DNA of 17,266 nucleotides. It comes from a virus. The translations under genes were made by a program, and so were the position numbers. The stretch lies in IMG/VR virus record IMGVR_UViG_3300020577_002861; one strand, given 5' to 3'. Below the pieces are notes generated by a model. The model ran no database searches. It was given only the letters and a program-made list of their open reading frames with translations, and was not told where the DNA came from. Shown one piece after another: positions 1 through 17,266 of the stretch (positions within the stretch are counted from its first letter, which is position 1; every line of letters starts with the position of its first letter).

Positions 1-138
1 GTCTGGATAGACACCTCTGGTGTGCATCCTTAACACAATATCCCCCAAATAGTTATATTCATCCTCCGTAAATTCTACAATCCTTTTACTTTGCTCCGCC
101 TTTTGTTTAACCTTAAATAGTCGTTTTATAAATTCCAC
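1..138 (-). CDS. hypothetical protein, 3'-truncated by the window edge. A GTG start at 138 is inferred from the conserved upstream motif spacing
   Basis: The frame is open for 46 codons from GTG(138..136) to position 1 (VEFIKRLFKVKQKAEQSKRIVEFTEDEYNYLGDIVLRMHTRGVYPD...). It is preceded by the conserved motif at 151..164 with the same roughly 12-nt spacing seen at three other starts. Confidence 0.35.
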   Translation of the reverse strand, partial: MEFIKRLFKVKQKAEQSKRIVEFTEDEYNYLGDIVLRMHTRGVYPD

Positions 139-150
139 TATCTTCCGAAA

Positions 151-164
151 ATAATAAGTAAAAT
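151..164 (-). promoter_or_regulatory. conserved upstream motif ATTTTACTTATTAT (copy d), 12 nt before the GTG at 138
   Basis: One of four identical 14-mers, each 9-12 nt upstream of a start codon. Confidence 0.5.
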
Positions 165-175
165 CATACACACGC

Positions 176-544
176 CTAGTCACCAATTACATCTCTTATC
201 ACGTCTCCATCACAATTTAACCAACCACCAAGCCATACATGCTCATATTTAAGAACTACATTCTTACTCGCACTCAAAGCCTGCTTGGCCTTATCTATTA
301 AGTCTGTACTTCCATTGTTAATGCAGTACATATCCTCTTGTGATGTTTGTAGGTTAGTCTTAAAATAAACCGTAGTCCTATGTGAATAAAAATTTTCACT
401 AGTGTCTACTGCCGTTATATATCCCTTATGCTCCCCCTTTCCCACAACAACATTCAAAGGCACTACAAATGTCAGAAAAAATAATATTACTGTCGCCACA
501 ATAATTGCAGTCCAGCACCCACCACTTAACTCTAAATCGTCCAT
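176..544 (-). CDS. membrane protein with an N-terminal TM helix, unknown function
   Basis: 122-aa ORF with a hydrophobic stretch (CWTAIIVATVILFFLTFVVPLNVVV) near the N-terminus. The conserved ATTTTACTTATTAT motif lies 11 nt upstream of the ATG. It is co-oriented with its neighbours. Confidence 0.6.
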   Translation of the reverse strand: MDDLELSGGCWTAIIVATVILFFLTFVVPLNVVVGKGEHKGYITAVDTSENFYSHRTTVYFKTNLQTSQEDMYCINNGSTDLIDKAKQALSASKNVVLKYEHVWLGGWLNCDGDVIRDVIGD

Positions 545-555
545 TTTATCTAAAA

Positions 556-569
556 ATAATAAGTAAAAT
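556..569 (-). promoter_or_regulatory. conserved upstream motif ATTTTACTTATTAT (copy a), 11 nt before the ATG at 544
   Basis: Exact 14-mer repeat. The flanking ~30 nt also resemble copy b. Confidence 0.5.
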
Positions 570-597
570 TGCTGTAATTCCTAGTATCACTTTCTTG

Positions 598-963
598 TTA
601 ATAAATACTATTAATCTCGGTAATTTTCTTGGTTAGTAGCTCTCCAATCTTTTCTGAGGCATCGATCACTCCTTTAATGACAATCTTATTTGTATTTTCA
701 ATTACAAGTTCCTTAATATCTGTTTTGTTTTCCTTAACATATTTGCTAATTTCCTTTTTTAGTTCTTCCTTAAAATCCTCTGTGAAAATCGCCTCCCTAA
801 GTAGGTTTGCAATCTCATATTTGAAGTCCCAACTATCTATCTCTCTTATAGCCTGAACGATATTGTCACCTACAGCCTCTGCGACTGCCTTTGCAAATTC
901 TGGATTGTTGAAAGCAGCCTTAATAGCTTCTTTCTTAATGTCTTCTCTTAGTGGCTTTCCCAT
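598..963 (-). CDS. hypothetical helical protein
   Basis: 121-aa ORF with charged, helical-looking composition. The conserved motif lies 11 nt upstream of the ATG. Confidence 0.6.
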   Translation of the reverse strand: MGKPLREDIKKEAIKAAFNNPEFAKAVAEAVGDNIVQAIREIDSWDFKYEIANLLREAIFTEDFKEELKKEISKYVKENKTDIKELVIENTNKIVIKGVIDASEKIGELLTKKITEINSIY

Positions 964-967
964 TTTA

Positions 968-1066
968 TTAAAATATAATAAGTAAAATAGTTGTTATTGT
1001 AAGTATTCCCATGATCTTCCAAAACAACGGATTCTTTAGCACATCTATAGCAGTTTCGTTTTTCAT
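968..1066 (-). CDS. possible 32-aa single-TM micropeptide (MKNETAIDVLKNPLFWKIMGILTITTILLIIF)
   Basis: Its ATG overlaps the TGA of the upstream gene (ATGA at 1063..1066). The hydrophobic C-terminus ends 4 nt before the next ATG. However, its 3' end is encoded by the conserved DNA motif, so it may be a coding by-product. Confidence 0.22.
   Translation of the reverse strand: MKNETAIDVLKNPLFWKIMGILTITTILLIIF
975..988 (-). promoter_or_regulatory. conserved upstream motif ATTTTACTTATTAT (copy b), 11 nt before the ATG at 963
   Basis: Exact 14-mer repeat. Confidence 0.5.
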
Positions 1067-1272
1067 TTCGTTTCTTTAAGAGTTAAAACTGGCTTCCTTA
1101 ACATATTCCTGCACCAGACTATGAATTTATCCATCTTCTCGTCATCCTCATAGGCTACCATCATTAAGTTTAATAGATCTGTCTTGTTCATCTTCTCTAT
1201 CATCTTAAAGAATTTGAACTTGTCGTCTTCCCTATACATAACTATCATTGAGTGTAGTGATCTTTCTGTCAT
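1063..1272 (-). CDS. hypothetical protein
   Basis: 69-aa ORF lying 16 nt downstream of the preceding gene's stop. Acidic and Met-rich. Confidence 0.5.
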   Translation of the reverse strand: MTERSLHSMIVMYREDDKFKFFKMIEKMNKTDLLNLMMVAYEDDEKMDKFIVWCRNMLRKPVLTLKETK

Positions 1273-1288
1273 TGTAATGATTTAAAAA

Positions 1289-2095
1289 TTATTTAACCTC
1301 TACCGCAACCTGGTCGGCCGTTTGATAAAGACCTGGAATACCCGCCATTTCTCTCATCTCATTCATACTTCCAAACTTCTTTTTAAATGTCTTCCATACT
1401 GGCAAATCACGTCCATTCATATCTGAATACATAGGTGTTCTTCCCCTCTCTTTGTAGAAAGCTCTCAACATCTCTAGTAGATTCTCAACTTCATATCTCT
1501 CCAGTCTTTCATCACTCAGAGGTTTAAACCCCGCCCTTCTTACTGCTTCGGGATAACTTCCAAATGTCGTATAAATTGCGCCTACATACTTTCCCCCATA
1601 GCGCTTGACAAACTCAGTCTTACTTGGCACTCTTTCGAGTTCCTTTGCTAGATCCTTGATCTTTTGCATTAACTGGTCTGGACAAGTTCCCATTTTATTT
1701 TTATATTCAGCTGTCTTCTTCCATCTTCTCCCCCTATTTGTTTTCATGGATCTATACCTACTCTTGTTTAACTGTTCTTCTGTAAAGGGTATGTAGTGCT
1801 TTGAGACGCTTGAGTTTCTTAGATAACTCAGTCTTAGTTGATCCCTTCTTTTGTCCGATATTAAGGAAGTTCCCGTGCTTAATCCTAGCTCTTTTTTGTA
1901 CTGTGCCAGACTTTCAACCTTCCCGTTTGTACACCTTCTTATATGGGTAGTTGAGACTGTGTCATAGAACTCTCCACAGTAAGCGCATTGGATCTTGCCA
2001 TCACTAACCCTAGTTGCTACTGTTCCTATATAGCCATAGCCTTTTGTGAATTTCTTTAATGGTTCTTTGTAGTTTTTATAGATTACCTTTTCCAT
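1289..2095 (-). CDS. putative DNA-binding protein with a Cys/His zinc finger and two helical repeats (FGSxxEAxRxAG) like those in homing-endonuclease DNA-binding modules. No clear catalytic nuclease motif
   Basis: 268 aa. CAYCGEFYDTVSTTHIRRC near the N-terminus. Two repeat copies: VGAIYTTFGSYPEAVRRAGFKP and LPVWKTFKKKFGSMNEMREMAGIPG. An N-terminal VIY...YIG is only weakly GIY-YIG-like. Confidence 0.55.
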   Translation of the reverse strand: MEKVIYKNYKEPLKKFTKGYGYIGTVATRVSDGKIQCAYCGEFYDTVSTTHIRRCTNGKVESLAQYKKELGLSTGTSLISDKRRDQLRLSYLRNSSVSKHYIPFTEEQLNKSRYRSMKTNRGRRWKKTAEYKNKMGTCPDQLMQKIKDLAKELERVPSKTEFVKRYGGKYVGAIYTTFGSYPEAVRRAGFKPLSDERLERYEVENLLEMLRAFYKERGRTPMYSDMNGRDLPVWKTFKKKFGSMNEMREMAGIPGLYQTADQVAVEVK

Positions 2096-2182
2096 GTTAG
2101 CTAAATATTATTATTAGAATTATAATTAGAAAAATACTTCCACATGATAATCCGCATATTTCCATATAGTCGAATTAATAAA

Positions 2183-2593
2183 TTAAAGAAACCTTCCTAT
2201 TATGAATCCTGCTCCGAAAATAAGTCCCACAAGAAAGAGGATAACGGCCCAGTTAGTCTTGTATGTTGTAGCCTTTACTTCACCGTCTCCAATCTTCCAT
2301 GAATAAGACTCAAGATATTTATCTGCCAAGGTCTCGCGCACCCTTTCTCCGTCTTCTCTTTCCTTCGCTTTTTCAAGTTCCCTTAGTCTCAGCTCCACAT
2401 TTGCACTTCTCTCGTCTGGGAACAGGTCACACTCATTTAACTGTGGATGTCCTATGAAGGTATACACGTACTCTGATATATAATTAGAGCTTAGTGCCTT
2501 GTAAACAGTAAGTTCTCTAACATATTCTCCGTCTTTAACTACCCAAACAGTACTTCCGTTCTTATACTTTTGCTCTCTCTTTTTCTTTCTCAT
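2183..2593 (-). CDS. C-terminally membrane-anchored protein, unknown function
   Basis: 136 aa with a C-terminal hydrophobic helix (WAVILFLVGLIFGAGFIIGRFL). The conserved motif lies 9 nt upstream of the ATG. Confidence 0.6.
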   Translation of the reverse strand: MRKKKREQKYKNGSTVWVVKDGEYVRELTVYKALSSNYISEYVYTFIGHPQLNECDLFPDERSANVELRLRELEKAKEREDGERVRETLADKYLESYSWKIGDGEVKATTYKTNWAVILFLVGLIFGAGFIIGRFL

Positions 2594-2602
2594 TGTAAAA
2601 TT

Positions 2603-2616
2603 ATAATAAGTAAAAT
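2603..2616 (-). promoter_or_regulatory. conserved upstream motif ATTTTACTTATTAT (copy c), 9 nt before the ATG at 2593. It includes TATAAT
   Basis: Exact 14-mer repeat followed by AATTTTACA ATG. Confidence 0.5.
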
Positions 2617-2619
2617 TAT

Positions 2620-2826
2620 TTAGTCGGTATCTATCGTGCTATCCCAAGAAGTTCGAACATGGTCTTTATATCCTTCGACTGCCCGTTCTACACGCATCCT
2701 GTCTAACGCCCTACGAAGCCTGTCGGGGGCGGTTTCACCATAAAAATCATTCAGATTAACCCTCACCCTTGCCTCAACCTCAATCACATCTTCTTTCGGT
2801 TTTATAATTTCAAATTTCTTTTTCAT
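2620..2826 (-). CDS. hypothetical protein
   Basis: 68-aa ORF. Its ATG overlaps the upstream gene's stop (ATGA at 2823..2826). Confidence 0.5.
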   Translation of the reverse strand: MKKKFEIIKPKEDVIEVEARVRVNLNDFYGETAPDRLRRALDRMRVERAVEGYKDHVRTSWDSTIDTD

Positions 2827-3080
2827 TCTTTTCCAACTAGCTTCAAAGCCTCTGCATATCTCTTCTTTGGTTTAAAGTGATATTTCTTAACAAACCCGAA
2901 GTCTACAACGCCCTTTGCAAGTAGCCTGCTTCTGGCCACTGATAGTTCTTGCATATTTATTCCTGTTCCAATCAATACCTCTCCAAGTGTTGGGGGTTTC
3001 TTGCTGGTTTCCATGTACTTGAGTATATATGCCAATGTTTTTTGCTCGTCTTTAGAAAGTACTAATTTCTTCGTTTTCAT
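2823..3080 (-). CDS. putative winged-helix/HTH transcriptional regulator
   Basis: 85 aa. PTLGEVLIGTGINMQELSVARSRLLAKGVV resembles a MarR/wHTH recognition helix plus wing. Confidence 0.5.
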   Translation of the reverse strand: MKTKKLVLSKDEQKTLAYILKYMETSKKPPTLGEVLIGTGINMQELSVARSRLLAKGVVDFGFVKKYHFKPKKRYAEALKLVGKE

Positions 3081-3096
3081 ATAATATAATTAAAAA

Positions 3097-3465
3097 TTAT
3101 TCGTATTTACTAATCTTGGCTTTCAAATATTCTGCAATTCTCTCTATCTCCTTTAGGTAAAACACCTCTGAATTTCCCTCTGGTCTTCCTGATTTCTCCC
3201 ATAAAACATATATCAATCCCCTAATTCTCTGACTTGGTGTCTTCTCCGAATCGGTCTTTATTTCCTTTACCTCTGGCATATCTTCAAACTTAAAGTCTTC
3301 CTTAAAGTCTTCTTTCTGTATTGCTACCTTTGCACCTTCACTCTTCAAAGCGAATAGCATTGCCATTTCTTCTGGTGGTAACTCTTGGGCATCTAGGATT
3401 ATCCTAGTCCATGTTTCCATTGTTGTTACCTTGTTGATGTCTGCTCTAAACTGTACCGTTTTCAT
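3097..3465 (-). CDS. hypothetical acidic protein
   Basis: 122-aa ORF overlapping the upstream gene by 20 nt. Confidence 0.5.
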   Translation of the reverse strand: MKTVQFRADINKVTTMETWTRIILDAQELPPEEMAMLFALKSEGAKVAIQKEDFKEDFKFEDMPEVKEIKTDSEKTPSQRIRGLIYVLWEKSGRPEGNSEVFYLKEIERIAEYLKAKISKYE

Positions 3466-3646
3466 CTTTCTTTACCTTTTCAAAATTATAAGTAACCAAT
3501 ACGTCTGAAACACCACTATATTTAGGAATCGCAATAATATCTATAATTCCTCCCCAATAAAGGTCTTTTCTATTTGCCATGATGTCGCACCAATCATTGA
3601 TCTCCTCATCGACCCCATAAGAGTTAAATAGTTTTGTCCTTATCAT
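3446..3646 (-). CDS. hypothetical protein
   Basis: 66-aa ORF with both ends overlapping its neighbours. A partial copy of the conserved motif (ATTATAAGTAA) lies inside it at 3481..3496. Confidence 0.4.
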   Translation of the reverse strand: MIRTKLFNSYGVDEEINDWCDIMANRKDLYWGGIIDIIAIPKYSGVSDVLVTYNFEKVKKDENGTV

Positions 3647-4172
3647 TTATTGCATCTTCTAATATCTTAATTTGTTCCTCTATCCATTTCTTAATTACGT
3701 TTCTTGTTCTTGTATTGAACACTACTCCATAGGTTTCGGTTGCCCCGCTCTCTTTTGTTATTCTTTGGAACTCTCCCCACTTTGCCCTAGGCTCTAGTAA
3801 CGAGTAAAAGTGTAACTGCTCCCTCTCATACCCATAAAGGTGGTGTTCTGGGTCTTTATCTCTCTCTGTAAACACCTTATAAATGCTATTTTTCGTAAGT
3901 TTGTAATCCGTTATCTTTAACCAGTCCTCATCCCATAAGTCTAATATTCCAACTAAAGTGTGCTTACCAAACTTTAGCTCAATCTTCTTCTCGTGCTCCA
4001 CATTACCACTTGTTGGAAGTGGAGTTATCTTGCTTTCCTGTATCTTGCGATGTGCCAATTTCCCATCTTCTGCTCTTTCACTGGTTGGCATCTCAAGCCC
4101 CATCATCATCTCCAACGCTCCCTGTATATCTCCATCTGATACTTTTTTTAAGGCGCTAAAACTTATTCTCAT
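3624..4172 (-). CDS. putative PD-(D/E)xK recombination exonuclease (RecB/YqaJ-like), partner of the ERF protein
   Basis: 182 aa. It carries the motifs LVGILDLW (hhGxhD), ITDYKLTK (D-x-K) and EQLHFY (QhxxY-like). It is encoded one gene downstream of the ERF recombinase. Confidence 0.45.
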   Translation of the reverse strand: MRISFSALKKVSDGDIQGALEMMMGLEMPTSERAEDGKLAHRKIQESKITPLPTSGNVEHEKKIELKFGKHTLVGILDLWDEDWLKITDYKLTKNSIYKVFTERDKDPEHHLYGYEREQLHFYSLLEPRAKWGEFQRITKESGATETYGVVFNTRTRNVIKKWIEEQIKILEDAINDKDKTI

Positions 4173-4552
4173 CTTCTTGCCACTTCTATTATTTCTTCAA
4201 TAAGCCTGTCTACTTCCTCTACATTTCCATCGTCAGGTTTCCCTGTTCCCCCTATCATTGCGATACGAGCTATCCTTGATGCCACTTCGATCTTCACTAA
4301 CAACAAAGGGGTATCTTCTGAGGATTTCTGTCCTATGGCCTTTGTGGGCCTTACCCCGCTAAATATTTCTTCAATAGCCTCAACAGAGCCATCAACCAGC
4401 GCCCCTGTTTCTTCAAGTGTTGGTGGTTTGCCCCTGGTCTTGTCCGTAAGCTTTGCCGATTCTGTTAAGAAGTTGTAAAGCTCTTTCATTATTTCTAGCT
4501 TTCTTAGCTCTTTTAGCTGGTCTTCTCTAATGTCTTTAAGGTTTGTTTTCAT
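4169..4552 (-). CDS. hypothetical protein between the recombinase and the nuclease
   Basis: 127-aa ORF. Its stop overlaps the ATG of the next gene (ATGA at 4169..4172). Confidence 0.5.
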   Translation of the reverse strand: MKTNLKDIREDQLKELRKLEIMKELYNFLTESAKLTDKTRGKPPTLEETGALVDGSVEAIEEIFSGVRPTKAIGQKSSEDTPLLLVKIEVASRIARIAMIGGTGKPDDGNVEEVDRLIEEIIEVARR

Positions 4553-4569
4553 TTTATCTATTTAATAAA

Positions 4570-5205
4570 TTAGTCTTTTGATTCAATCTTTTCGTATCTC
4601 TCGGCCATAACCTCTTCAATTATCTGCGCAATAGATTCTGGATATAGATCTATATTAGCTACAAATTTATCATTAATCTTATCTAGTGCTTCTATGGTAT
4701 CCGCCTTCGCTATTGCTTCTAATGTCCTGTCTTTTAATGCCGACATATCAGGTTTGGTTTGTGGCACTGCTGGTTTATATGGGGTCTTAGCGACTTCTTT
4801 GTCCTTGCTATTATCCATACCATCAGGGTCATTCTTTGCATCGTCTATTAGGAATAGCCCGCCTAGTGCATACTTTCTCGCATAACTAGATGCCGTTCCT
4901 GTTAGTTGTGGGTCGGACATTTTAGGTCTTGCCACCTCTTCCCTTGCTAGCGCTGTAACCTCTATCGAATCTTTTCCATCCGTAAACTTTGCGGTAGCTT
5001 CAAGATAAAACCTATCTCCCAGCATTATCATCTTGTCAGATAATAAGACTAAATCTCCATTAAGCATTGGTTTGACCGCTTCTAATATTCCCTCACAACT
5101 TCTATAATTAAAATTACCAAAGTCATTATGAATGTTCTTGGGGGACTTTAATCCAATCTGTATCTTTGCCAATCTCTCGTATAAGTTAGTCTTTGTTTTT
5201 TCCAT
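4570..5205 (-). CDS. erf: ERF-family single-strand annealing protein (recombinase)
   Basis: 211 aa. The N-terminal LYERLAKIQIGLKSPKNIHNDFGNFNYRSCEGILEAVKPML and the later TGTASSYARKYALGGLF closely match my recollection of phage P22 Erf (FYARLAEIQEHLNAPKNQYNSFGKYKYRSCEDILEGVKPLL ... SSYARKY). Confidence 0.8.
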   Translation of the reverse strand: MEKTKTNLYERLAKIQIGLKSPKNIHNDFGNFNYRSCEGILEAVKPMLNGDLVLLSDKMIMLGDRFYLEATAKFTDGKDSIEVTALAREEVARPKMSDPQLTGTASSYARKYALGGLFLIDDAKNDPDGMDNSKDKEVAKTPYKPAVPQTKPDMSALKDRTLEAIAKADTIEALDKINDKFVANIDLYPESIAQIIEEVMAERYEKIESKD

Positions 5206-5374
5206 ATGTTTGTTCTAATAAATTAATAATCATTTTGGAGAACCTATTTATTACTTCCTCGACCTCGTCTTCGTCTCTTATGGAGGTAGCTTCTATAGCA
5301 AAGAGAGCTAGGTAGCATTTAACCGCAAGTTCCCTATCCTTTGCTTCCGCATCAATTTTGAACTTTCTTTTCAT
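5186..5374 (-). CDS. hypothetical protein
   Basis: 62-aa ORF overlapping both neighbours. Confidence 0.4.
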   Translation of the reverse strand: MKRKFKIDAEAKDRELAVKCYLALFAIEATSIRDEDEVEEVINRFSKMIINLLEQTYGKNKD

Positions 5375-5573
5375 TCTTTTCTTTTAATAATTTAACTTGG
5401 GGCTTTCTATAAACTATAACCATTCTTACTGTCTTGTCTGTACTATCCATTGAAAATGACTTTACTGCTATGTCCCTACTACCCATAAGACCTTCTAATT
5501 CTCCCACCGTAATCTCTTTCCAGTCCATAACCCTAATCTCTGTAACTGGATTGGTAAGCGTTCTTCTTCGCAT
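5352..5573 (-). CDS. hypothetical protein
   Basis: 73-aa ORF, co-oriented and tightly packed. Confidence 0.45.
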   Translation of the reverse strand: MRRRTLTNPVTEIRVMDWKEITVGELEGLMGSRDIAVKSFSMDSTDKTVRMVIVYRKPQVKLLKEKNEKKVQN

Positions 5574-5589
5574 TTTAAAAGATTAATAA

Positions 5590-5802
5590 TTAAACATCAG
5601 AATCGCCGTAGCCTTCCAGCTTCTCTGCTGGTTCTTCGCTATCGTAGTGGTCATCAAAATTTGAATTTGGTTCATATGTATCGGTTTCAGTTAGAATATA
5701 CCCCGCTGGGATACTGAACTTAAACACTTGGTTCTCGGCCAATATCTCTCCCGTCTCTAGGTCTATTAGCCTTTTTTGTTCCACTGTCTTCGTGTCGAAC
5801 AT
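5590..5802 (-). CDS. hypothetical acidic protein. Start placed at the ATG at 5802, since the GTG at 5841 in the track falls inside the promoter
   Basis: The ORF is open from 5841, but a near-consensus sigma70 promoter (TTGACA-17-TATACT) occupies 5832..5860. This predicts a transcription start near 5824, so the first usable start is the ATG at 5802 (MFDTKTVEQKRL...). Confidence 0.5.
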   Translation of the reverse strand: MFDTKTVEQKRLIDLETGEILAENQVFKFSIPAGYILTETDTYEPNSNFDDHYDSEEPAEKLEGYGDSDV

Positions 5803-5831
5803 TTTGAGTTGGTAATATTTAACTGTTGAGA

Positions 5832-5860
5832 AGTATACCACTGATTAGTATATTTGTCAA
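5832..5860 (-). promoter_or_regulatory. near-consensus sigma70-type promoter TTGACA-N17-TATACT
   Basis: Minus strand: TTGACA (5860..5855), an exact 17-nt spacer, TATACT (5837..5832). It lies directly downstream of an intrinsic terminator and upstream of the ATG at 5802. Confidence 0.5.
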
Positions 5861-5871
5861 CCCCCTATAAG

Positions 5872-5901
5872 AGCAATAAAAAGAGCCGTTTCCAGCTCTT
5901 T
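5872..5901 (-). terminator. rho-independent terminator after the zinc-ribbon gene
   Basis: Minus strand: stem AAAGAGC / GCTCTTT around an 8-nt loop, followed by TTATTGC, which extends the U-rich tract. Confidence 0.5.
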
Positions 5902-5921
5902 GTGTTAATTACTTATCCGAT

Positions 5922-6122
5922 TTATCTCCAACCCGAAATCCCCTTTCTCCTGGCTATCTTCATACACTCAACAGAACAGAACCTCTGCTTGGTCTTGTAC
6001 CATTGTGGAAAGAATTTAATTTTCTTTTCGCAGATTTCACAAACACAGATTATAAAGTCTGTCCTCTTGCGTCTTCCTCTTTTACTTGGTATCATATAAG
6101 TCTTGTTGTTATTTTTACCCAA
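5922..6122 (-). CDS. small basic zinc-ribbon protein
   Basis: 66 aa with CVCEICEKK...CSVEC (two Cys pairs) and a basic N-terminus. An intrinsic terminator follows it. Confidence 0.5.
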   Translation of the reverse strand: MGKNNNKTYMIPSKRGRRKRTDFIICVCEICEKKIKFFPQWYKTKQRFCSVECMKIARRKGISGWR

Positions 6123-6156
6123 AGACTGGGGTTCGAAAGGGTTTCTGGTCTTTAGG

Positions 6157-6573
6157 TTAAGCTAATAAGCCCTTGTAATAATCATATTTCTTTTGAAAGT
6201 CTTCCTCTGTCCATTTAGTAACTACCCTCTCATAAAAATCTAGTTCCTGTAATATTCCATAGCCATATTGCTCTTCTAGTTTCACTGCGTATACACTTAG
6301 GTTTCCAGACTTGAAATGATTGCATTTTTTGCATTGGCAATGGACATTTTTCTCGTTATACCTCAGTGATAGCCCCGTAACTGATTTAGGTTTATAGTGT
6401 CCTGCCTGTGGCTGGTTAGTAGAACCACAACAGTAGCAGGTATAACTGTCTCTTTTTCGAATATAGGCATTAAATACCCTGTCGAGTTTCTCAATCCAAG
6501 ATCCTCGACTTAGTTTCTTTTTCCCCAACTGTTTTTCTTTTGAGTAGCTAATCATCTGATTCTGTACTTTCAA
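6157..6573 (-). CDS. HNH-type endonuclease, possibly NinG/Rap-like
   Basis: 138 aa with CYCCGSTNQPQAGHY...RYNEKNVHCQCKKCNHFKSGN (Cys pairs plus a His/Asn core). The track start is TTG. An in-frame ATG at 6555 is a plausible alternative start. Confidence 0.65.
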   Translation of the reverse strand: MKVQNQMISYSKEKQLGKKKLSRGSWIEKLDRVFNAYIRKRDSYTCYCCGSTNQPQAGHYKPKSVTGLSLRYNEKNVHCQCKKCNHFKSGNLSVYAVKLEEQYGYGILQELDFYERVVTKWTEEDFQKKYDYYKGLLA

Positions 6574-6772
6574 AGTCTCCTGTTTTAATGTCTACTAAAT
6601 ATCCAAGCCTAATACTTGCTATGATCTCCACCATGCAAGAGTGGATAATCGCCTTGCTGATAGGTTCGGATACTTCTACCAGCCCTGTAGCGTCTTTTTT
6701 ATGCGTGATTAGAGTCCTACCCTCTGGTATTCCTCTCCATTGTTTTATTGTGAAGTATGCTTCATTTTCCAT
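6548..6772 (-). CDS. hypothetical protein
   Basis: 74-aa ORF. A GC-rich direct-repeat cluster (GGGCAGT, three copies) lies immediately upstream. Confidence 0.45.
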   Translation of the reverse strand: MENEAYFTIKQWRGIPEGRTLITHKKDATGLVEVSEPISKAIIHSCMVEIIASIRLGYLVDIKTGDFESTESDD

Positions 6773-6775
6773 TTC

Positions 6776-6838
6776 AACTGCCCCATAATTTAATTATCCT
6801 TATTCATCAGTACTTTAGACTGCCCCACGACTGCCCTA
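6776..6838 (-). repeat. three direct copies of GGGCAGT (TGGGGCAGT x2 plus AGGGCAGT) upstream of the 6548..6772 gene
   Basis: On the plus strand, ctgcccca at 6778..6785 and 6820..6827, and ctgcccta at 6831..6838. The two distal copies are 10-11 bp apart. A GC-rich octamer is unusual in this AT-rich DNA. Confidence 0.5.
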
Positions 6839-7282
6839 ATCTCCATCTTCAAAATCCTTTAGGTCTGAAATATCTGGTAAGTCAAATCCAGAATACGCTG
6901 TGTGAAGTTCCTGTAGCTTCTTTAATAAATCCCCATACATAATTATCATTCTCTCTAAGAACATTTCTTTTGCATCATTCTTTGTGTAGCCATAGTCCAT
7001 GATATTAAAATCATTAGTACCTATATCCCAATACTTTCCACTCTTTTTAATCCAGTAGAGTTTCTTCTTTGAGTCAAACATTCTTTTTGTTTTCTTCTTT
7101 TCTTTTCTGGTGTGTTCGCACTCACCCATCATTTTAAACATTTCACAATCGCATTGTTTTTTCTTTGTTTTCTTTTTCATAATTTTATCTTGTAATATTT
7201 TAACCTCCTTCTTGGGCATATATTTGCCCATCCAGTACACAGTGTCCGAATCTACAAAGTGGTTTTTTGTTTTCTTTTTCAT
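6836..7282 (-). CDS. Lys-rich protein with a CxC...CxH cluster, possibly nucleic-acid binding
   Basis: 148 aa with KKKTKKKQCDCEMFKMMGECEH and repeated KKK runs. Confidence 0.5.
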   Translation of the reverse strand: MKKKTKNHFVDSDTVYWMGKYMPKKEVKILQDKIMKKKTKKKQCDCEMFKMMGECEHTRKEKKKTKRMFDSKKKLYWIKKSGKYWDIGTNDFNIMDYGYTKNDAKEMFLERMIIMYGDLLKKLQELHTAYSGFDLPDISDLKDFEDGD

Positions 7283-7581
7283 GGTTCTACATTAACATTT
7301 ATCCTGCCTTGAAATCTAGGACTAGTATAGCTTTGGGTATAGGTGCATATTTCTGTGTCCCTATCATCTCCCATTATTAAGACCGAACTGTTTCTAGTTA
7401 CAATGATATGTGGCTTGCAGTTCTCAACTGCTGGACATAATGCACATATCTGCTGAAAGAAACCGCCTAATACTTGCTTCTCTGGCGCATCTTCAAGAGG
7501 TAAAATTGCCCACAAATCTAACTGTTCAACATCTCCTATTTGAAACTTGTAACTAGTTTTTACATCCTGGTTTAACTCCAT
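7279..7581 (-). CDS. hypothetical Cys-containing protein
   Basis: 100-aa ORF. Its start overlaps 29 nt of the upstream HNH gene and its stop overlaps the next ATG. It contains CALCPAVENC. Confidence 0.4.
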   Translation of the reverse strand: MELNQDVKTSYKFQIGDVEQLDLWAILPLEDAPEKQVLGGFFQQICALCPAVENCKPHIIVTRNSSVLIMGDDRDTEICTYTQSYTSPRFQGRINVNVEP

Positions 7582-7879
7582 AACTTCTCAATCTACTATT
7601 TTTAATAAAACCCTCTAACAACATTCTCCCTAGGTGCGTTAGTTTTCCTGTATATTTATCATGTAACGCAATGTGACATTCCCCTGCTCCAACCAACACC
7701 CCATTGTTTATCGGATCATTCTCACCTCCACTATTTAAAGGTACTAGGTGATGAGCCTGTAAACTGTTGGGACACATAGCCTTCCCACACATTCTGCATA
7801 CTGTATCGCCAAACATTTTTCTGCTTTCATCAATTACTGTCGTTCTAAAGAACTGCTTTTGTTCATGGCTTCTTGGCAT
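7553..7879 (-). CDS. HNH endonuclease
   Basis: 108 aa with CRMCGKAMCPNSLQAHHLVPLNSGGENDPINNGVLVGAGECHIALHDK, a canonical CxxC...HH...N...N...CH...H pattern. Confidence 0.75.
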   Translation of the reverse strand: MPRSHEQKQFFRTTVIDESRKMFGDTVCRMCGKAMCPNSLQAHHLVPLNSGGENDPINNGVLVGAGECHIALHDKYTGKLTHLGRMLLEGFIKNSRLRSYGVKPGCKN

Positions 7880-7950
7880 TTTTCCCTGCCTCTTTAATTA
7901 AAACTTCCTTTTGTTTTTCCTGTACTTTTGTTTCTACTTTTAAGTGTGTC

Positions 7951-7983
7951 GGATCATTTGCTTTACTCCGTTCAAAATGATCC
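7951..7983. promoter_or_regulatory. perfect 9-bp inverted repeat GGATCATTT(N15)AAATGATCC in the 176-nt gap between the two paralogous HNH genes
   Basis: Read directly from the sequence. No U-tract follows on either strand, so it is probably not a terminator. Confidence 0.4.
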
Positions 7984-8055
7984 CTCTTATCACAAGATCT
8001 TAACGAATCTGGTTTTTTGTACTCTGACCAATCCTCCGTGATTCCCTCTTAAAAA

Positions 8056-8406
8056 TTATTTCTTATATGGGCACTCTGTATCTAGCTCGTATCTCTTTTT
8101 CTTTCTGTTCTCTATGAACAATCTCGTTAAGAACCTGCCTAATCCTGTTAACCCACCTTCGATGTTATGTATTTCCTTTCTATGCAAATCTTTGCAAATT
8201 AAAAGACCCACTTCTGGATCTTGAGAGTGCCTGTCAGAATATGCTTCTGAACAGTGATGAGCTTCTAGTGGTATTTCCTCTCCCTTGTCACTAAACCCAC
8301 ACTCATTCACTGGGCACGCCCTGCAAAATACTGCTCCAAACTCTCTCCTATGATTGGTGATGACGCCTTCTCGAAATTCTCTTTGATTAGGGCGTCTCTC
8401 ACTCAT
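8056..8406 (-). CDS. HNH-like nuclease, a diverged paralog of the 7553..7879 protein
   Basis: 116 aa with CRACPVNEC...EAHHC...ICKDLHRKEIHN. Its N-terminus (REFREGVITNHRREFGAVFCRAC) and C-terminus (LGRFLTRLFIENRKKKRY) align with the neighbour's (KQFFRTTVIDESRKMFGDTVCRMC and LGRMLLEGFIKNSRLRSY). Confidence 0.65.
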   Translation of the reverse strand: MSERRPNQREFREGVITNHRREFGAVFCRACPVNECGFSDKGEEIPLEAHHCSEAYSDRHSQDPEVGLLICKDLHRKEIHNIEGGLTGLGRFLTRLFIENRKKKRYELDTECPYKK

Positions 8407-8427
8407 TTCATTGCTTTAATAACTAAG

Positions 8428-8682
8428 CTAACGAGTCCCAACTGCATTGTTCTTATACCAACAGGTACTACCATATTCATCACCCTTGATGACTATAGAG
8501 TTCTCATAAGTCGTTTCGTGAGATGGTCGACAAGTAGTAAAAAACCTACAATGGGTGCATACTTCCATTAAGGTATTTAGTATTTCTTGTCTATTTGGTC
8601 GGGGAAGATTTTGAGTCTCGAACTCACCTCTGAGATAAAACAAACTTACAGCAACTTTTTCACCCGTTGGCGTTGTCAACAT
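8428..8682 (-). CDS. small Cys-rich, putative zinc-binding protein
   Basis: 84 aa with CTHCRFFTTC...STCW. Confidence 0.45.
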   Translation of the reverse strand: MLTTPTGEKVAVSLFYLRGEFETQNLPRPNRQEILNTLMEVCTHCRFFTTCRPSHETTYENSIVIKGDEYGSTCWYKNNAVGTR

Positions 8683-8742
8683 AAATTTTAAATAAAAATT
8701 CTGTTATTAATAATCTACTCCTAAGTGCTTTCAATTTGCAAA

Positions 8743-9084
8743 TTAAAAAGGGAGGTCATTAACATCAACCGTTTCCTCTGGTTTAGCTGAGGTCTTTGCT
8801 CTAAAATCCTTTGCCCTATTTGCCTCTGCTGTAGCATGGCTACTCATTTTTCTCCCTATTCTTTCAAGCAGTTCTTCCTGTGTTTCTCCGTCTAGTTTTG
8901 AAACATTTATGGAATAATACTTTTTGCCAGATTTTGCTTCTTTAGGAAACATGAAAATTTTCAAATTATCTTCCTCCTTAGAATCCCTAAACATCCAGCC
9001 ACTTAAGTATCTCATTCCACTCTTACTCTCTGTTGGGAAAACCATACCTATGTTGTAAAGGTCTGACTTCTTCTTCTCTTCCAT
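8743..9084 (-). CDS. hypothetical protein with an internal tandem motif repeat
   Basis: 113 aa. The segment MVFPTESKSGMRYLS is repeated as FMFPKEAKSGKKYYS. Confidence 0.5.
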   Translation of the reverse strand: MEEKKKSDLYNIGMVFPTESKSGMRYLSGWMFRDSKEEDNLKIFMFPKEAKSGKKYYSINVSKLDGETQEELLERIGRKMSSHATAEANRAKDFRAKTSAKPEETVDVNDLPF

Positions 9085-9106
9085 TAAAATATAATAAAAA
9101 ATAAAA

Positions 9107-9496
9107 TTACATCTTCTTTTTCTCCAATAGCCTTTGTAGTTTCACAGAGAGATCTTTTCTTTTCTTTTCCCTCTCTGCCTCTTCCTTTTCGCTAAGCGGC
9201 CTCGGATAGGTGAGTTTCTCCATCAAGTCTTTTTCTTCTTTTAGCCTCTTAGCCCTTACCTCTTCTGTTGGTTCCTTTGTTGGCTCTATCATTCTAATAT
9301 CCCTCTTCTGCACAATGGTCTTGTTAATCGTTACAAAATCACTCCCTCCCCTGAACATAGCATTGGCCAACTTCAAAAACTGTTCGTATGTTATGACCTC
9401 TATTTTCTCATATGTCATATAGACCTTGTAATTGCTTCCTTCTTCTACCTCAAAGAATAACCCATCTTGTCTCAACGCTTCTAAGTCTTTGTTCAT
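9107..9496 (-). CDS. hypothetical protein with a charged, helical C-terminal half
   Basis: 129-aa ORF. Confidence 0.5.
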   Translation of the reverse strand: MNKDLEALRQDGLFFEVEEGSNYKVYMTYEKIEVITYEQFLKLANAMFRGGSDFVTINKTIVQKRDIRMIEPTKEPTEEVRAKRLKEEKDLMEKLTYPRPLSEKEEAEREKKRKDLSVKLQRLLEKKKM

Positions 9497-9513
9497 TTTT
9501 CCCCGAATAAAAA

Positions 9514-10188
9514 TTAAATTATATCTATGCTGTGCTTGGGCTTCGTAATCCCGCCATACTTACCAAACCTATCGTTCCTAACCCAATTAAAAAAGGCGAG
9601 GCGGAAATCTTTATACTTAGTTTTGTTTGCCTGTATATAACCTGTAAAATCTTCTAGGGCTGTAACAACATCTTTGCCTGGGTTTAGATCTTTTGCTCTT
9701 AAAAGTATTTCCTCTTTATTTTCAATAAATATCCTCTCAGAGTTTATGGGTTTGTTATATATTATAATATCATTATTATCATTATTATCATTATTATCAT
9801 TATTGTTAGTGTCTTGTCTGCTGTCTTTCTGCTGTCTTTCTGCTGTCTTGTCTGTTGTCTTACCACCTTGATATTCGTTATAGTTTACTATTGTAATTAT
9901 TGAAGAAACAGAGTTTTTCTGCTGTCTTATCTGGGACTCATTCTCGAGCCATGTGAGGTAACGGCGAACCTTATCCCTACTCCACCTCCATCTCTTGGAT
10001 AAAGACACCTCACTCCACCCGACTTCCCCTCTTTCAACCTTGAGGATATTTCCCCTTACGGATATGATTCCACTCTTATGATTAGCTAATAAAAGTAAAT
10101 CAACCCAGGCCTGTGCCTTGGTAAACGGTTCTGATAACCAAATGCTGTTATCCATTATTTTTCTATGTAACCATATCCAACCTTCCAT
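9514..10188 (-). CDS. replisome-organizer / replication-initiator-like protein: an N-terminal winged-helix-like domain, a low-complexity NND linker, and a C-terminal domain
   Basis: 224 aa. The N-terminus (WLHRKIMDNSIWLSEPFTKAQAWVDLLLLANHKSGIISVRGNILKVERGEVGWSEVSLSKRW) is typical of phage replisome-organizer N-domains. The linker DTNNNDNNDNNDNND is encoded by tandem DNA repeats. Confidence 0.65.
   Translation of the reverse strand: MEGWIWLHRKIMDNSIWLSEPFTKAQAWVDLLLLANHKSGIISVRGNILKVERGEVGWSEVSLSKRWRWSRDKVRRYLTWLENESQIRQQKNSVSSIITIVNYNEYQGGKTTDKTAERQQKDSRQDTNNNDNNDNNDNNDIIIYNKPINSERIFIENKEEILLRAKDLNPGKDVVTALEDFTGYIQANKTKYKDFRLAFFNWVRNDRFGKYGGITKPKHSIDII
9762..9806. repeat. tandem 9-bp AT-rich repeat (ATTATTATC, about 4 copies) inside the initiator gene
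   Basis: cattattat is repeated. It encodes the NND repeats of the linker. Confidence 0.6.
9811..9861. repeat. tandem 11-bp repeat CTGCTGTCTTT (3-4 copies), iteron-like, inside the initiator gene
   Basis: ctgctgtcttt occurs twice exactly and twice degenerately, adjacent to the AT-rich 9-bp repeats. The 11-bp period is not a multiple of 3. Confidence 0.55.
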
Positions 10189-10361
10189 TAAAGCCTCTCC
10201 TTGGATAATAATTTATAAAGTTTTGCTATCCCCTTAAAATCTTCTTTTTCTAGTAGTTCTAAAATTTCCGCAAGTTCTTTTACCGAAATATCAAAGTTTC
10301 CATATCCAGACACGAAGAACCCTGCTTCATGTAGATTTCTTGCTTTTTCTAGGTATTTCAT
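10188..10361 (-). CDS. small helical protein (57 aa), translationally coupled to the initiator gene
   Basis: Below the track's length cutoff. MKYLEKARNLHEAGFFVSGYGNFDISVKELAEILELLEKEDFKGIAKLYKLLSKERL. Its TAA overlaps the ATG of the downstream gene (TAATG at 10186..10190). Confidence 0.4.
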   Translation of the reverse strand: MKYLEKARNLHEAGFFVSGYGNFDISVKELAEILELLEKEDFKGIAKLYKLLSKERL

Positions 10362-10386
10362 AAAGGTTTTCTAATAAAGAACCTCC

Positions 10387-10416
10387 CACCTATGAAACAT
10401 TGACGGAACATAGGTG
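10387..10416 (-). promoter_or_regulatory. hairpin with an 8-bp perfect stem (CACCTATG / CATAGGTG, 14-nt loop) about 26 nt upstream of the small ORF, next to a GGAGG
   Basis: Read directly from the sequence. Confidence 0.35.
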
Positions 10417-10710
10417 AGAGAAGGCAAAGTCCTATAAGGCTCTAGCTTCTGCTGGTTCTGTGGAAATATTTTTAGTCAATGTTGTCATAAAAATAAGCTA
10501 CTCGCTTTTTAGAAAAAAGTCAAGAGGTTTTGTAAAAAGATCCTGGTGGACATTTTGGAGAGAGACCTCCCCTCCCCAGGGTATCACCAGATGCTATCAG
10601 GCGAGTTTAAAGTGCCCTAGAACGAACGAAAATATGGAAGTGGTACATTGTACCTAGGAATCGTTTTAGAGCATTTTAAAGTCCCTGGTATAGTTCCTTT
10701 GACATTGATT

Positions 10711-10736
10711 AAAAAGAGAGGTAAATGCCCTCTCTT
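10711..10736 (-). terminator. rho-independent terminator (minus strand only)
   Basis: Minus strand: stem AGAGAGG gcattta CCTCTCT followed by TTTTTAATC. On the plus strand no U-tract follows. Confidence 0.5.
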
Positions 10737-10940
10737 CGCAAATAGTTATTTGAGCCACTACGCACAAAAGTCTTTTGCGTTAATTCAGCTTACACTTAGG
10801 GGAAGAGTTTGGCAATAAAAAACTCCTATATTGTGTTTTCAGTTGAGTGTTTAGGTCATCTGTTCGTAAACAACATAGGAGCACACAAAATTATCAGACG
10901 CGGGTTAGTTTAAAAGCAGCCCCGCAGTATCGGTGTACTG
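10711..10940 (-). ncRNA. candidate non-coding transcript of about 225 nt, bracketed by a promoter-like element and a terminator
   Basis: It runs from the predicted start just downstream of TTGCCA-17-TATATT (10974..10946) to the terminator at 10736..10711. No ORF longer than 18 codons. A Bacteroidetes-type TAATTTTG box also occurs at 10893..10886. Confidence 0.25.
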
Positions 10941-10945
10941 CTTTT
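10912..10945. terminator. bidirectional hairpin terminator
   Basis: Stem AAAAGCAG / CTGCTTTT with an inner CCG/CGG stem. U-rich tracts follow on both strands (TTTTAATAT on plus, TTTTAAAC on minus). Confidence 0.5.
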
Positions 10946-10974
10946 AATATACACCCCAACAATAAAAATGGCAA
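10946..10974 (-). promoter_or_regulatory. sigma70-like promoter-like element TTGCCA-N17-TATATT (copy 1 of a duplicated element)
   Basis: -35 at 10974..10969, -10 at 10951..10946, spacer exactly 17 nt. It is embedded in the direct repeat GGGTGTATATTRAAAAG. Confidence 0.35.
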
Positions 10975-10998
10975 GTAGCTTTGAGGAGACTACCTGCC
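10961..10998 (-). terminator. rho-independent terminator, first after the holin gene
   Basis: Minus strand: stem GGCAGGTAG / CTACTTGCC with one mismatch and an 11-nt loop, followed by ATTTTTATT. It lies 38 nt downstream of the holin stop. Confidence 0.45.
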
Positions 10999-11020
10999 AT
11001 AATCTTATACCTTCTTTTTC

Positions 11021-11049
11021 AATATACACCCAGTTTTATTTTCCTGCAA
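11021..11049 (-). promoter_or_regulatory. sigma70-like promoter-like element TTGCAG-N17-TATATT (copy 2), overlapping the holin stop codon
   Basis: -35 at 11049..11044, -10 at 11026..11021, spacer exactly 17 nt. It shares GGGTGTATATT with copy 1. Confidence 0.3.
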
Positions 11050-11314
11050 TAGCCTTAGAAACCTCGGTATCTTTTAGAAGTGCTAGGTATACAACCTGAG
11101 AAGCGCCAAAGATTACGCTGAACCTAGCAAGTAAGTCTTGCCAGTCCATGATTGGTTTTGTACTTACTTCTGCAAACAGTGCTATAGCAAGGGCTAATCC
11201 ACCAGCTACAAGTCTTGTTGCTAATGCACCTTCTAGCTTTAAGAATCTCTTAGCGAGATCTACAATTAGAGGAAGCACTATTCCCGCTAACAATGTTACT
11301 GTGTTTACATCCAT
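11036..11314 (-). CDS. holin, about three TM helices
   Basis: 92 aa with hydrophobic segments VTLLAGIVLPLIVDL, LVAGGLALAIALFAEV and FSVIFGASQVVYLALL. It lies immediately downstream of the lysin. Confidence 0.55.
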   Translation of the reverse strand: MDVNTVTLLAGIVLPLIVDLAKRFLKLEGALATRLVAGGLALAIALFAEVSTKPIMDWQDLLARFSVIFGASQVVYLALLKDTEVSKAIAGK

Positions 11315-11345
11315 AAAAATAAAATAATAAATAAATTATCGAATC

Positions 11346-12320
11346 CTAATTTCTTTTAGAAGGAATCTTTGCAAGTAATTCCCTAAGCCATTTAACAAAT
11401 CTTGCAAGGATTGTAACAGTTGGATCAGGATTAACTCCGCCTCCTCCGCTTGCTTGGCAAGCTCTAAGTTCTTCTTGAAGTCGTTCATTGTTCTTGGTGA
11501 GAACTTCAATAGCACTCTCCTTTTTGCTAAGGTCTTCTTCCAAGTTCTCCTGAGTAGCTGCTGATGCAGCTTTGAAATCAGAAAAGTCAGCATCAAGTTT
11601 ATCTGCCCTAAGAAGTAAATCTTGCTTCTCTTGAGTGCATACTGCAAGCTTAGTATTTAGATCTGTTATAGACCCATTAAGGCTCGAAATTTGACCATCT
11701 TTTTCATTGAGTAGACCCTTAACCGTATTAAGTTCTGTTTGAAGTGCATTTATTTGTCTTCGTAATTCTTCGATCATTTTGTCTGCTGACTTAAAAAGTA
11801 ATTTTAATGCTATTGGATTTCCTTTAGGTATTCCAGTCCAACTAGAACTTTGATACCAACTCTGTAATCCATTCTCATTCTTAGAAACCCAAACCTCTCC
11901 TGTGTCTACAAATCTACCGCCATCACACAAAGCATTGTTTCCACCTCCATTTCTTAGCCATCTAACAATGCAAGTCCAGTGAAGATGAGGTTGTGCCGTT
12001 CCGTTACTATCTCCGCTCTTAGTTATGACCTGACCTTGTTTATAGAAAGCTCCCACTTTAGGTAAATTAGGTGTGTTTATGTGAACGAATTGGTGTTGGA
12101 AGTGAGCCTTATTACCATCTTCCATTTCGTAAACCTTGGGACAGTCTAGTATAAAACTATCCTTCCCATTGGTGCTTAGGATCGTTCCGTCATCAGGGGC
12201 TACAAATGGAAAGTAGACCATGCCCTGGTGTCCATAATCTGTACCCGCATGAGGTACCGTTCTGAAAGATTGGTAATCAGCAAAATTACTGGTTATATGG
12301 TGATCGGTGCACTTTATCAT
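11346..12320 (-). CDS. M23-family metallopeptidase lysin with a C-terminal coiled coil and a basic amphipathic tail
   Basis: 324 aa. HAGTDYG (HxxxD) and HLHW (HxH) are M23 zinc-ligand motifs. The C-terminal ~150 aa form a heptad-rich coiled coil ending in GGGGVNPDPTVTILARFVKWLRELLAKIPSKRN. Confidence 0.75.
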   Translation of the reverse strand: MIKCTDHHITSNFADYQSFRTVPHAGTDYGHQGMVYFPFVAPDDGTILSTNGKDSFILDCPKVYEMEDGNKAHFQHQFVHINTPNLPKVGAFYKQGQVITKSGDSNGTAQPHLHWTCIVRWLRNGGGNNALCDGGRFVDTGEVWVSKNENGLQSWYQSSSWTGIPKGNPIALKLLFKSADKMIEELRRQINALQTELNTVKGLLNEKDGQISSLNGSITDLNTKLAVCTQEKQDLLLRADKLDADFSDFKAASAATQENLEEDLSKKESAIEVLTKNNERLQEELRACQASGGGGVNPDPTVTILARFVKWLRELLAKIPSKRN

Positions 12321-12782
12321 TTATTCTATTATTCTAAAATATTCTGATCTCTGGATTTCTTTGACCTCTGTAAATGGGGAAACTTTAAAGTATAACTCTC
12401 TTACAATTCTTACCTTTTCTCCAACTGGGATCTCTTTAGGGATAGCTATCTCATTGGTAAAAGTGCTACACCCTGTGGCAAAGTTCGACTTTCTTTCTGG
12501 TAGCTCCCAGACAACGCCATCCTCAATCTTCGTTTCTATCCTAGCCTCTAACGGTAAAAACTTACAGTAATCTAAAATAAGATAAACAGTGCCACCCTTC
12601 TTAACCTCTTTGTTGTCGTTTAGAACGGCTATGACCTCGTTTTTAATATCAACTACATTAGGGGGAAAAATATATACGAACAAACAGTAGACTACGAAAA
12701 GCACCGTTATCCCAAAACTTATACCCACCATCCAATTATAAAGTGTTCTCATTTTAGATCTCTTTTTAATCTCAACTTTCAT
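12321..12782 (-). CDS. signal-anchored (N-terminal TM) protein in the lysis cassette, function unknown. Possibly a spanin-like or lysis accessory protein
   Basis: 153 aa with an N-terminal TM segment (WMVGISFGITVLFVVYCLFVYIF). It directly abuts the lysin start and overlaps the upstream gene by 4 nt. Confidence 0.5.
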   Translation of the reverse strand: MKVEIKKRSKMRTLYNWMVGISFGITVLFVVYCLFVYIFPPNVVDIKNEVIAVLNDNKEVKKGGTVYLILDYCKFLPLEARIETKIEDGVVWELPERKSNFATGCSTFTNEIAIPKEIPVGEKVRIVRELYFKVSPFTEVKEIQRSEYFRIIE

Positions 12783-13105
12783 TGACTTTTAATTACTAAA
12801 GCTAATATAGCACCAACAACTGCCGTTATCAATAACCCACCGACTATGTTAAAAATCCTCTGAAATGGTGCCAGTTCTCGCTGTAAGTTTTCTATTCCAT
12901 TTCTCAAATCTTTTTCTAATAATTGTGTCATTGTCCTTAGTCCTATCAATTCTCCTTTTAATCCCTCTACCTCTTTTTTAATGGCGACCAATTCAACATT
13001 AGTGGCGACTATTTGTAACTTAATGTCTGTTAATGTTTCTTTTAGCTTATCTACATCATTTTGTATTTCTACCATCTCTATATTATTCGTTGTTTTCTTG
13101 GTCAT
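12779..13105 (-). CDS. XhlA-like lysis-associated membrane protein (N-terminal coiled coil, C-terminal TM)
   Basis: 108 aa with a heptad-rich N-terminus and a C-terminal TM segment (IFNIVGGLLITAVVGAILALVI). The architecture and the position beside the holin and lysin match the XhlA family. Confidence 0.45.
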   Translation of the reverse strand: MTKKTTNNIEMVEIQNDVDKLKETLTDIKLQIVATNVELVAIKKEVEGLKGELIGLRTMTQLLEKDLRNGIENLQRELAPFQRIFNIVGGLLITAVVGAILALVIKSQ

Positions 13106-13159
13106 TATGCTTGTTTAAAAAATCATTGTATTAAGTTACTACATATCCGTCCCTCCTGT

Positions 13160-14998
13160 CTATGCAGTATTGAAAACTATCCCGTCTAAACTAATCCATG
13201 CGGTACTACCAACCTGAGCCGTAACGGCTCCTGCCGATGTAATTCTCACCTGTCCATAAAGATCATTAGAAGAAACCGTAAATATCCATTGCTCAGTTGG
13301 TCTAAATCCCGTAGGAAGCGTAAAAATAGTAGCGTTATATGCCGATCCGTTTTTTACCAATCCCCTAAGATGTACGAACCCCATACTATCTTTCATGTAT
13401 CCACAGGTTGTATACCCACTACCATAGTTAACCCAACTATTAGAGAAAGTAGGTGCTGTCCAAGAAGGCTGTGCTACTTGCAATAGCCCACCTCTACTTG
13501 AATCGTAGGTTGTTCCTATTGCTATACCATCTTGTGTCCAGTCCATTAAAGGTACACCACGATCTAGCGTTCCCTCTAGTATAAATGACTCTAACTTATC
13601 ATAAATTCTAACTTCTATACTGTAGGACTTTGTAGTAGTAAACCCTGATCCGCCCAAGTCCCCATCAATATGGGCCGAGTAACTTAATGTTCCAGAGGTA
13701 TCTGTTAATGTTATAGAGTTCCATGACTGAGCAGCCCAAGAGGCCGTAGTTTCCTTGTATCTATAGTGGGCTGTTATCGTGTTCTGCACCCCTGCAACAC
13801 CACCTCCAAAGTAATTTTTCCAATAACTTCCAGCTACTACAAGGGTTGAAAGCGCGTCTATTCTATTATCCCTAGTAATTGTTACGGCTGATAAAACAGG
13901 TGTCGTATAGCTAACCATAGAAGTCACGCTTACTGGTGTAGCTGCTGTGGTTAATGCACGAGAGTCGTAAGCAGTCATTGTCGTTGCTACTGCTGTTACA
14001 TTATCAATGTCGATGTCTACCGTAGACCCTGCTGAGTAGTTACCGTCTGTTGCCTGTGAGCCATTACCAAACCTATACTTAACTGCCGTAGCACTGTTTA
14101 ATGCCACCATTTTATTGGCTGCCGTAATGGTTCCCCTAAGTTTAGAATACCCACTAATTATCTTTTGAGCAGAACCTGTTAAGGTGTTTGTATATGATGT
14201 CGCAAGTGCGTTTGCATATTTATCAGTAACGCTTATTGTCTTGTCTACAGAAGCTACTGTATATGTTGTAAATGTAGGGGCGTTAGTTGCTGGATTAACA
14301 GAGGTTGTTCCTGCCGTGTCTCTGTTCCCTCCTACCTGAACCGTATAACCAGCGTCTGAGTATGTCTGTATTCTTACATAGTTTGCCACCGATGTGACGC
14401 TAGTCATCTGAGCATACATTGCTGTGTCATAGGCCCCTCCTAGGGTTATCGTAGCACTTGACGTTTGTCCGTGATCCGTAGTTCTTATTAAGGTTGAGTT
14501 AACATAGAGGCTTGATCTGACATACATATTTCCAGGGTTAGAAAGCGTCAAAGCAAGGTTATTGCCTATTGTAAAATCGGTCGAACTAGTTACATAGGCT
14601 TCTCGTGGAATTGTGTACAAGGTTACCGTTGCTCCTGCGCTACCATTTTTAGGCCCATATCCCCCAGAGTTATTTAATGCCGTTCCAGAACTTATGTATA
14701 TTTGCTTTGTACCATCTGCATTGTGAGAAATTGTCTTCGCAACCGTTACTATCGCTATTGGTGTGGTTTCTGGGTTCATATCCAGGTATGTTGTAGCCGT
14801 AGCACTCGTTCCGTCTACCGTAATACTGTGGTTAGTTGCGTACCCTTCTGAGTTAATGGCGGTGCTGTATTTACGAACGTAAGCTGTAGCCGTAACATCT
14901 GAGGTATTATTTGCAATATTTACATTGTATTCTGACCATGTTATGTAATACTCATATCTACTTGACCATTGTTCTACGCTTCCTGTTATCGTTGCCAT
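13160..14998 (-). CDS. tail fiber / receptor-binding structural protein
   Basis: 612 aa, very rich in Thr/Ser/Ala/Gly and beta-like. It follows the upstream structural gene after 1 nt. Confidence 0.7.
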   Translation of the reverse strand: MATITGSVEQWSSRYEYYITWSEYNVNIANNTSDVTATAYVRKYSTAINSEGYATNHSITVDGTSATATTYLDMNPETTPIAIVTVAKTISHNADGTKQIYISSGTALNNSGGYGPKNGSAGATVTLYTIPREAYVTSSTDFTIGNNLALTLSNPGNMYVRSSLYVNSTLIRTTDHGQTSSATITLGGAYDTAMYAQMTSVTSVANYVRIQTYSDAGYTVQVGGNRDTAGTTSVNPATNAPTFTTYTVASVDKTISVTDKYANALATSYTNTLTGSAQKIISGYSKLRGTITAANKMVALNSATAVKYRFGNGSQATDGNYSAGSTVDIDIDNVTAVATTMTAYDSRALTTAATPVSVTSMVSYTTPVLSAVTITRDNRIDALSTLVVAGSYWKNYFGGGVAGVQNTITAHYRYKETTASWAAQSWNSITLTDTSGTLSYSAHIDGDLGGSGFTTTKSYSIEVRIYDKLESFILEGTLDRGVPLMDWTQDGIAIGTTYDSSRGGLLQVAQPSWTAPTFSNSWVNYGSGYTTCGYMKDSMGFVHLRGLVKNGSAYNATIFTLPTGFRPTEQWIFTVSSNDLYGQVRITSAGAVTAQVGSTAWISLDGIVFNTA

Positions 14999-14999
14999 T

Positions 15000-16148
15000 T
15001 TAGTTGTTTATAACAATATAAGCCCCTGTGCTAGTAGGGATAATTCTAAGTGCCTTAGCCGTATTATCGTATCTCTGTACTTGTAGCAAGTCCTGCACTA
15101 TTCCACTTGTTAATTTGGCACTATCTTTTGAAACCAACATCATTACTTTGTCGCTTCCACTTGAGGTGTCATAAACTGCCAAACTTGTATTGTCTAGCGT
15201 GCTTTTAAAAGGGTCAGTTAAACTTGTAATAGAAAATCCATCTTTGTCAAAAATGAAGTTAGCCCCGTATACCTCGTTAGGTGCTTGAATCCAACCATTA
15301 GTATCTCCCAATTTAAAGACTAAGTCACTAACCGTTATGTTCTCACTAGATCCGTTTTCTATTCTTATTGTCGTTGCAGTAGCAGTCGCAACCACTTGAT
15401 ATTTATAAGTAGTCCAGCTAGCACTTGTAGGAATATTAATAGTTCCTACAACTCCCGTTATTGTTAAATCTGAGGCAGCGTCACTAAAATATCTCATGTA
15501 AAACGTGTAGGTTCTTCCTATTGTTGTTCTTACTGTAGTTGTCAAATATTGGTTATGTAGAGCTATCCCACTCCCACTTTCTGTATGTATCTTTACGTCA
15601 CTTCCAGTGTCAATAGTTCCATTATTTCTTGAATCTACTAATACTGCGTCATCATCATAAATTTGCCATTCTCTAATATTTCCTTTTAATCCGCACGAGT
15701 TTTGTAAGGCGTTTACACCACCCGTTTGACTGACCGATAAGCTTAAGCTAGTAGCTGTCTGCTCAAGCGTGGTCACATCGTCTTGAATGGTAGTTATATT
15801 GCTTTCGTTTACATCAATCCTGTCTACGGCTGTGTTTACAGCACTTGTTAGTGCCTCTACAGAACTATTAATAGAATCGGCAGTTATGGTTATCAAAGCA
15901 CTAGTTTCGGTGATTGTATAATAGTTTTCGTCTAGGTCGGTAACAATAGAGCTTAGTTCCCCTTGCTGAGTACTTGTTGCCAGTTCAGAGTGAAGTATCC
16001 TTCTGTTTATTCCTCCTATGTTTATTTTCCAGTCACTTTTTATCTGTGGAGTAGAAGTGCCTAGCTCCATAGGTCTTTCGTTAAATAAATCTAAATCTGT
16101 TTTTACCTCGTTGACTTTTAATTCAACATTTTCATAACTTGTTGGCAT
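15000..16148 (-). CDS. tail fiber / tail-associated structural protein (N-terminal coiled coil, C-terminal beta-rich domain)
   Basis: 382 aa. Its ATG overlaps the upstream TAA by 1 nt (TAATG). Confidence 0.65.
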   Translation of the reverse strand: MPTSYENVELKVNEVKTDLDLFNERPMELGTSTPQIKSDWKINIGGINRRILHSELATSTQQGELSSIVTDLDENYYTITETSALITITADSINSSVEALTSAVNTAVDRIDVNESNITTIQDDVTTLEQTATSLSLSVSQTGGVNALQNSCGLKGNIREWQIYDDDAVLVDSRNNGTIDTGSDVKIHTESGSGIALHNQYLTTTVRTTIGRTYTFYMRYFSDAASDLTITGVVGTINIPTSASWTTYKYQVVATATATTIRIENGSSENITVSDLVFKLGDTNGWIQAPNEVYGANFIFDKDGFSITSLTDPFKSTLDNTSLAVYDTSSGSDKVMMLVSKDSAKLTSGIVQDLLQVQRYDNTAKALRIIPTSTGAYIVINN

Positions 16149-17266
16149 TATATTGTCCCTATATTTGTTGATCCTAATGCCCTTACATCTAGGCCTAGGT
16201 AGTAAAGAATCCAGTTACCAGCACCCCTTATTTCAATACTTAAGGACTTAAACTCTGGGTCTTCAAAGCCCGTTAATTGATGTCTATGCCATGAGTATCC
16301 AGCAGGGGTATCTGTAGTATTTGTCCAGTTAGTGTAGGTTGTAGCCCCATCCTTTGAATAGTTCACTTCTAGCCCTCCATTGTCAGAATATAGTTTTAGG
16401 TGTCCCCCCAGAATCTGTTTCTCTATCTCTGGGCCTAACGAACCCTTAACATTGCTGTAAGAGAACTCTAAATGCTTTGTTCTATAGAAAGACTCAACTG
16501 GGGTTCCATCGTCTGCGTAGACCCCGTCTACATCAATTTTGTACATCTTCCATGAGTCTCTTGAACCGACTACTAATTGTTCATTACCATTTCCATCAAT
16601 CCATGTTGTAAAGCTAGTTCCAGCCCCTATTGCAGGGTAGGTATCTGCCTTCCATGTGCCTTGTCTAAAATCGTAAACAAGTATCACGTCTTCCAATGTT
16701 TCTCCACCTGTAGTTCCACTTAAGTTTCCAACTGCTAAATAGTATTTATCGTCCAGTACACCAGCAGCAGCTATACTAAAGCCTGTTCCTGAAATCTTGT
16801 TAAATAGTCCCTCCCCAGTAAAACTGTTGTCAATAAGTCTTGATATTTTAACTGGATAAGACTCTCCTTCCGAATATCTAAAAATACCCTGTCTACCTAG
16901 CCAGAAAGCGTTTCCCTGGTTAACCTGCAAGGTTCTATGTGCACTACATCCAAATCCAAACTTCTTTCTTAATGCGTTTGTTTCTGTATCAAAAATATAC
17001 ATTGATTCTCCATCGTGGGCGATTATTGGTGCGCTCTCTCCAAGACTCTTGATTGCAGTTCCTGGCATATCTAAATCAGCCCAGTTATCACCAACCCTAA
17101 AAGTGTCCCCATCCCAAGTCTCGTCTATTGTAGTATCTAGGGTAACAGTAGTTACACTCACATAGGCAAGTATAGAGGCCTCCGTATGATCTGCGAGGTT
17201 ATATACCTTTTTCCCTACATGAGCAGCTGTAAACAAGTTTGCACTTGATACTAGCGAGGTTCCCGT
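16148..17266 (-). CDS. virion structural (tail/baseplate-like) protein, 5'-truncated by the window end
   Basis: The frame stays open from the track's TTG at 17236 up to 17266 with no stop, so the true start lies outside the window. The sequence is rich in Gly/Ser/Thr/Asp/Trp and beta-like. Confidence 0.65.
   Translation of the reverse strand, partial: TGTSLVSSANLFTAAHVGKKVYNLADHTEASILAYVSVTTVTLDTTIDETWDGDTFRVGDNWADLDMPGTAIKSLGESAPIIAHDGESMYIFDTETNALRKKFGFGCSAHRTLQVNQGNAFWLGRQGIFRYSEGESYPVKISRLIDNSFTGEGLFNKISGTGFSIAAAGVLDDKYYLAVGNLSGTTGGETLEDVILVYDFRQGTWKADTYPAIGAGTSFTTWIDGNGNEQLVVGSRDSWKMYKIDVDGVYADDGTPVESFYRTKHLEFSYSNVKGSLGPEIEKQILGGHLKLYSDNGGLEVNYSKDGATTYTNWTNTTDTPAGYSWHRHQLTGFEDPEFKSLSIEIRGAGNWILYYLGLDVRALGSTNIGTI

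Follow-up and report, generated by a model that had tools for sequence, protein, structure and literature searches.

The window analysed here is the whole of contig IMGVR_UViG_3300020577_002861 (17,266 nt), and the motif scan therefore covers this contig only. Gene starts were taken from open reading frame structure (34 annotated starts), and ATG was used at all 34. The 14-mer ATTTTACTTATTAT was found four times on the minus strand, at 151-164, 556-569, 975-988 and 2603-2616 (copies 1 to 4), as an earlier note on this DNA had reported; base composition predicts approximately 0.0002 copies per strand, and no other 14-mer was present four times in the window. The distance from motif to start codon, given previously as 9-12 nt, was confirmed as 12 nt to GTG 138, 11 nt to ATG 544, 11 nt to ATG 963 and 9 nt to ATG 2593. 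A degenerate copy had also been claimed at 3481-3496 (GTTACTTATAATTTTG); this site differed from the 14-mer by more than three ungapped mismatches and lay 15 nt from ATG 3465, and a better degenerate copy, with two mismatches, was found at 2122-2135. The absence of a Shine-Dalgarno (SD) sequence before the four starts was stated correctly and extended to nearly the whole contig, where SD-like sequence preceded only 2 of 34 starts.

The copies were distributed among small genes on the minus strand. Copy 4 was non-coding and directly followed the TAA of the gene at 2620-2826; its TTATTA (2604-2609) ended 10 nt before ATG 2593 of a 136-aa gene (2183-2593) with orthologs in the related contigs L010 and L011. 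The next gene was a mini membrane-peptide gene at 2097-2165 (minus strand, MEICGLSCGSIFLIIILIIIFS*), which held the two-mismatch copy 2122-2135, carried its own TTATTA-N10-ATG (2163-2181) and had a 27-codon homolog in L010. Its stop lay 1 nt before ATG 2095 of an HNH_repeat (homing-endonuclease-associated) gene (1289-2095, minus strand). Copy 3 supplied I-L-L-I-I codons to the 3' end of an intact small membrane-peptide gene of 32 codons (968-1066, minus strand, MKNETAIDVLKNPLFWKIMGILTITTILLIIF*), whose ATG overlapped the stop of the gene at 1063-1272 (ATGA) and whose stop lay 1 nt before ATG 963, the start of a 121-aa gene (598-963); TTATTA at 976-981 ended 12 nt before this ATG. Copy 2 was a truncated end of the small gene, with a mini-frame at 546-590 (VILGITAILLIIFR*) and TTATTA at 557-562, 12 nt before ATG 544 of a 122-aa membrane protein gene (176-544, minus strand). 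Copy 1 was likewise a truncated small-gene end, with a mini-frame at 138-173 (VCMILLIIFGR*) whose TAG overlapped GTG 138. The last operon gene (5' part at 1-138, minus strand) runs past the window and encodes 78 aa from GTG 138 or 89 aa from GTG 171. Its start was ambiguous, as the gene caller picked the in-frame GTG 171 on an identical Logan contig; with that start, the copy 1 motif would fall inside the coding sequence. Judged by the arrangement at the other copies, we regard GTG 138 as the more likely start. A small HTH gene (HTH_24 protein) was present nearby and was conserved in all relatives.

The repeat was longer than 14 nt. A 24-nt family from motif to start codon was shared by all four copies at 75-88% identity, and a 47-nt family covered three of them (136-182, 541-587 and 960-1006). 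One frame of the 14-mer read I-L-L-I-I in 4/4 copies, with a stop that overlapped the next start or lay no more than 1 nt from it. Over window 180-140, copy 1 matched the full small genes of L004 and L010 at their 3' ends with 80-93% identity. Only copy 3 belongs to a full small gene; copies 1, 2 and 4 duplicate its 3' end in truncated form. Full-length homologs of the small gene were found in L004 (two copies, each with an exact 14-mer), L005/L006 and L010/L011. The five full copies had 32-34 codons, and start, stop and frame were conserved in the relatives. Codon differences in the N-terminal half were 29 synonymous versus 20 non-synonymous; in the transmembrane half they were 19 versus 60, while the 14-mer within it stayed fixed. 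The C-terminal half was hydrophobic (mean hydropathy 2.2-3.3), and Pfam and PHROG searches with the peptide gave no family match. Judged from these comparisons, the small gene has the properties expected of a protein-coding gene.

Bases 4-13 of the 14-mer (TTACTTATTA) formed a perfect instance of TTA-N-TTATTA, the consensus of 56 sites, which ended 9-12 nt before ATG with a mode of 10. Exact TTATTA at this distance preceded 10 of 34 annotated starts versus 2 of 335 other ATGs (p = 7e-10); when one mismatch was allowed, the counts were 19/34 and 13/335 (p = 1e-14). Shuffled upstream regions gave a mean of 0.5 sites, and 0 of 5000 shuffles reached 10. A pattern search returned 12 sites versus 1.6 expected, all 12 on the gene strand and 11 of them at gene starts, namely 10 annotated ones and that of the second mini-gene. 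The matches to TTATTA-N10-ATG included 4550-4568 (minus strand), 5203-5221, 5372-5390, 5571-5589, 8404-8422, 10359-10377 and 11312-11330. Beyond the 14-mer copies, seven exact sites were present among the other 31 starts. The element was biased in strand (24 versus 11 occurrences in the window; 20 versus 1 in L010), its spacer of 10-11 nt was longer than typical SD spacing, and at the overlapping genes starting at 5374 and 5205 it lay within the upstream coding sequence. Approximately half of the genes were without it, mostly those with ATGA or TAATG overlaps.

The same element was found in L004 (10 of 14 starts), L010, L005 and L014. Across 13 independent contigs whose large terminase was 59-62% identical, the corresponding counts were 12/132 and 7/2610 (p = 4e-12); overall, it was significant in five related sets. 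It was absent from the controls, which were more distant terminase relatives, a Bacteroides phage and SD-type phages. The earlier note had suggested a distinct temporal class at the distal end of the early block; the core was not confined to that region and in relatives also stood 5' of head-scaffold and major-tail genes. The large terminase was closest to those of Bacteroides phages, at 35% identity only, and a host search in genome contigs and metagenome contigs found no host. The Bacteroidetes sigma-A -7 box TAnnTTTG was tried as a candidate and rejected: only the L004b and L010 copies matched it perfectly (TATATTTG), the window copies read TATATTTT, TATTTTTA, TATTTTCG and TAATTTTA at this position, and the general sites were also without it.

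At every copy, the 14-mer or the start codon marked the point where homology to the relatives started or stopped, with break points at 2618, 570/566, 960 and 180-140. Homology to L010 picked up again exactly at 2618 (copy 4), and the module of the 122-aa gene was homologous to L004 from 570 and to L005 from 566 (copy 2). The 122-aa gene directly followed the small gene in L004 and L005, where the 121-aa gene was missing between the two. Among close relatives, this 121-aa cassette was found only in the present phage, bracketed by a 47-nt direct repeat pair (541-587 and 960-1006, minus strand, 81% identity). Its sole homolog (67% aa identity) was in L008, an unrelated SD-using phage contig, in which AAGGAG precedes the ATG, versus the TTATTA element in the window. 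The HNH_repeat gene was an insertion relative to L010. Mosaic temperate phages (lambdoid, dairy) have short conserved 'linker' sequences at gene boundaries, and recombination break points fall on them. The conserved gene-boundary sequence described here resembled them in this respect; unlike those linkers, it has an identifiable double role as the end of the small gene and the start signal of the next. A likeness was also seen to the PeSL cassettes of T4-type phages, which are non-coding and combine strong sigma-70 promoters with terminator stem-loops (Arbiol et al. 2010, PMC2839356). Both consist of short, repeated signals for expression that separate small accessory genes and mark the places where close relatives differ by insertion, deletion or replacement; the shuffling of gene cassettes by recombination between repeats, a PeSL feature, may have its counterpart here. 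However, no -35, stem-loop or terminator accompanied the present repeat, which consisted of a coding small-gene 3' end plus an ATG-anchored signal.

The best sigma-70-type promoter of the contig (TTGACA-17-TATACT with a TG) was predicted at 5832-5860 on the minus strand. A terminator-like hairpin with a T tract lay just upstream (5880-5901, minus strand), and no further terminator-like site was found on this strand from 5880 to position 1. All four copies were located in the run of tightly packed same-strand genes 3' of this promoter, which is the likely source of the transcript predicted to carry them. Its predicted leader contained ATATTA, 10 nt before ATG 5802. At the seven predicted canonical TTGACA-N17-TATAYT promoters (window, L004, L005, L010 and L022), the hexamer lay 11-13 nt past the -10 box, that is, in the leader. 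A -35-like hexamer 16-18 nt 5' of TATTAT was detected in the scan only at copy 3 (CTTACA, 4/6; 9/12 in total). The lack of a -35 reported earlier thus held in general, apart from this weak match. The conclusion that the motif is not a standard sigma-70 promoter also stood, as the copies had no -35 and lay inside a run of same-strand genes, not at the head of a transcription unit.

The 14-mer or TTA-N-TTATTA might instead be a -35-less promoter, used by a polymerase or sigma factor that the phage modifies or encodes to make leaderless or very-short-leader mRNAs of single genes; we consider this distinctly unlikely. The missing -35 and the fixed distance to ATG are in its favour, as is the use of ATG at all starts, which leaderless mRNAs need. 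A good -10-like hexamer also stood exactly 6 nt before ATG at copy 4 (TATAAT) and in the L004b and L010 copies (TATATT); at these particular sites the sequence may thus act as a promoter. Precedents are the -10-only late promoters of T4 (TATAAATA) and the middle and late promoters of Thermus phage P23-45, which give leaderless transcripts. The element resembles these and the -10-only, leaderless promoters of GeneMarkS-2 group C in that its hexamer is AT-rich, has no -35 and keeps a fixed short distance from ATG. However, their box runs from -12 to -7, A-11 and T-7 are conserved in it, and it is found only ahead of transcription units. Counted from ATG, the hexamer here occupies -16 to -11, which does not fit the register of a -10 box, and the T-7 equivalent was not conserved (A22 C9 G5 T20 of 56). 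A TANNNT box approximately 6-7 nt before the start was present at copy 4, L004b and L010; the clade-wide hexamer ended 10-11 nt before ATG, and its next base was not T. Further, the element occurred within operons, in the predicted leaders of canonical promoters and, where genes overlap, in coding sequence; the genes it preceded were early, accessory and structural ones, and in the contig it reached about a third to half of them all. The units were not separated by terminators, and no polymerase or sigma gene was seen in the roughly 47 kb examined. The options listed in the earlier note therefore fared differently: a translation-initiation signal is favoured and sigma-70 remains set aside, but an alternative promoter that marks a temporal class of its own is unsupported.

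The chance that the copies are neutral scars is smaller still. They would then be recent, functionless partial duplications of the small-gene end, made by recombination and identical through recency. The truncated copies, which sit at mosaic junctions and break off on the 5' side at variable distances from the 14-mer (0, 13 and 21 nt), are consistent with such an origin. However, the 14-mer was invariant in seven copies from three phages while the flanks had diverged to 62-88% identity. Copy 4 and its spacer lay in a 36-nt stretch (TAATTTTACTTATTATAATTTTACAATGAGAAAGAA) that was 100% conserved in L010 and L011, where the adjacent gene was only 85% identical in nucleotides and 76% in amino acids. 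The core also matched an element independently enriched elsewhere, at the seven exact sites noted above. RNA folding around the seven copies gave z-scores of -0.4 to +1.2, showing no structure, and no stable stem-loop (intrinsic terminator or RNA-processing hairpin) was found at or beside the motif. An endoribonuclease site at UUAUUA that trims the polycistronic mRNA to units with short leaders, or a TTAAT-N-ATTAA-like site for a DNA- or RNA-binding phage protein such as the small HTH_24 protein, is just as improbable: single-stranded, AU-rich sequence, a near-palindromic form at many of the general sites (e.g., TTAATTATTAA) and the conserved HTH gene nearby speak for it, but the 14-mer itself is not palindromic, no nuclease was tied to the locus, and the strong strand-specificity and ATG anchoring are more in keeping with a signal on mRNA or for the ribosome than with an operator.

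We consider it probable that the 14-mer is the overlap of the coding end of the small gene with a clade-wide start signal, a non-SD signal of ribosome-binding type, together with paralogous duplication at module junctions, and that it represents no new promoter class. What sets the four exact copies apart is their ancestry, one full and three partial small-gene 3' ends. The counts establish the TTA-N-TTATTA pattern, and its position and distribution suggest that it takes the place of the SD sequence in this phage group. The canonical promoter at 5860-5832 would drive one long operon that includes all four copies. The U-rich UUAnUUAUUA, with an unstructured, G-poor spacer of about 10 nt, would mark the ribosome start at each downstream cistron and may be read by protein S1, another ribosomal protein or an unusual rRNA contact. 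Genes of the accessory region would swap between related phages together with their start signal, and recombination in or next to the small-gene 3' end would have left one full and three truncated copies at the module junctions. The exact identity of the four copies would then result from common descent and double constraint, and their fixed distance to the next start would be explained as well.

The nearest counterpart of this start signal is 'group B' of GeneMarkS-2, in which an identical non-SD motif precedes first and internal operon genes (bioRxiv 10.1101/193490). As in group B genomes (mostly FCB, e.g., Bacteroides and Flavobacterium), a short motif at a fixed distance was found before both kinds of genes, mRNAs were leadered by prediction and SD sequences were near-absent. 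The same non-SD motif stands at a short fixed distance before first and internal genes of an operon, and it is therefore not expected to be a promoter. However, the group B motif is A-rich (TAAAAA-like) and located approximately 7-9 nt from the start, whereas the present one (TTA-N-TTATTA) is rich in T, shows greater specificity and has a spacer of 10-11 nt. The promoters predicted here were canonical TTGACA/TATAAT and not of the Bacteroidetes type.

A bolder and unlikely version is that ribosomes are recruited sequence-specifically by TTA-N-TTATTA, placed 10-11 nt before AUG, as a code that replaces SD in an uncultured low-GC bacterial lineage and its phages. Its reader would then be a ribosomal protein dedicated to the task or a 16S rRNA with an altered 3' tail, and the element would constitute a second 'SD-like' code, not a generic AU- or A-rich enhancer. 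An unrecognised phage transcription system making one leaderless mRNA per gene is a less likely alternative to such a code.

For annotation of this phage group, TTATTA-N10-ATG fixes start codons and reveals mini-genes of 22-34 codons overlooked by gene callers. The accessory region offers a case of gene shuffling in which the recombining 'linker' is the end of a tiny gene overlapping the start signal of the next gene. The 121-aa gene, with AAGGAG in another phage and the element here, amounts to a natural swap experiment. A sharply defined, SD-free start signal that is not A-rich is common to this clade of uncultured phages, and it could indicate an unusual mechanism of translation initiation in their host.

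The 14-mer ATTTTACTTATTAT was present in four exact copies at 151-164, 556-569, 975-988 and 2603-2616 (copies 1 to 4), each of them on the minus strand. This confirmed the observation of the earlier note, and the recurrence was highly non-random: about 0.0002 copies per strand were expected from base composition, and no other 14-mer in the window occurred four times. The measured distances also agreed with the 9-12 nt spacing proposed there; copies 1, 2, 3 and 4 were respectively 12, 11, 11 and 9 nt before GTG 138, ATG 544, ATG 963 and ATG 2593. The gene caller on an identical Logan contig chose the in-frame GTG 171 for the first of these genes, which placed copy 1 inside the gene. A 24-nt family from the motif to the start codon included all four copies with 75-88% identity, and a 47-nt family united 136-182, 541-587 and 960-1006. 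The degenerate copy claimed at 3481-3496 was not upheld, since it had only TTACTTAT..AATTTT in common with the others and lay 15 nt from its ATG; a nearer variant, with 2 mismatches, was found at 2122-2135. At least 120 IMG/VR contigs unrelated to this phage contained the exact 14-mer. Just one of 120 carried more than one copy, and an ATG followed 9-12 nt downstream in 9 of 122 occurrences, showing that the 14-mer is not a general viral element and that its matches elsewhere in IMG/VR are chance matches.

When the upstream regions of all genes were listed, TTATTA recurred about 10 nt ahead of ATG. Exact TTATTA with a spacer of 9-12 nt was found at 10 of 34 annotated starts and at 2 of 335 other ATGs (p = 7e-10); when up to one mismatch was allowed, the counts were 19 of 34 and 13 of 335 (p = 1e-14). 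Shuffled upstream regions had a mean of 0.5 sites, and none of 5000 shuffles reached 10. Three of the 14-mer copies (starts 2593, 963 and 544) were included in the 34-start test, and 7 exact sites were retained at the remaining 31 starts when they were left out. The pattern TTATTA-N9-12-ATG matched 12 times on the gene strand only, compared with 1.6 expected, and 11 of these matches were at gene starts (10 annotated genes and a second mini-gene); the spacer mode was 10 nt. A consensus of TTA-N-TTATTA was obtained from 56 distinct sites, and the 14-mer, AT[TTACTTATTA]T, is a perfect instance of it. Searching the literature for a start-signal role of TTATTA or UUAUUA yielded nothing useful.

Relatives of the phage were recovered via proteins. 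A single 38-kb IMG/VR contig was the source of L001, L005 and L014, and L004, L006, L010 and L011 were Logan contigs. TTATTA was also enriched in L004 (10/14), L010, L005 and L014. In 13 further IMG/VR contigs, whose large terminases shared 59-62% identity with the one in the 38-kb relative, the signal was observed at 12 of 132 starts versus 7 of 2610 (p = 4e-12). No enrichment was observed in the controls, which were distant terminase relatives, a Shine-Dalgarno (SD)-type contig, Bacteroides phage BF1-2 and L008, a phage of unrelated type with a homolog of the 121-aa gene (598-963). The TTATTA element was absent from L028-L033, in which the large terminase was 41% identical to that of the 38-kb contig (L005/L014); Bacteroidetes-style TAnnTTTG boxes and A-rich stretches before ATG were found there, indicating that the start signal changes within one terminase lineage, presumably along with the host.

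The window, a complete JGI contig of 17,266 nt, contained genes for a tailed-phage tail protein, an M23 peptidase, ERF, a PD-(D/E)XK nuclease and an HNH_repeat protein, and the minus strand carried all convincing genes. Its GC content was 0.38, the coding strand was purine-rich, and AGA/AGG and ATA were favoured in codon usage. No tRNA genes or Rfam families were found in it. GenBank phages searched by megablast with the entire window gave no match, and none was similar at the DNA level; the nearest sequences were from Bacteroides phages for the large terminase (35% identity) and from lambdoid phages for ERF (43-47%). No related loci were found with the ERF, HNH_repeat and 121-aa proteins as queries, and no host or prophage was matched when the M23 peptidase was aligned across genome contigs. 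We speculate that an FCB-group bacterium outside the Bacteroidetes would be a fitting host; the phage promoters are canonical. Many predicted membrane proteins of no known family were present in the accessory region, including the 122-aa protein (176-544, minus; predicted N-terminal transmembrane segment), the 136-aa protein (2183-2593, minus; predicted C-terminal transmembrane segment), a 92-aa holin-like protein (11036-11314, minus) and two mini transmembrane peptide families. The 674 nt at 10362-11035 had no convincing gene, a flat GC skew and two weaker minus-strand promoter-like sites (10974-10946 and 10523 onward), and may be a regulatory or origin region. Within gene 9514-10188, two adjoining tandem arrays at 9768-9861 (one with 4.1 copies of a 9-nt unit, matching at 100%, the other with 4.5 copies of a unit of some 11-12 nt) encoded low-complexity N/D-rich and Q/T/K/D-rich peptide repeats.

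In all four copies of the 14-mer, one frame read I-L-L-I-I, followed by a stop that overlapped or abutted the next start (TAAAATG, TAGTG or ATGA). Copy 3 formed the end of an intact 32-codon gene at 968-1066 (MKNETAIDVLKNPLFWKIMGILTITTILLIIF, then stop). Full-length homologs of 32-34 codons were found twice in L004, each with the exact 14-mer, once in L005/L006 (TTATTACTTATTAA) and once in L010/L011 (CTTTTACTTGTTAT). Each full small gene had an (A/G)TGA overlap at its start and ended at the start of the downstream gene, and both neighbours were different every time. Searches with the small-gene DNA pattern (exact and degenerate) matched only the known IMG/VR relative among viral contigs and nothing in metagenome or genome contigs. 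Codon differences in the hydrophilic N-terminal half were 29 synonymous and 20 non-synonymous, indicating that the small membrane peptide is probably real. In the hydrophobic half they were 19 synonymous and 60 non-synonymous; this transmembrane half is fast-evolving whereas the 14-mer within it is frozen, which suggests that the nucleotide sequence itself is constrained. Copies 2, 1 and 4 were partial and retained only the gene end, with homology extending 21, 13 and 0 nt upstream of the 14-mer. A second mini-gene family of the same design contained the 2-mismatch copy of the 14-mer; its member in the window was at 2097-2165 on the minus strand (MEICGLSCGSIFLIIILIIIFS, then stop), and a 27-codon homolog was present in L010. 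The HNH_repeat (homing-endonuclease-associated) gene at 1289-2095 on the minus strand was an insertion relative to L010 that shortened this mini-gene, and its ATG abutted the mini-gene stop (TAACATG).

Alignment with the relatives places every copy of the 14-mer at a module junction. A block of 96% identity between the window and L010 stopped at 2761; gene 2620-2826 had its 3' end replaced relative to L010, and homology of 85% restarted at 2618, 2 bases before copy 4. For the module of the 122-aa gene, alignment began at the first bases of copy 2, at 570 for L004 and at 566 for L005. The small-gene module aligned as far as the start codon that follows copy 3, at 960. For copy 1, alignment to where the small genes end in L010 and L004 was confined to 180-140. 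The 47-nt repeat bracketed the 121-aa gene, which was absent from L004 and L005, where the 122-aa gene directly followed the small gene. The extra genes were a 120-aa gene in L010 and the HNH_repeat gene in the window. A 36-nt stretch comprising copy 4 and its spacer (TAATTTTACTTATTATAATTTTACAATGAGAAAGAA) was 100% identical in L010/L011 beside a gene with 85% identity, which argues for continuing selection on the leader.

Of the options raised in the earlier note, the distribution and position of the element favoured a translation-initiation signal over a special promoter that marks a separate temporal class. SD-like sequence was observed at only 2 of 34 starts, and all 34 were ATG. The lack of excess RNA structure around seven copies, relative to shuffled sequence, also fits a translation signal. 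The 121-aa gene was preceded by the TTATTA element in the window and by AAGGAG in L008. This gene had a weak MVP_shoulder match, and its only detectable homolog (L008 3390-3755, 67% amino acid identity) was in an SD-using phage of different type; it is thus found under two start-signal regimes. In TTGACA-N17-TATAYT promoters of the window, L004, L005, L010 and L022, the hexamer was 11-13 nt past the -10 box and the ATG 9-11 nt further on, placing the element in the predicted leader, at the SD position. At starts 5374 and 5205 the element was within the coding sequence of the overlapping upstream gene, and genes without it were mainly those coupled by ATGA or TAATG overlaps. From this pattern we infer, with moderate confidence, that translation initiation is the most likely role of the element.

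The element may nevertheless have a promoter role at particular sites, as TATAAT or TATATT was exactly 6 nt before ATG in copy 4 and in the L004b (one of two small-gene copies in L004) and L010 copies. A promoter as the general role of the element fits poorly with its location in leaders of canonical promoters and inside upstream coding sequences, and with its register, which was wrong for a -10 box and left the T-7-equivalent position unconserved. The best sigma-70-type promoter in the contig (TTGACA-17-TATACT, 5860-5832, minus) was directly preceded by a terminator-like hairpin (5901-5880, minus) and is the probable start of an early operon reaching the left end. No terminator-like sites were found on the minus strand from this promoter to position 1, so all four copies are inside one predicted operon, which likewise argues against a promoter. 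Exact sites were also found ahead of one head-scaffold gene and one major-tail gene, showing that the element is no marker of a temporal class; the idea of a special promoter for such a class is not supported. The hairpin and promoter at 5832-5901 were conserved in L010. Perfect TTGACA-N17-TATATT promoters were found at L004 247, L004 1752, L005 6706 and L005 9500; all but that at L005 6706 overlapped small HTH_24 genes at their final codons (..TTGACAARTGTAAAGTAA), which suggests that this arrangement of regulator and promoter is conserved. Also conserved was a hairpin, GGTAG..CTACC followed by AGCTCTTTAA, at L002 1349-1377, just past the window's left end, and at about 1408-1440 in L004; in the window's phage it came after the operon's last gene and in L004 after the 122-aa gene, and it may be the operon terminator.

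The element failed tests for a sigma-70 promoter, in line with the earlier view that it is not a standard one, and for a Bacteroidetes -7 box, a terminator and a hairpin element. A -7 box was not consistent from copy to copy, and an integron attC-like or PeSL-like hairpin was rejected because RNA around seven copies had no structure beyond that of shuffled sequence. Read-through or a frameshift that would extend the upstream gene into the ILLII frame was discounted, as the frame relation differed between the window and L010. An archaeal TATA/BRE promoter was dismissed on the wrong ATG distance, the bacterial genes (ERF, M23 peptidase, terminase) and the perfect TTGACA -35 boxes, and a homing-endonuclease target because the phage carries four copies itself and would cut its own DNA.

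If the element is a start signal, two constraints would coincide in the full mini-genes: the hydrophobic I-L-L-I-I peptide, and the TTA-N-TTATTA that the next gene would need at 10-12 nt. With the TT of the signal fixed, Leu requires C at the N position, and the AT pairs on either side are Ile codon bases. The partial copies have the same string through descent; moving genes would carry their own start signal along, and recombination inside the shared stretch would leave partial copies behind. An unexpected addition to the earlier note is that the exact repeats are copies of the mini-gene end at recombination junctions.

Both parts of this reading, a start signal of the non-SD type and the shuffling of cassettes through repeats, have known counterparts. 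In function, non-SD RBS motifs come closest, with the same distribution, position and absence of SD sequence; the GeneMarkS-2 'group B' motifs, which are A-rich, were defined by this argument (bioRxiv 10.1101/193490). The element differs from non-SD RBS motifs in sequence and spacer. Its evolutionary behaviour is like that of PeSL cassettes in T4-type phages, in which repeated expression signals bound shuffled accessory genes (PMC2839356), but it is without their promoter and stem-loop. The finding would be of greater interest if the T-rich element turned out to be a specific alternative to the SD interaction.

Follow-up and report, generated by a model that had tools for sequence, protein, structure and literature searches.

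Two neighbouring HNH-type genes in a compact phage gene cluster raise the question of whether they were duplicated in place or brought together as separate cassettes. The cluster occupies positions 5,922–8,682 of the IMG/VR virus record IMGVR_UViG_3300020577_002861, the whole of which (17,266 nt) is referred to here as the window. A preliminary description had seen in this cluster an accessory island of HNH nucleases and Cys-rich proteins, actively evolving by duplication and divergence. Every open reading frame that it listed was found, all on the minus strand, and the assignment of the products to the HNH superfamily or to Cys-rich proteins is supported by sequence analysis. Comparison with about 10 independent contexts, mainly short metagenomic contigs (labelled L001, L002 and so on), suggests that the cluster is a recombination hotspot, in which small interchangeable gene cassettes would be arranged around conserved anchor genes, with a 108-aa HNH gene as a putative free-standing mobile endonuclease gene. 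The probability of this reading as a whole, including placement of the region in the distal half of an early operon for replication and recombination, in an uncultivated siphovirus lineage with distant affinities to Bacillus phages, was estimated at about 0.6.

In the operon, a gene for a DnaD-like loader is followed by the HNH/Cys cluster and then by a terminator. The operon ends in an intrinsic-terminator-like hairpin with a 9-bp stem and a T-run (5901–5880, minus strand), within the interval 5872–5901 for which a terminator had been proposed. Downstream of the hairpin lie a near-consensus promoter (TTGACA-17-TATACT with TG, 5860–5832, minus strand) and the next unit, which encodes ERF and a PD-(D/E)XK exonuclease. 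A lysis cassette stands between the cluster and the structural genes, and no terminase gene adjoins the cluster.

The gene content of the cluster varies between relatives, and therefore the same genes do not stand in the same order everywhere. To this extent the term accessory island is apt, but three elements recur in all relatives that offer enough sequence: the 4-Cys gene at 7279–7581, the gene of a 74-aa protein, and the C-terminal domain of a Lys-rich protein. Judged from sequence comparison, these anchor genes are core rather than accessory. All four small genes tested in the region by dN/dS are under purifying selection. The locus offers a clean natural example of phage early operons rebuilt by cassettes around small conserved anchors, with exact junctions known for one HNH gene, that of the 108-aa protein. 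This cassette mosaicism is ordinary phage genome mosaicism and leaves the current understanding of phage biology unchanged.

The two HNH genes encode proteins of 116 aa (8056–8406, minus strand) and 108 aa (7553–7879, minus strand). Earlier regarded as clear paralogs alike at both termini, they are indeed homologous over their full length, with 31% identity in BLASTP (E 6e-11) and a 98% probability (E 2.5e-13) when the two clades were aligned with hhalign. The 108-aa protein is a canonical HNH protein with CxxC, HH (H43, H44), the central Asn (N59/N60), CH (H69) and a distal His (H73), and its identification as an HNH nuclease was confirmed by PF01844 (24.2 bits against a cutoff of 21.4 bits). 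The 116-aa product gave no match of its own in Pfam, NCBIfam or PADLOC; its HNH assignment comes from homology to the 108-aa copy and from the family profile, which matches the McrA HNH domain. An AlphaFold2 model of this protein, built on a 5-sequence alignment, reached a pLDDT of only 44.6, and therefore its ββα-Me fold is predicted from sequence homology alone.

The analysis shows that the two proteins, both under purifying selection, are members of a single small McrA-like HNH subfamily, of which 1.84 billion protein clusters contain about 25 representatives. In an alignment of 19 members, H50, H51 and H75 (116-aa numbering) are invariant and H80 is nearly so, while Asn occupies the central column in only about half of the sequences, and just 5 of the 19 pass the Pfam HNH model. 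The best solved match of the joint profile is the HNH domain of Escherichia coli McrA (PDB 6GHC, E 7.6e-5), with which, as with PF01844, the subfamily shares the layout CxxC ... (E/Q)xHH ... N ... C..CH...H. Unlike McrA, the 116-aa and 108-aa proteins have no N-terminal 5-methylcytosine-reading domain, and the 116 type lacks the Asn. The first CxxC is kept in the subfamily, whereas of the second a single Cys is left, placed alternately at position 71 or 74 (C71 in the 116-aa and C68 in the 108-aa protein). Further departures from McrA are a subfamily-specific N-terminal helix (F-R..V...H...FG) and a C-terminal helix with a Cys. This conserved Cys (C112 and C106, respectively) may complete the zinc site in the subfamily, and probably does so in the 116-aa protein.

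The supposition that the tandem arose by local duplication, with the Asn-less copy decaying or put to new use as an inhibitor or DNA-binding protein with no catalytic activity, draws on the collinear homology of the two proteins at both termini, on the distance of only 176 nt between their genes, and on the 116-aa protein having no Asn and being missed by the Pfam HNH model. It is nevertheless improbable. Identity is just 31%, dS between the two genes is saturated, and each type occurs alone in other contigs with orthologues 83–95% identical: the 116 type without the 108 type in L001, L002, L006 and L011–14, and the 108 type without the 116 type in L007 and L010 (L008 and L018 also carry the 108 type, and these contigs end just upstream). 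Relative to the closest relative, L011, the window shows a clean indel of about 310 nt that corresponds exactly to the 108-aa gene, with flanks 85–90% identical; therefore the tandem state would have arisen by cassette insertion or recombination and not by local duplication. The indel itself could equally be explained by a deletion in the L011 lineage. Thus, recent in situ duplication is largely refuted, and an older duplication in the gene pool with later reassortment is still conceivable.

As for decay, the canonical Asn has indeed gone from the upstream copy, where V66 stands in the position of the HNH Asn of the 108-aa copy and McrA, but the copy is not degenerate. Its gene has the lowest dN/dS in the region (0.02–0.10) and is the most constrained one, and the protein keeps C28, C31, H50, H51, C71, H75, H80 and C112, including the catalytic and metal-binding His residues. 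The 116 type is also commoner among the relatives and more conserved than the 108 type, and the Asn varies in subfamily members with no second copy nearby as well. Rather than a repurposed remnant, the 116-aa protein would be a His-Me-finger nuclease or nickase that is functional and has long been resident. Loss of the HNH Asn need not signify decay.

The slot of the 108-aa gene is contested by three HNH families. It is empty in L011–14, and is occupied in L009 by an unrelated HNH_3 endonuclease gene with its own promoter (TTGACG-17-TATAGT) and in L007 by an HNH gene together with a C5 methylase gene. In the window, the insertion point of the 108-aa cassette coincides exactly with the start codon of the downstream 4-Cys gene, to which the cassette gives a new N-terminus, MELNQDVKT. 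The 108-aa gene has a dN/dS of 0.05–0.3, and orthologues of its product are 83–90% identical.

In these respects the 108-aa gene appears to behave like a homing-type HNH endonuclease gene that is free-standing and mobile. Free-standing homing genes of phages include the mobE and seg genes of T4 (PMC2790892, PMC2988022), and Skunavirus siphoviruses of Firmicutes carry multiple HNH endonuclease genes, which differ in number and position and group according to where they are inserted (PMC12724721). Shared with such genes are the position between conserved genes with no intron, the presence or absence of an ORF-sized segment among relatives, several HNH genes per genome in varying number and position, different HNH families in one slot, and mosaic flanks. 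Unlike them, the 108-aa gene has no promoter of its own, and Pfam, PHROG and NCBIfam-type profile scans of its product revealed the HNH core and a conserved C-terminal helix only, with no DNA-recognition module (NUMOD, AP2 or HTH); homing is putative here. The lactococcal Skunavirus HNH endonucleases are I-HmuI-like (PMC12724721); the 108-aa protein differs from the I-HmuI, HNH_3 and NUMOD types in belonging to the McrA-like subfamily. As a site-specific homing enzyme, it would be rather small (108 aa). The gene would spread from one co-infecting relative to another by cutting DNA near the anchor gene, with subsequent recombinational repair, for which the same region encodes the required ERF, exonuclease and NinG functions.

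A different role, as restriction-like or methylation-coupled nucleases that, together with a phage methyltransferase, would destroy host or competitor DNA lacking protection, is unlikely for the 116/108 family. A short C5 cytosine methylase gene (PF00145) follows three divergent members, in L007 and L016 with overlapping stop and start codons and in L015 with one gene between. The three methylases show hardly any relationship among themselves, so the pairing seems to have occurred repeatedly. In L002, an MT-A70 methylase is encoded two genes upstream of the 116 gene, PADLOC gave a weak type IV REase match for the 108-aa protein, and McrA is the best solved relative of the family. However, the likeness to McrA is limited to the generic HNH core; no methylase gene adjoins the HNH genes in the window, as a cognate methyltransferase of a type II restriction-modification pair would, or in L001, L008, L010, L011–14 and L017; and the window proteins scanned against Pfam or PHROGs, which covered every ORF of at least 200 aa, included no methylase. 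Moreover, methylases are frequent morons at phage hotspots anyway. Pairing of another kind, in which HNH and 4-Cys proteins form cognate pairs of a nuclease with a specificity subunit or with an immunity protein or inhibitor, is suggested by the duplication of both families in one locus. In the window, the genes of the 84-aa 4-Cys and 116-aa HNH proteins are separated by a 21-nt spacer and those of the 108-aa HNH and 100-aa 4-Cys proteins overlap by 29 nt, while 1 nt lies between the 116 gene and the 4-Cys anchor gene in L001, L002 and L006. We consider such pairs a poor prospect, since the two window pairs have opposite gene order, the anchor gene also follows the unrelated HNH_3 gene (L009), a methylase gene (L007) or a small ORF (L011–14), and the distant HNH members of L015, L016 and L017 have no Cys-type neighbour. 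A role as terminase-associated packaging factors is very improbable indeed: the small HNH proteins resemble HK97 gp74 in size (about 110 aa), single HNH core and phage origin, but their genes lie between the DnaD-like loader and ERF in the early operon, beyond the lysis cassette and not beside a terminase. The cassette hotspot with a mobile 108-aa gene thus remains the preferred reading. A more speculative view, to which little credence is attached, is that the 116/108 subfamily is a small, previously undescribed group of constrained phage nucleases, rather than selfish homing enzymes, that would make up, with the paralogous 4-Cys (Zn or Fe-S) proteins or recurrent short C5 methylases as partners, a minimal modular nuclease system beside a 58-codon gene that is kept by purifying selection despite its ACG or ATA start.

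Both Cys-cluster proteins that had been proposed were found, as a 100-aa protein with four Cys residues (C46, C49, C55 and C79; 7279–7581, minus strand), which is the anchor present in every relative and is termed Cys~97, and an 84-aa protein (8428–8682, minus strand). They are mutually paralogous (E 3e-6), share the pattern CxxCx5C[KR]P...G...C, and constitute a new protein family; family and fold searches with the Cys~97 protein gave no match. Although the CxxCx5C spacing is reminiscent of WhiB-like (Wbl) Fe-S proteins, this identity was rejected: the top PDB match, WhiB3, had an E of 0.89 and no significance, no Cys precedes the CxxCx5C, as it would in the WhiB arrangement C-x(14-22)-C-x2-C-x5-C, the fourth Cys lies about 24 residues C-terminal, and the G[VI]WGG turn is missing. 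The 84-aa gene is an optional cassette, with homologues in L010 (47%) and L001 (24%) and none in L002, L009 and L011–14. The Cys~97 gene, under purifying selection (dN/dS 0.03–0.22), is internally mosaic when compared in thirds. In its 5' third, identity is 91.6% between the window and L008, 96.2% between L007 and L009, and about 60% to L001, L002 and L006; in the 3' third, it is 93.3% between L002 and L008 and 70.2% between the window and L008. Unlike the 3' third, the 5' third co-varies with the upstream cassette, which could fit co-conversion but also simple linkage or mosaicism.

The interval between the two HNH genes (7880–8055), described earlier as a 176-nt intergenic gap, is filled by a conserved 58-codon ORF (7863–8039, minus strand; TEDWSEYKKPDSLRSCDK...AGKNAKKP). 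Its substitutions are biased to third codon positions (8/7/19 by codon position), and its frame has 14 synonymous versus 10 non-synonymous codons, where the other two frames give 3/25 and 0/27; dN/dS is 0.03–0.16. The start position is ACG in the window and L007, ATA in L011–14 and ATG in L009, and an in-frame TAA lies at 8051–8049. The ORF is thus a candidate non-AUG-initiated gene with a near-cognate start codon, and a gap with no called ORF is not necessarily non-coding. Together with the small new HNH subfamily and the new 4-Cys family, this candidate makes up the yield of the locus. The perfect 9-bp inverted repeat noted earlier in the gap is present at 7951–7959 and 7975–7983 (GGATCATTT/AAATGATCC, 15-nt loop) and sits within the ORF. 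Three perfect inverted repeats of at least 9 nt occur in 3 kb, that is, at chance level, and the repeat has one mismatch in L011 and is absent from L009; it is probably due to chance and unconserved.

Another slot of the cluster is occupied in the window by a NinG/Rap-type structure-specific endonuclease of the HNH superfamily (6157–6573, minus strand), where an HNH-type nuclease had been predicted; it matches PF05766 (90.4 bits, E 1.8e-25, cutoff 25.4 bits) and the PHROG NinG/Rap family phrog_5034 (E 1.6e-26). Like NinG/Rap of lambda, it is encoded among recombination genes and matches the catalytic two-thirds of the profile (positions 67–186 of 193), but the product is shorter (about 132 aa). 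Its translation probably begins with the ATG at 6555, which overlaps the stop codon of the 74-aa gene. Across the relatives, and again unlike lambda, this slot holds three different nuclease bodies on one N-terminus, the non-orthologous HNH-type proteins having in common the first ~12 residues only, (S/K)Y(S/T)K(E/Q)KQLG(K/S)K(K/R). NinG and its replacements would resolve recombination intermediates.

The protein encoded at 5922–6122 (minus strand; likely true start ATG at 6095) shows the CxxC...FCSxxC pattern of the zinc ribbon that had been attributed to it, but the FCS-type profile matches were sub-threshold: the FCS/MYM-type profiles zf-FLZ and zf-FCS_1 scored 14 against 23.4 bits and 14.2 against 26.6 bits, with E values of 0.035–0.048 for zf-FLZ/zf-FCS. 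In PHROGs, phrog_1271 was matched with an E of 0.0022. Its gene is an optional cassette with 37%-identical homologues in L002 and L009, and is missing from the slot in L001. The 74-aa anchor protein (6548–6772, minus strand), for which Pfam and PHROG searches gave no family, is 50–90% identical among the relatives with enough sequence, all of which have it. In the Lys-rich protein (6836–7282, minus strand), comparison with relatives identified the CxC...CxH knuckle QCDCEMFKMMGECEH as an optional insert of about 23 aa beside the conserved C-terminal domain. The window version has an extra 34-aa N-terminal extension produced by a direct repeat of the start region with 102-nt spacing, and therefore the true start of this protein may be M35.

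Comparison of the window with related contigs (L001–L018), most of them short and metagenomic, confirmed that the cluster of small nuclease and cysteine-rich genes is variable, accessory-like, and rich in HNH genes, and the best-supported interpretation is that of a cassette hotspot around conserved anchors. Contexts were collected via three minus-strand products of the window: the 116-aa HNH-family protein (8056–8406), the 108-aa HNH protein (HNH108, 7553–7879), and the four-cysteine protein Cys100 (7279–7581), encoded by the anchor gene Cys~97 kept in the relatives. The 116-aa gene is followed by Cys97 after a 1-nt spacer in L001, L002, and L006, by a small ORF and Cys95 in L011–L014, and by the small ORF, HNH108, and Cys100 in the window. 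L008 carries the small ORF, HNH108, and Cys100, and L018 carries HNH108 and Cys99. A metallophosphatase gene precedes a 66-aa product, the small ORF, HNH106, a C5 methylase, and Cys95 in L007, and a 69-aa product, the small ORF, an HNH_3 gene (198 aa) with its own promoter (TTGACG-17-TATAGT), and Cys95 in L009; the order in L010 is a Cys84-like gene, metallophosphatase, an HNH108-like gene (55%), and Cys103.

Alignment of the window with L011 revealed one clean indel of about 310 nt, with both flanks 85–90% identical, which starts at an ATG common to HNH108 and the L011 Cys95 gene and stops just before TAGTTA(C/T)AAGTT. The new N-terminus of the window Cys gene is also supplied by the HNH108 cassette. 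Microhomology with L007 was found where the stop codon of the 116-aa gene meets the small ORF (AAGAAATAATT versus AAGAAGATAATT). Judging from this alignment, the tandem 116/108 state arose by cassette insertion. The preliminary description had proposed duplication and divergence; a recent in situ duplication is largely refuted by the clean indel and by the separate occurrence of the two types in the relatives.

Other parts of the cluster are variable as well. The gene at 6157–6573 (minus strand) encodes a NinG/Rap endonuclease (Pfam 90.4 bits, E 1.8e-25; PHROG 1.6e-26), also present in L011–L014, and its slot is occupied by a PF01844/HNH_2-type protein in L001 (6209–6604) and L009 (10702–11091), and by a "HH..N..H" protein of about 172 aa without cysteines in L002 (11340–11855), L010 (10954–11478), and L018 (1123–1647). 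These three unrelated-looking bodies open near-identically over about 12 residues, (S/K)Y(S/T)K(E/Q)KQLG(K/S)K(K/R), a pattern suggesting that a recombination junction lies within the gene's 5' end. In the Lys-rich protein (6836–7282, minus strand), the CxC...CxH knuckle is an optional insert of about 23 aa, absent in L018, L011, and L001, and the extra 34 N-terminal residues in the window, absent from L002 and L010, come from a 27-nt direct repeat (7161–7187 and 7263–7289, 85% identical, 102 nt apart) duplicating the ATGAAAAAGAAAACAAA start of the gene. The window and L009 carry the zinc-ribbon gene (5922–6122, minus strand, in the window), L002 has two copies, and L001 lacks it in the corresponding slot. 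The Cys~97 anchor itself is internally mosaic, its 5' and 3' thirds showing discordant similarity: the 5' third tracks the upstream cassette (window–L008 91.6%, L007–L009 96.2%, about 60% to the type directly following the 116-aa gene), and the 3' third has another history (L002–L008 93.3%, window–L008 70.2%). The L002–L008 similarity is 62.8% in the 5' third versus 93.3% in the 3' third.

The 116-aa and 108-aa proteins are full-length homologues (BLASTP 31% identity, E 6e-11; hhalign between the two clades, 98% probability, E 2.5e-13). The 108-aa protein passes the Pfam HNH cutoff (24.2 versus 21.4 bits); the 116-aa protein matched no Pfam, NCBIfam, or PADLOC model and is assigned to HNH via this homology. 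When 1.84 billion cluster representatives were searched exhaustively with a profile, only 25 proteins reached E<=1e-3, about 17 of them small (90–138 aa) full-length relatives, and Pfam HNH is matched by 5 of 19 family members. The family profile matches HNH domains from McrA (6GHC, E 7.6e-5) and from a group II intron maturase (6ME0, E 0.002). Residues F11, C28, A49, H50, H51, and H75 are invariant in the family alignment and H80 is nearly so, while only about half of the members have Asn in the canonical HNH Asn column. The 116-aa protein indeed lacks this Asn, as described earlier, and carries V66. HNH chemistry of the colicin E9/E7 and McrA type employs a His of the HH dyad as general base, together with distal metal-binding His residues; by the alignment, the 116-aa protein keeps these residues despite V66. 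The AlphaFold2 model of the protein (pLDDT 44.6) was too poor for its fold to be read.

The orthologues of the 116-aa protein in L001, L002, L006, and L011–L014 share 90–95% protein identity. Pairwise dN/dS of the gene is 0.02–0.10, at dS of 0.5–1.7, the lowest of the four genes compared (0.05–0.3 for the 108 type, 0.03–0.22 for Cys~97, and 0.03–0.16 for the small ORF). Therefore, this copy is not degenerate, contrary to the earlier proposal; it is a constrained and probably active family member.

The 176 nt between the 116-aa and 108-aa genes, previously regarded as intergenic, are kept in L007, L008, L009, and L011–L014 and contain a single open frame of 58–59 codons across homologues (8039..7863, minus strand, in the window; 9191–9370 in L009, 6847–7023 in L011, and 1029–1205 in L007). 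Between the window and L007, substitutions at codon positions 1/2/3 number 8/7/19; of the codon changes in this frame, 14 are synonymous and 10 non-synonymous, versus 3/25 and 0/27 in the remaining two; exchanges include Ser TCG<->AGT and Arg-Ser CGG AGT<->AGG TCT. The L009 homologue is a called 59-aa gene starting with ATG; at the equivalent position, L011–L014 have ATA, and both the window and L007 have ACG. In the window, an in-frame TAA (8051–8049) lies four codons upstream of this position, with E-G-I after it, and the start position is preceded by a purine-rich SD-like stretch. Copies that lack an ATG retain a low dN/dS, so translation presumably begins at a near-cognate codon or depends on coupling, and the ORF represents a candidate small gene of this kind. 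Frameshifting or readthrough from the upstream gene was rejected because the L009 copy has its own ATG and a different frame from that gene, and a +1 shift fusing the ORF to HNH108 because the Cys gene comes next in L011–L014. The perfect 9-bp inverted repeat reported for the gap is present, but it lies within the ORF, has a mismatch in L011, is absent in L009, and has two equally good counterparts within 3 kb; it is therefore treated as a chance occurrence rather than a regulatory element. No Rfam family matched the window at gathering thresholds, and the "gap" is thus devoid of an intron or riboswitch.

The Cys-cluster proteins encoded at 7279–7581 and 8428–8682 (minus strand) are paralogs, with C46, C49, P57, and G71 invariant and C55 and C79 conserved at 90% or more; two database members of the Cys~97 gene have a Cys-to-Tyr change at C55 or C79. 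They had no family, PDB, or fold match, and NCBIfam and PADLOC gave nothing significant for them or for the small ORF. The AlphaFold2 model of Cys100 (pLDDT 56) was too poor to use, its Foldseek search against PDB yielding nothing below E 0.37, and a WhiB-like identity was rejected on a non-significant match and the wrong Cys topology. The window layout fits cognate pairing of HNH and Cys proteins, an idea weakened by the contexts in L009, L011, and L015–L017. A restriction-like, methylase-coupled role of the 116/108 proteins is suggested by three independent adjacencies of HNH and C5 methylase genes and by the similarity to McrA, although no methylase adjoins the HNH genes of the window. The methylases following three divergent family members are short (about 200 aa; L007 1506–2111, L016 967–1185, L015 1107–1721) and barely related to one another; the stop and start codons overlap in two contigs, and one gene intervenes in the third. 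A packaging role, considered possible in the preliminary description, is excluded by genomic position.

For the 108-aa gene, the genomic signature is that of a mobile, homing-type endonuclease gene, an assignment made with moderate confidence since the protein is small and lacks a recognition domain. Searches of GenBank phages gave no DNA match to 5500–9200 and no tblastn match to the 108-aa, 116-aa, and Cys100 proteins, so the cluster region is unmatched by any cultured phage there; relatives of the HNH pair were not found in GTDB genome contigs, nor was the 108 type in IMG/VR. T4-like (PMC2988022) and Skunavirus (PMC12724721) phages are rich in free-standing HNH genes, and the hotspot layout resembles theirs. 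The cluster is a case of the already known HNH cassette mosaicism of phages; the original observation was largely real and its interpretation partly right, the errors concerning duplication, the "degenerate" copy, and the gap.

All genes of the 17.3-kb window (GC about 0.37) are minus-strand genes. Those at the high-coordinate end specify tail and virion proteins that match Bacillus phages distantly (24–30%), and are followed by an M23-peptidase endolysin (11346–12320) and, near it, a holin-like gene between the virion genes and the early operon. This operon is opened by a DnaD-like helicase loader (9514–10188; phrog_2514, 3.9e-29), has the HNH/Cys cluster as its distal part, and ends at a terminator hairpin (5901..5880), directly followed by a near-consensus promoter (5860..5832). 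The downstream unit includes ERF (4570–5205), a weak, below-cutoff match to PD-(D/E)XK nucleases (3624–4172; E 0.00086, 19.7 bits versus 22), and a 268-aa protein (1289–2095) with two homing-endonuclease-associated repeats (PF18780, 3e-24) and no detected nuclease domain, which may be another homing-endonuclease-related gene. The region from the holin-like gene to the first early gene (10361–11036, about 675 nt) lacks a long minus-strand ORF, has relaxed GC skew, small plus-strand ORFs, and a promoter-like site (10974..10946, minus strand), and is probably an early control region. In L011, a NUMOD4+HNH_3 endonuclease gene (2526–3032) lies directly upstream of the M23 endolysin, and the equivalent position in the window holds an unassigned 153-aa ORF (12321–12782, minus strand); a further variable slot for endonucleases may exist here.

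What the first reader, a model, noticed from the sequence alone, without database searches (positions are those of the whole stretch)
9762..9861. Iteron-like tandem repeats inside the replication initiator gene suggest a putative phage ori
The linker of the replisome-organizer-like gene (9514..10188) holds about 4 copies of a 9-bp AT-rich unit (ATTATTATC) at 9762..9806. Next to it lie 3-4 copies of an 11-bp unit (CTGCTGTCTTT) at 9811..9861. This matches the lambda O and SPP1 gp38 arrangement. There, the origin's iterons and AT-rich unwinding element lie within the initiator gene's interdomain linker and are bound by the initiator's own N-terminal domain. The 11-bp period is not a codon multiple, so it is not simply an amino-acid repeat.
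Basis: partly seen in the sequence, partly recalled or inferred. Interest (0 to 1): 0.6.

Follow-up and report, generated by a model that had tools for sequence, protein, structure and literature searches.

The report
Phage replication origin inside initiator gene
The repeats are real and match, element for element, the experimentally proven replication origin (oriL) inside the initiator gene of Bacillus phage SPP1, so this is very probably this phage's origin: a new member of a known kind.

Summary
Observation confirmed. Gene 9514..10188 (minus strand, 224 aa) holds the two best tandem arrays in the window. One has five ~11-bp units (coding strand AAGACAGCAGA, 9806..9861). The other has four exact 9-bp units (AATAATGAT, 9769..9804). 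An extra exact 11-mer lies at 9918..9928.

Interpretation supported. The N-terminal domain is homologous to SPP1 G38P (35% identity, E 1e-20). SPP1 gene 38 carries the same layout at the same position, inside the 350-bp fragment that suffices for origin-dependent replication in vitro.

In repeat-blind, non-redundant sets of homologous loci, 89 of 95 have an 11/12-bp-period array at the domain junction. 74 of 95 also have a 9-mer array, usually directly after it. Iteron sequence tracks N-domain similarity. The 9-mer stretch is the least stable duplex in the 17-kb window.

The 9-mer is a DNA motif (AAnAATGAn), not a peptide. Its synonymous T is fixed while the encoded residues vary, and it recurs in SPP1's non-coding oriR at 10-12-bp spacing.

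Differences from SPP1: the C-terminal domain is unrelated and no phage helicase or loader is recognisable. No experiment exists for this phage. New member of a known kind.

The parts
9514..10188 (-). Replication initiator (replisome organizer) gene, 224 aa. The whole origin lies inside it.
   Evidence: ORF list and translation. PHROG 2514/186 'DnaD-like helicase loader', E 4e-29. BLASTP to SPP1 G38P, E 1e-20.
9862..10188 (-). Codes for the N-terminal domain (aa 1-109), the presumed winged-helix iteron-binding domain and the only part conserved across the family.
   Evidence: Alignment A1. Profile hits to GntR/FadR, MarR and AsnC wHTH regulators over profile positions 49-95, best E 8e-4. No Pfam model covers it, even in G38P.
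9918..9928 (-). Outlier iteron: an exact 11/11 copy (TCTGCTGTCTT on the + strand), 67 bp from the nearest array unit, inside the N-domain coding region (aa 87-91, IRQQK).
   Evidence: An extra iteron 60-100 bp upstream of the array is found in 29 of 80 loci, with almost none at other offsets. SPP1 oriR has two such copies, at 4808 and 4820.
9806..9861 (-). Iteron array of five units at 11/11/11/12-bp spacing: 9850-9861, 9839-9849, 9828-9838, 9817-9827, and a degenerate unit at 9806-9815. Coding strand AAGACAGCAGA. Presumed binding sites for the initiator N-domain. Encodes aa 110-128.
   Evidence: TRF, sequence, exact-copy search. The homologous array in SPP1 oriL ('AB boxes') is bound by G38P (PMC5737612). 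The clade-wide core ACA[G/A]CAGA is shared with the window's closest relatives.
9769..9804 (-). Four exact copies of the conserved 9-mer AATAATGAT (family motif AAnAATGAn). Presumed DNA-unwinding element. Encodes (NND)x4, aa 129-140.
   Evidence: TRF 100% match. Family position-frequency matrix and synonymous-site test. Same motif in non-coding SPP1 oriR. Least stable duplex in the window.
9750..9768 (-). AT-rich tail directly after the 9-mers (coding strand ATTATAATATATAAC...), completing the low-stability block.
   Evidence: The 60-bp window 9750-9809 has the least negative nearest-neighbour dG of the whole window (z 3.96, GC 0.13). Comparable AT-rich tails follow the motif in SPP1 oriR and in L137.
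9517..9749 (-). Codes for the C-terminal domain (aa ~147-224). Presumed to recruit the helicase or its loader. Unrelated to G38P's Phg_2220_C domain.
   Evidence: No Pfam hit. Shared with Vibrio breoganii phage homologues (97% coverage, 40% identity). C-domains across the family are heterogeneous.

Best explanation
Window 9750..9928 is the phage's theta-type origin of replication, an orthologue of SPP1 oriL, embedded in the gene of the initiator that uses it.

Proposed mechanism:
1. The winged-helix N-terminal domain of the 224-aa initiator binds the direct-repeat iterons (core GACAGCAGA). These are spaced one per helical turn, so the bound proteins line up on one face of the DNA. The outlier iteron about 67 bp away is probably also bound.
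2. On supercoiled DNA, this nucleoprotein complex destabilises the adjacent AAnAATGAn 9-mer array and its AT-rich tail, the weakest duplex in the region.
3. The lineage-specific C-terminal domain brings a replicative helicase, directly or through a loader, onto the melted DNA.

Shown here: the repeats, their statistical significance, protein homology to G38P, element-by-element correspondence with SPP1 oriL and oriR, family-wide conservation, DNA-level constraint on the 9-mer, and the stability minimum.

Inferred from SPP1, 80alpha and lambda: binding, melting, helicase loading, and origin firing in this particular phage.
For: (1) The repeats are real and non-random.

(2) The N-domain is homologous to G38P (E 1e-20).

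(3) SPP1 gene 38 has the same grammar. An 11-bp array at nt 360-410 is followed by a 9-bp AACAATGAT array at nt 418-449. Both lie inside the oriL fragment 35801-36151 (PMC5615212). G38P binds these repeats, and the adjacent AT-rich tract is the DUE (PMC5737612, PMC6316719).

(4) Repeat-blind, non-redundant, intact loci:
- 46 of 50 have an 11/12-bp-family array (prophages and phage records).
- 43 of 45 have one in the window's own clade.
- 36 of 50 and 38 of 45 also have a 9-mer array. In most loci it starts 0-10 bp after the iterons.
- Such arrays are 17 times denser in these genes than elsewhere in the same loci (1.42/kb against 0.082/kb).

(5) Iteron sequence differs between clades but tracks N-domain identity (Mantel test, 0 of 2000 permutations). 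The window's core recurs in its nearest relatives.

(6) The 9-mer shows DNA-level constraint. The middle Asn codon is AAT in 28 of 28 loci where it encodes Asn, against 62% AAT elsewhere in the same genes. G7 is invariant while the encoded residue varies (D/E/V). Position 3 varies, including N/K changes.

(7) SPP1's non-coding oriR has the same iterons, the same AACAATGA motifs and an AT-rich tail.

(8) 9750-9809 is the least stable duplex of the window at 40-, 60- and 100-bp scales (z 3.7-4.2).

(9) In Staphylococcus phage 80alpha, deletion of the G38P homologue cannot be complemented in trans, which suggests an embedded origin (PMC5499656).

(10) Neighbouring genes are a phage early recombination/replication module: Erf-like SSAP, NinG/Rap and HNH.
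Against: - There is no experimental datum for this phage. Everything functional is transferred by homology at 35% identity.
- The C-terminal domain is not G38P's Phg_2220_C. No G39P- or G40P-like loader or helicase is recognisable in the window, so the downstream steps may differ.
- SPP1 shows that a G38P-bound repeat cluster need not fire: oriR is proposed to act as a fork barrier (PMC6316719). Only 17 kb of the genome is visible, so another origin cannot be excluded.
- GC skew shows no inflection at the site. This is weak evidence, because all genes are on one strand.
- The wHTH assignment rests on weak profile hits (E 8e-4). The structure model was unusable (pLDDT 35).
Confidence: 0.82

Rival explanations
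1. The repeats are only a low-complexity, slippage-generated coding linker (K/T/Q/D-rich, then NND repeats) with no function as DNA.
For: They do encode a hydrophilic interdomain linker. The iterons are T-poor on the coding strand (7.5% T against 24.6% in the rest of the genes), as a polar linker would require. Tandem repeats can arise by slippage.
Against: The 11-bp period is read in all three frames, so it gives no simple peptide repeat. The period and position are conserved in 89 of 95 loci while the sequence is not. The synonymous T of the 9-mer is fixed and the amino acids vary. The same two motifs occur in non-coding SPP1 oriR. The homologous SPP1 segment is a proven origin (PMC5737612).
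Confidence: 0.03
2. The cluster is an initiator-binding site that does not fire. It would act as an autoregulatory operator or roadblock within the initiator's own gene, or as a fork-arrest site like SPP1 oriR, with the true origin in the unseen part of the genome.
For: SPP1 has two G38P-bound sites, and oriR is proposed to stall forks rather than initiate (PMC6316719, PMC3485210 abstract). Only 17 kb is visible. Binding inside the gene could hinder transcription.
Against: In SPP1 the copy inside the gene (oriL) is the one that fires (PMC5737612). The window copy has the full grammar plus the strongest stability minimum in the window. No second cluster exists in the window.
Confidence: 0.08
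3. The 11-bp array is a frameshift (phase-variation) switch. Gain or loss of one unit changes the frame and toggles between a full-length initiator and an N-domain-only protein.
For: Two prophage homologues (L086 and L117) are frameshifted within the iteron array, and the C-domain continues in another frame. Short forms with the N-domain plus origin exist (L044, L116, L139).
Against: The broken genes are a small minority and sit in prophages or MAGs, where decay or assembly error is likely. 12-bp-period lineages could not switch in this way. The idea does not explain the 9-mer, oriR or the SPP1 biochemistry.
Confidence: 0.03
4. The near-identical 9-mer array is conserved mainly because it serves as a short homology patch for recombination. 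That recombination would swap N-domain-plus-iteron modules against different C-domains. On this view the conservation reflects horizontal spread, not origin function.
For: The C-domains after the array belong to at least four unrelated Pfam families or to none (20 DnaB_2, 7 Phg_2220_C, 1 DnaA_N, 1 DUF7833 and 62 without a hit, of 91), while the N-domains are homologous. The joint lies at the array.
Against: The motif is also present in non-coding oriR, where no domain joint exists. It always abuts the iterons on the same side and coincides with the duplex-stability minimum. Recombination could be a by-product of its conservation.
Confidence: 0.04

Closest known systems
Bacillus phage SPP1 oriL inside gene 38 (replisome organizer G38P)
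   Same: The N-terminal domains are homologous (35% identity, E 1e-20). The origin is embedded at the same gene position, about nt 330-450. The order of elements on the coding strand is the same: outlier iteron, tandem ~11-bp direct-repeat iterons, repeats of AAnAATGAn, then AT-rich DNA.
   Different: The iteron sequence differs (GACAGCAGA against RAAAMGACAC). The C-terminal domain is unrelated, with no Phg_2220_C. No G39P-like loader or G40P-like helicase is recognisable nearby. The closest relatives are Vibrio phages and environmental contigs, not Bacillus phages. A second, oriR-like site was not seen in the 17-kb window.
Staphylococcus phage 80alpha ORF20 (G38P homologue with a genetically inferred embedded origin)
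   Same: It belongs to the same initiator family. The origin is inferred to lie in the gene because the deletion cannot be complemented in trans (PMC5499656). Related staphylococcal phages I examined (PVL, SA12, phi879) carry the 11-bp and 9-bp arrays.
   Different: The staphylococcal proteins I scanned carry a DnaB_2 (DnaD-like) C-domain (PVL). 80alpha pairs ORF20 with a DnaC-like loader (PMC5499656). The window protein has neither.
Phage lambda ori-lambda inside gene O
   Same: The origin lies in the middle of the initiator gene. Iterons are followed by an AT-rich tract. The initiator is not an AAA+ protein. Unwinding of ori-lambda requires negatively supercoiled DNA (PMC7466680). O protein also binds the single-stranded AT-rich DNA (PMC7466680).
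   Different: Lambda's iterons are four 19-bp imperfect inverted repeats (PMC7466680), not 11-bp direct repeats. No AAnAATGAn array was seen in the lambdoid O-like relatives examined (HK75, CobraSix). Similarity to lambdoid O-like proteins is only 25-27% (E 1e-4), and lambda O itself was not tested.
Iteron-type plasmid origins (for example pPS10, R6K, RK2; from general knowledge)
   Same: Direct-repeat iterons are bound by a winged-helix initiator next to an AT-rich DUE.
   Different: Plasmid iterons are typically 17-22 bp, lie outside the rep gene, and the origins usually include DnaA boxes. Here the iterons are 11 bp, touch each other, and are translated.

Membership tests
SPP1 G38P / oriL-type origin embedded in the replisome-organizer gene | The initiator N-terminal (origin-binding) domain is homologous to G38P. 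| tested here: met
   BLASTP 35% identity over aa 2-125, E 1e-20. PHROG 2514/186. Both proteins align in A1.
SPP1 G38P / oriL-type origin embedded in the replisome-organizer gene | Tandem direct repeats (iterons, 'AB boxes') lie inside the gene just after the N-domain coding region. | tested here: met
   Window 9806-9861, gene nt 328-383. SPP1 gene nt 360-410. 89 of 95 repeat-blind homologous loci have them.
SPP1 G38P / oriL-type origin embedded in the replisome-organizer gene | An AT-rich unwinding element lies directly 3' of the iterons on the coding strand. | tested here: met
   9750-9809 is the least stable duplex in the window. The same AAnAATGAn repeats occur in SPP1 oriL and oriR.
SPP1 G38P / oriL-type origin embedded in the replisome-organizer gene | The initiator binds the repeats specifically. 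| not testable with these tools
   This needs EMSA or footprinting. The only indirect support is that iteron sequence covaries with N-domain identity.
SPP1 G38P / oriL-type origin embedded in the replisome-organizer gene | The fragment supports initiator-dependent replication. | not testable with these tools
   Shown for SPP1 (PMC5737612) and inferred genetically for 80alpha (PMC5499656). Not shown for this phage.
SPP1 G38P / oriL-type origin embedded in the replisome-organizer gene | A Phg_2220_C C-terminal domain and adjacent G39P loader and G40P helicase genes (the SPP1 module). | tested here: not met
   No Pfam hit in the window's C-domain, whereas G38P hits PF09524 at 2e-20. The downstream 129-aa ORF has no similarity to G39P. 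No helicase is recognisable in the window. This feature varies across the family, so it defines the SPP1 module, not the origin type.
Lambda O / ori-lambda | 19-bp iterons with internal inverted-repeat symmetry. | tested here: not met
   The units are 11-bp direct repeats with no dyad symmetry. Lambda description from PMC7466680.
Lambda O / ori-lambda | The origin (iterons plus AT-rich tract) lies in the middle of the initiator gene. | tested here: met
Lambda O / ori-lambda | The initiator is homologous to lambda O. | tested here: inconclusive
   tblastn with the N-domain reaches lambdoid genes annotated as 'replication protein O' (HK75, mEp234) at 25-27% identity, E about 1e-4. Lambda O itself was not compared.
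DnaD / DnaB_2 helicase-loader family (the PHROG label) | A DnaB_2 (PF07261) domain. | tested here: not met
   No Pfam hit at E up to 10 apart from noise. Only 20 of 91 family members carry DnaB_2 in the C-terminal part. The PHROG name reflects those members.

The most novel reading that the evidence does not exclude
The 'AT-rich unwinding element' of this origin family may be a sequence-specific, strand-oriented repeat, AAnAATGAn. It has an invariant G and a fixed synonymous T. It is conserved from Bacillota phages to Vibrio and Shewanella phages and to Planctomycetota-associated contigs, whatever C-domain, loader or helicase the phage uses.

The only protein part shared by all these systems is the initiator N-domain. 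The motif could therefore be a second recognition site for that domain. One possibility is a single-strand contact that captures the melted strand, by analogy with DnaA-trios (general knowledge) or with lambda O binding its AT-rich single strand (PMC7466680).

If so, the grammar of outlier iteron, helical-turn iterons and AAnAATGAn repeats would be a general, searchable signature for origins in thousands of uncultured phages.
Probability: 0.35. Interest if true: 0.55.

Novelty: new member of a known kind. Interest (0 to 1): 0.35.

Why it matters
For this phage, the result places the replication origin within about 180 bp and names its initiator. That helps with annotation, with building shuttle or ori-based vectors, and with origin-based interference against the phage.

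More broadly, the comparison shows that the SPP1 oriL layout is not peculiar to Bacillus phages. It is a conserved grammar, found in about 94% of the homologous initiator genes sampled without reference to the repeats. The hosts are diverse and the C-terminal domains are interchangeable.

This gives a simple sequence rule for predicting origins in metagenomic phages. It also raises a testable question: why is the unwinding element a specific 9-mer and not merely AT-rich DNA?

Tried and rejected
- The first locus set was partly seeded by the peptide NNNDNNDN, so its 68 of 68 result is biased for the 9-mer. I replaced it with three repeat-blind sets.
- Alignment A1 was too diverse for the collection scans. 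A tighter alignment, A2, was used instead.
- Rfam and tRNA scans of the window found nothing.
- GC skew shows no inflection at 9.8 kb. It flattens in the non-coding gap at 10.2-11.1 kb. This is uninformative, because all genes lie on one strand.
- A search for a second, oriR-like iteron cluster found none in the window and none in 193 loci. The held flanks are only 1.5-6 kb, so the negative result says little.
- Searching the literature for the 9-mer strings returned only irrelevant papers. Papers on Sam112 and B83 do not describe the origin. The original footprinting paper (Missich 1997) is not held, so I could not check exactly which bases G38P protects.
- Structure prediction failed. No fold search was run.
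- The 129-aa ORF downstream of the initiator has no similarity to G39P. The upstream 57-aa ORF compared with SPP1 gene 37.3 gives only E 0.001 over 25 aa, which is inconclusive.
- The + strand ORF 9674..9871 (65 aa) is an artefact of the stop-free repeats.
- The promoter-like hits at 9764-9827 are consensus matches caused by the AT-rich repeats.
- I considered a DnaA-box reading of the 9-mer. By eye, TTATCATTA matches TTATCCACA at only about 5 of 9 positions, so I rejected it.
Full report
OBSERVATION

The gene at 9514..10188 lies on the minus strand and encodes 224 aa. Tandem Repeats Finder reports a 9-bp array at 9768..9804 (4.1 copies, 100% match, score 74). It also reports an 11-bp array at 9810..9861 (4.5 copies, 92% match, score 83). 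These are the two best-scoring arrays in the 17,266-bp window.

On the coding strand the 9-mer is AATAATGAT. It occurs as four exact copies at 9769..9804 and encodes (NND)x4, aa 129-140. The 11-mer is AAGACAGCAGA:
- exact units at + strand 9817, 9828 and 9839;
- a one-mismatch unit at 9851;
- a degenerate unit at 9806..9815.

All four exact copies in the window lie in this gene. About 0.008 exact copies are expected by chance. The 10-mer with up to 1 mismatch gives 7 hits against 1.5 expected, and 0 of 200 shuffles reach that number.

THE PROTEIN

PHROGs assigns the protein to 'DnaD-like helicase loader / replication initiation protein' families (phrog_2514, E 4e-29). Pfam finds nothing.

The closest annotated relatives are Vibrio breoganii phages, at 40% identity over 97% of the length. 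A search with the N-terminal 105 aa alone reaches many other phages:
- Staphylococcus, Bacillus, Listeria, Clostridium and Lactobacillus phages;
- Shewanella, Sulfitobacter and Enterobacter phages;
- at 25-27% identity, lambdoid genes annotated as 'replication protein O'.

A profile of the N-domain gives weak but consistent hits to GntR/FadR, MarR and AsnC winged-helix regulators over positions 49-95 (best E 8e-4). Neighbouring genes form a phage early module: an Erf-like annealing protein (4570..5205), NinG/Rap (6157..6573) and an HNH nuclease (7553..7879). Late genes lie on the other side of a non-coding gap.

THE DECISIVE COMPARISON: SPP1

The window protein is homologous to the SPP1 replisome organizer G38P over aa 2-125 (35% identity, E 1e-20).

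SPP1 gene 38 contains an 11-bp array x4.6 at gene nt 360-410 (AGAAACGACAG / GAAAAAGACAC). It is followed at nt 418-449 by a 9-bp array, AACAATGAT x3.6. This is the same layout at the same place in the gene.

These arrays map to SPP1 coordinates 35937-36026. That lies in the middle of the oriL fragment 35801-36151 used experimentally (PMC5615212).

According to PMC5737612:
- oriL is embedded in gene 38;
- it consists of repeats ('AB boxes', iterons) bound by G38P, plus an adjacent AT-rich DUE;
- a 356-bp fragment is necessary and sufficient for theta replication in vitro.

PMC6316719 states the same and adds a second G38P-bound origin, oriR, in non-coding DNA. In Staphylococcus phage 80alpha, deletion of the G38P homologue cannot be complemented in trans, which suggests an embedded origin (PMC5499656).

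FAMILY-WIDE TEST

A first set of 66 IMG/VR loci plus two Vibrio phages showed arrays in the gene in 68 of 68 loci. That set was partly seeded with the peptide NNNDNNDN, so it is biased for the 9-mer.

I therefore built repeat-blind sets:
- phage records found by tblastn with the N-domain only;
- prophages found with N-domain motifs only;
- metagenome contigs found with the window's N-domain.

After removing redundancy and broken genes, the counts were as follows.

| Set | Loci | With 11/12-bp-family array | With 9-mer array |
|---|---|---|---|
| Prophages and phage records | 50 | 46 | 36 |
| Window's own clade | 45 | 43 | 38 |
| Combined | 95 | 89 | 74 |

The 11/12-bp family includes periods of 10-12 bp and their two- and three-fold multiples.

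In the loci analysed, the iteron array begins at gene nt ~325-385. The 9-mer array usually starts 0-10 bp after it. Arrays of this period family are 17 times denser in these genes than elsewhere in the same loci (1.42/kb against 0.082/kb).

Both 11-bp and 12-bp periods occur, even within the window's clade. The constraint is therefore about one site per helical turn, not avoidance of a codon multiple.

ITERONS BEHAVE LIKE SPECIFICITY DETERMINANTS

Iteron sequence differs between clades:
- SPP1 group: RAAAMGACAC;
- window clade: ACA[G/A]CAGA;
- others are quite different.

Sharing of iteron 7-mers rises steadily with N-domain identity, from 0.016 below 30% identity to 0.086 at 60-81%. In a Mantel test, 0 of 2000 permutations reach the observed correlation.

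The window's core recurs in its nearest relatives:
- L137: GGACAACAGAC / AAGACAGCGGA;
- L204: ACAGCAGAAAGACAGCAGACAG;
- Vibrio phage 1.064.O: GGACAGCAGAC.

An isolated extra iteron 60-100 bp upstream of the array is found in 29 of 80 loci, with almost none at other offsets. The window's copy at 9918 fits this pattern, and SPP1 oriR has two such copies.

The arrays are strongly T-poor on the coding strand (7.5% T against 24.6% in the rest of the genes). I read this as the price of being translated in all three frames, with no stop codons and few hydrophobic residues. That reading is an inference.

THE 9-MER IS A DNA MOTIF

In 29 repeat-blind, non-redundant loci the per-locus consensus is A-A-[T16/G10/C3]-A-A-T(28)-G(28)-A(24)/T(5)-[T17/A11/G1].

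The encoded residues vary (N/K, then N, then D/E/V), while A1, A2, A4, A5, T6 and G7 are fixed. The middle Asn codon is AAT in 28 of 28 loci. Elsewhere in the same genes, AAT makes up 62% of Asn codons. If the loci were independent this would give about 1e-6. They are not fully independent, so the figure is rough. In the other set the count is 45 of 45, against a background of 55%.

SPP1's non-coding oriR provides the cleanest evidence. It has:
- two upstream iterons, at 4808 and 4820;
- three tandem iterons, at 4877-4909;
- then AACAATAT, AACAATGAT, AACAATGAG and AACAATAA at 12-, 10- and 10-bp spacing;
- then AT-rich DNA.

The motif therefore exists without any reading frame. The exact 9-bp spacing in oriL-type copies is what translation imposes.

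In the window, 9750..9809 is the least stable duplex of all 17 kb, at 40-, 60- and 100-bp scales (z 4.2, 4.0 and 3.7).

ARCHITECTURE OF THE PROTEIN FAMILY

The regions C-terminal to the repeats are heterogeneous. Of 91 scanned:
- 20 have DnaB_2;
- 7 have Phg_2220_C;
- 1 has DnaA_N;
- 1 has DUF7833;
- 62, including the window, have no Pfam hit.

The origin therefore sits at the joint between a conserved origin-binding domain and interchangeable partner-recruiting domains. The window has no recognisable helicase or loader. Its downstream 129-aa ORF is not G39P-like.

MECHANISM (INFERRED)

1. The N-domain binds the iterons on one face of the helix. The outlier site probably adds to, or bends, the complex.
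2. On supercoiled DNA, the adjacent AAnAATGAn / AT-rich block melts.
3. The C-domain recruits a helicase, directly or through an unidentified loader.

Steps 1-3 are shown for SPP1 (PMC5737612, PMC3561973) and, in analogous form, for lambda (PMC7466680). None is shown for this phage.

RIVALS

- A purely coding low-complexity linker is contradicted by the period and position conservation, the synonymous-site data and oriR.
- A binding site that does not fire, like oriR, cannot be excluded with only 17 kb in view. In SPP1, though, the copy inside the gene is the one that fires.
- A frameshift switch is suggested by two prophage genes broken inside the array (L086 and L117). It cannot apply to 12-bp lineages and explains little else.
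- A recombination-joint role for the 9-mers is plausible as a by-product, but it does not explain oriR.

NOVELTY

This is a new member of a known kind, an SPP1 oriL-type origin embedded in its initiator gene. It differs from SPP1 in iteron sequence, C-domain and apparent partners.

I did not find the following described in the papers I could search:
- the family-wide grammar;
- the sequence-specific nature of the supposed 'AT-rich' element.

The key older papers were not available, so I do not claim priority:
- Missich et al. 1997;
- Weigel and Seitz 2006, which I did not look up.

FAILED OR UNINFORMATIVE ATTEMPTS

- GC skew showed no inflection at the site.
- Rfam and tRNA scans found nothing.
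- Structure prediction was unusable.
- The search for a second iteron cluster in the held flanks found none.
- The comparison of the upstream ORF with SPP1 gene 37.3 was inconclusive.

Noticed in passing
L086 (Peptoniphilus sp. prophage), gene nt 356-489; L117, gene nt ~305-410: The initiator ORF is broken inside the 11-bp iteron array, and the C-terminal part continues in the +1 frame (in L086: ...NNNDNNDNND...). This is what gain or loss of one 11-bp unit would cause. It may explain why 33-bp super-periods are common.
   Followed up: partly
L044, L116, L139, L073 and L035 (initiator genes): Some homologues are 'short' initiators that end soon after the 9-mer array, so they have the N-domain and origin but little or no C-domain. 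In L035 a separate 618-aa ORF that looks primase-like by eye (not tested) follows directly.
   Followed up: partly
window 10362..11035: A 674-bp non-coding gap separates the late/lysis genes from the early module. GC skew drops to about 0 there. The best promoter-like site on the minus strand is at 10974..10946 (10 of 12 matches). Several inverted repeats are present (10383-10420, 10396/10467). There are no Rfam, tRNA or iteron matches. It is probably the early regulatory region.
   Followed up: partly
window 10188..10361 (minus strand): The end coordinate of this 57-aa ORF (10188, which includes its stop codon) coincides with the initiator's first base, so the two ORFs overlap and may be translationally coupled. 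It is the same length as SPP1 gene 37.3, which sits in the same position, but the similarity is only E 0.001 over 25 aa.
   Followed up: partly
L152 (SPP1 genome) 4808..4960: In non-coding oriR the AACAATGA motif is spaced 10-12 bp apart. In the coding oriL it is spaced exactly 9 bp. The reading frame appears to force the spacing of an origin element.
   Followed up: yes
L146 (Listeria A118), L147 (Lactobacillus iA2), L126/L129/L138 (Enterococcus), and many of L153-L232: These lineages use a 12-bp rather than an 11-bp iteron period. The lambdoid O-like genes (L149 CobraSix, L150 HK75) and Sulfitobacter phage (L151) have 11-bp arrays but no 9-mer array.
   Followed up: partly
window 7553..7879 and 8056..8406 (minus strand): Two neighbouring small ORFs look like HNH-type paralogues. 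Only the first passes Pfam HNH. Both share the C-x2-C ... HH pattern.
   Followed up: no
window 11346..12320 (minus strand): A 324-aa protein has an N-terminal metallo-endopeptidase match (PHROG 7767) and a long C-terminal part that looks coiled-coil by eye. It is probably the lysin and lies just upstream of a small ORF that looks membrane-protein-like by eye (11036..11314).
   Followed up: no

What the first reader, a model, noticed from the sequence alone, without database searches (positions are those of the whole stretch)
10362..11035. Structured non-coding gap of about 670 nt between the late and early modules, with three tandem terminators and duplicated promoter-like repeats
No credible ORF lies on either strand here, and the region is visibly more GC-rich than its flanks. 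Reading down the minus strand past the holin stop, the order is as follows. A hairpin terminator at 10998..10961. A bidirectional terminator at 10945..10912. A third terminator at 10736..10711. Two copies of a direct repeat, GGGTGTATATTRAAAAG, each forming a TTGC(C/A)(A/G)-N17-TATATT sigma70-like element (11049..11021 and 10974..10946). A 6+1+6 inverted repeat, GGTACATTGTACC, at 10642..10654. A C-rich tract, CCTCCCCTCCCC, at 10567..10578. An 8-bp stem hairpin at 10387..10416. Every gene on both sides is transcribed in the same direction. This gap is therefore a good candidate for the physical genome end, packaging signal or terminal repeat junction. It could also be a regulatory hub separating the late and early transcription units.
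Basis: partly seen in the sequence, partly recalled or inferred. Interest (0 to 1): 0.65.

Follow-up and report, generated by a model that had tools for sequence, protein, structure and literature searches.

The report
Phage late-early junction with structured leader
The 674-base gap is the control region between a phage's lysis genes and its replication genes: it is probably not a genome end, and its conserved core is a previously uncatalogued folded RNA leader (three helices plus a long-range pairing that co-varies in five related phages) just ahead of the replication genes.

Summary
The gap (10362..11035, all genes on the minus strand) is real and non-coding. It holds about 5x more hairpin+U-run structures than the rest of the window. 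It is not GC-rich (0.390 vs 0.383). Comparison with about 10 related metagenomic phages shows a mosaic junction. The middle is window-specific or replaced by other genes in relatives. Two parts are conserved. (a) A sigma70-like promoter over the holin stop codon is followed at once by a terminator. (b) At the early end lies a block of hairpin/terminator, then a promoter (-35, 17 nt, -10, 6 nt, ATG; identical geometry in 5/5), then a ~125-nt leader. The leader folds as a three-way junction (93.8% of cells paired, 7/29 pairs with double changes, invariant G.U pairs on the gene strand only). Nine to ten bases at its 5' end are perfectly complementary to the loop of the last hairpin in five phages, with five different sequences. 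It is followed by a U-run about 20 nt before the first replication gene. Best reading: a cis-acting attenuator-type leader RNA. A genome end or packaging site is not supported. No Rfam family matches.

The parts
11036..11314 (-). Holin-like small membrane protein (92 aa), last gene of the late/lysis cassette
   Evidence: ORF. It lies downstream of the M23-peptidase endolysin 12320..11346. It is 41% identical to the L067 counterpart and 91% identical to P0013.
11021..11049 (-). Promoter-like element P1 overlapping the holin stop codon: TTGCAG, 17 nt, TATATT
   Evidence: Sequence confirmed. The same architecture occurs in L087, L067 and L074 (TTGCAG-17-TATATT) and in L069 and L100 (TTGAC[A/T]-16-TATACT, 11/12 match), although their holin C-termini differ. 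Function is inferred.
10961..11000 (-). T1: intrinsic-terminator-like hairpin (11-bp stem plus UUUUUAUU) ending the late operon
   Evidence: dG -16.8, z -3.7. It is conserved in L087-L093. L067 and L074 have a different hairpin plus U-run at the same place.
10946..10974 (-). Promoter-like element P2 (TTGCCA, 17 nt, TATATT); its -35 lies in the 3' arm of T1
   Evidence: Best sigma70-like match in the gap (10/12). In L087-L093 the equivalent is TTGCCA-17-TAAGCT.
10797..10949 (-). Window-specific 153-nt insert bounded by GTGTA repeats. It carries hairpin T2 (10947..10910) and hairpin T2b (10882..10822 plus UUUUUUAUU to 10813)
   Evidence: Absent from L087-L093, which join 10950 directly to about 10800. 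No other match in any held locus.
10707..10800 (-). 94-nt block ending in terminator T3 (10737..10713 plus U-run), 97-99% identical in L087-L093; candidate small RNA
   Evidence: it is more conserved than the neighbouring coding DNA (85-92%). T3 has dG -13.2 and z -3.8.
10598..10687 (-). Window-specific long imperfect hairpin; its tip region holds the palindrome GGTACATTGTACC (10642..10654)
   Evidence: dG -27.6, z -4.3. No counterpart in any relative.
10533..10590 (-). Hairpin plus U-run (T4') just upstream of the early promoter; it contains the C-rich tract
   Evidence: dG -23.8, but z only -1.6. In the same position L067, L069, L074 and L100 have a hairpin with co-varying outer stems (AGCTGGT, ACCAGGA, AGCAGGA) and a conserved loop ATAACTTCCCCAAGAAG plus T-run. 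L102 has AGAGAGG..CCTCTCT plus T-run.
10495..10523 (-). Early promoter P_E: -35 TTGACT (10523..10518), 17-nt spacer, -10 TAGCTT (10500..10495); predicted +1 is the A of ATG at 10488
   Evidence: The geometry -35 / 17 / TAnnnT / 6 nt / ATG is identical in all five leader-bearing phages. The start site is predicted, not measured.
10432..10488 (-). Possible leaderless mini-ORF (18 codons plus stop). It contains the 5' pairing segment S2a AACATTGAC (10483..10475)
   Evidence: There are 18, 18, 16, 16 and 13 codons in the five phages. The peptide is not conserved and the frame shifts across an indel. Only the ATG and an open frame are shared.
10378..10459 (-). Three-way junction of the leader RNA: P1 (10459..10454 with 10383..10378), P2 (10449..10420), P3 (10420..10383). 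The P3 loop carries S2b GTCAATGTT (10404..10396), the exact complement of S2a. A U-rich tail follows
   Evidence: RNAalifold. Pair counts. S2 statistics. MFE fold of the window leader. The model R1 scores the window at 103 bits.
10188..10361 (-). First early ORF (57 aa, no known family), overlapping the start of the DnaD-like replication protein (10188..9514)
   Evidence: In L067, L069 and L100 the gene after the leader is a replication initiator of a different family or with a different N-terminal domain.

Best explanation
The gap is the late-to-early transcription junction of a ~38-kb tailed phage. Shown: reading the gene strand, the lysis operon ends in a hairpin+U terminator (T1). Next comes a variable, recombination-prone stretch. 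In this phage it is non-coding and full of hairpins. In relatives it holds other genes or is absent. A hairpin+U-run follows, then a sigma70-type early promoter. Inferred: that hairpin insulates the early promoter.

Inferred from conserved geometry: transcription starts at an ATG (10488). The first ~125 nt form a structured leader RNA. Shown by covariation: the leader has a three-way junction (P1 enclosing P2 and P3). Bases +6..+14 pair with the 3' side of the P3 loop.

P3 is a 12-bp G+C-rich hairpin followed by U's, about 20 nt before the first replication-module gene. No promoter-like element was seen in the roughly 20 nt between P3 and that gene. The replication genes must therefore be read through P3.

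Proposed mechanism (inferred): P3 plus the U-run is an attenuator. On the nascent RNA the 5'-segment:loop helix forms before the 3' arm of P3 is made. That helix then hinders or delays closure of P3 and favours read-through. Whatever occupies the 5' segment lets P3 fold and terminate. Candidates are a ribosome on the leaderless mini-ORF, a protein, or another RNA. The element would thus gate early replication genes.
For: Gene context: tail, M23 endolysin and holin genes lie upstream; DnaD-like, Erf and NinG genes lie downstream.

Mosaic map.

Conserved leader: five independent phages carry it (window, L067, L069, L100, L102).

Three-way junction: RNAalifold predicts P1, P2 and P3, and 7 of 29 pairs keep pairing through double changes. 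93.8% of cells are paired, against 41-59% when partners are slid. The covariation score is 0.31 against 0.14 or less, and 0-1 of 500 shuffles reach it. There are 20 G.U cells, including two pairs that are invariant, which would be A.C on the other strand. The fold is therefore specific to gene-sense RNA.

Long-range pairing: the pairs are AACATTGAC/GTCAATGTT, AACATTCAC/GTGAATGTT, AACATTTGC/GCAAATGTT, AACTTTTGGA/TCCAAAAGTT and AATTCTGGA/TCCAGAATT. Each is a perfect 9-10-nt complement with shuffle P of 0.0002-0.003. The spacing to P3 is constant (53-56 nt). The loop partner always sits 1 nt from the 3' arm.

Folding order: on RNA truncated before the P3 3' arm, this helix is in the MFE fold in 5 of 5.

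Promoter: the geometry -35/17/-10/6/ATG is identical in 5 of 5. A second terminator plus TTGACA-17-TGnTATACT unit at 5901..5832 shows the phage uses such units.

Terminator signature: P3 has dG about -17 to -18.6 and z -5.7, and is followed by GUUCUUUAUU, GUUUUU or UUUCUU in all five.
Against: There are only five sequences, all from one clade. Window and L067 are close in the leader.

There are no transcript data. The start site, the termination at P3 and the translation of the mini-ORF are all predictions.

The -10 hexamers are weak (TAGCTT, TAATTT). The host is unknown, and none of the 33 genes has a Shine-Dalgarno sequence.

The U-run after P3 is interrupted, and part of it is used by P1. 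P3 may therefore not terminate at all.

The loop pairing does not overlap the P3 stem in a conserved way. Competition with P3 would be kinetic or steric, not classical antiterminator pairing.

The mini-ORF peptide is not conserved, and a 13-18-codon open frame is not rare in A+T-rich DNA.

A phage with a Rep protein 57% identical to that of L100 has a different leader (L107). The element is therefore not obligatory for this Rep family.
Confidence: 0.55

Rival explanations
1. The leader is a free-standing small RNA of about 120-125 nt, running from the promoter at 10523..10495 to the P3/U-run terminator. It would act in trans. The variable 5'-segment/loop pair would be an intermolecular, phage-specific contact: dimerisation, or riboregulation of the replication operon of co-resident genomes.
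For: It has a promoter, a compact fold and a terminator-like end, which is the anatomy of an sRNA. The pairing segment differs in all five phages while 8 of the 11 P3 stem pairs never vary. That pattern fits selection for distinct specificities. The only Rfam similarity, though below threshold, is to a prophage sRNA (PMC4829319).
Against: No promoter-like element was seen in the roughly 20 nt between P3 and the first early gene. At least some transcripts must therefore read through, so the RNA is also a leader. Intramolecular pairing is sterically feasible and is favoured by proximity. No trans target is known. Five variants in five sequences can also arise by drift with compensation, as seen in P2.
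Confidence: 0.15
2. The folded leader is a cis-acting element that does not terminate. It would instead modify RNA polymerase (processive antitermination, as HK022 put RNA does). Alternatively it would stabilise or translationally tune the early mRNA, for example as a 5'-end-sequestering fold that protects against 5' exonuclease, or as a platform for SD-independent ribosome loading.
For: Like putL, it sits just downstream of the early promoter and is built on two adjacent stem-loops (PMC9378689). P1 uses part of the 'U-run', which weakens the terminator reading. The 5' end is tied into the fold. No gene in the phage has an SD, so structure-based control of initiation is plausible.
Against: It has no sequence similarity to put or to any Rfam family. 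The hairpin+U signature after P3 is kept in all five. Apart from the terminator-like hairpin at 5901..5880, which has its own promoter right after it, no strong candidate (short hairpin directly followed by a U-run) stands out on the gene strand in the 4.5 kb downstream; my crude scan lists only long-hairpin hits of -10 to -20 kcal/mol inside coding sequence there.
Confidence: 0.17
3. The gap contains the physical genome end (cos site, pac site or terminal-repeat boundary). The hairpins and repeats would be packaging signals.
For: All genes point one way, and this is the largest intergenic region in the window. Several short relative contigs end within a few hundred nt after the holin gene (L070, L072-L074).
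Against: Long contigs of five lineages cross the junction. The L067 genome assembles as a circle whose overlap lies about 2.4 kb upstream of the endolysin gene, just before a tail-protein ORF. Junction content is not conserved: it is 75 nt in L075 and L101, and other genes occupy it in L087-L093. The conserved parts are explained by RNA-level covariation with strand-specific G.U pairs. An HNH gene lies about 9 kb further on in the relative; from general phage knowledge this is a common neighbour of cos-type terminases. Contig breaks are expected at a mosaic junction where strains diverge.
Confidence: 0.05
4. The two 9-mers are inverted DNA binding sites for the replication initiator (an origin or operator). 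They would co-vary with the initiator's DNA-binding domain rather than pair as RNA.
For: The element always precedes a replication-initiator gene. The initiator N-terminal domains differ among the phages while the 9-mers differ too.
Against: The half-sites are about 70 bp apart, and one lies inside the loop of a 12-bp hairpin, always 1 nt from its 3' arm. Window and L067 have unrelated initiators (E = 2.3), yet their 9-mers differ by one compensated base. The 9-mers form a point-mutation series within the conserved leader block, while similarity ends just after P3. The surrounding helices show RNA-type covariation with G.U pairs.
Confidence: 0.05

Closest known systems
Transcription attenuators: leader RNAs that end in an intrinsic terminator whose folding is pre-empted by an upstream segment (e.g. 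the pT181/pIP501 rep leaders and leader-peptide attenuators)
   Same: It lies between a promoter and a replication-initiator gene. It has a G+C-rich hairpin plus U-run just before the gene. An upstream segment pairs with the terminator region. A short ORF lies in the leader.
   Different: The upstream segment pairs with the loop of the terminator hairpin, not with its stem. No counter-transcript promoter was seen. The mini-ORF would be leaderless, and its peptide is not conserved. None of this has been tested experimentally.
IncI-alpha / IncB plasmid repZ/repA leaders (pseudoknot between a hairpin loop and a distal sequence, leader peptide repY, antisense Inc RNA). Recalled from established literature; reviewed in e.g. 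PMC8053102
   Same: A long-range loop-to-linear pairing and a short leader ORF lie upstream of a replication-initiator gene.
   Different: There the loop's partner lies next to the rep ribosome-binding site and activates translation, and the leader ORF is translationally coupled to rep. Here the partner is the 5' end of the RNA, about 55 nt upstream of the hairpin. The mini-ORF stops about 70 nt before the rep start.
HK022 putL/putR RNA (PMC9378689)
   Same: A cis-acting folded RNA made of adjacent stem-loops, encoded directly downstream of a phage early promoter.
   Different: put is about 70 nt and has no closing helix, no loop-to-5' pairing and no terminator-like end. There is no sequence similarity. 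Its activity depends on E. coli RNAP beta'.
Rfam RF02589 Spy779816 (Spy_sRNA779816, an 89-nt sRNA of S. pyogenes prophage 370.3 between int3 and SPy_0938; PMC4829319)
   Same: It is the only Rfam model with any similarity. It covers the same ~85 nt in L100 and L102. It is a prophage RNA at the edge of the early/lysogeny region, ending in a C/G-rich terminator hairpin.
   Different: Scores are 32.8 and 31.2 bits against a gathering score of 67. The first helix of the model is not formed. The window copy is not detected even at E up to 10. The function of that sRNA is unknown.
Flavivirus xrRNA (three-way junction with a 5'-end pseudoknot)
   Same: The topology is alike: a three-way junction whose 5' strand is tied to the fold by a pseudoknot.
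   Different: It comes from a eukaryotic RNA virus. The pairings and conserved junction nucleotides differ, and it blocks Xrn1. The resemblance is recalled, not tested.

Membership tests
Rfam RF02589 (Spy779816 sRNA) | Covariance-model score at or above the curated gathering score (67 bits) | tested here: not met
   32.8 bits (L100) and 31.2 bits (L102). No hit in the window at E up to 10.
Rfam RF02589 (Spy779816 sRNA) | Both model helices formed | tested here: not met
   The alignment marks non-standard pairs across the first helix and part of the second.
Any Rfam 15 family | Match at gathering threshold anywhere in the window or in the relatives' junctions | tested here: not met
   0 matches at gathering score in the whole window. 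(E-value searches of the window gap and of L067, L069, L100, L102): only matches far below each family's gathering score.
Intrinsic (Rho-independent) terminator | G+C-rich hairpin immediately followed by a U-run on the transcribed strand | tested here: met
   T1, T2b and T3 are clear. For P3 the stem is met and a U-rich tail (GUUCUUUAUU, GUUUUU) is kept in 5 of 5, but it is interrupted. Actual termination was not testable.
Sigma70-type promoter | -35 TTGACA-like, 16-18-nt spacer, -10 TATAAT-like | tested here: inconclusive
   P_E has a -35 matching 4-6 of 6 bases (5 of 6 in the window), a 17-nt spacer in 5 of 5, and a -10 of TAnnnT only. P2 scores 10/12. The overall count of matches is not above shuffles. 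Support comes from conserved geometry, not from match score.
H-type pseudoknot / loop-to-5' pairing | Hairpin-loop bases pair with a distal single strand, and the pairing is kept by compensatory change | tested here: met
   Five different perfect 9-10-nt complements at conserved positions. Shuffle P is 0.0002-0.003 each.
IncI-alpha/IncB-type rep pseudoknot control | The loop partner lies next to the rep start/RBS, and the leader ORF is coupled to rep | tested here: not met
   The partner is at +6..+17 of the RNA. The mini-ORF stops at +40..+57, about 70 nt before the rep ATG.
HK022 put-type antiterminator RNA | About 70 nt, two stem-loops just downstream of the early promoter, acting on RNAP | tested here: inconclusive
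   The position and the adjacent stem-loops are met. There is no sequence similarity, and the extra P1 and S2 helices differ. Activity was not testable.
Riboswitch aptamer | Conserved unpaired junction or loop nucleotides that form a ligand pocket | tested here: not met
   The junction J1/2 varies (AGCA, AUA, UACA, CACA, AAU) and J2/3 and J3/1 are 0 nt. No Rfam riboswitch hit.
Genome terminus (cos/pac/DTR) | Assemblies end or repeat at the site; the site is conserved among relatives; it lies next to the packaging genes | tested here: not met
   Contigs cross the site. The circular overlap of L067 lies about 2.4 kb upstream of the endolysin gene, just before a tail-protein ORF. Junction content is variable. 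An HNH gene lies about 9 kb away. Physical ends are not testable without reads.

The most novel reading that the evidence does not exclude
The 5'-segment/loop pair may be a specificity code rather than a mere intramolecular clamp. The attenuated ~125-nt leader RNA of one genome would pair, loop to 5' end, with nascent leaders of sister genomes. This would set replication-gene expression in a phage-specific way. It would be an RNA 'incompatibility/immunity' determinant carried on a sense RNA, with both partners on one molecule. The pairing sequence would diversify between close relatives while the rest of the hairpin stays frozen.
Probability: 0.12. Interest if true: 0.8.

Novelty: new variant of a known kind. 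Interest (0 to 1): 0.55.

Why it matters
As a gap with terminators and promoters, this is the ordinary late/early junction of a modular phage genome. What is new is the leader. It is a compact RNA fold (three-way junction plus a co-varying 5'-to-loop pairing). No Rfam family matches it. It is conserved across phages whose neighbouring genes have been swapped, and in the three relatives whose next gene could be classified it sits directly in front of a replication-initiator gene; in this window a 57-aa ORF of no known family comes first. If it is an attenuator or RNA switch, it offers a simple, testable model for three things: how phages of an SD-less host time the onset of replication, how a leaderless start codon could be coupled to termination, and how module boundaries are kept while the flanking genes recombine. 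It also corrects the genome-end reading, which would have misdirected wet-lab mapping.

Tried and rejected
(1) tRNA/tmRNA scan of the window: none.

(2) Rfam at gathering and at permissive E-values: nothing credible.

(3) DNA similarity to 50,697 GenBank phages, near and distant modes: no match.

(4) Exact-pattern scans for the P3 stems in the viral, metagenome and genome collections: only the L067 contig plus chance hits in G+C-rich coding DNA. A scan for the conserved T4 loop gave two chance hits.

(5) Covariance model R1 searched over 82 loci (0.8 Mb), including 66 IMG/VR loci with DnaD-like genes: no further copies. None in L107 either.

(6) Coding explanations for the gap were rejected. 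No PHROG hit for any ORF. No remnant of the relatives' reverse-strand 97/101-aa gene, HTH gene or Cys-rich ORF. The mini-ORF peptide is not conserved.

(7) Classical antiterminator (upstream segment pairing with the terminator stem): extension of S2 into the P3 5' arm is seen in some sequences but is not conserved.

(8) Riboswitch: rejected, because the junction nucleotides are not conserved.

(9) Host identification: not achieved. The tail protein has only 24-31% matches, to Bacillus and Streptomyces phages. Rep homologues at about 40% are in Pediococcus and Brochothrix prophages. Yet none of the window's genes has an SD.
Full report
CONTEXT

The window is a whole 17,266-nt JGI metagenome contig (P0001). 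Every credible gene is on the minus strand. Read in gene order, the genes are:
- tail proteins (17236..13160, PHROG 372)
- two small membrane or coiled-coil proteins
- an M23-peptidase endolysin (12320..11346)
- a 92-aa holin-like protein (11314..11036)
- the 674-nt gap
- a 57-aa ORF (10361..10188)
- a DnaD-like replication protein (10188..9514)
- further early genes, including an Erf-like annealing protein and NinG

No gene has a Shine-Dalgarno sequence; the regions upstream of start codons are A/T-rich. No GenBank phage is similar at the DNA level.

CHECKING THE OBSERVATION

The gap is non-coding. It has no gene-strand ORF of 40 aa or more. No ORF on either strand has a PHROG hit. tblastn finds no remnant of the genes that relatives carry here.

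The named hairpins exist and fold much better than shuffles:
- T1: -16.8 kcal/mol, z -3.7
- T2: -16.2 kcal/mol, z -4.8
- T3: -13.2 kcal/mol, z -3.8

The repeat and both TTGC..-N17-TATATT elements are present.

Three points need correction.
- The gap is not GC-rich (0.390 against 0.383 for the window).
- The gene strand holds more hairpins than listed. There is a 12-13-bp hairpin plus UUUUUUAUU at 10882..10813. There is a ~100-nt imperfect hairpin at 10687..10598 that contains the palindrome. There is a hairpin plus U-run at 10590..10533 that contains the C-rich tract.
- The '8-bp hairpin' is a 12-bp stem at 10420..10383.

In a crude scan of my own, 6 of 32 gene-strand hairpin+U hits fall in the gap, which is 3.9% of the window.

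RELATIVES AND THE MOSAIC MAP

Protein searches with the endolysin, the holin and a Rep protein, followed by contig look-ups, gave about ten related lineages. blastn of the window against them shows the following.
- 12308..10950 (endolysin, holin, T1) matches L087-L093 at 85-92%.
- 10949..10797 is a window-only 153-nt insert bounded by GTGTA. It holds T2 and the 10882 hairpin.
- 10800..10707 (ending in T3) is 97-99% identical to L087-L093, which is more conserved than the coding DNA.
- 10706..10489 is window-only.
- 10488..10377 matches L067 (78%) and L069 (73%), even though the next gene differs.

At the same junction the relatives differ widely.
- L087-L093 carry a reverse-strand 97/101-aa gene and an HTH gene.
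- L067 and L074 carry a 76-aa Cys-rich ORF.
- L069, L100 and L102 have only about 240 nt.
- L075 and L101 have 75 nt.
- In L095 the early genes are inverted.

The interior of the gap is therefore a recombination-prone, dispensable stretch. The palindrome, the C-rich tract, T2 and the second repeat copy are not conserved.

WHAT IS CONSERVED

(a) A promoter over the holin stop codon. A sigma70-like element overlaps the holin stop codon. It is TTGCAG-17-TATATT in the window, L087, L067 and L074. It is TTGAC[A/T]-16-TATACT in L069 and L100, whose holin C-termini differ. A hairpin plus U-run follows within about 25-45 nt. I cannot say whether this makes a tiny RNA, is a promoter-proximal terminator, or is fortuitous.

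(b) The early-end block. A hairpin plus T-run is followed by a promoter and a leader. In L067, L069, L074 and L100 this hairpin has co-varying outer stems (AGCTGGT, ACCAGGA, AGCAGGA) and a conserved loop, ATAACTTCCCCAAGAAG. In all five phages that carry the leader (window, L067, L069, L100, L102) the geometry is exactly the same: -35 (TTGAC[A/T] or TTTACT), 17 nt, -10 (TAnnnT), 6 nt, ATG. The predicted transcript therefore begins with AUG. A second unit of terminator plus TTGACA-17-TGnTATACT at 5901..5832 shows that this phage is organised in such units.

THE LEADER RNA

RNAalifold on the five sequences predicts a three-way junction: P1 (6 bp) encloses P2 (4+8 bp) and P3 (11-12 bp). Seven of 29 pairs are kept through changes on both sides.

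Pair counting gives the following.
- 93.8% of cells are paired, against 41-59% when the 3' partners are slid by 1-3 columns.
- The covariation score is 0.31, against 0.14 or less for the slid controls.
- Only 0-1 of 500 shuffles reach the observed values for cells with double changes, for covariation and for percent paired.
- Twenty cells are G.U, including two pairs invariant in all five. On the other strand they would be A.C, so the fold belongs to the gene-sense RNA and not to DNA or an antisense RNA.

The 3' side of the P3 loop is perfectly complementary to bases +6..+17 of the predicted RNA in every phage, each time with a different sequence:
- window: AACATTGAC / GTCAATGTT
- L067: AACATTCAC / GTGAATGTT
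- L100: AACATTTGC / GCAAATGTT
- L102: AACTTTTGGA / TCCAAAAGTT
- L069: AATTCTGGA / TCCAGAATT

Each match has a shuffle probability of 0.0002-0.003. The distance to P3 is 53-56 nt. The loop partner always ends 1 nt before the 3' arm, with 4-6 nt on its 5' side. That asymmetry is what a helix stacked on the 3' arm of P3 would need; this is a geometric inference.

P3 itself is almost invariant (8 of 11 pairs never vary). The exception is a compensated change at its top, CCTATG/CATAGG versus CCTGT/ACAGG. P3 is followed in all five by a U-rich tail, then 15-25 nt, then the first early gene. In L067, L069 and L100 that gene is a replication initiator, each of a different family or with a different N-terminal domain. 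In the window it is a 57-aa ORF of no known family, whose end overlaps the start of the DnaD-like replication gene. In L102 the contig ends after 22 codons, so the gene is unclassified.

A mini-ORF of 13-18 codons starts at the 5' AUG and stops in or just before P2. Its peptide is not conserved, and its frame shifts across an indel.

MECHANISM

Shown: the fold, the long-range pairing, the conserved promoter geometry and the position before the replication genes.

Inferred: the start site at 10488, and termination at P3. The argument runs as follows.
- No promoter-like element was seen in the roughly 20 nt between P3 and the first gene, so the early operon must be read through P3.
- When the RNA is truncated just before the 3' arm of P3, the 5'-segment:loop helix is part of the minimum-energy fold in 5 of 5. 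It can therefore form first.
- I propose that it delays closure of P3 and so favours read-through.
- Occupancy of the 5' segment would let P3 fold and terminate. The occupant could be a ribosome on the leaderless AUG, a protein, or another RNA.

Alternatives that keep the RNA but change its job:
- a free sRNA acting in trans
- a put-like modifier of RNA polymerase (PMC9378689)
- a stabilising or translation-tuning 5' fold

The data cannot separate these.

GENOME-END HYPOTHESIS

Long contigs of five lineages cross the junction. The 38,171-nt L067 contig has its 30-nt end repeated 188-217 nt from its start. This implies a roughly 217-nt terminal overlap, which is the signature of a circular assembly of about 37.95 kb. 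The join lies about 2.4 kb upstream of the endolysin gene, just before a tail-protein ORF. In that genome an HNH endonuclease gene lies about 9 kb downstream of the leader. From general phage knowledge, such genes often flank cos-type terminases. Several short contigs do end a few hundred nt after the holin gene, but that is expected where strains diverge. I rate a terminus in the gap at about 5%. Only read-start data can settle it.

COMPARISON WITH KNOWN SYSTEMS

No Rfam family reaches its threshold. The only similarity is to RF02589, at 32.8 and 31.2 bits against a threshold of 67. It appears in L100 and L102 only, and the model's first helix is not formed. That RNA is an 89-nt sRNA of unknown function encoded beside the integrase of S. 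pyogenes prophage 370.3 (PMC4829319). I treat it as a lead, not as membership.

Functionally the closest kinds are rep-leader attenuators and the IncI-alpha/IncB rep pseudoknot. The pairing partners and the ORF coupling differ from both. It is not a riboswitch-like aptamer, because the junction nucleotides vary.

VERDICT

The gap as such is ordinary. The conserved leader with its co-varying 5'-to-loop pairing is a new RNA motif of a known general kind. Its support rests on five sequences from one clade and on no expression data.

Noticed in passing
window 5832..5901 (minus strand): A second terminator-plus-promoter unit. The hairpin AAAGAGC..GCTCTTT plus TTTATTG is followed by TTGACA-17-(TG)TATACT, the best promoter match in the window (11/12). 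The listed ORF 5590..5841 (GTG start) overlaps the promoter, so its real start is probably the ATG at 5802.
   Followed up: partly
window, all 33 minus-strand genes: No gene has a Shine-Dalgarno sequence. The upstream regions are A/T-rich with recurrent TTATTA / TTACTTATTA motifs 8-20 nt before the ATG, yet the promoters look sigma70-like (TTGACA/TATAAT type). The host was not identified. Distant protein relatives are in Bacillus, Streptomyces and Pediococcus phages or prophages. A Pfam Slr1353_N domain occurs in L100 and L107.
   Followed up: partly
window 10707..10800; L087 4389..4478; L089 2562..2655: A 94-nt non-coding block ending in terminator T3 is 97-99% identical across L087-L093, while the flanking coding DNA is 85-92% identical. 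In those relatives it directly follows TTGCCA-17-TAAGCT, so it could be a ~70-nt small RNA. In the window it is separated from that promoter by a 153-nt insert.
   Followed up: partly
window 10797..10949: A 153-nt window-specific insert bounded by the short direct repeat GTGTA (10952..10948 and 10800..10796). It contains two strong hairpins. No match in any held locus. The origin is unknown (indel by microhomology, or a small mobile element).
   Followed up: partly
L087 4552..5358; L089 2715..3020: The closest relatives (holin 91% identical) carry, at the same junction, a reverse-strand 97/101-aa gene of unknown family and a forward 142-aa HTH protein that starts 5 nt after a TATAGT (possibly leaderless). 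A TTGTCA-17-(TG)TATGAT promoter faces the other way. It looks like a divergent regulatory switch that the window phage lacks.
   Followed up: partly
L067 3752..3982; L074 about 7360..7590; window 8428..8682: L067 and L074 carry a 76-aa Cys/His-rich ORF inside the junction. It is weakly similar (tblastn E 3e-5) to the window's 84-aa early ORF 8428..8682, which suggests a small paralogous family of zinc-binding-like proteins.
   Followed up: no
L069 7509..8432 vs L100 2648..3382: The two Rep proteins share a 91%-identical C-terminal 115 aa (Phg_2220_C) but have unrelated N-terminal halves. This is a domain swap right behind the conserved leader.
   Followed up: partly
L107 1..376: A Rep protein 57% identical to that of L100 is preceded by a different leader (terminator, TTGACA-17-TAGTTT). 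Its 5' end (AUAAAAAUUAA) is complementary to the U-rich tract after a hairpin. The hairpin loop (UAAACUCG) is complementary to the 8 nt just before the start codon. This is a single sequence, so chance is not excluded.
   Followed up: partly
L067 4030..4056; L069 7291..7325; L074 7636..7658; L100 2438..2476: The hairpin upstream of the early promoter has co-varying outer stems (AGCTGGT/ACCAGCT, ACCAGGA/TCCTGGT, AGCAGGA/TCCTGCT) around a conserved interior ATAACTTCCCCAAGAAG, which contains an inner CUUC/GAAG stem. The L074 contig ends exactly inside it.
   Followed up: partly
window 9514..10188 (protein residues about 127-141): The DnaD-like protein contains a low-complexity Asn/Asp repeat (NNNDNNDNNDNND) between its conserved N-terminal domain and its C-terminal part.
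   Followed up: no
L068/L106 (IMGVR_UViG_3300049844_000042): The 30-nt end of the 38,171-nt contig recurs at positions 188-217 of its start, implying a roughly 217-nt direct terminal overlap about 2.4 kb upstream of the endolysin gene, just before a tail-protein ORF. The contig is therefore a complete circular assembly of about 37.95 kb.
   Followed up: yes

Follow-up and report, generated by a model that had tools for sequence, protein, structure and literature searches.

Gene content of the probable lysis region

The sequence studied is the IMG/VR virus record IMGVR_UViG_3300020577_002861, a stretch of 17,266 nt that is referred to here as the window; the analysis concerns its region 11,021-13,105. 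Four closely packed open reading frames (ORFs) lie on the minus strand of this region, exactly at the coordinates proposed in an earlier, sequence-only reading of the same DNA, and a further ORF is embedded in one of them. From upstream to downstream, the features are as follows.

12779..13105, minus strand: 108-aa protein, coiled coil at the N-terminus and a single transmembrane (TM) helix at the C-terminus (ORF, TM scan)
12321..12782, minus strand: 153-aa protein with an N-terminal TM anchor and a beta-rich C-terminal domain (ORF, TM scan)
11346..12320, minus strand: lysin of 324 aa, composed of an M23 domain, a coiled coil, a Gly hinge and an amphipathic tail
11796..12320, minus strand: M23 (lysostaphin-type) metallopeptidase domain, lysin residues 1-175 (Pfam, PHROG and lysostaphin profile matches, motifs)
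11451..11792, minus strand: coiled-coil stalk, lysin residues 177-290 (AlphaFold helix, heptad register, relatives)
11349..11450, minus strand: Gly-rich hinge at residues 291-299, followed by a cationic amphipathic helix at residues 300-317 with basic residues behind it (hydrophobic moment, charge)
11336..11593, minus strand: embedded +1-frame ORF of 85 aa, overlapping lysin codons 243-324 (sequence statistics)
11036..11314, minus strand: 92-aa putative holin with three hydrophobic segments (ORF, TM scan)

The 108-aa and 153-aa ORFs overlap by 4 nt (ATGA), the end of the 153-aa ORF abuts the start of the lysin ORF, and a gap of 31 nt separates the lysin ORF from the 92-aa ORF. Tail genes (phrog_372) precede the lysin gene, which closes the late operon and adjoins the gene of a small multi-TM protein, in agreement with the original designation of the locus as a lysis region. 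Both the position and the neighbours of the lysin fit an endolysin, and among 30 neighbouring proteins from the window and its relatives it represents the sole wall hydrolase family detected. A promoter and terminator scan of the region gave nothing above the shuffled expectation, and an Rfam search returned no match. The description of the four genes as a cassette does not extend to a conserved unit. The two upstream genes differ in relatives, where unrelated membrane proteins or small soluble proteins fill the slots of the 108-aa and 153-aa genes, and the constant part is limited to the lysin and the hydrophobic protein downstream of it.

The 108-aa protein has one C-terminal TM segment (residues 82-108 in a hydrophobicity scan) behind its coiled coil, and this architecture had led the sequence-only reading to call it XhlA-like. 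XhlA of the Bacillus subtilis prophage PBSX likewise has its coiled coil ahead of a C-terminal TM segment and is encoded in a lysis region. However, XhlA (PF10779) is absent among the Pfam matches of the 108-aa protein at E<=0.1, so that the architectural part of the comparison stands and the family identity was rejected. The 108-aa gene is also not conserved among relatives. No family in Pfam, PHROGs or NCBIfam and no relative in the phage database or IMG/VR was found for this protein. It shows no similarity to the coiled-coil profile of the lysin, and its match to the C-terminus of P0006, a relative of the lysin, is weak and driven by composition only.

The 153-aa protein has one N-terminal TM segment (residues 16-46), and AlphaFold predicts, at low confidence, a helix at residues 2-38 followed by strands. 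It has no family in Pfam, PHROGs or NCBIfam, spanin families included, as had been supposed, and a single homologue (75% identity) was found among 5.8 billion proteins. The idea that it is a spanin analogue fails on topology and on the lipobox. A two-component spanin was rejected, since the TM segment of the 108-aa protein sits at the C-terminus, the sole cysteine near the TM segment of the 153-aa protein lies in VVYC with Tyr at position -1, and the embedded protein has no signal sequence. A unimolecular spanin of the T1 gp11 type was also rejected, as the 153-aa protein carries neither a lipobox nor a C-terminal TM segment. In two relatives (L009 and L011), N-anchored proteins of 160-164 aa occupy the slot of the 153-aa protein; they share no sequence similarity with it and are at most its analogues. 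The 108-aa and 153-aa membrane proteins are variable accessories rather than core parts of the locus.

The lysin and its C-terminal module

The N-terminal domain of the lysin carries the HxxxD and HxH motifs of an M23 peptidase that had been recognized in the sequence-only reading, and H24xxxD28, H80 and H112xH114 are invariant in five homologues. Pfam PF01551 matches the lysin with E=8.6e-6 and 26.3 bits, which is under the gathering cut-off of 28.7, and the precomputed Pfam annotation of the protein includes this family. PHROG 7767 (metallo-endopeptidase) matches with E=6e-6. Moreover, a profile built from the five M23 homologues matches lysostaphin (E=6e-4), with H80 and H112-x-H114 (HLH) aligned. 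The AlphaFold model of residues 1-180 has a pLDDT <50 because the alignment is shallow. These profile and motif matches place the lysin as a divergent, borderline member of the lysostaphin-type M23 enzymes. A SAR endolysin was rejected as a reading of this protein, which has a polar N-terminus (MIKCTDHHITSNF) and no hydrophobic segment in a hydrophobicity scan.

The catalytic domain is followed by a heptad coiled coil, previously put at ~120 aa, that spans ~115 residues with a register continuous over ~85 residues and one skip. Leu or Ile occupies position a of the heptads and Leu occupies position d, where Cys residues are also present. AlphaFold models a single helix at residues 177-290 (pLDDT ~90), then a hinge, and then a second helix at residues 300-317, which matches the Gly-rich hinge and basic amphipathic tail that had been described. 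The tail helix of the window protein has a hydrophobic moment of 0.61 and a net charge of +5. Amphipathicity is conserved in the homologues (hydrophobic moment 0.49-0.80, net charge +2 to +5), and the tail is amphipathic and cationic even in those whose tail sequence has diverged.

The combination of an M23 domain with a long coiled coil had been thought rare, and indeed 0 of 50,697 phage records match it. Carriers of the module form ~15 protein clusters in searches of 5.8 billion proteins and 1.84 billion representatives. An exhaustive search of the 1.84 billion representatives gave two further members (P0016 and P0017), its other matches being generic coiled-coil proteins, and a profile of the module alignment recovered one fragment only from the 5.8-billion-protein set. 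In P0007-P0012 and P0016, an Amidase_2 N-terminal domain is joined to the same coiled coil, hinge and tail, the module being 41-84% identical. By these alignments, the coiled coil, hinge and tail are shown as a portable module that stands where a wall-binding domain normally sits. In P0006, two TM helices are found where the others have the amphipathic tail helix, a replacement which suggests that membrane association is what has been conserved. The exchange of the module between M23 and Amidase_2 lysins does not feature in the sequence-only reading.

The overlapping reading frame and the holin-like protein

Over its final 82 codons, the lysin gene also contains an ORF in the +1 frame. This ORF starts at window position 11593, and its translated sequence includes MLTFLISKLHQQ; the predicted product has 85 aa, is basic (pI ~10.8), contains neither a TM segment nor a signal sequence, and matches no protein family. 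The sequence-only reading does not mention an overlapping gene. In all 11 family members for which DNA is available, the +1 frame of the region contains no stop over 76-103 codons, whereas the +2 frame of the same stretch has 10-15 stops and the +1 frame outside the region has 15-32 per gene. Given the background stop rate of each individual gene, the absence of any stop has a probability of 2e-4 to 1e-3 per gene. Off-frame open runs reach at most 54 codons in the other 32 genes of the window, and 22 stops interrupt the +1 frame of the gene for the 108-aa coiled-coil protein. Leu, Ile and Val codons with TA or TG at their end account for 27% in the region vs 60% elsewhere (p=2e-11). A within-region codon shuffle, which is a conservative test, gave P values of 0.0004-0.26 and was significant in some members only.

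Conservation follows a similar pattern. Synonymous differences are approximately halved in the region with an amino-acid identity that is equal or lower, and first-position changes there are at least as frequent as third-position changes, whereas the rest of the gene has the usual third-position excess. The conservation of the +1-frame protein is at least that of the lysin frame, and the open frame persists in lineages at only 20-40% identity (L006, L011, L020, L021 and L022). An ATG is found at one alignment position in 9 of the 11 members, with TTG in L009 and L013. It comes immediately after a stop in four members (L011, L006, L020 and L022), and in four members the +1 frame is open for 21 codons further upstream. 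A TTACTT(A/C)TTA-like element, similar to the motif upstream of ordinary genes, precedes the embedded ATG. These sequence statistics show the last 82 lysin codons to be dual-coding, with signs of purifying selection on the +1 frame, and on the same statistics the embedded ORF is probably translated. A conserved embedded gene was missed by standard gene calling in every one of these contigs.

The 92-aa protein downstream of the lysin had been described as a three-TM holin. Its three hydrophobic segments (residues 1-25, 29-50 and 61-80) were recovered, but neither this protein nor its counterparts matched a known holin family, and the 92-aa protein had no significant match in Pfam, PHROGs or NCBIfam and none in the phage collection. 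As in holins, the protein is small, has at least one TM segment, ends in a short, charged C-terminus (KDTEVSKAIAGK), and adjoins the lysin. Its positional counterpart in L011 is 37% identical to it (E=8e-16), and in L013 a protein of the 92-aa type follows an Amidase_2 lysin; the counterpart in L001 has no segment above the TM threshold. L009, L011 and L013 have, upstream, a 104-105-aa three-TM protein with a charged tail that looks more like a classical holin. The 92-aa protein is a conserved downstream partner of the lysin and a putative holin.

The embedded ORF ends in TAA, 7 codons before the ATG of the 92-aa gene and in the same frame, and this TAA is the single stop between them. In L021 (177 aa) and L006 (184 aa), the embedded part and the holin-like protein form one continuous ORF. 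Because it forms the N-terminal part of the holin-like protein in these two distant relatives, the embedded basic protein may partner or regulate the holin in the cytoplasm. Its action would resemble that of the N-terminal extension of an antiholin, made in the window as a separate polypeptide. The fused and split states across relatives represent a natural experiment on the evolution of holin timing domains.

Interpretation and comparison with known systems

The explanation that we favour, with somewhat better than even confidence in it as a whole, is that of a membrane-tethered M23 endolysin with an overprinted basic protein that partners the holin-like protein, accompanied by variable upstream accessories. 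The locus would be the lysis module that closes the late operon of a tailed phage. The coiled coil would oligomerize the lysin, probably as a parallel dimer, and the terminal helices would hold it at the cytoplasmic membrane, where the holin would form its lesions. Such membrane binding by the tail is suggested by its amphipathicity and by the single TM-bearing relative. A membrane-held lysin would be delivered locally, and its stalk may be able to reach the wall. Endolysins are modular enzymes of applied interest; if the module is a targeting device used on two catalytic types, it would amount to a new way of targeting lysins and provide a new building block for their engineering. A more far-reaching version can be offered only tentatively. 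In it, the embedded ~85-aa protein would belong to an unrecognized class of lysis regulators, a detachable N-terminal cytoplasmic domain of holins (antiholin or timer), the module would replace wall-binding domains and park the endolysin beside the holin, the lysin, regulator and holin would form a unit that swaps catalytic domains, and the host would come from an uncultured lineage in which Shine-Dalgarno sequences are little used.

The host bears on how the tail is to be understood. Neither the region (at the nucleotide level) nor the lysin, 108-aa and 92-aa proteins matched the phage collection, and only one related contig emerged from the IMG/VR scans. Neither the coiled-coil module nor the Amidase_2 domain had a match in 185,579 genomes, so that no prophage relative pointed to a host. 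The cyanobacterial HIP1 palindrome was not found, nor was any tRNA. The remaining clues are contradictory, the lysin and tail proteins being Gram-positive-phage-like and the early proteins Gram-negative-phage-like. In a diderm host, the cationic tail would disrupt the outer membrane after wall cleavage, the coiled coil would be a stalk that reaches across, and the 108-aa and 153-aa proteins would be spanin-like helpers. A Shine-Dalgarno sequence is missing from most genes, and TTATTA is found instead ~16 nt upstream of starts, a pattern untypical of Firmicutes. The ERF and DnaD-like early proteins are nearest to Gram-negative-phage proteins, and endolysins have been documented to act on the outer membrane through C-terminal amphipathic helices (PMC11929351). 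We nevertheless regard this reading as unlikely. In the phage collection, matches to the family's Amidase_2 domains come only from Gram-positive-phage endolysins, and most matches of the tail protein are to Bacillus and Streptomyces phages. The proposed helpers are without spanin topology or lipobox and do not occur in most relatives, and the two TM helices that P0006 has for a tail fit anchoring better than an attack on the outer membrane.

A different use of the lysin would be as a virion-associated (tail) lysin that acts at infection, with the coiled coil as a fibre-like oligomerization stalk. Tail-associated lysins and tape-measure proteins commonly contain M23 domains and coiled coils, and the lysin gene directly follows tail protein genes; the tape-measure profile matches in the window are weak, restricted to coiled coils, and add little. 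This role is improbable, as a small hydrophobic protein always comes after the lysin gene at the operon end, the catalytic domain is swapped for an Amidase_2 domain of the endolysin type, and the 30 neighbouring proteins of the window and relatives include no other detectable lysin. In addition, an amphipathic or TM C-terminal end is not a feature of tail fibres, and the 3' end of the gene overlaps one that is fused with the holin-like protein in two relatives. The +1 frame might instead be entered by programmed frameshifting from the lysin frame, resulting in a lysin isoform with an alternative basic C-terminus that is joined to the holin-like membrane domain in L021 and L006. The frame is open and conserved, it is open for 21 codons before the ATG in four members, and a membrane-anchored isoform would match P0006; however, the open frame of L011, L006, L020 and L022 starts exactly at an ATG after a stop, and the element before the ATG resembles the upstream motif of ordinary genes, so that we give frameshifting very little weight. 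The faintest prospect is an open but untranslated frame, a by-product of nucleotide constraint through RNA structure or a recombination linker for module exchange. Recombination moves the module between lysin types as a unit, which could lower divergence there, and the +1 product has no family match. Nucleotide constraint leaves unexplained why stops are avoided in one frame only (0 vs 10-15), why the ATG is conserved, why the frame persists at 20-40% identity in five lineages (L006, L011, L020, L021 and L022), and why in-frame fusions to the downstream gene occur.

The favoured reading, a membrane-tethered M23 endolysin with an overprinted holin partner, can be compared with several known systems. 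Lysostaphin, zoocin A and LytM have the same HxxxD, catalytic His and HxH zinc-site motifs as the window lysin, and by analogy the lysin may cut peptide cross-links of the wall. Its domain is very divergent from these enzymes, below the Pfam gathering cut-off, and it carries the coiled coil and amphipathic tail instead of an SH3b or other wall-binding domain. Many endolysins of Gram-negative phages have a C-terminal cationic amphipathic helix, which is short, basic and at the extreme C-terminus as in the window lysin (PMC11929351, PMC10053066). In those enzymes the helix sits on a globular domain, whereas in the window lysin it sits on a 115-residue coiled coil via a Gly hinge, and one relative of the window lysin has TM helices in its place.

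EnvC, PcsB, CwlO and RipC are membrane-controlled via FtsEX and connect a hydrolase or LytM/M23-type domain through a long coiled coil to a membrane component. The joining of a hydrolase-type domain to a long coiled coil is shared with the window lysin. Unlike the window lysin, these proteins have an N-terminal coiled coil, are secreted by a signal peptide, and are encoded by the host; no homology between the window lysin and the FtsEX-linked hydrolases and activators was detected.

Few embedded lysis genes are known (Rz1 in Rz, hol187 in ply187), and the overlapping gene described here would be a third case. The 1999 description of ply187 (J Bacteriol 181:4452) reportedly placed the lysis-related gene hol187 out of frame within this endolysin gene, an arrangement also found in the window. 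The embedded product of the window differs in being basic, in having no TM segment, and in its location in the 3' coiled-coil part of the gene, and its ORF extends to the holin-like gene, with which it is fused in two relatives. In phage lambda, the o-spanin gene Rz1 lies in the +1 frame of the i-spanin gene Rz, and the two products act in one pathway. There, as in the window, a +1-frame gene is overprinted on the coiled-coil-coding part of a lysis gene, and as with Rz/Rz1 the coiled-coil-coding stretch is a low-constraint substrate for overprinting. The window differs in that the embedded product has no lipoprotein signal, the gene that contains it encodes a lysin rather than a spanin, and the cassette has no spanin features. 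The lambda S gene uses dual starts to produce a holin and an antiholin, of which the longer form (S107) has an extra positive charge at its cytoplasmic N-terminus and the shorter one (S105) is made from an internal ATG. Such a dual-start arrangement would also result from the ORFs of L021 (177 aa) and L006 (184 aa). In the window family, the extension comprises ~85-105 residues rather than 2 and overlaps the lysin gene, and in the window itself it is a separate ORF that is cut off by a stop codon. By analogy with S107, the extension may have an antiholin-like regulatory role.

The lysis region and its modular lysin

Every gene in the window is encoded on the minus strand. The four ORFs that the sequence-only reading had placed in a lysis cassette were found exactly at its coordinates, and a hydrophobicity scan matched the membrane segments it had claimed for the 108-, 153- and 92-aa proteins.

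12779-13105, minus strand: 108-aa protein, coiled coil and C-terminal TM segment (82-108)
12321-12782, minus strand: 153-aa N-anchored protein, one N-terminal TM segment (16-46)
11346-12320, minus strand: lysin, 324 aa, no TM segment
11036-11314, minus strand: 92-aa protein, three hydrophobic segments

The 108-aa and 153-aa genes overlap by 4 nt, the 153-aa gene abuts the lysin gene, and 31 nt separate the latter from the 92-aa gene. Upstream of the cassette is a tail protein gene (phrog_372, E=6e-37); downstream, a 674-nt non-coding stretch precedes early genes encoding a DnaD-like loader, ERF, and NinG. This gap (10362-11035) matched neither Rfam families nor tRNAs. A 12-nt inverted repeat (CTCCCACCTATG / CATAGGTGAGAG) just upstream of the first early gene, especially at 10383-10420, may be a regulatory hairpin or operator, and is kept, with a promoter-like TTGAC...TATGA stretch, in L001, the contig of a relative. 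The early genes also include one for a 268-aa protein (1289-2095) with two homing-endonuclease-associated HNH_repeat domains (E=3e-24).

The N-terminal 175 residues of the lysin are a divergent M23 peptidase. Pfam PF01551 scored 26.3 bits (E=8.6e-6; cut-off 28.7), PHROG 7767 metallo-endopeptidase matched at E=6e-6, and a profile of five M23-type homologues matched lysostaphin structures (E=6e-4) with H80 and H112-L-H114 aligned. Together with the invariance of H24, D28, H80, H112, and H114 among M23-type homologues, these matches bear out the proposed M23 enzyme with HxxxD and HxH motifs. AlphaFold modeled this domain poorly (pLDDT below 50) because the alignment was shallow, and predicted residues 177-290 as one continuous helix (pLDDT about 90), followed by a hinge and a helix at 300-317. 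Heptads in the stalk run unbroken for about 85 residues, Leu/Ile occupying position a and Leu position d. Every homologue has an amphipathic, cationic terminal helix, including those in which its sequence differs (hydrophobic moment 0.49-0.80, net charge +2 to +5). Predicted helices, heptad register, moment, and charge all agree with the long coiled coil, hinge, and basic amphipathic helix first described.

A homologue search of 5.8 billion proteins returned 12 clusters, all metagenomic. Five are full-length M23 types, and in six the catalytic domain is an Amidase_2 (PF01510), followed by the coiled coil, hinge, and tail seen in the window lysin, with 40-84% identity to it over this C-terminal module. 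In the last cluster, P0006, also of M23 type, the coiled coil ends in two TM helices and the amphipathic helix is replaced. An exhaustive module-only search of 1.84 billion representatives added two divergent members, P0016 (Amidase_2) and P0017 (M23); its remaining matches were generic coiled-coil proteins. Nothing resembling the lysin occurred in 50,697 phage records, and two scans of 185,579 genomes for its relatives were both empty. Given this rarity in protein, phage, and genome searches, the earlier impression of an unusual domain combination was correct. We show that this modular M23 enzyme carries its coiled coil and amphipathic helix as a portable module, which behaves like an exchangeable domain standing where a wall-binding domain would be.

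In some family members, the catalytic domain and the coiled coil are separated by an additional middle domain. This is an optional domain of ~60 aa (MDTVVYGNETW...DYKNKTAEQ) in clusters P0003, P0006, P0007, P0009-P0011, and P0016, or a strand-rich one of about 85 aa in P0008 and P0012. Neither matched a Pfam family, and both may be wall-binding domains.

Gene neighborhood in relatives

Genomic contexts were gathered for ten relatives, and representative gene orders are listed below.

Gene order around the lysin in the window and in contigs of relatives (lengths in aa)
Window: 108 (coiled coil and TM), 153 (N-anchored), M23 lysin, 92
L011: 105 (three TM), 160 (N-anchored), M23 lysin, 97
L009, L013, L014: 104 (three TM), 164 (N-anchored), Amidase_2 lysin, next gene (L009, 88-97-aa protein; L013, 97-aa relative of the window 92-aa protein; the L014 sequence ends before it)
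L001, L005, L010: two small soluble proteins, lysin, 88-97-aa weakly hydrophobic protein (in L010, an additional 106-aa protein precedes the latter)
L021: soluble proteins, lysin, holin-like protein
L006: 108 (N-terminal TM and coiled coil), lysin with TM end, 79 (two TM)

The four-gene cassette did not survive as a fixed unit, since the upstream genes differ among these contexts and, of the lysin's partners, only the small hydrophobic downstream protein is constant. The window 92-aa protein and its 97-aa counterpart in L011 share 37% identity (E=8e-16). The 106-aa protein (1794-2114), an insertion in L010 only, is Pro-rich with an internal repeat and had no family match.

Neither the 108-aa nor the 153-aa protein matched XhlA or any other family. 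The label "XhlA-like" for the former thus holds for architecture only, and the view that the latter has no obvious family stands, a single homologue being found anywhere. The idea of a spanin analogue was abandoned for the 153-aa protein, and the same reading was rejected for the 108-aa protein, as both lack spanin topology and a lipobox. Strand-rich N-anchored proteins of 160-164 aa are encoded directly upstream of the lysin, start-coupled to it like the window 153-aa gene, in L009 (6823-7317), L011 (7522-8004), and L013 (1895-2389). Those of L009 and L011 show no sequence relationship to the window protein; despite this, all may be functional analogues. Also upstream of the lysin in these contigs (L009 6549-6863, L011 7248-7565, L013 1621-1935) is a 104-105-aa three-TM protein with a highly charged C-terminal tail that looks like a classical holin; these phages may therefore have two holin-like genes each. 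In a single comparison, the window 108-aa protein aligned weakly with residues 271-361 of P0006 (E=0.002, 23% identity), which comprise its coiled coil and first C-terminal TM helix. This match, perhaps compositional, hints at a possible relationship between lysin ends of this kind and free coiled-coil/TM proteins.

A conserved reading frame overlapping the lysin gene

Across the ORF lists of all relatives, a second frame repeatedly proved open in the 3' part of the lysin gene, and the +1 frame was then tested. Comparison of the family shows a conserved overlapping ORF at this end of the gene.

11593-11336, minus strand: embedded ORF, 85 aa, pI about 10.8

The +1 frame is stop-free over 76-103 codons in 11/11 members with DNA, whose lineages share just 20-45% identity in the overlap. 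The +2 frame has 10-15 stops over the same stretch, and the +1 frame has 15-32 in the remainder of each gene; given the background rate of the gene concerned, zero stops would have a probability of 2e-4 to 1e-3 per gene. As controls, the longest off-frame open run in the other 32 window genes is 54 codons, and the 108-aa coiled-coil gene has 22 stops in its +1 frame. The frame is open because Leu/Ile/Val codons ending in TA or TG, which would create +1 stops, account for 27% in the overlap against 60% elsewhere (p=2e-11). Whole-gene synonymous-codon shuffling gave p=0.001-0.035 per gene, and the conservative within-region shuffle P from 0.0004 to 0.26.

An open frame without translation is the least probable of the readings considered here. 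At identical residues, synonymous differences are about half as frequent in the overlap (window versus L001: 11/68 and 62/158 elsewhere, p=6e-4), with amino-acid identity equal or lower. The first codon position of the lysin frame is the third of the +1 frame, and overlap substitutions fall at first positions as often as at third or more often (window versus L001, by codon position: 17/15/12, and 52/40/95 in the rest). The +1-frame protein is conserved as much as the lysin frame or more (0.78 vs 0.66 for window/L001; 0.90 vs 0.82 for window/L010). Access to the +1 frame by frameshifting is also very improbable. An ATG stands at the same alignment position in nine of the 11 members; the remaining two have a TTG, one codon further upstream. 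Four lineages have an open frame whose first codon is this ATG. The ATG is preceded by TTACTT(A/C)TTA or CTTATTA, resembling the TTATTA element that many ordinary genes of these phages have ~16 nt upstream. The overlapping gene was missed by gene callers in every contig.

The predicted 85-aa product has neither a TM segment nor a family match. The overlapping ORF is shown to border on the downstream membrane protein or to be fused with it. In the window it stops at TAA, seven codons before the in-frame ATG of the 92-aa protein, and L013 is arranged likewise. In L021 it runs stop-free into the holin-like protein (177-aa ORF), and in L006, a very different phage, it is continuous with a different small membrane protein (184-aa ORF); in L001, L005, L009, and L011 the two are out of frame. 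That the two are fused in some lineages and separate in others is an argument for joint action of the predicted basic protein and the small membrane protein.

Two conserved stalk cysteines, also at heptad position d (residues 227 and 290; about 11640-11642 and 11451-11453), are kept in most family members. If the stalk is a parallel dimer, interchain disulfides could link them after export; constraint from the overlapping frame could account for their conservation equally well.

Proposed mechanism, host, and known systems

In the favored reading, the coiled coil would oligomerize the enzyme, and the terminal helices, or TM helices in one relative, would keep it at the cytoplasmic membrane until the downstream protein, as holin, opens the membrane. 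The embedded basic protein would be a cytoplasmic holin partner, and the 108-aa and 153-aa proteins probably lineage-specific accessories.

An attack of the tail on a diderm host's outer membrane is an unlikely alternative to this membrane-retained lysin. For the early proteins, the resemblance is to enterobacterial and Vibrio phages, and the near-absence of Shine-Dalgarno sequences is untypical of low-GC Gram-positives; the family's Amidase_2 domains resemble only endolysins of Gram-positive phages, and the tail protein resembles those of Bacillus and Streptomyces phages. Position after a tail protein gene speaks for a virion-associated lysin, and the constant hydrophobic partner downstream speaks against it; we give this reading little credence. 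No tRNA, Rfam family, or prophage relative (two scans of 185,579 genomes) was found.

Most of the 33 window genes lack a Shine-Dalgarno sequence and have TTATTA at a fixed distance, starting about 16 nt upstream of the ATG (for example at starts 544, 963, 2593, 4552, 5205, 5374, 5573, 8406, 10361, and 11314). Of 24 coding-strand copies, 14 are found no more than 40 nt ahead of a start, and L001 shows the same pattern (SD-like 4-mer in 2/29 genes). TTATTA may act as an unusual signal for translation initiation and help to point to the host lineage. CCGG is wholly absent from the window (12.7 expected), ACGT and CGCG occur at 0.38 and 0.36 of expectation, and several 6-nt palindromes are missing, which suggests restriction-site avoidance.

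Out-of-frame genes embedded in lysis genes are known from Rz1 in Rz, and hol187 is reportedly embedded out of frame in ply187. The overprinted product itself appears to be a basic domain, not a TM holin. Lambda S107 is an antiholin through a positively charged N-terminal extension, to which the embedded protein may be comparable; unlike that extension, it has about 85 residues and is usually detached. The catalytic domain of the lysin is a divergent member of the known M23 family. Endolysins with C-terminal amphipathic helices have been described (PMC11929351). What is new is the long coiled-coil stalk, hinge, and membrane helix as an exchangeable module common to two lysin classes, the gene overprinted on the stalk, with its predicted basic product fused to or split from a holin-like protein, and the overlooking of that gene in every contig.
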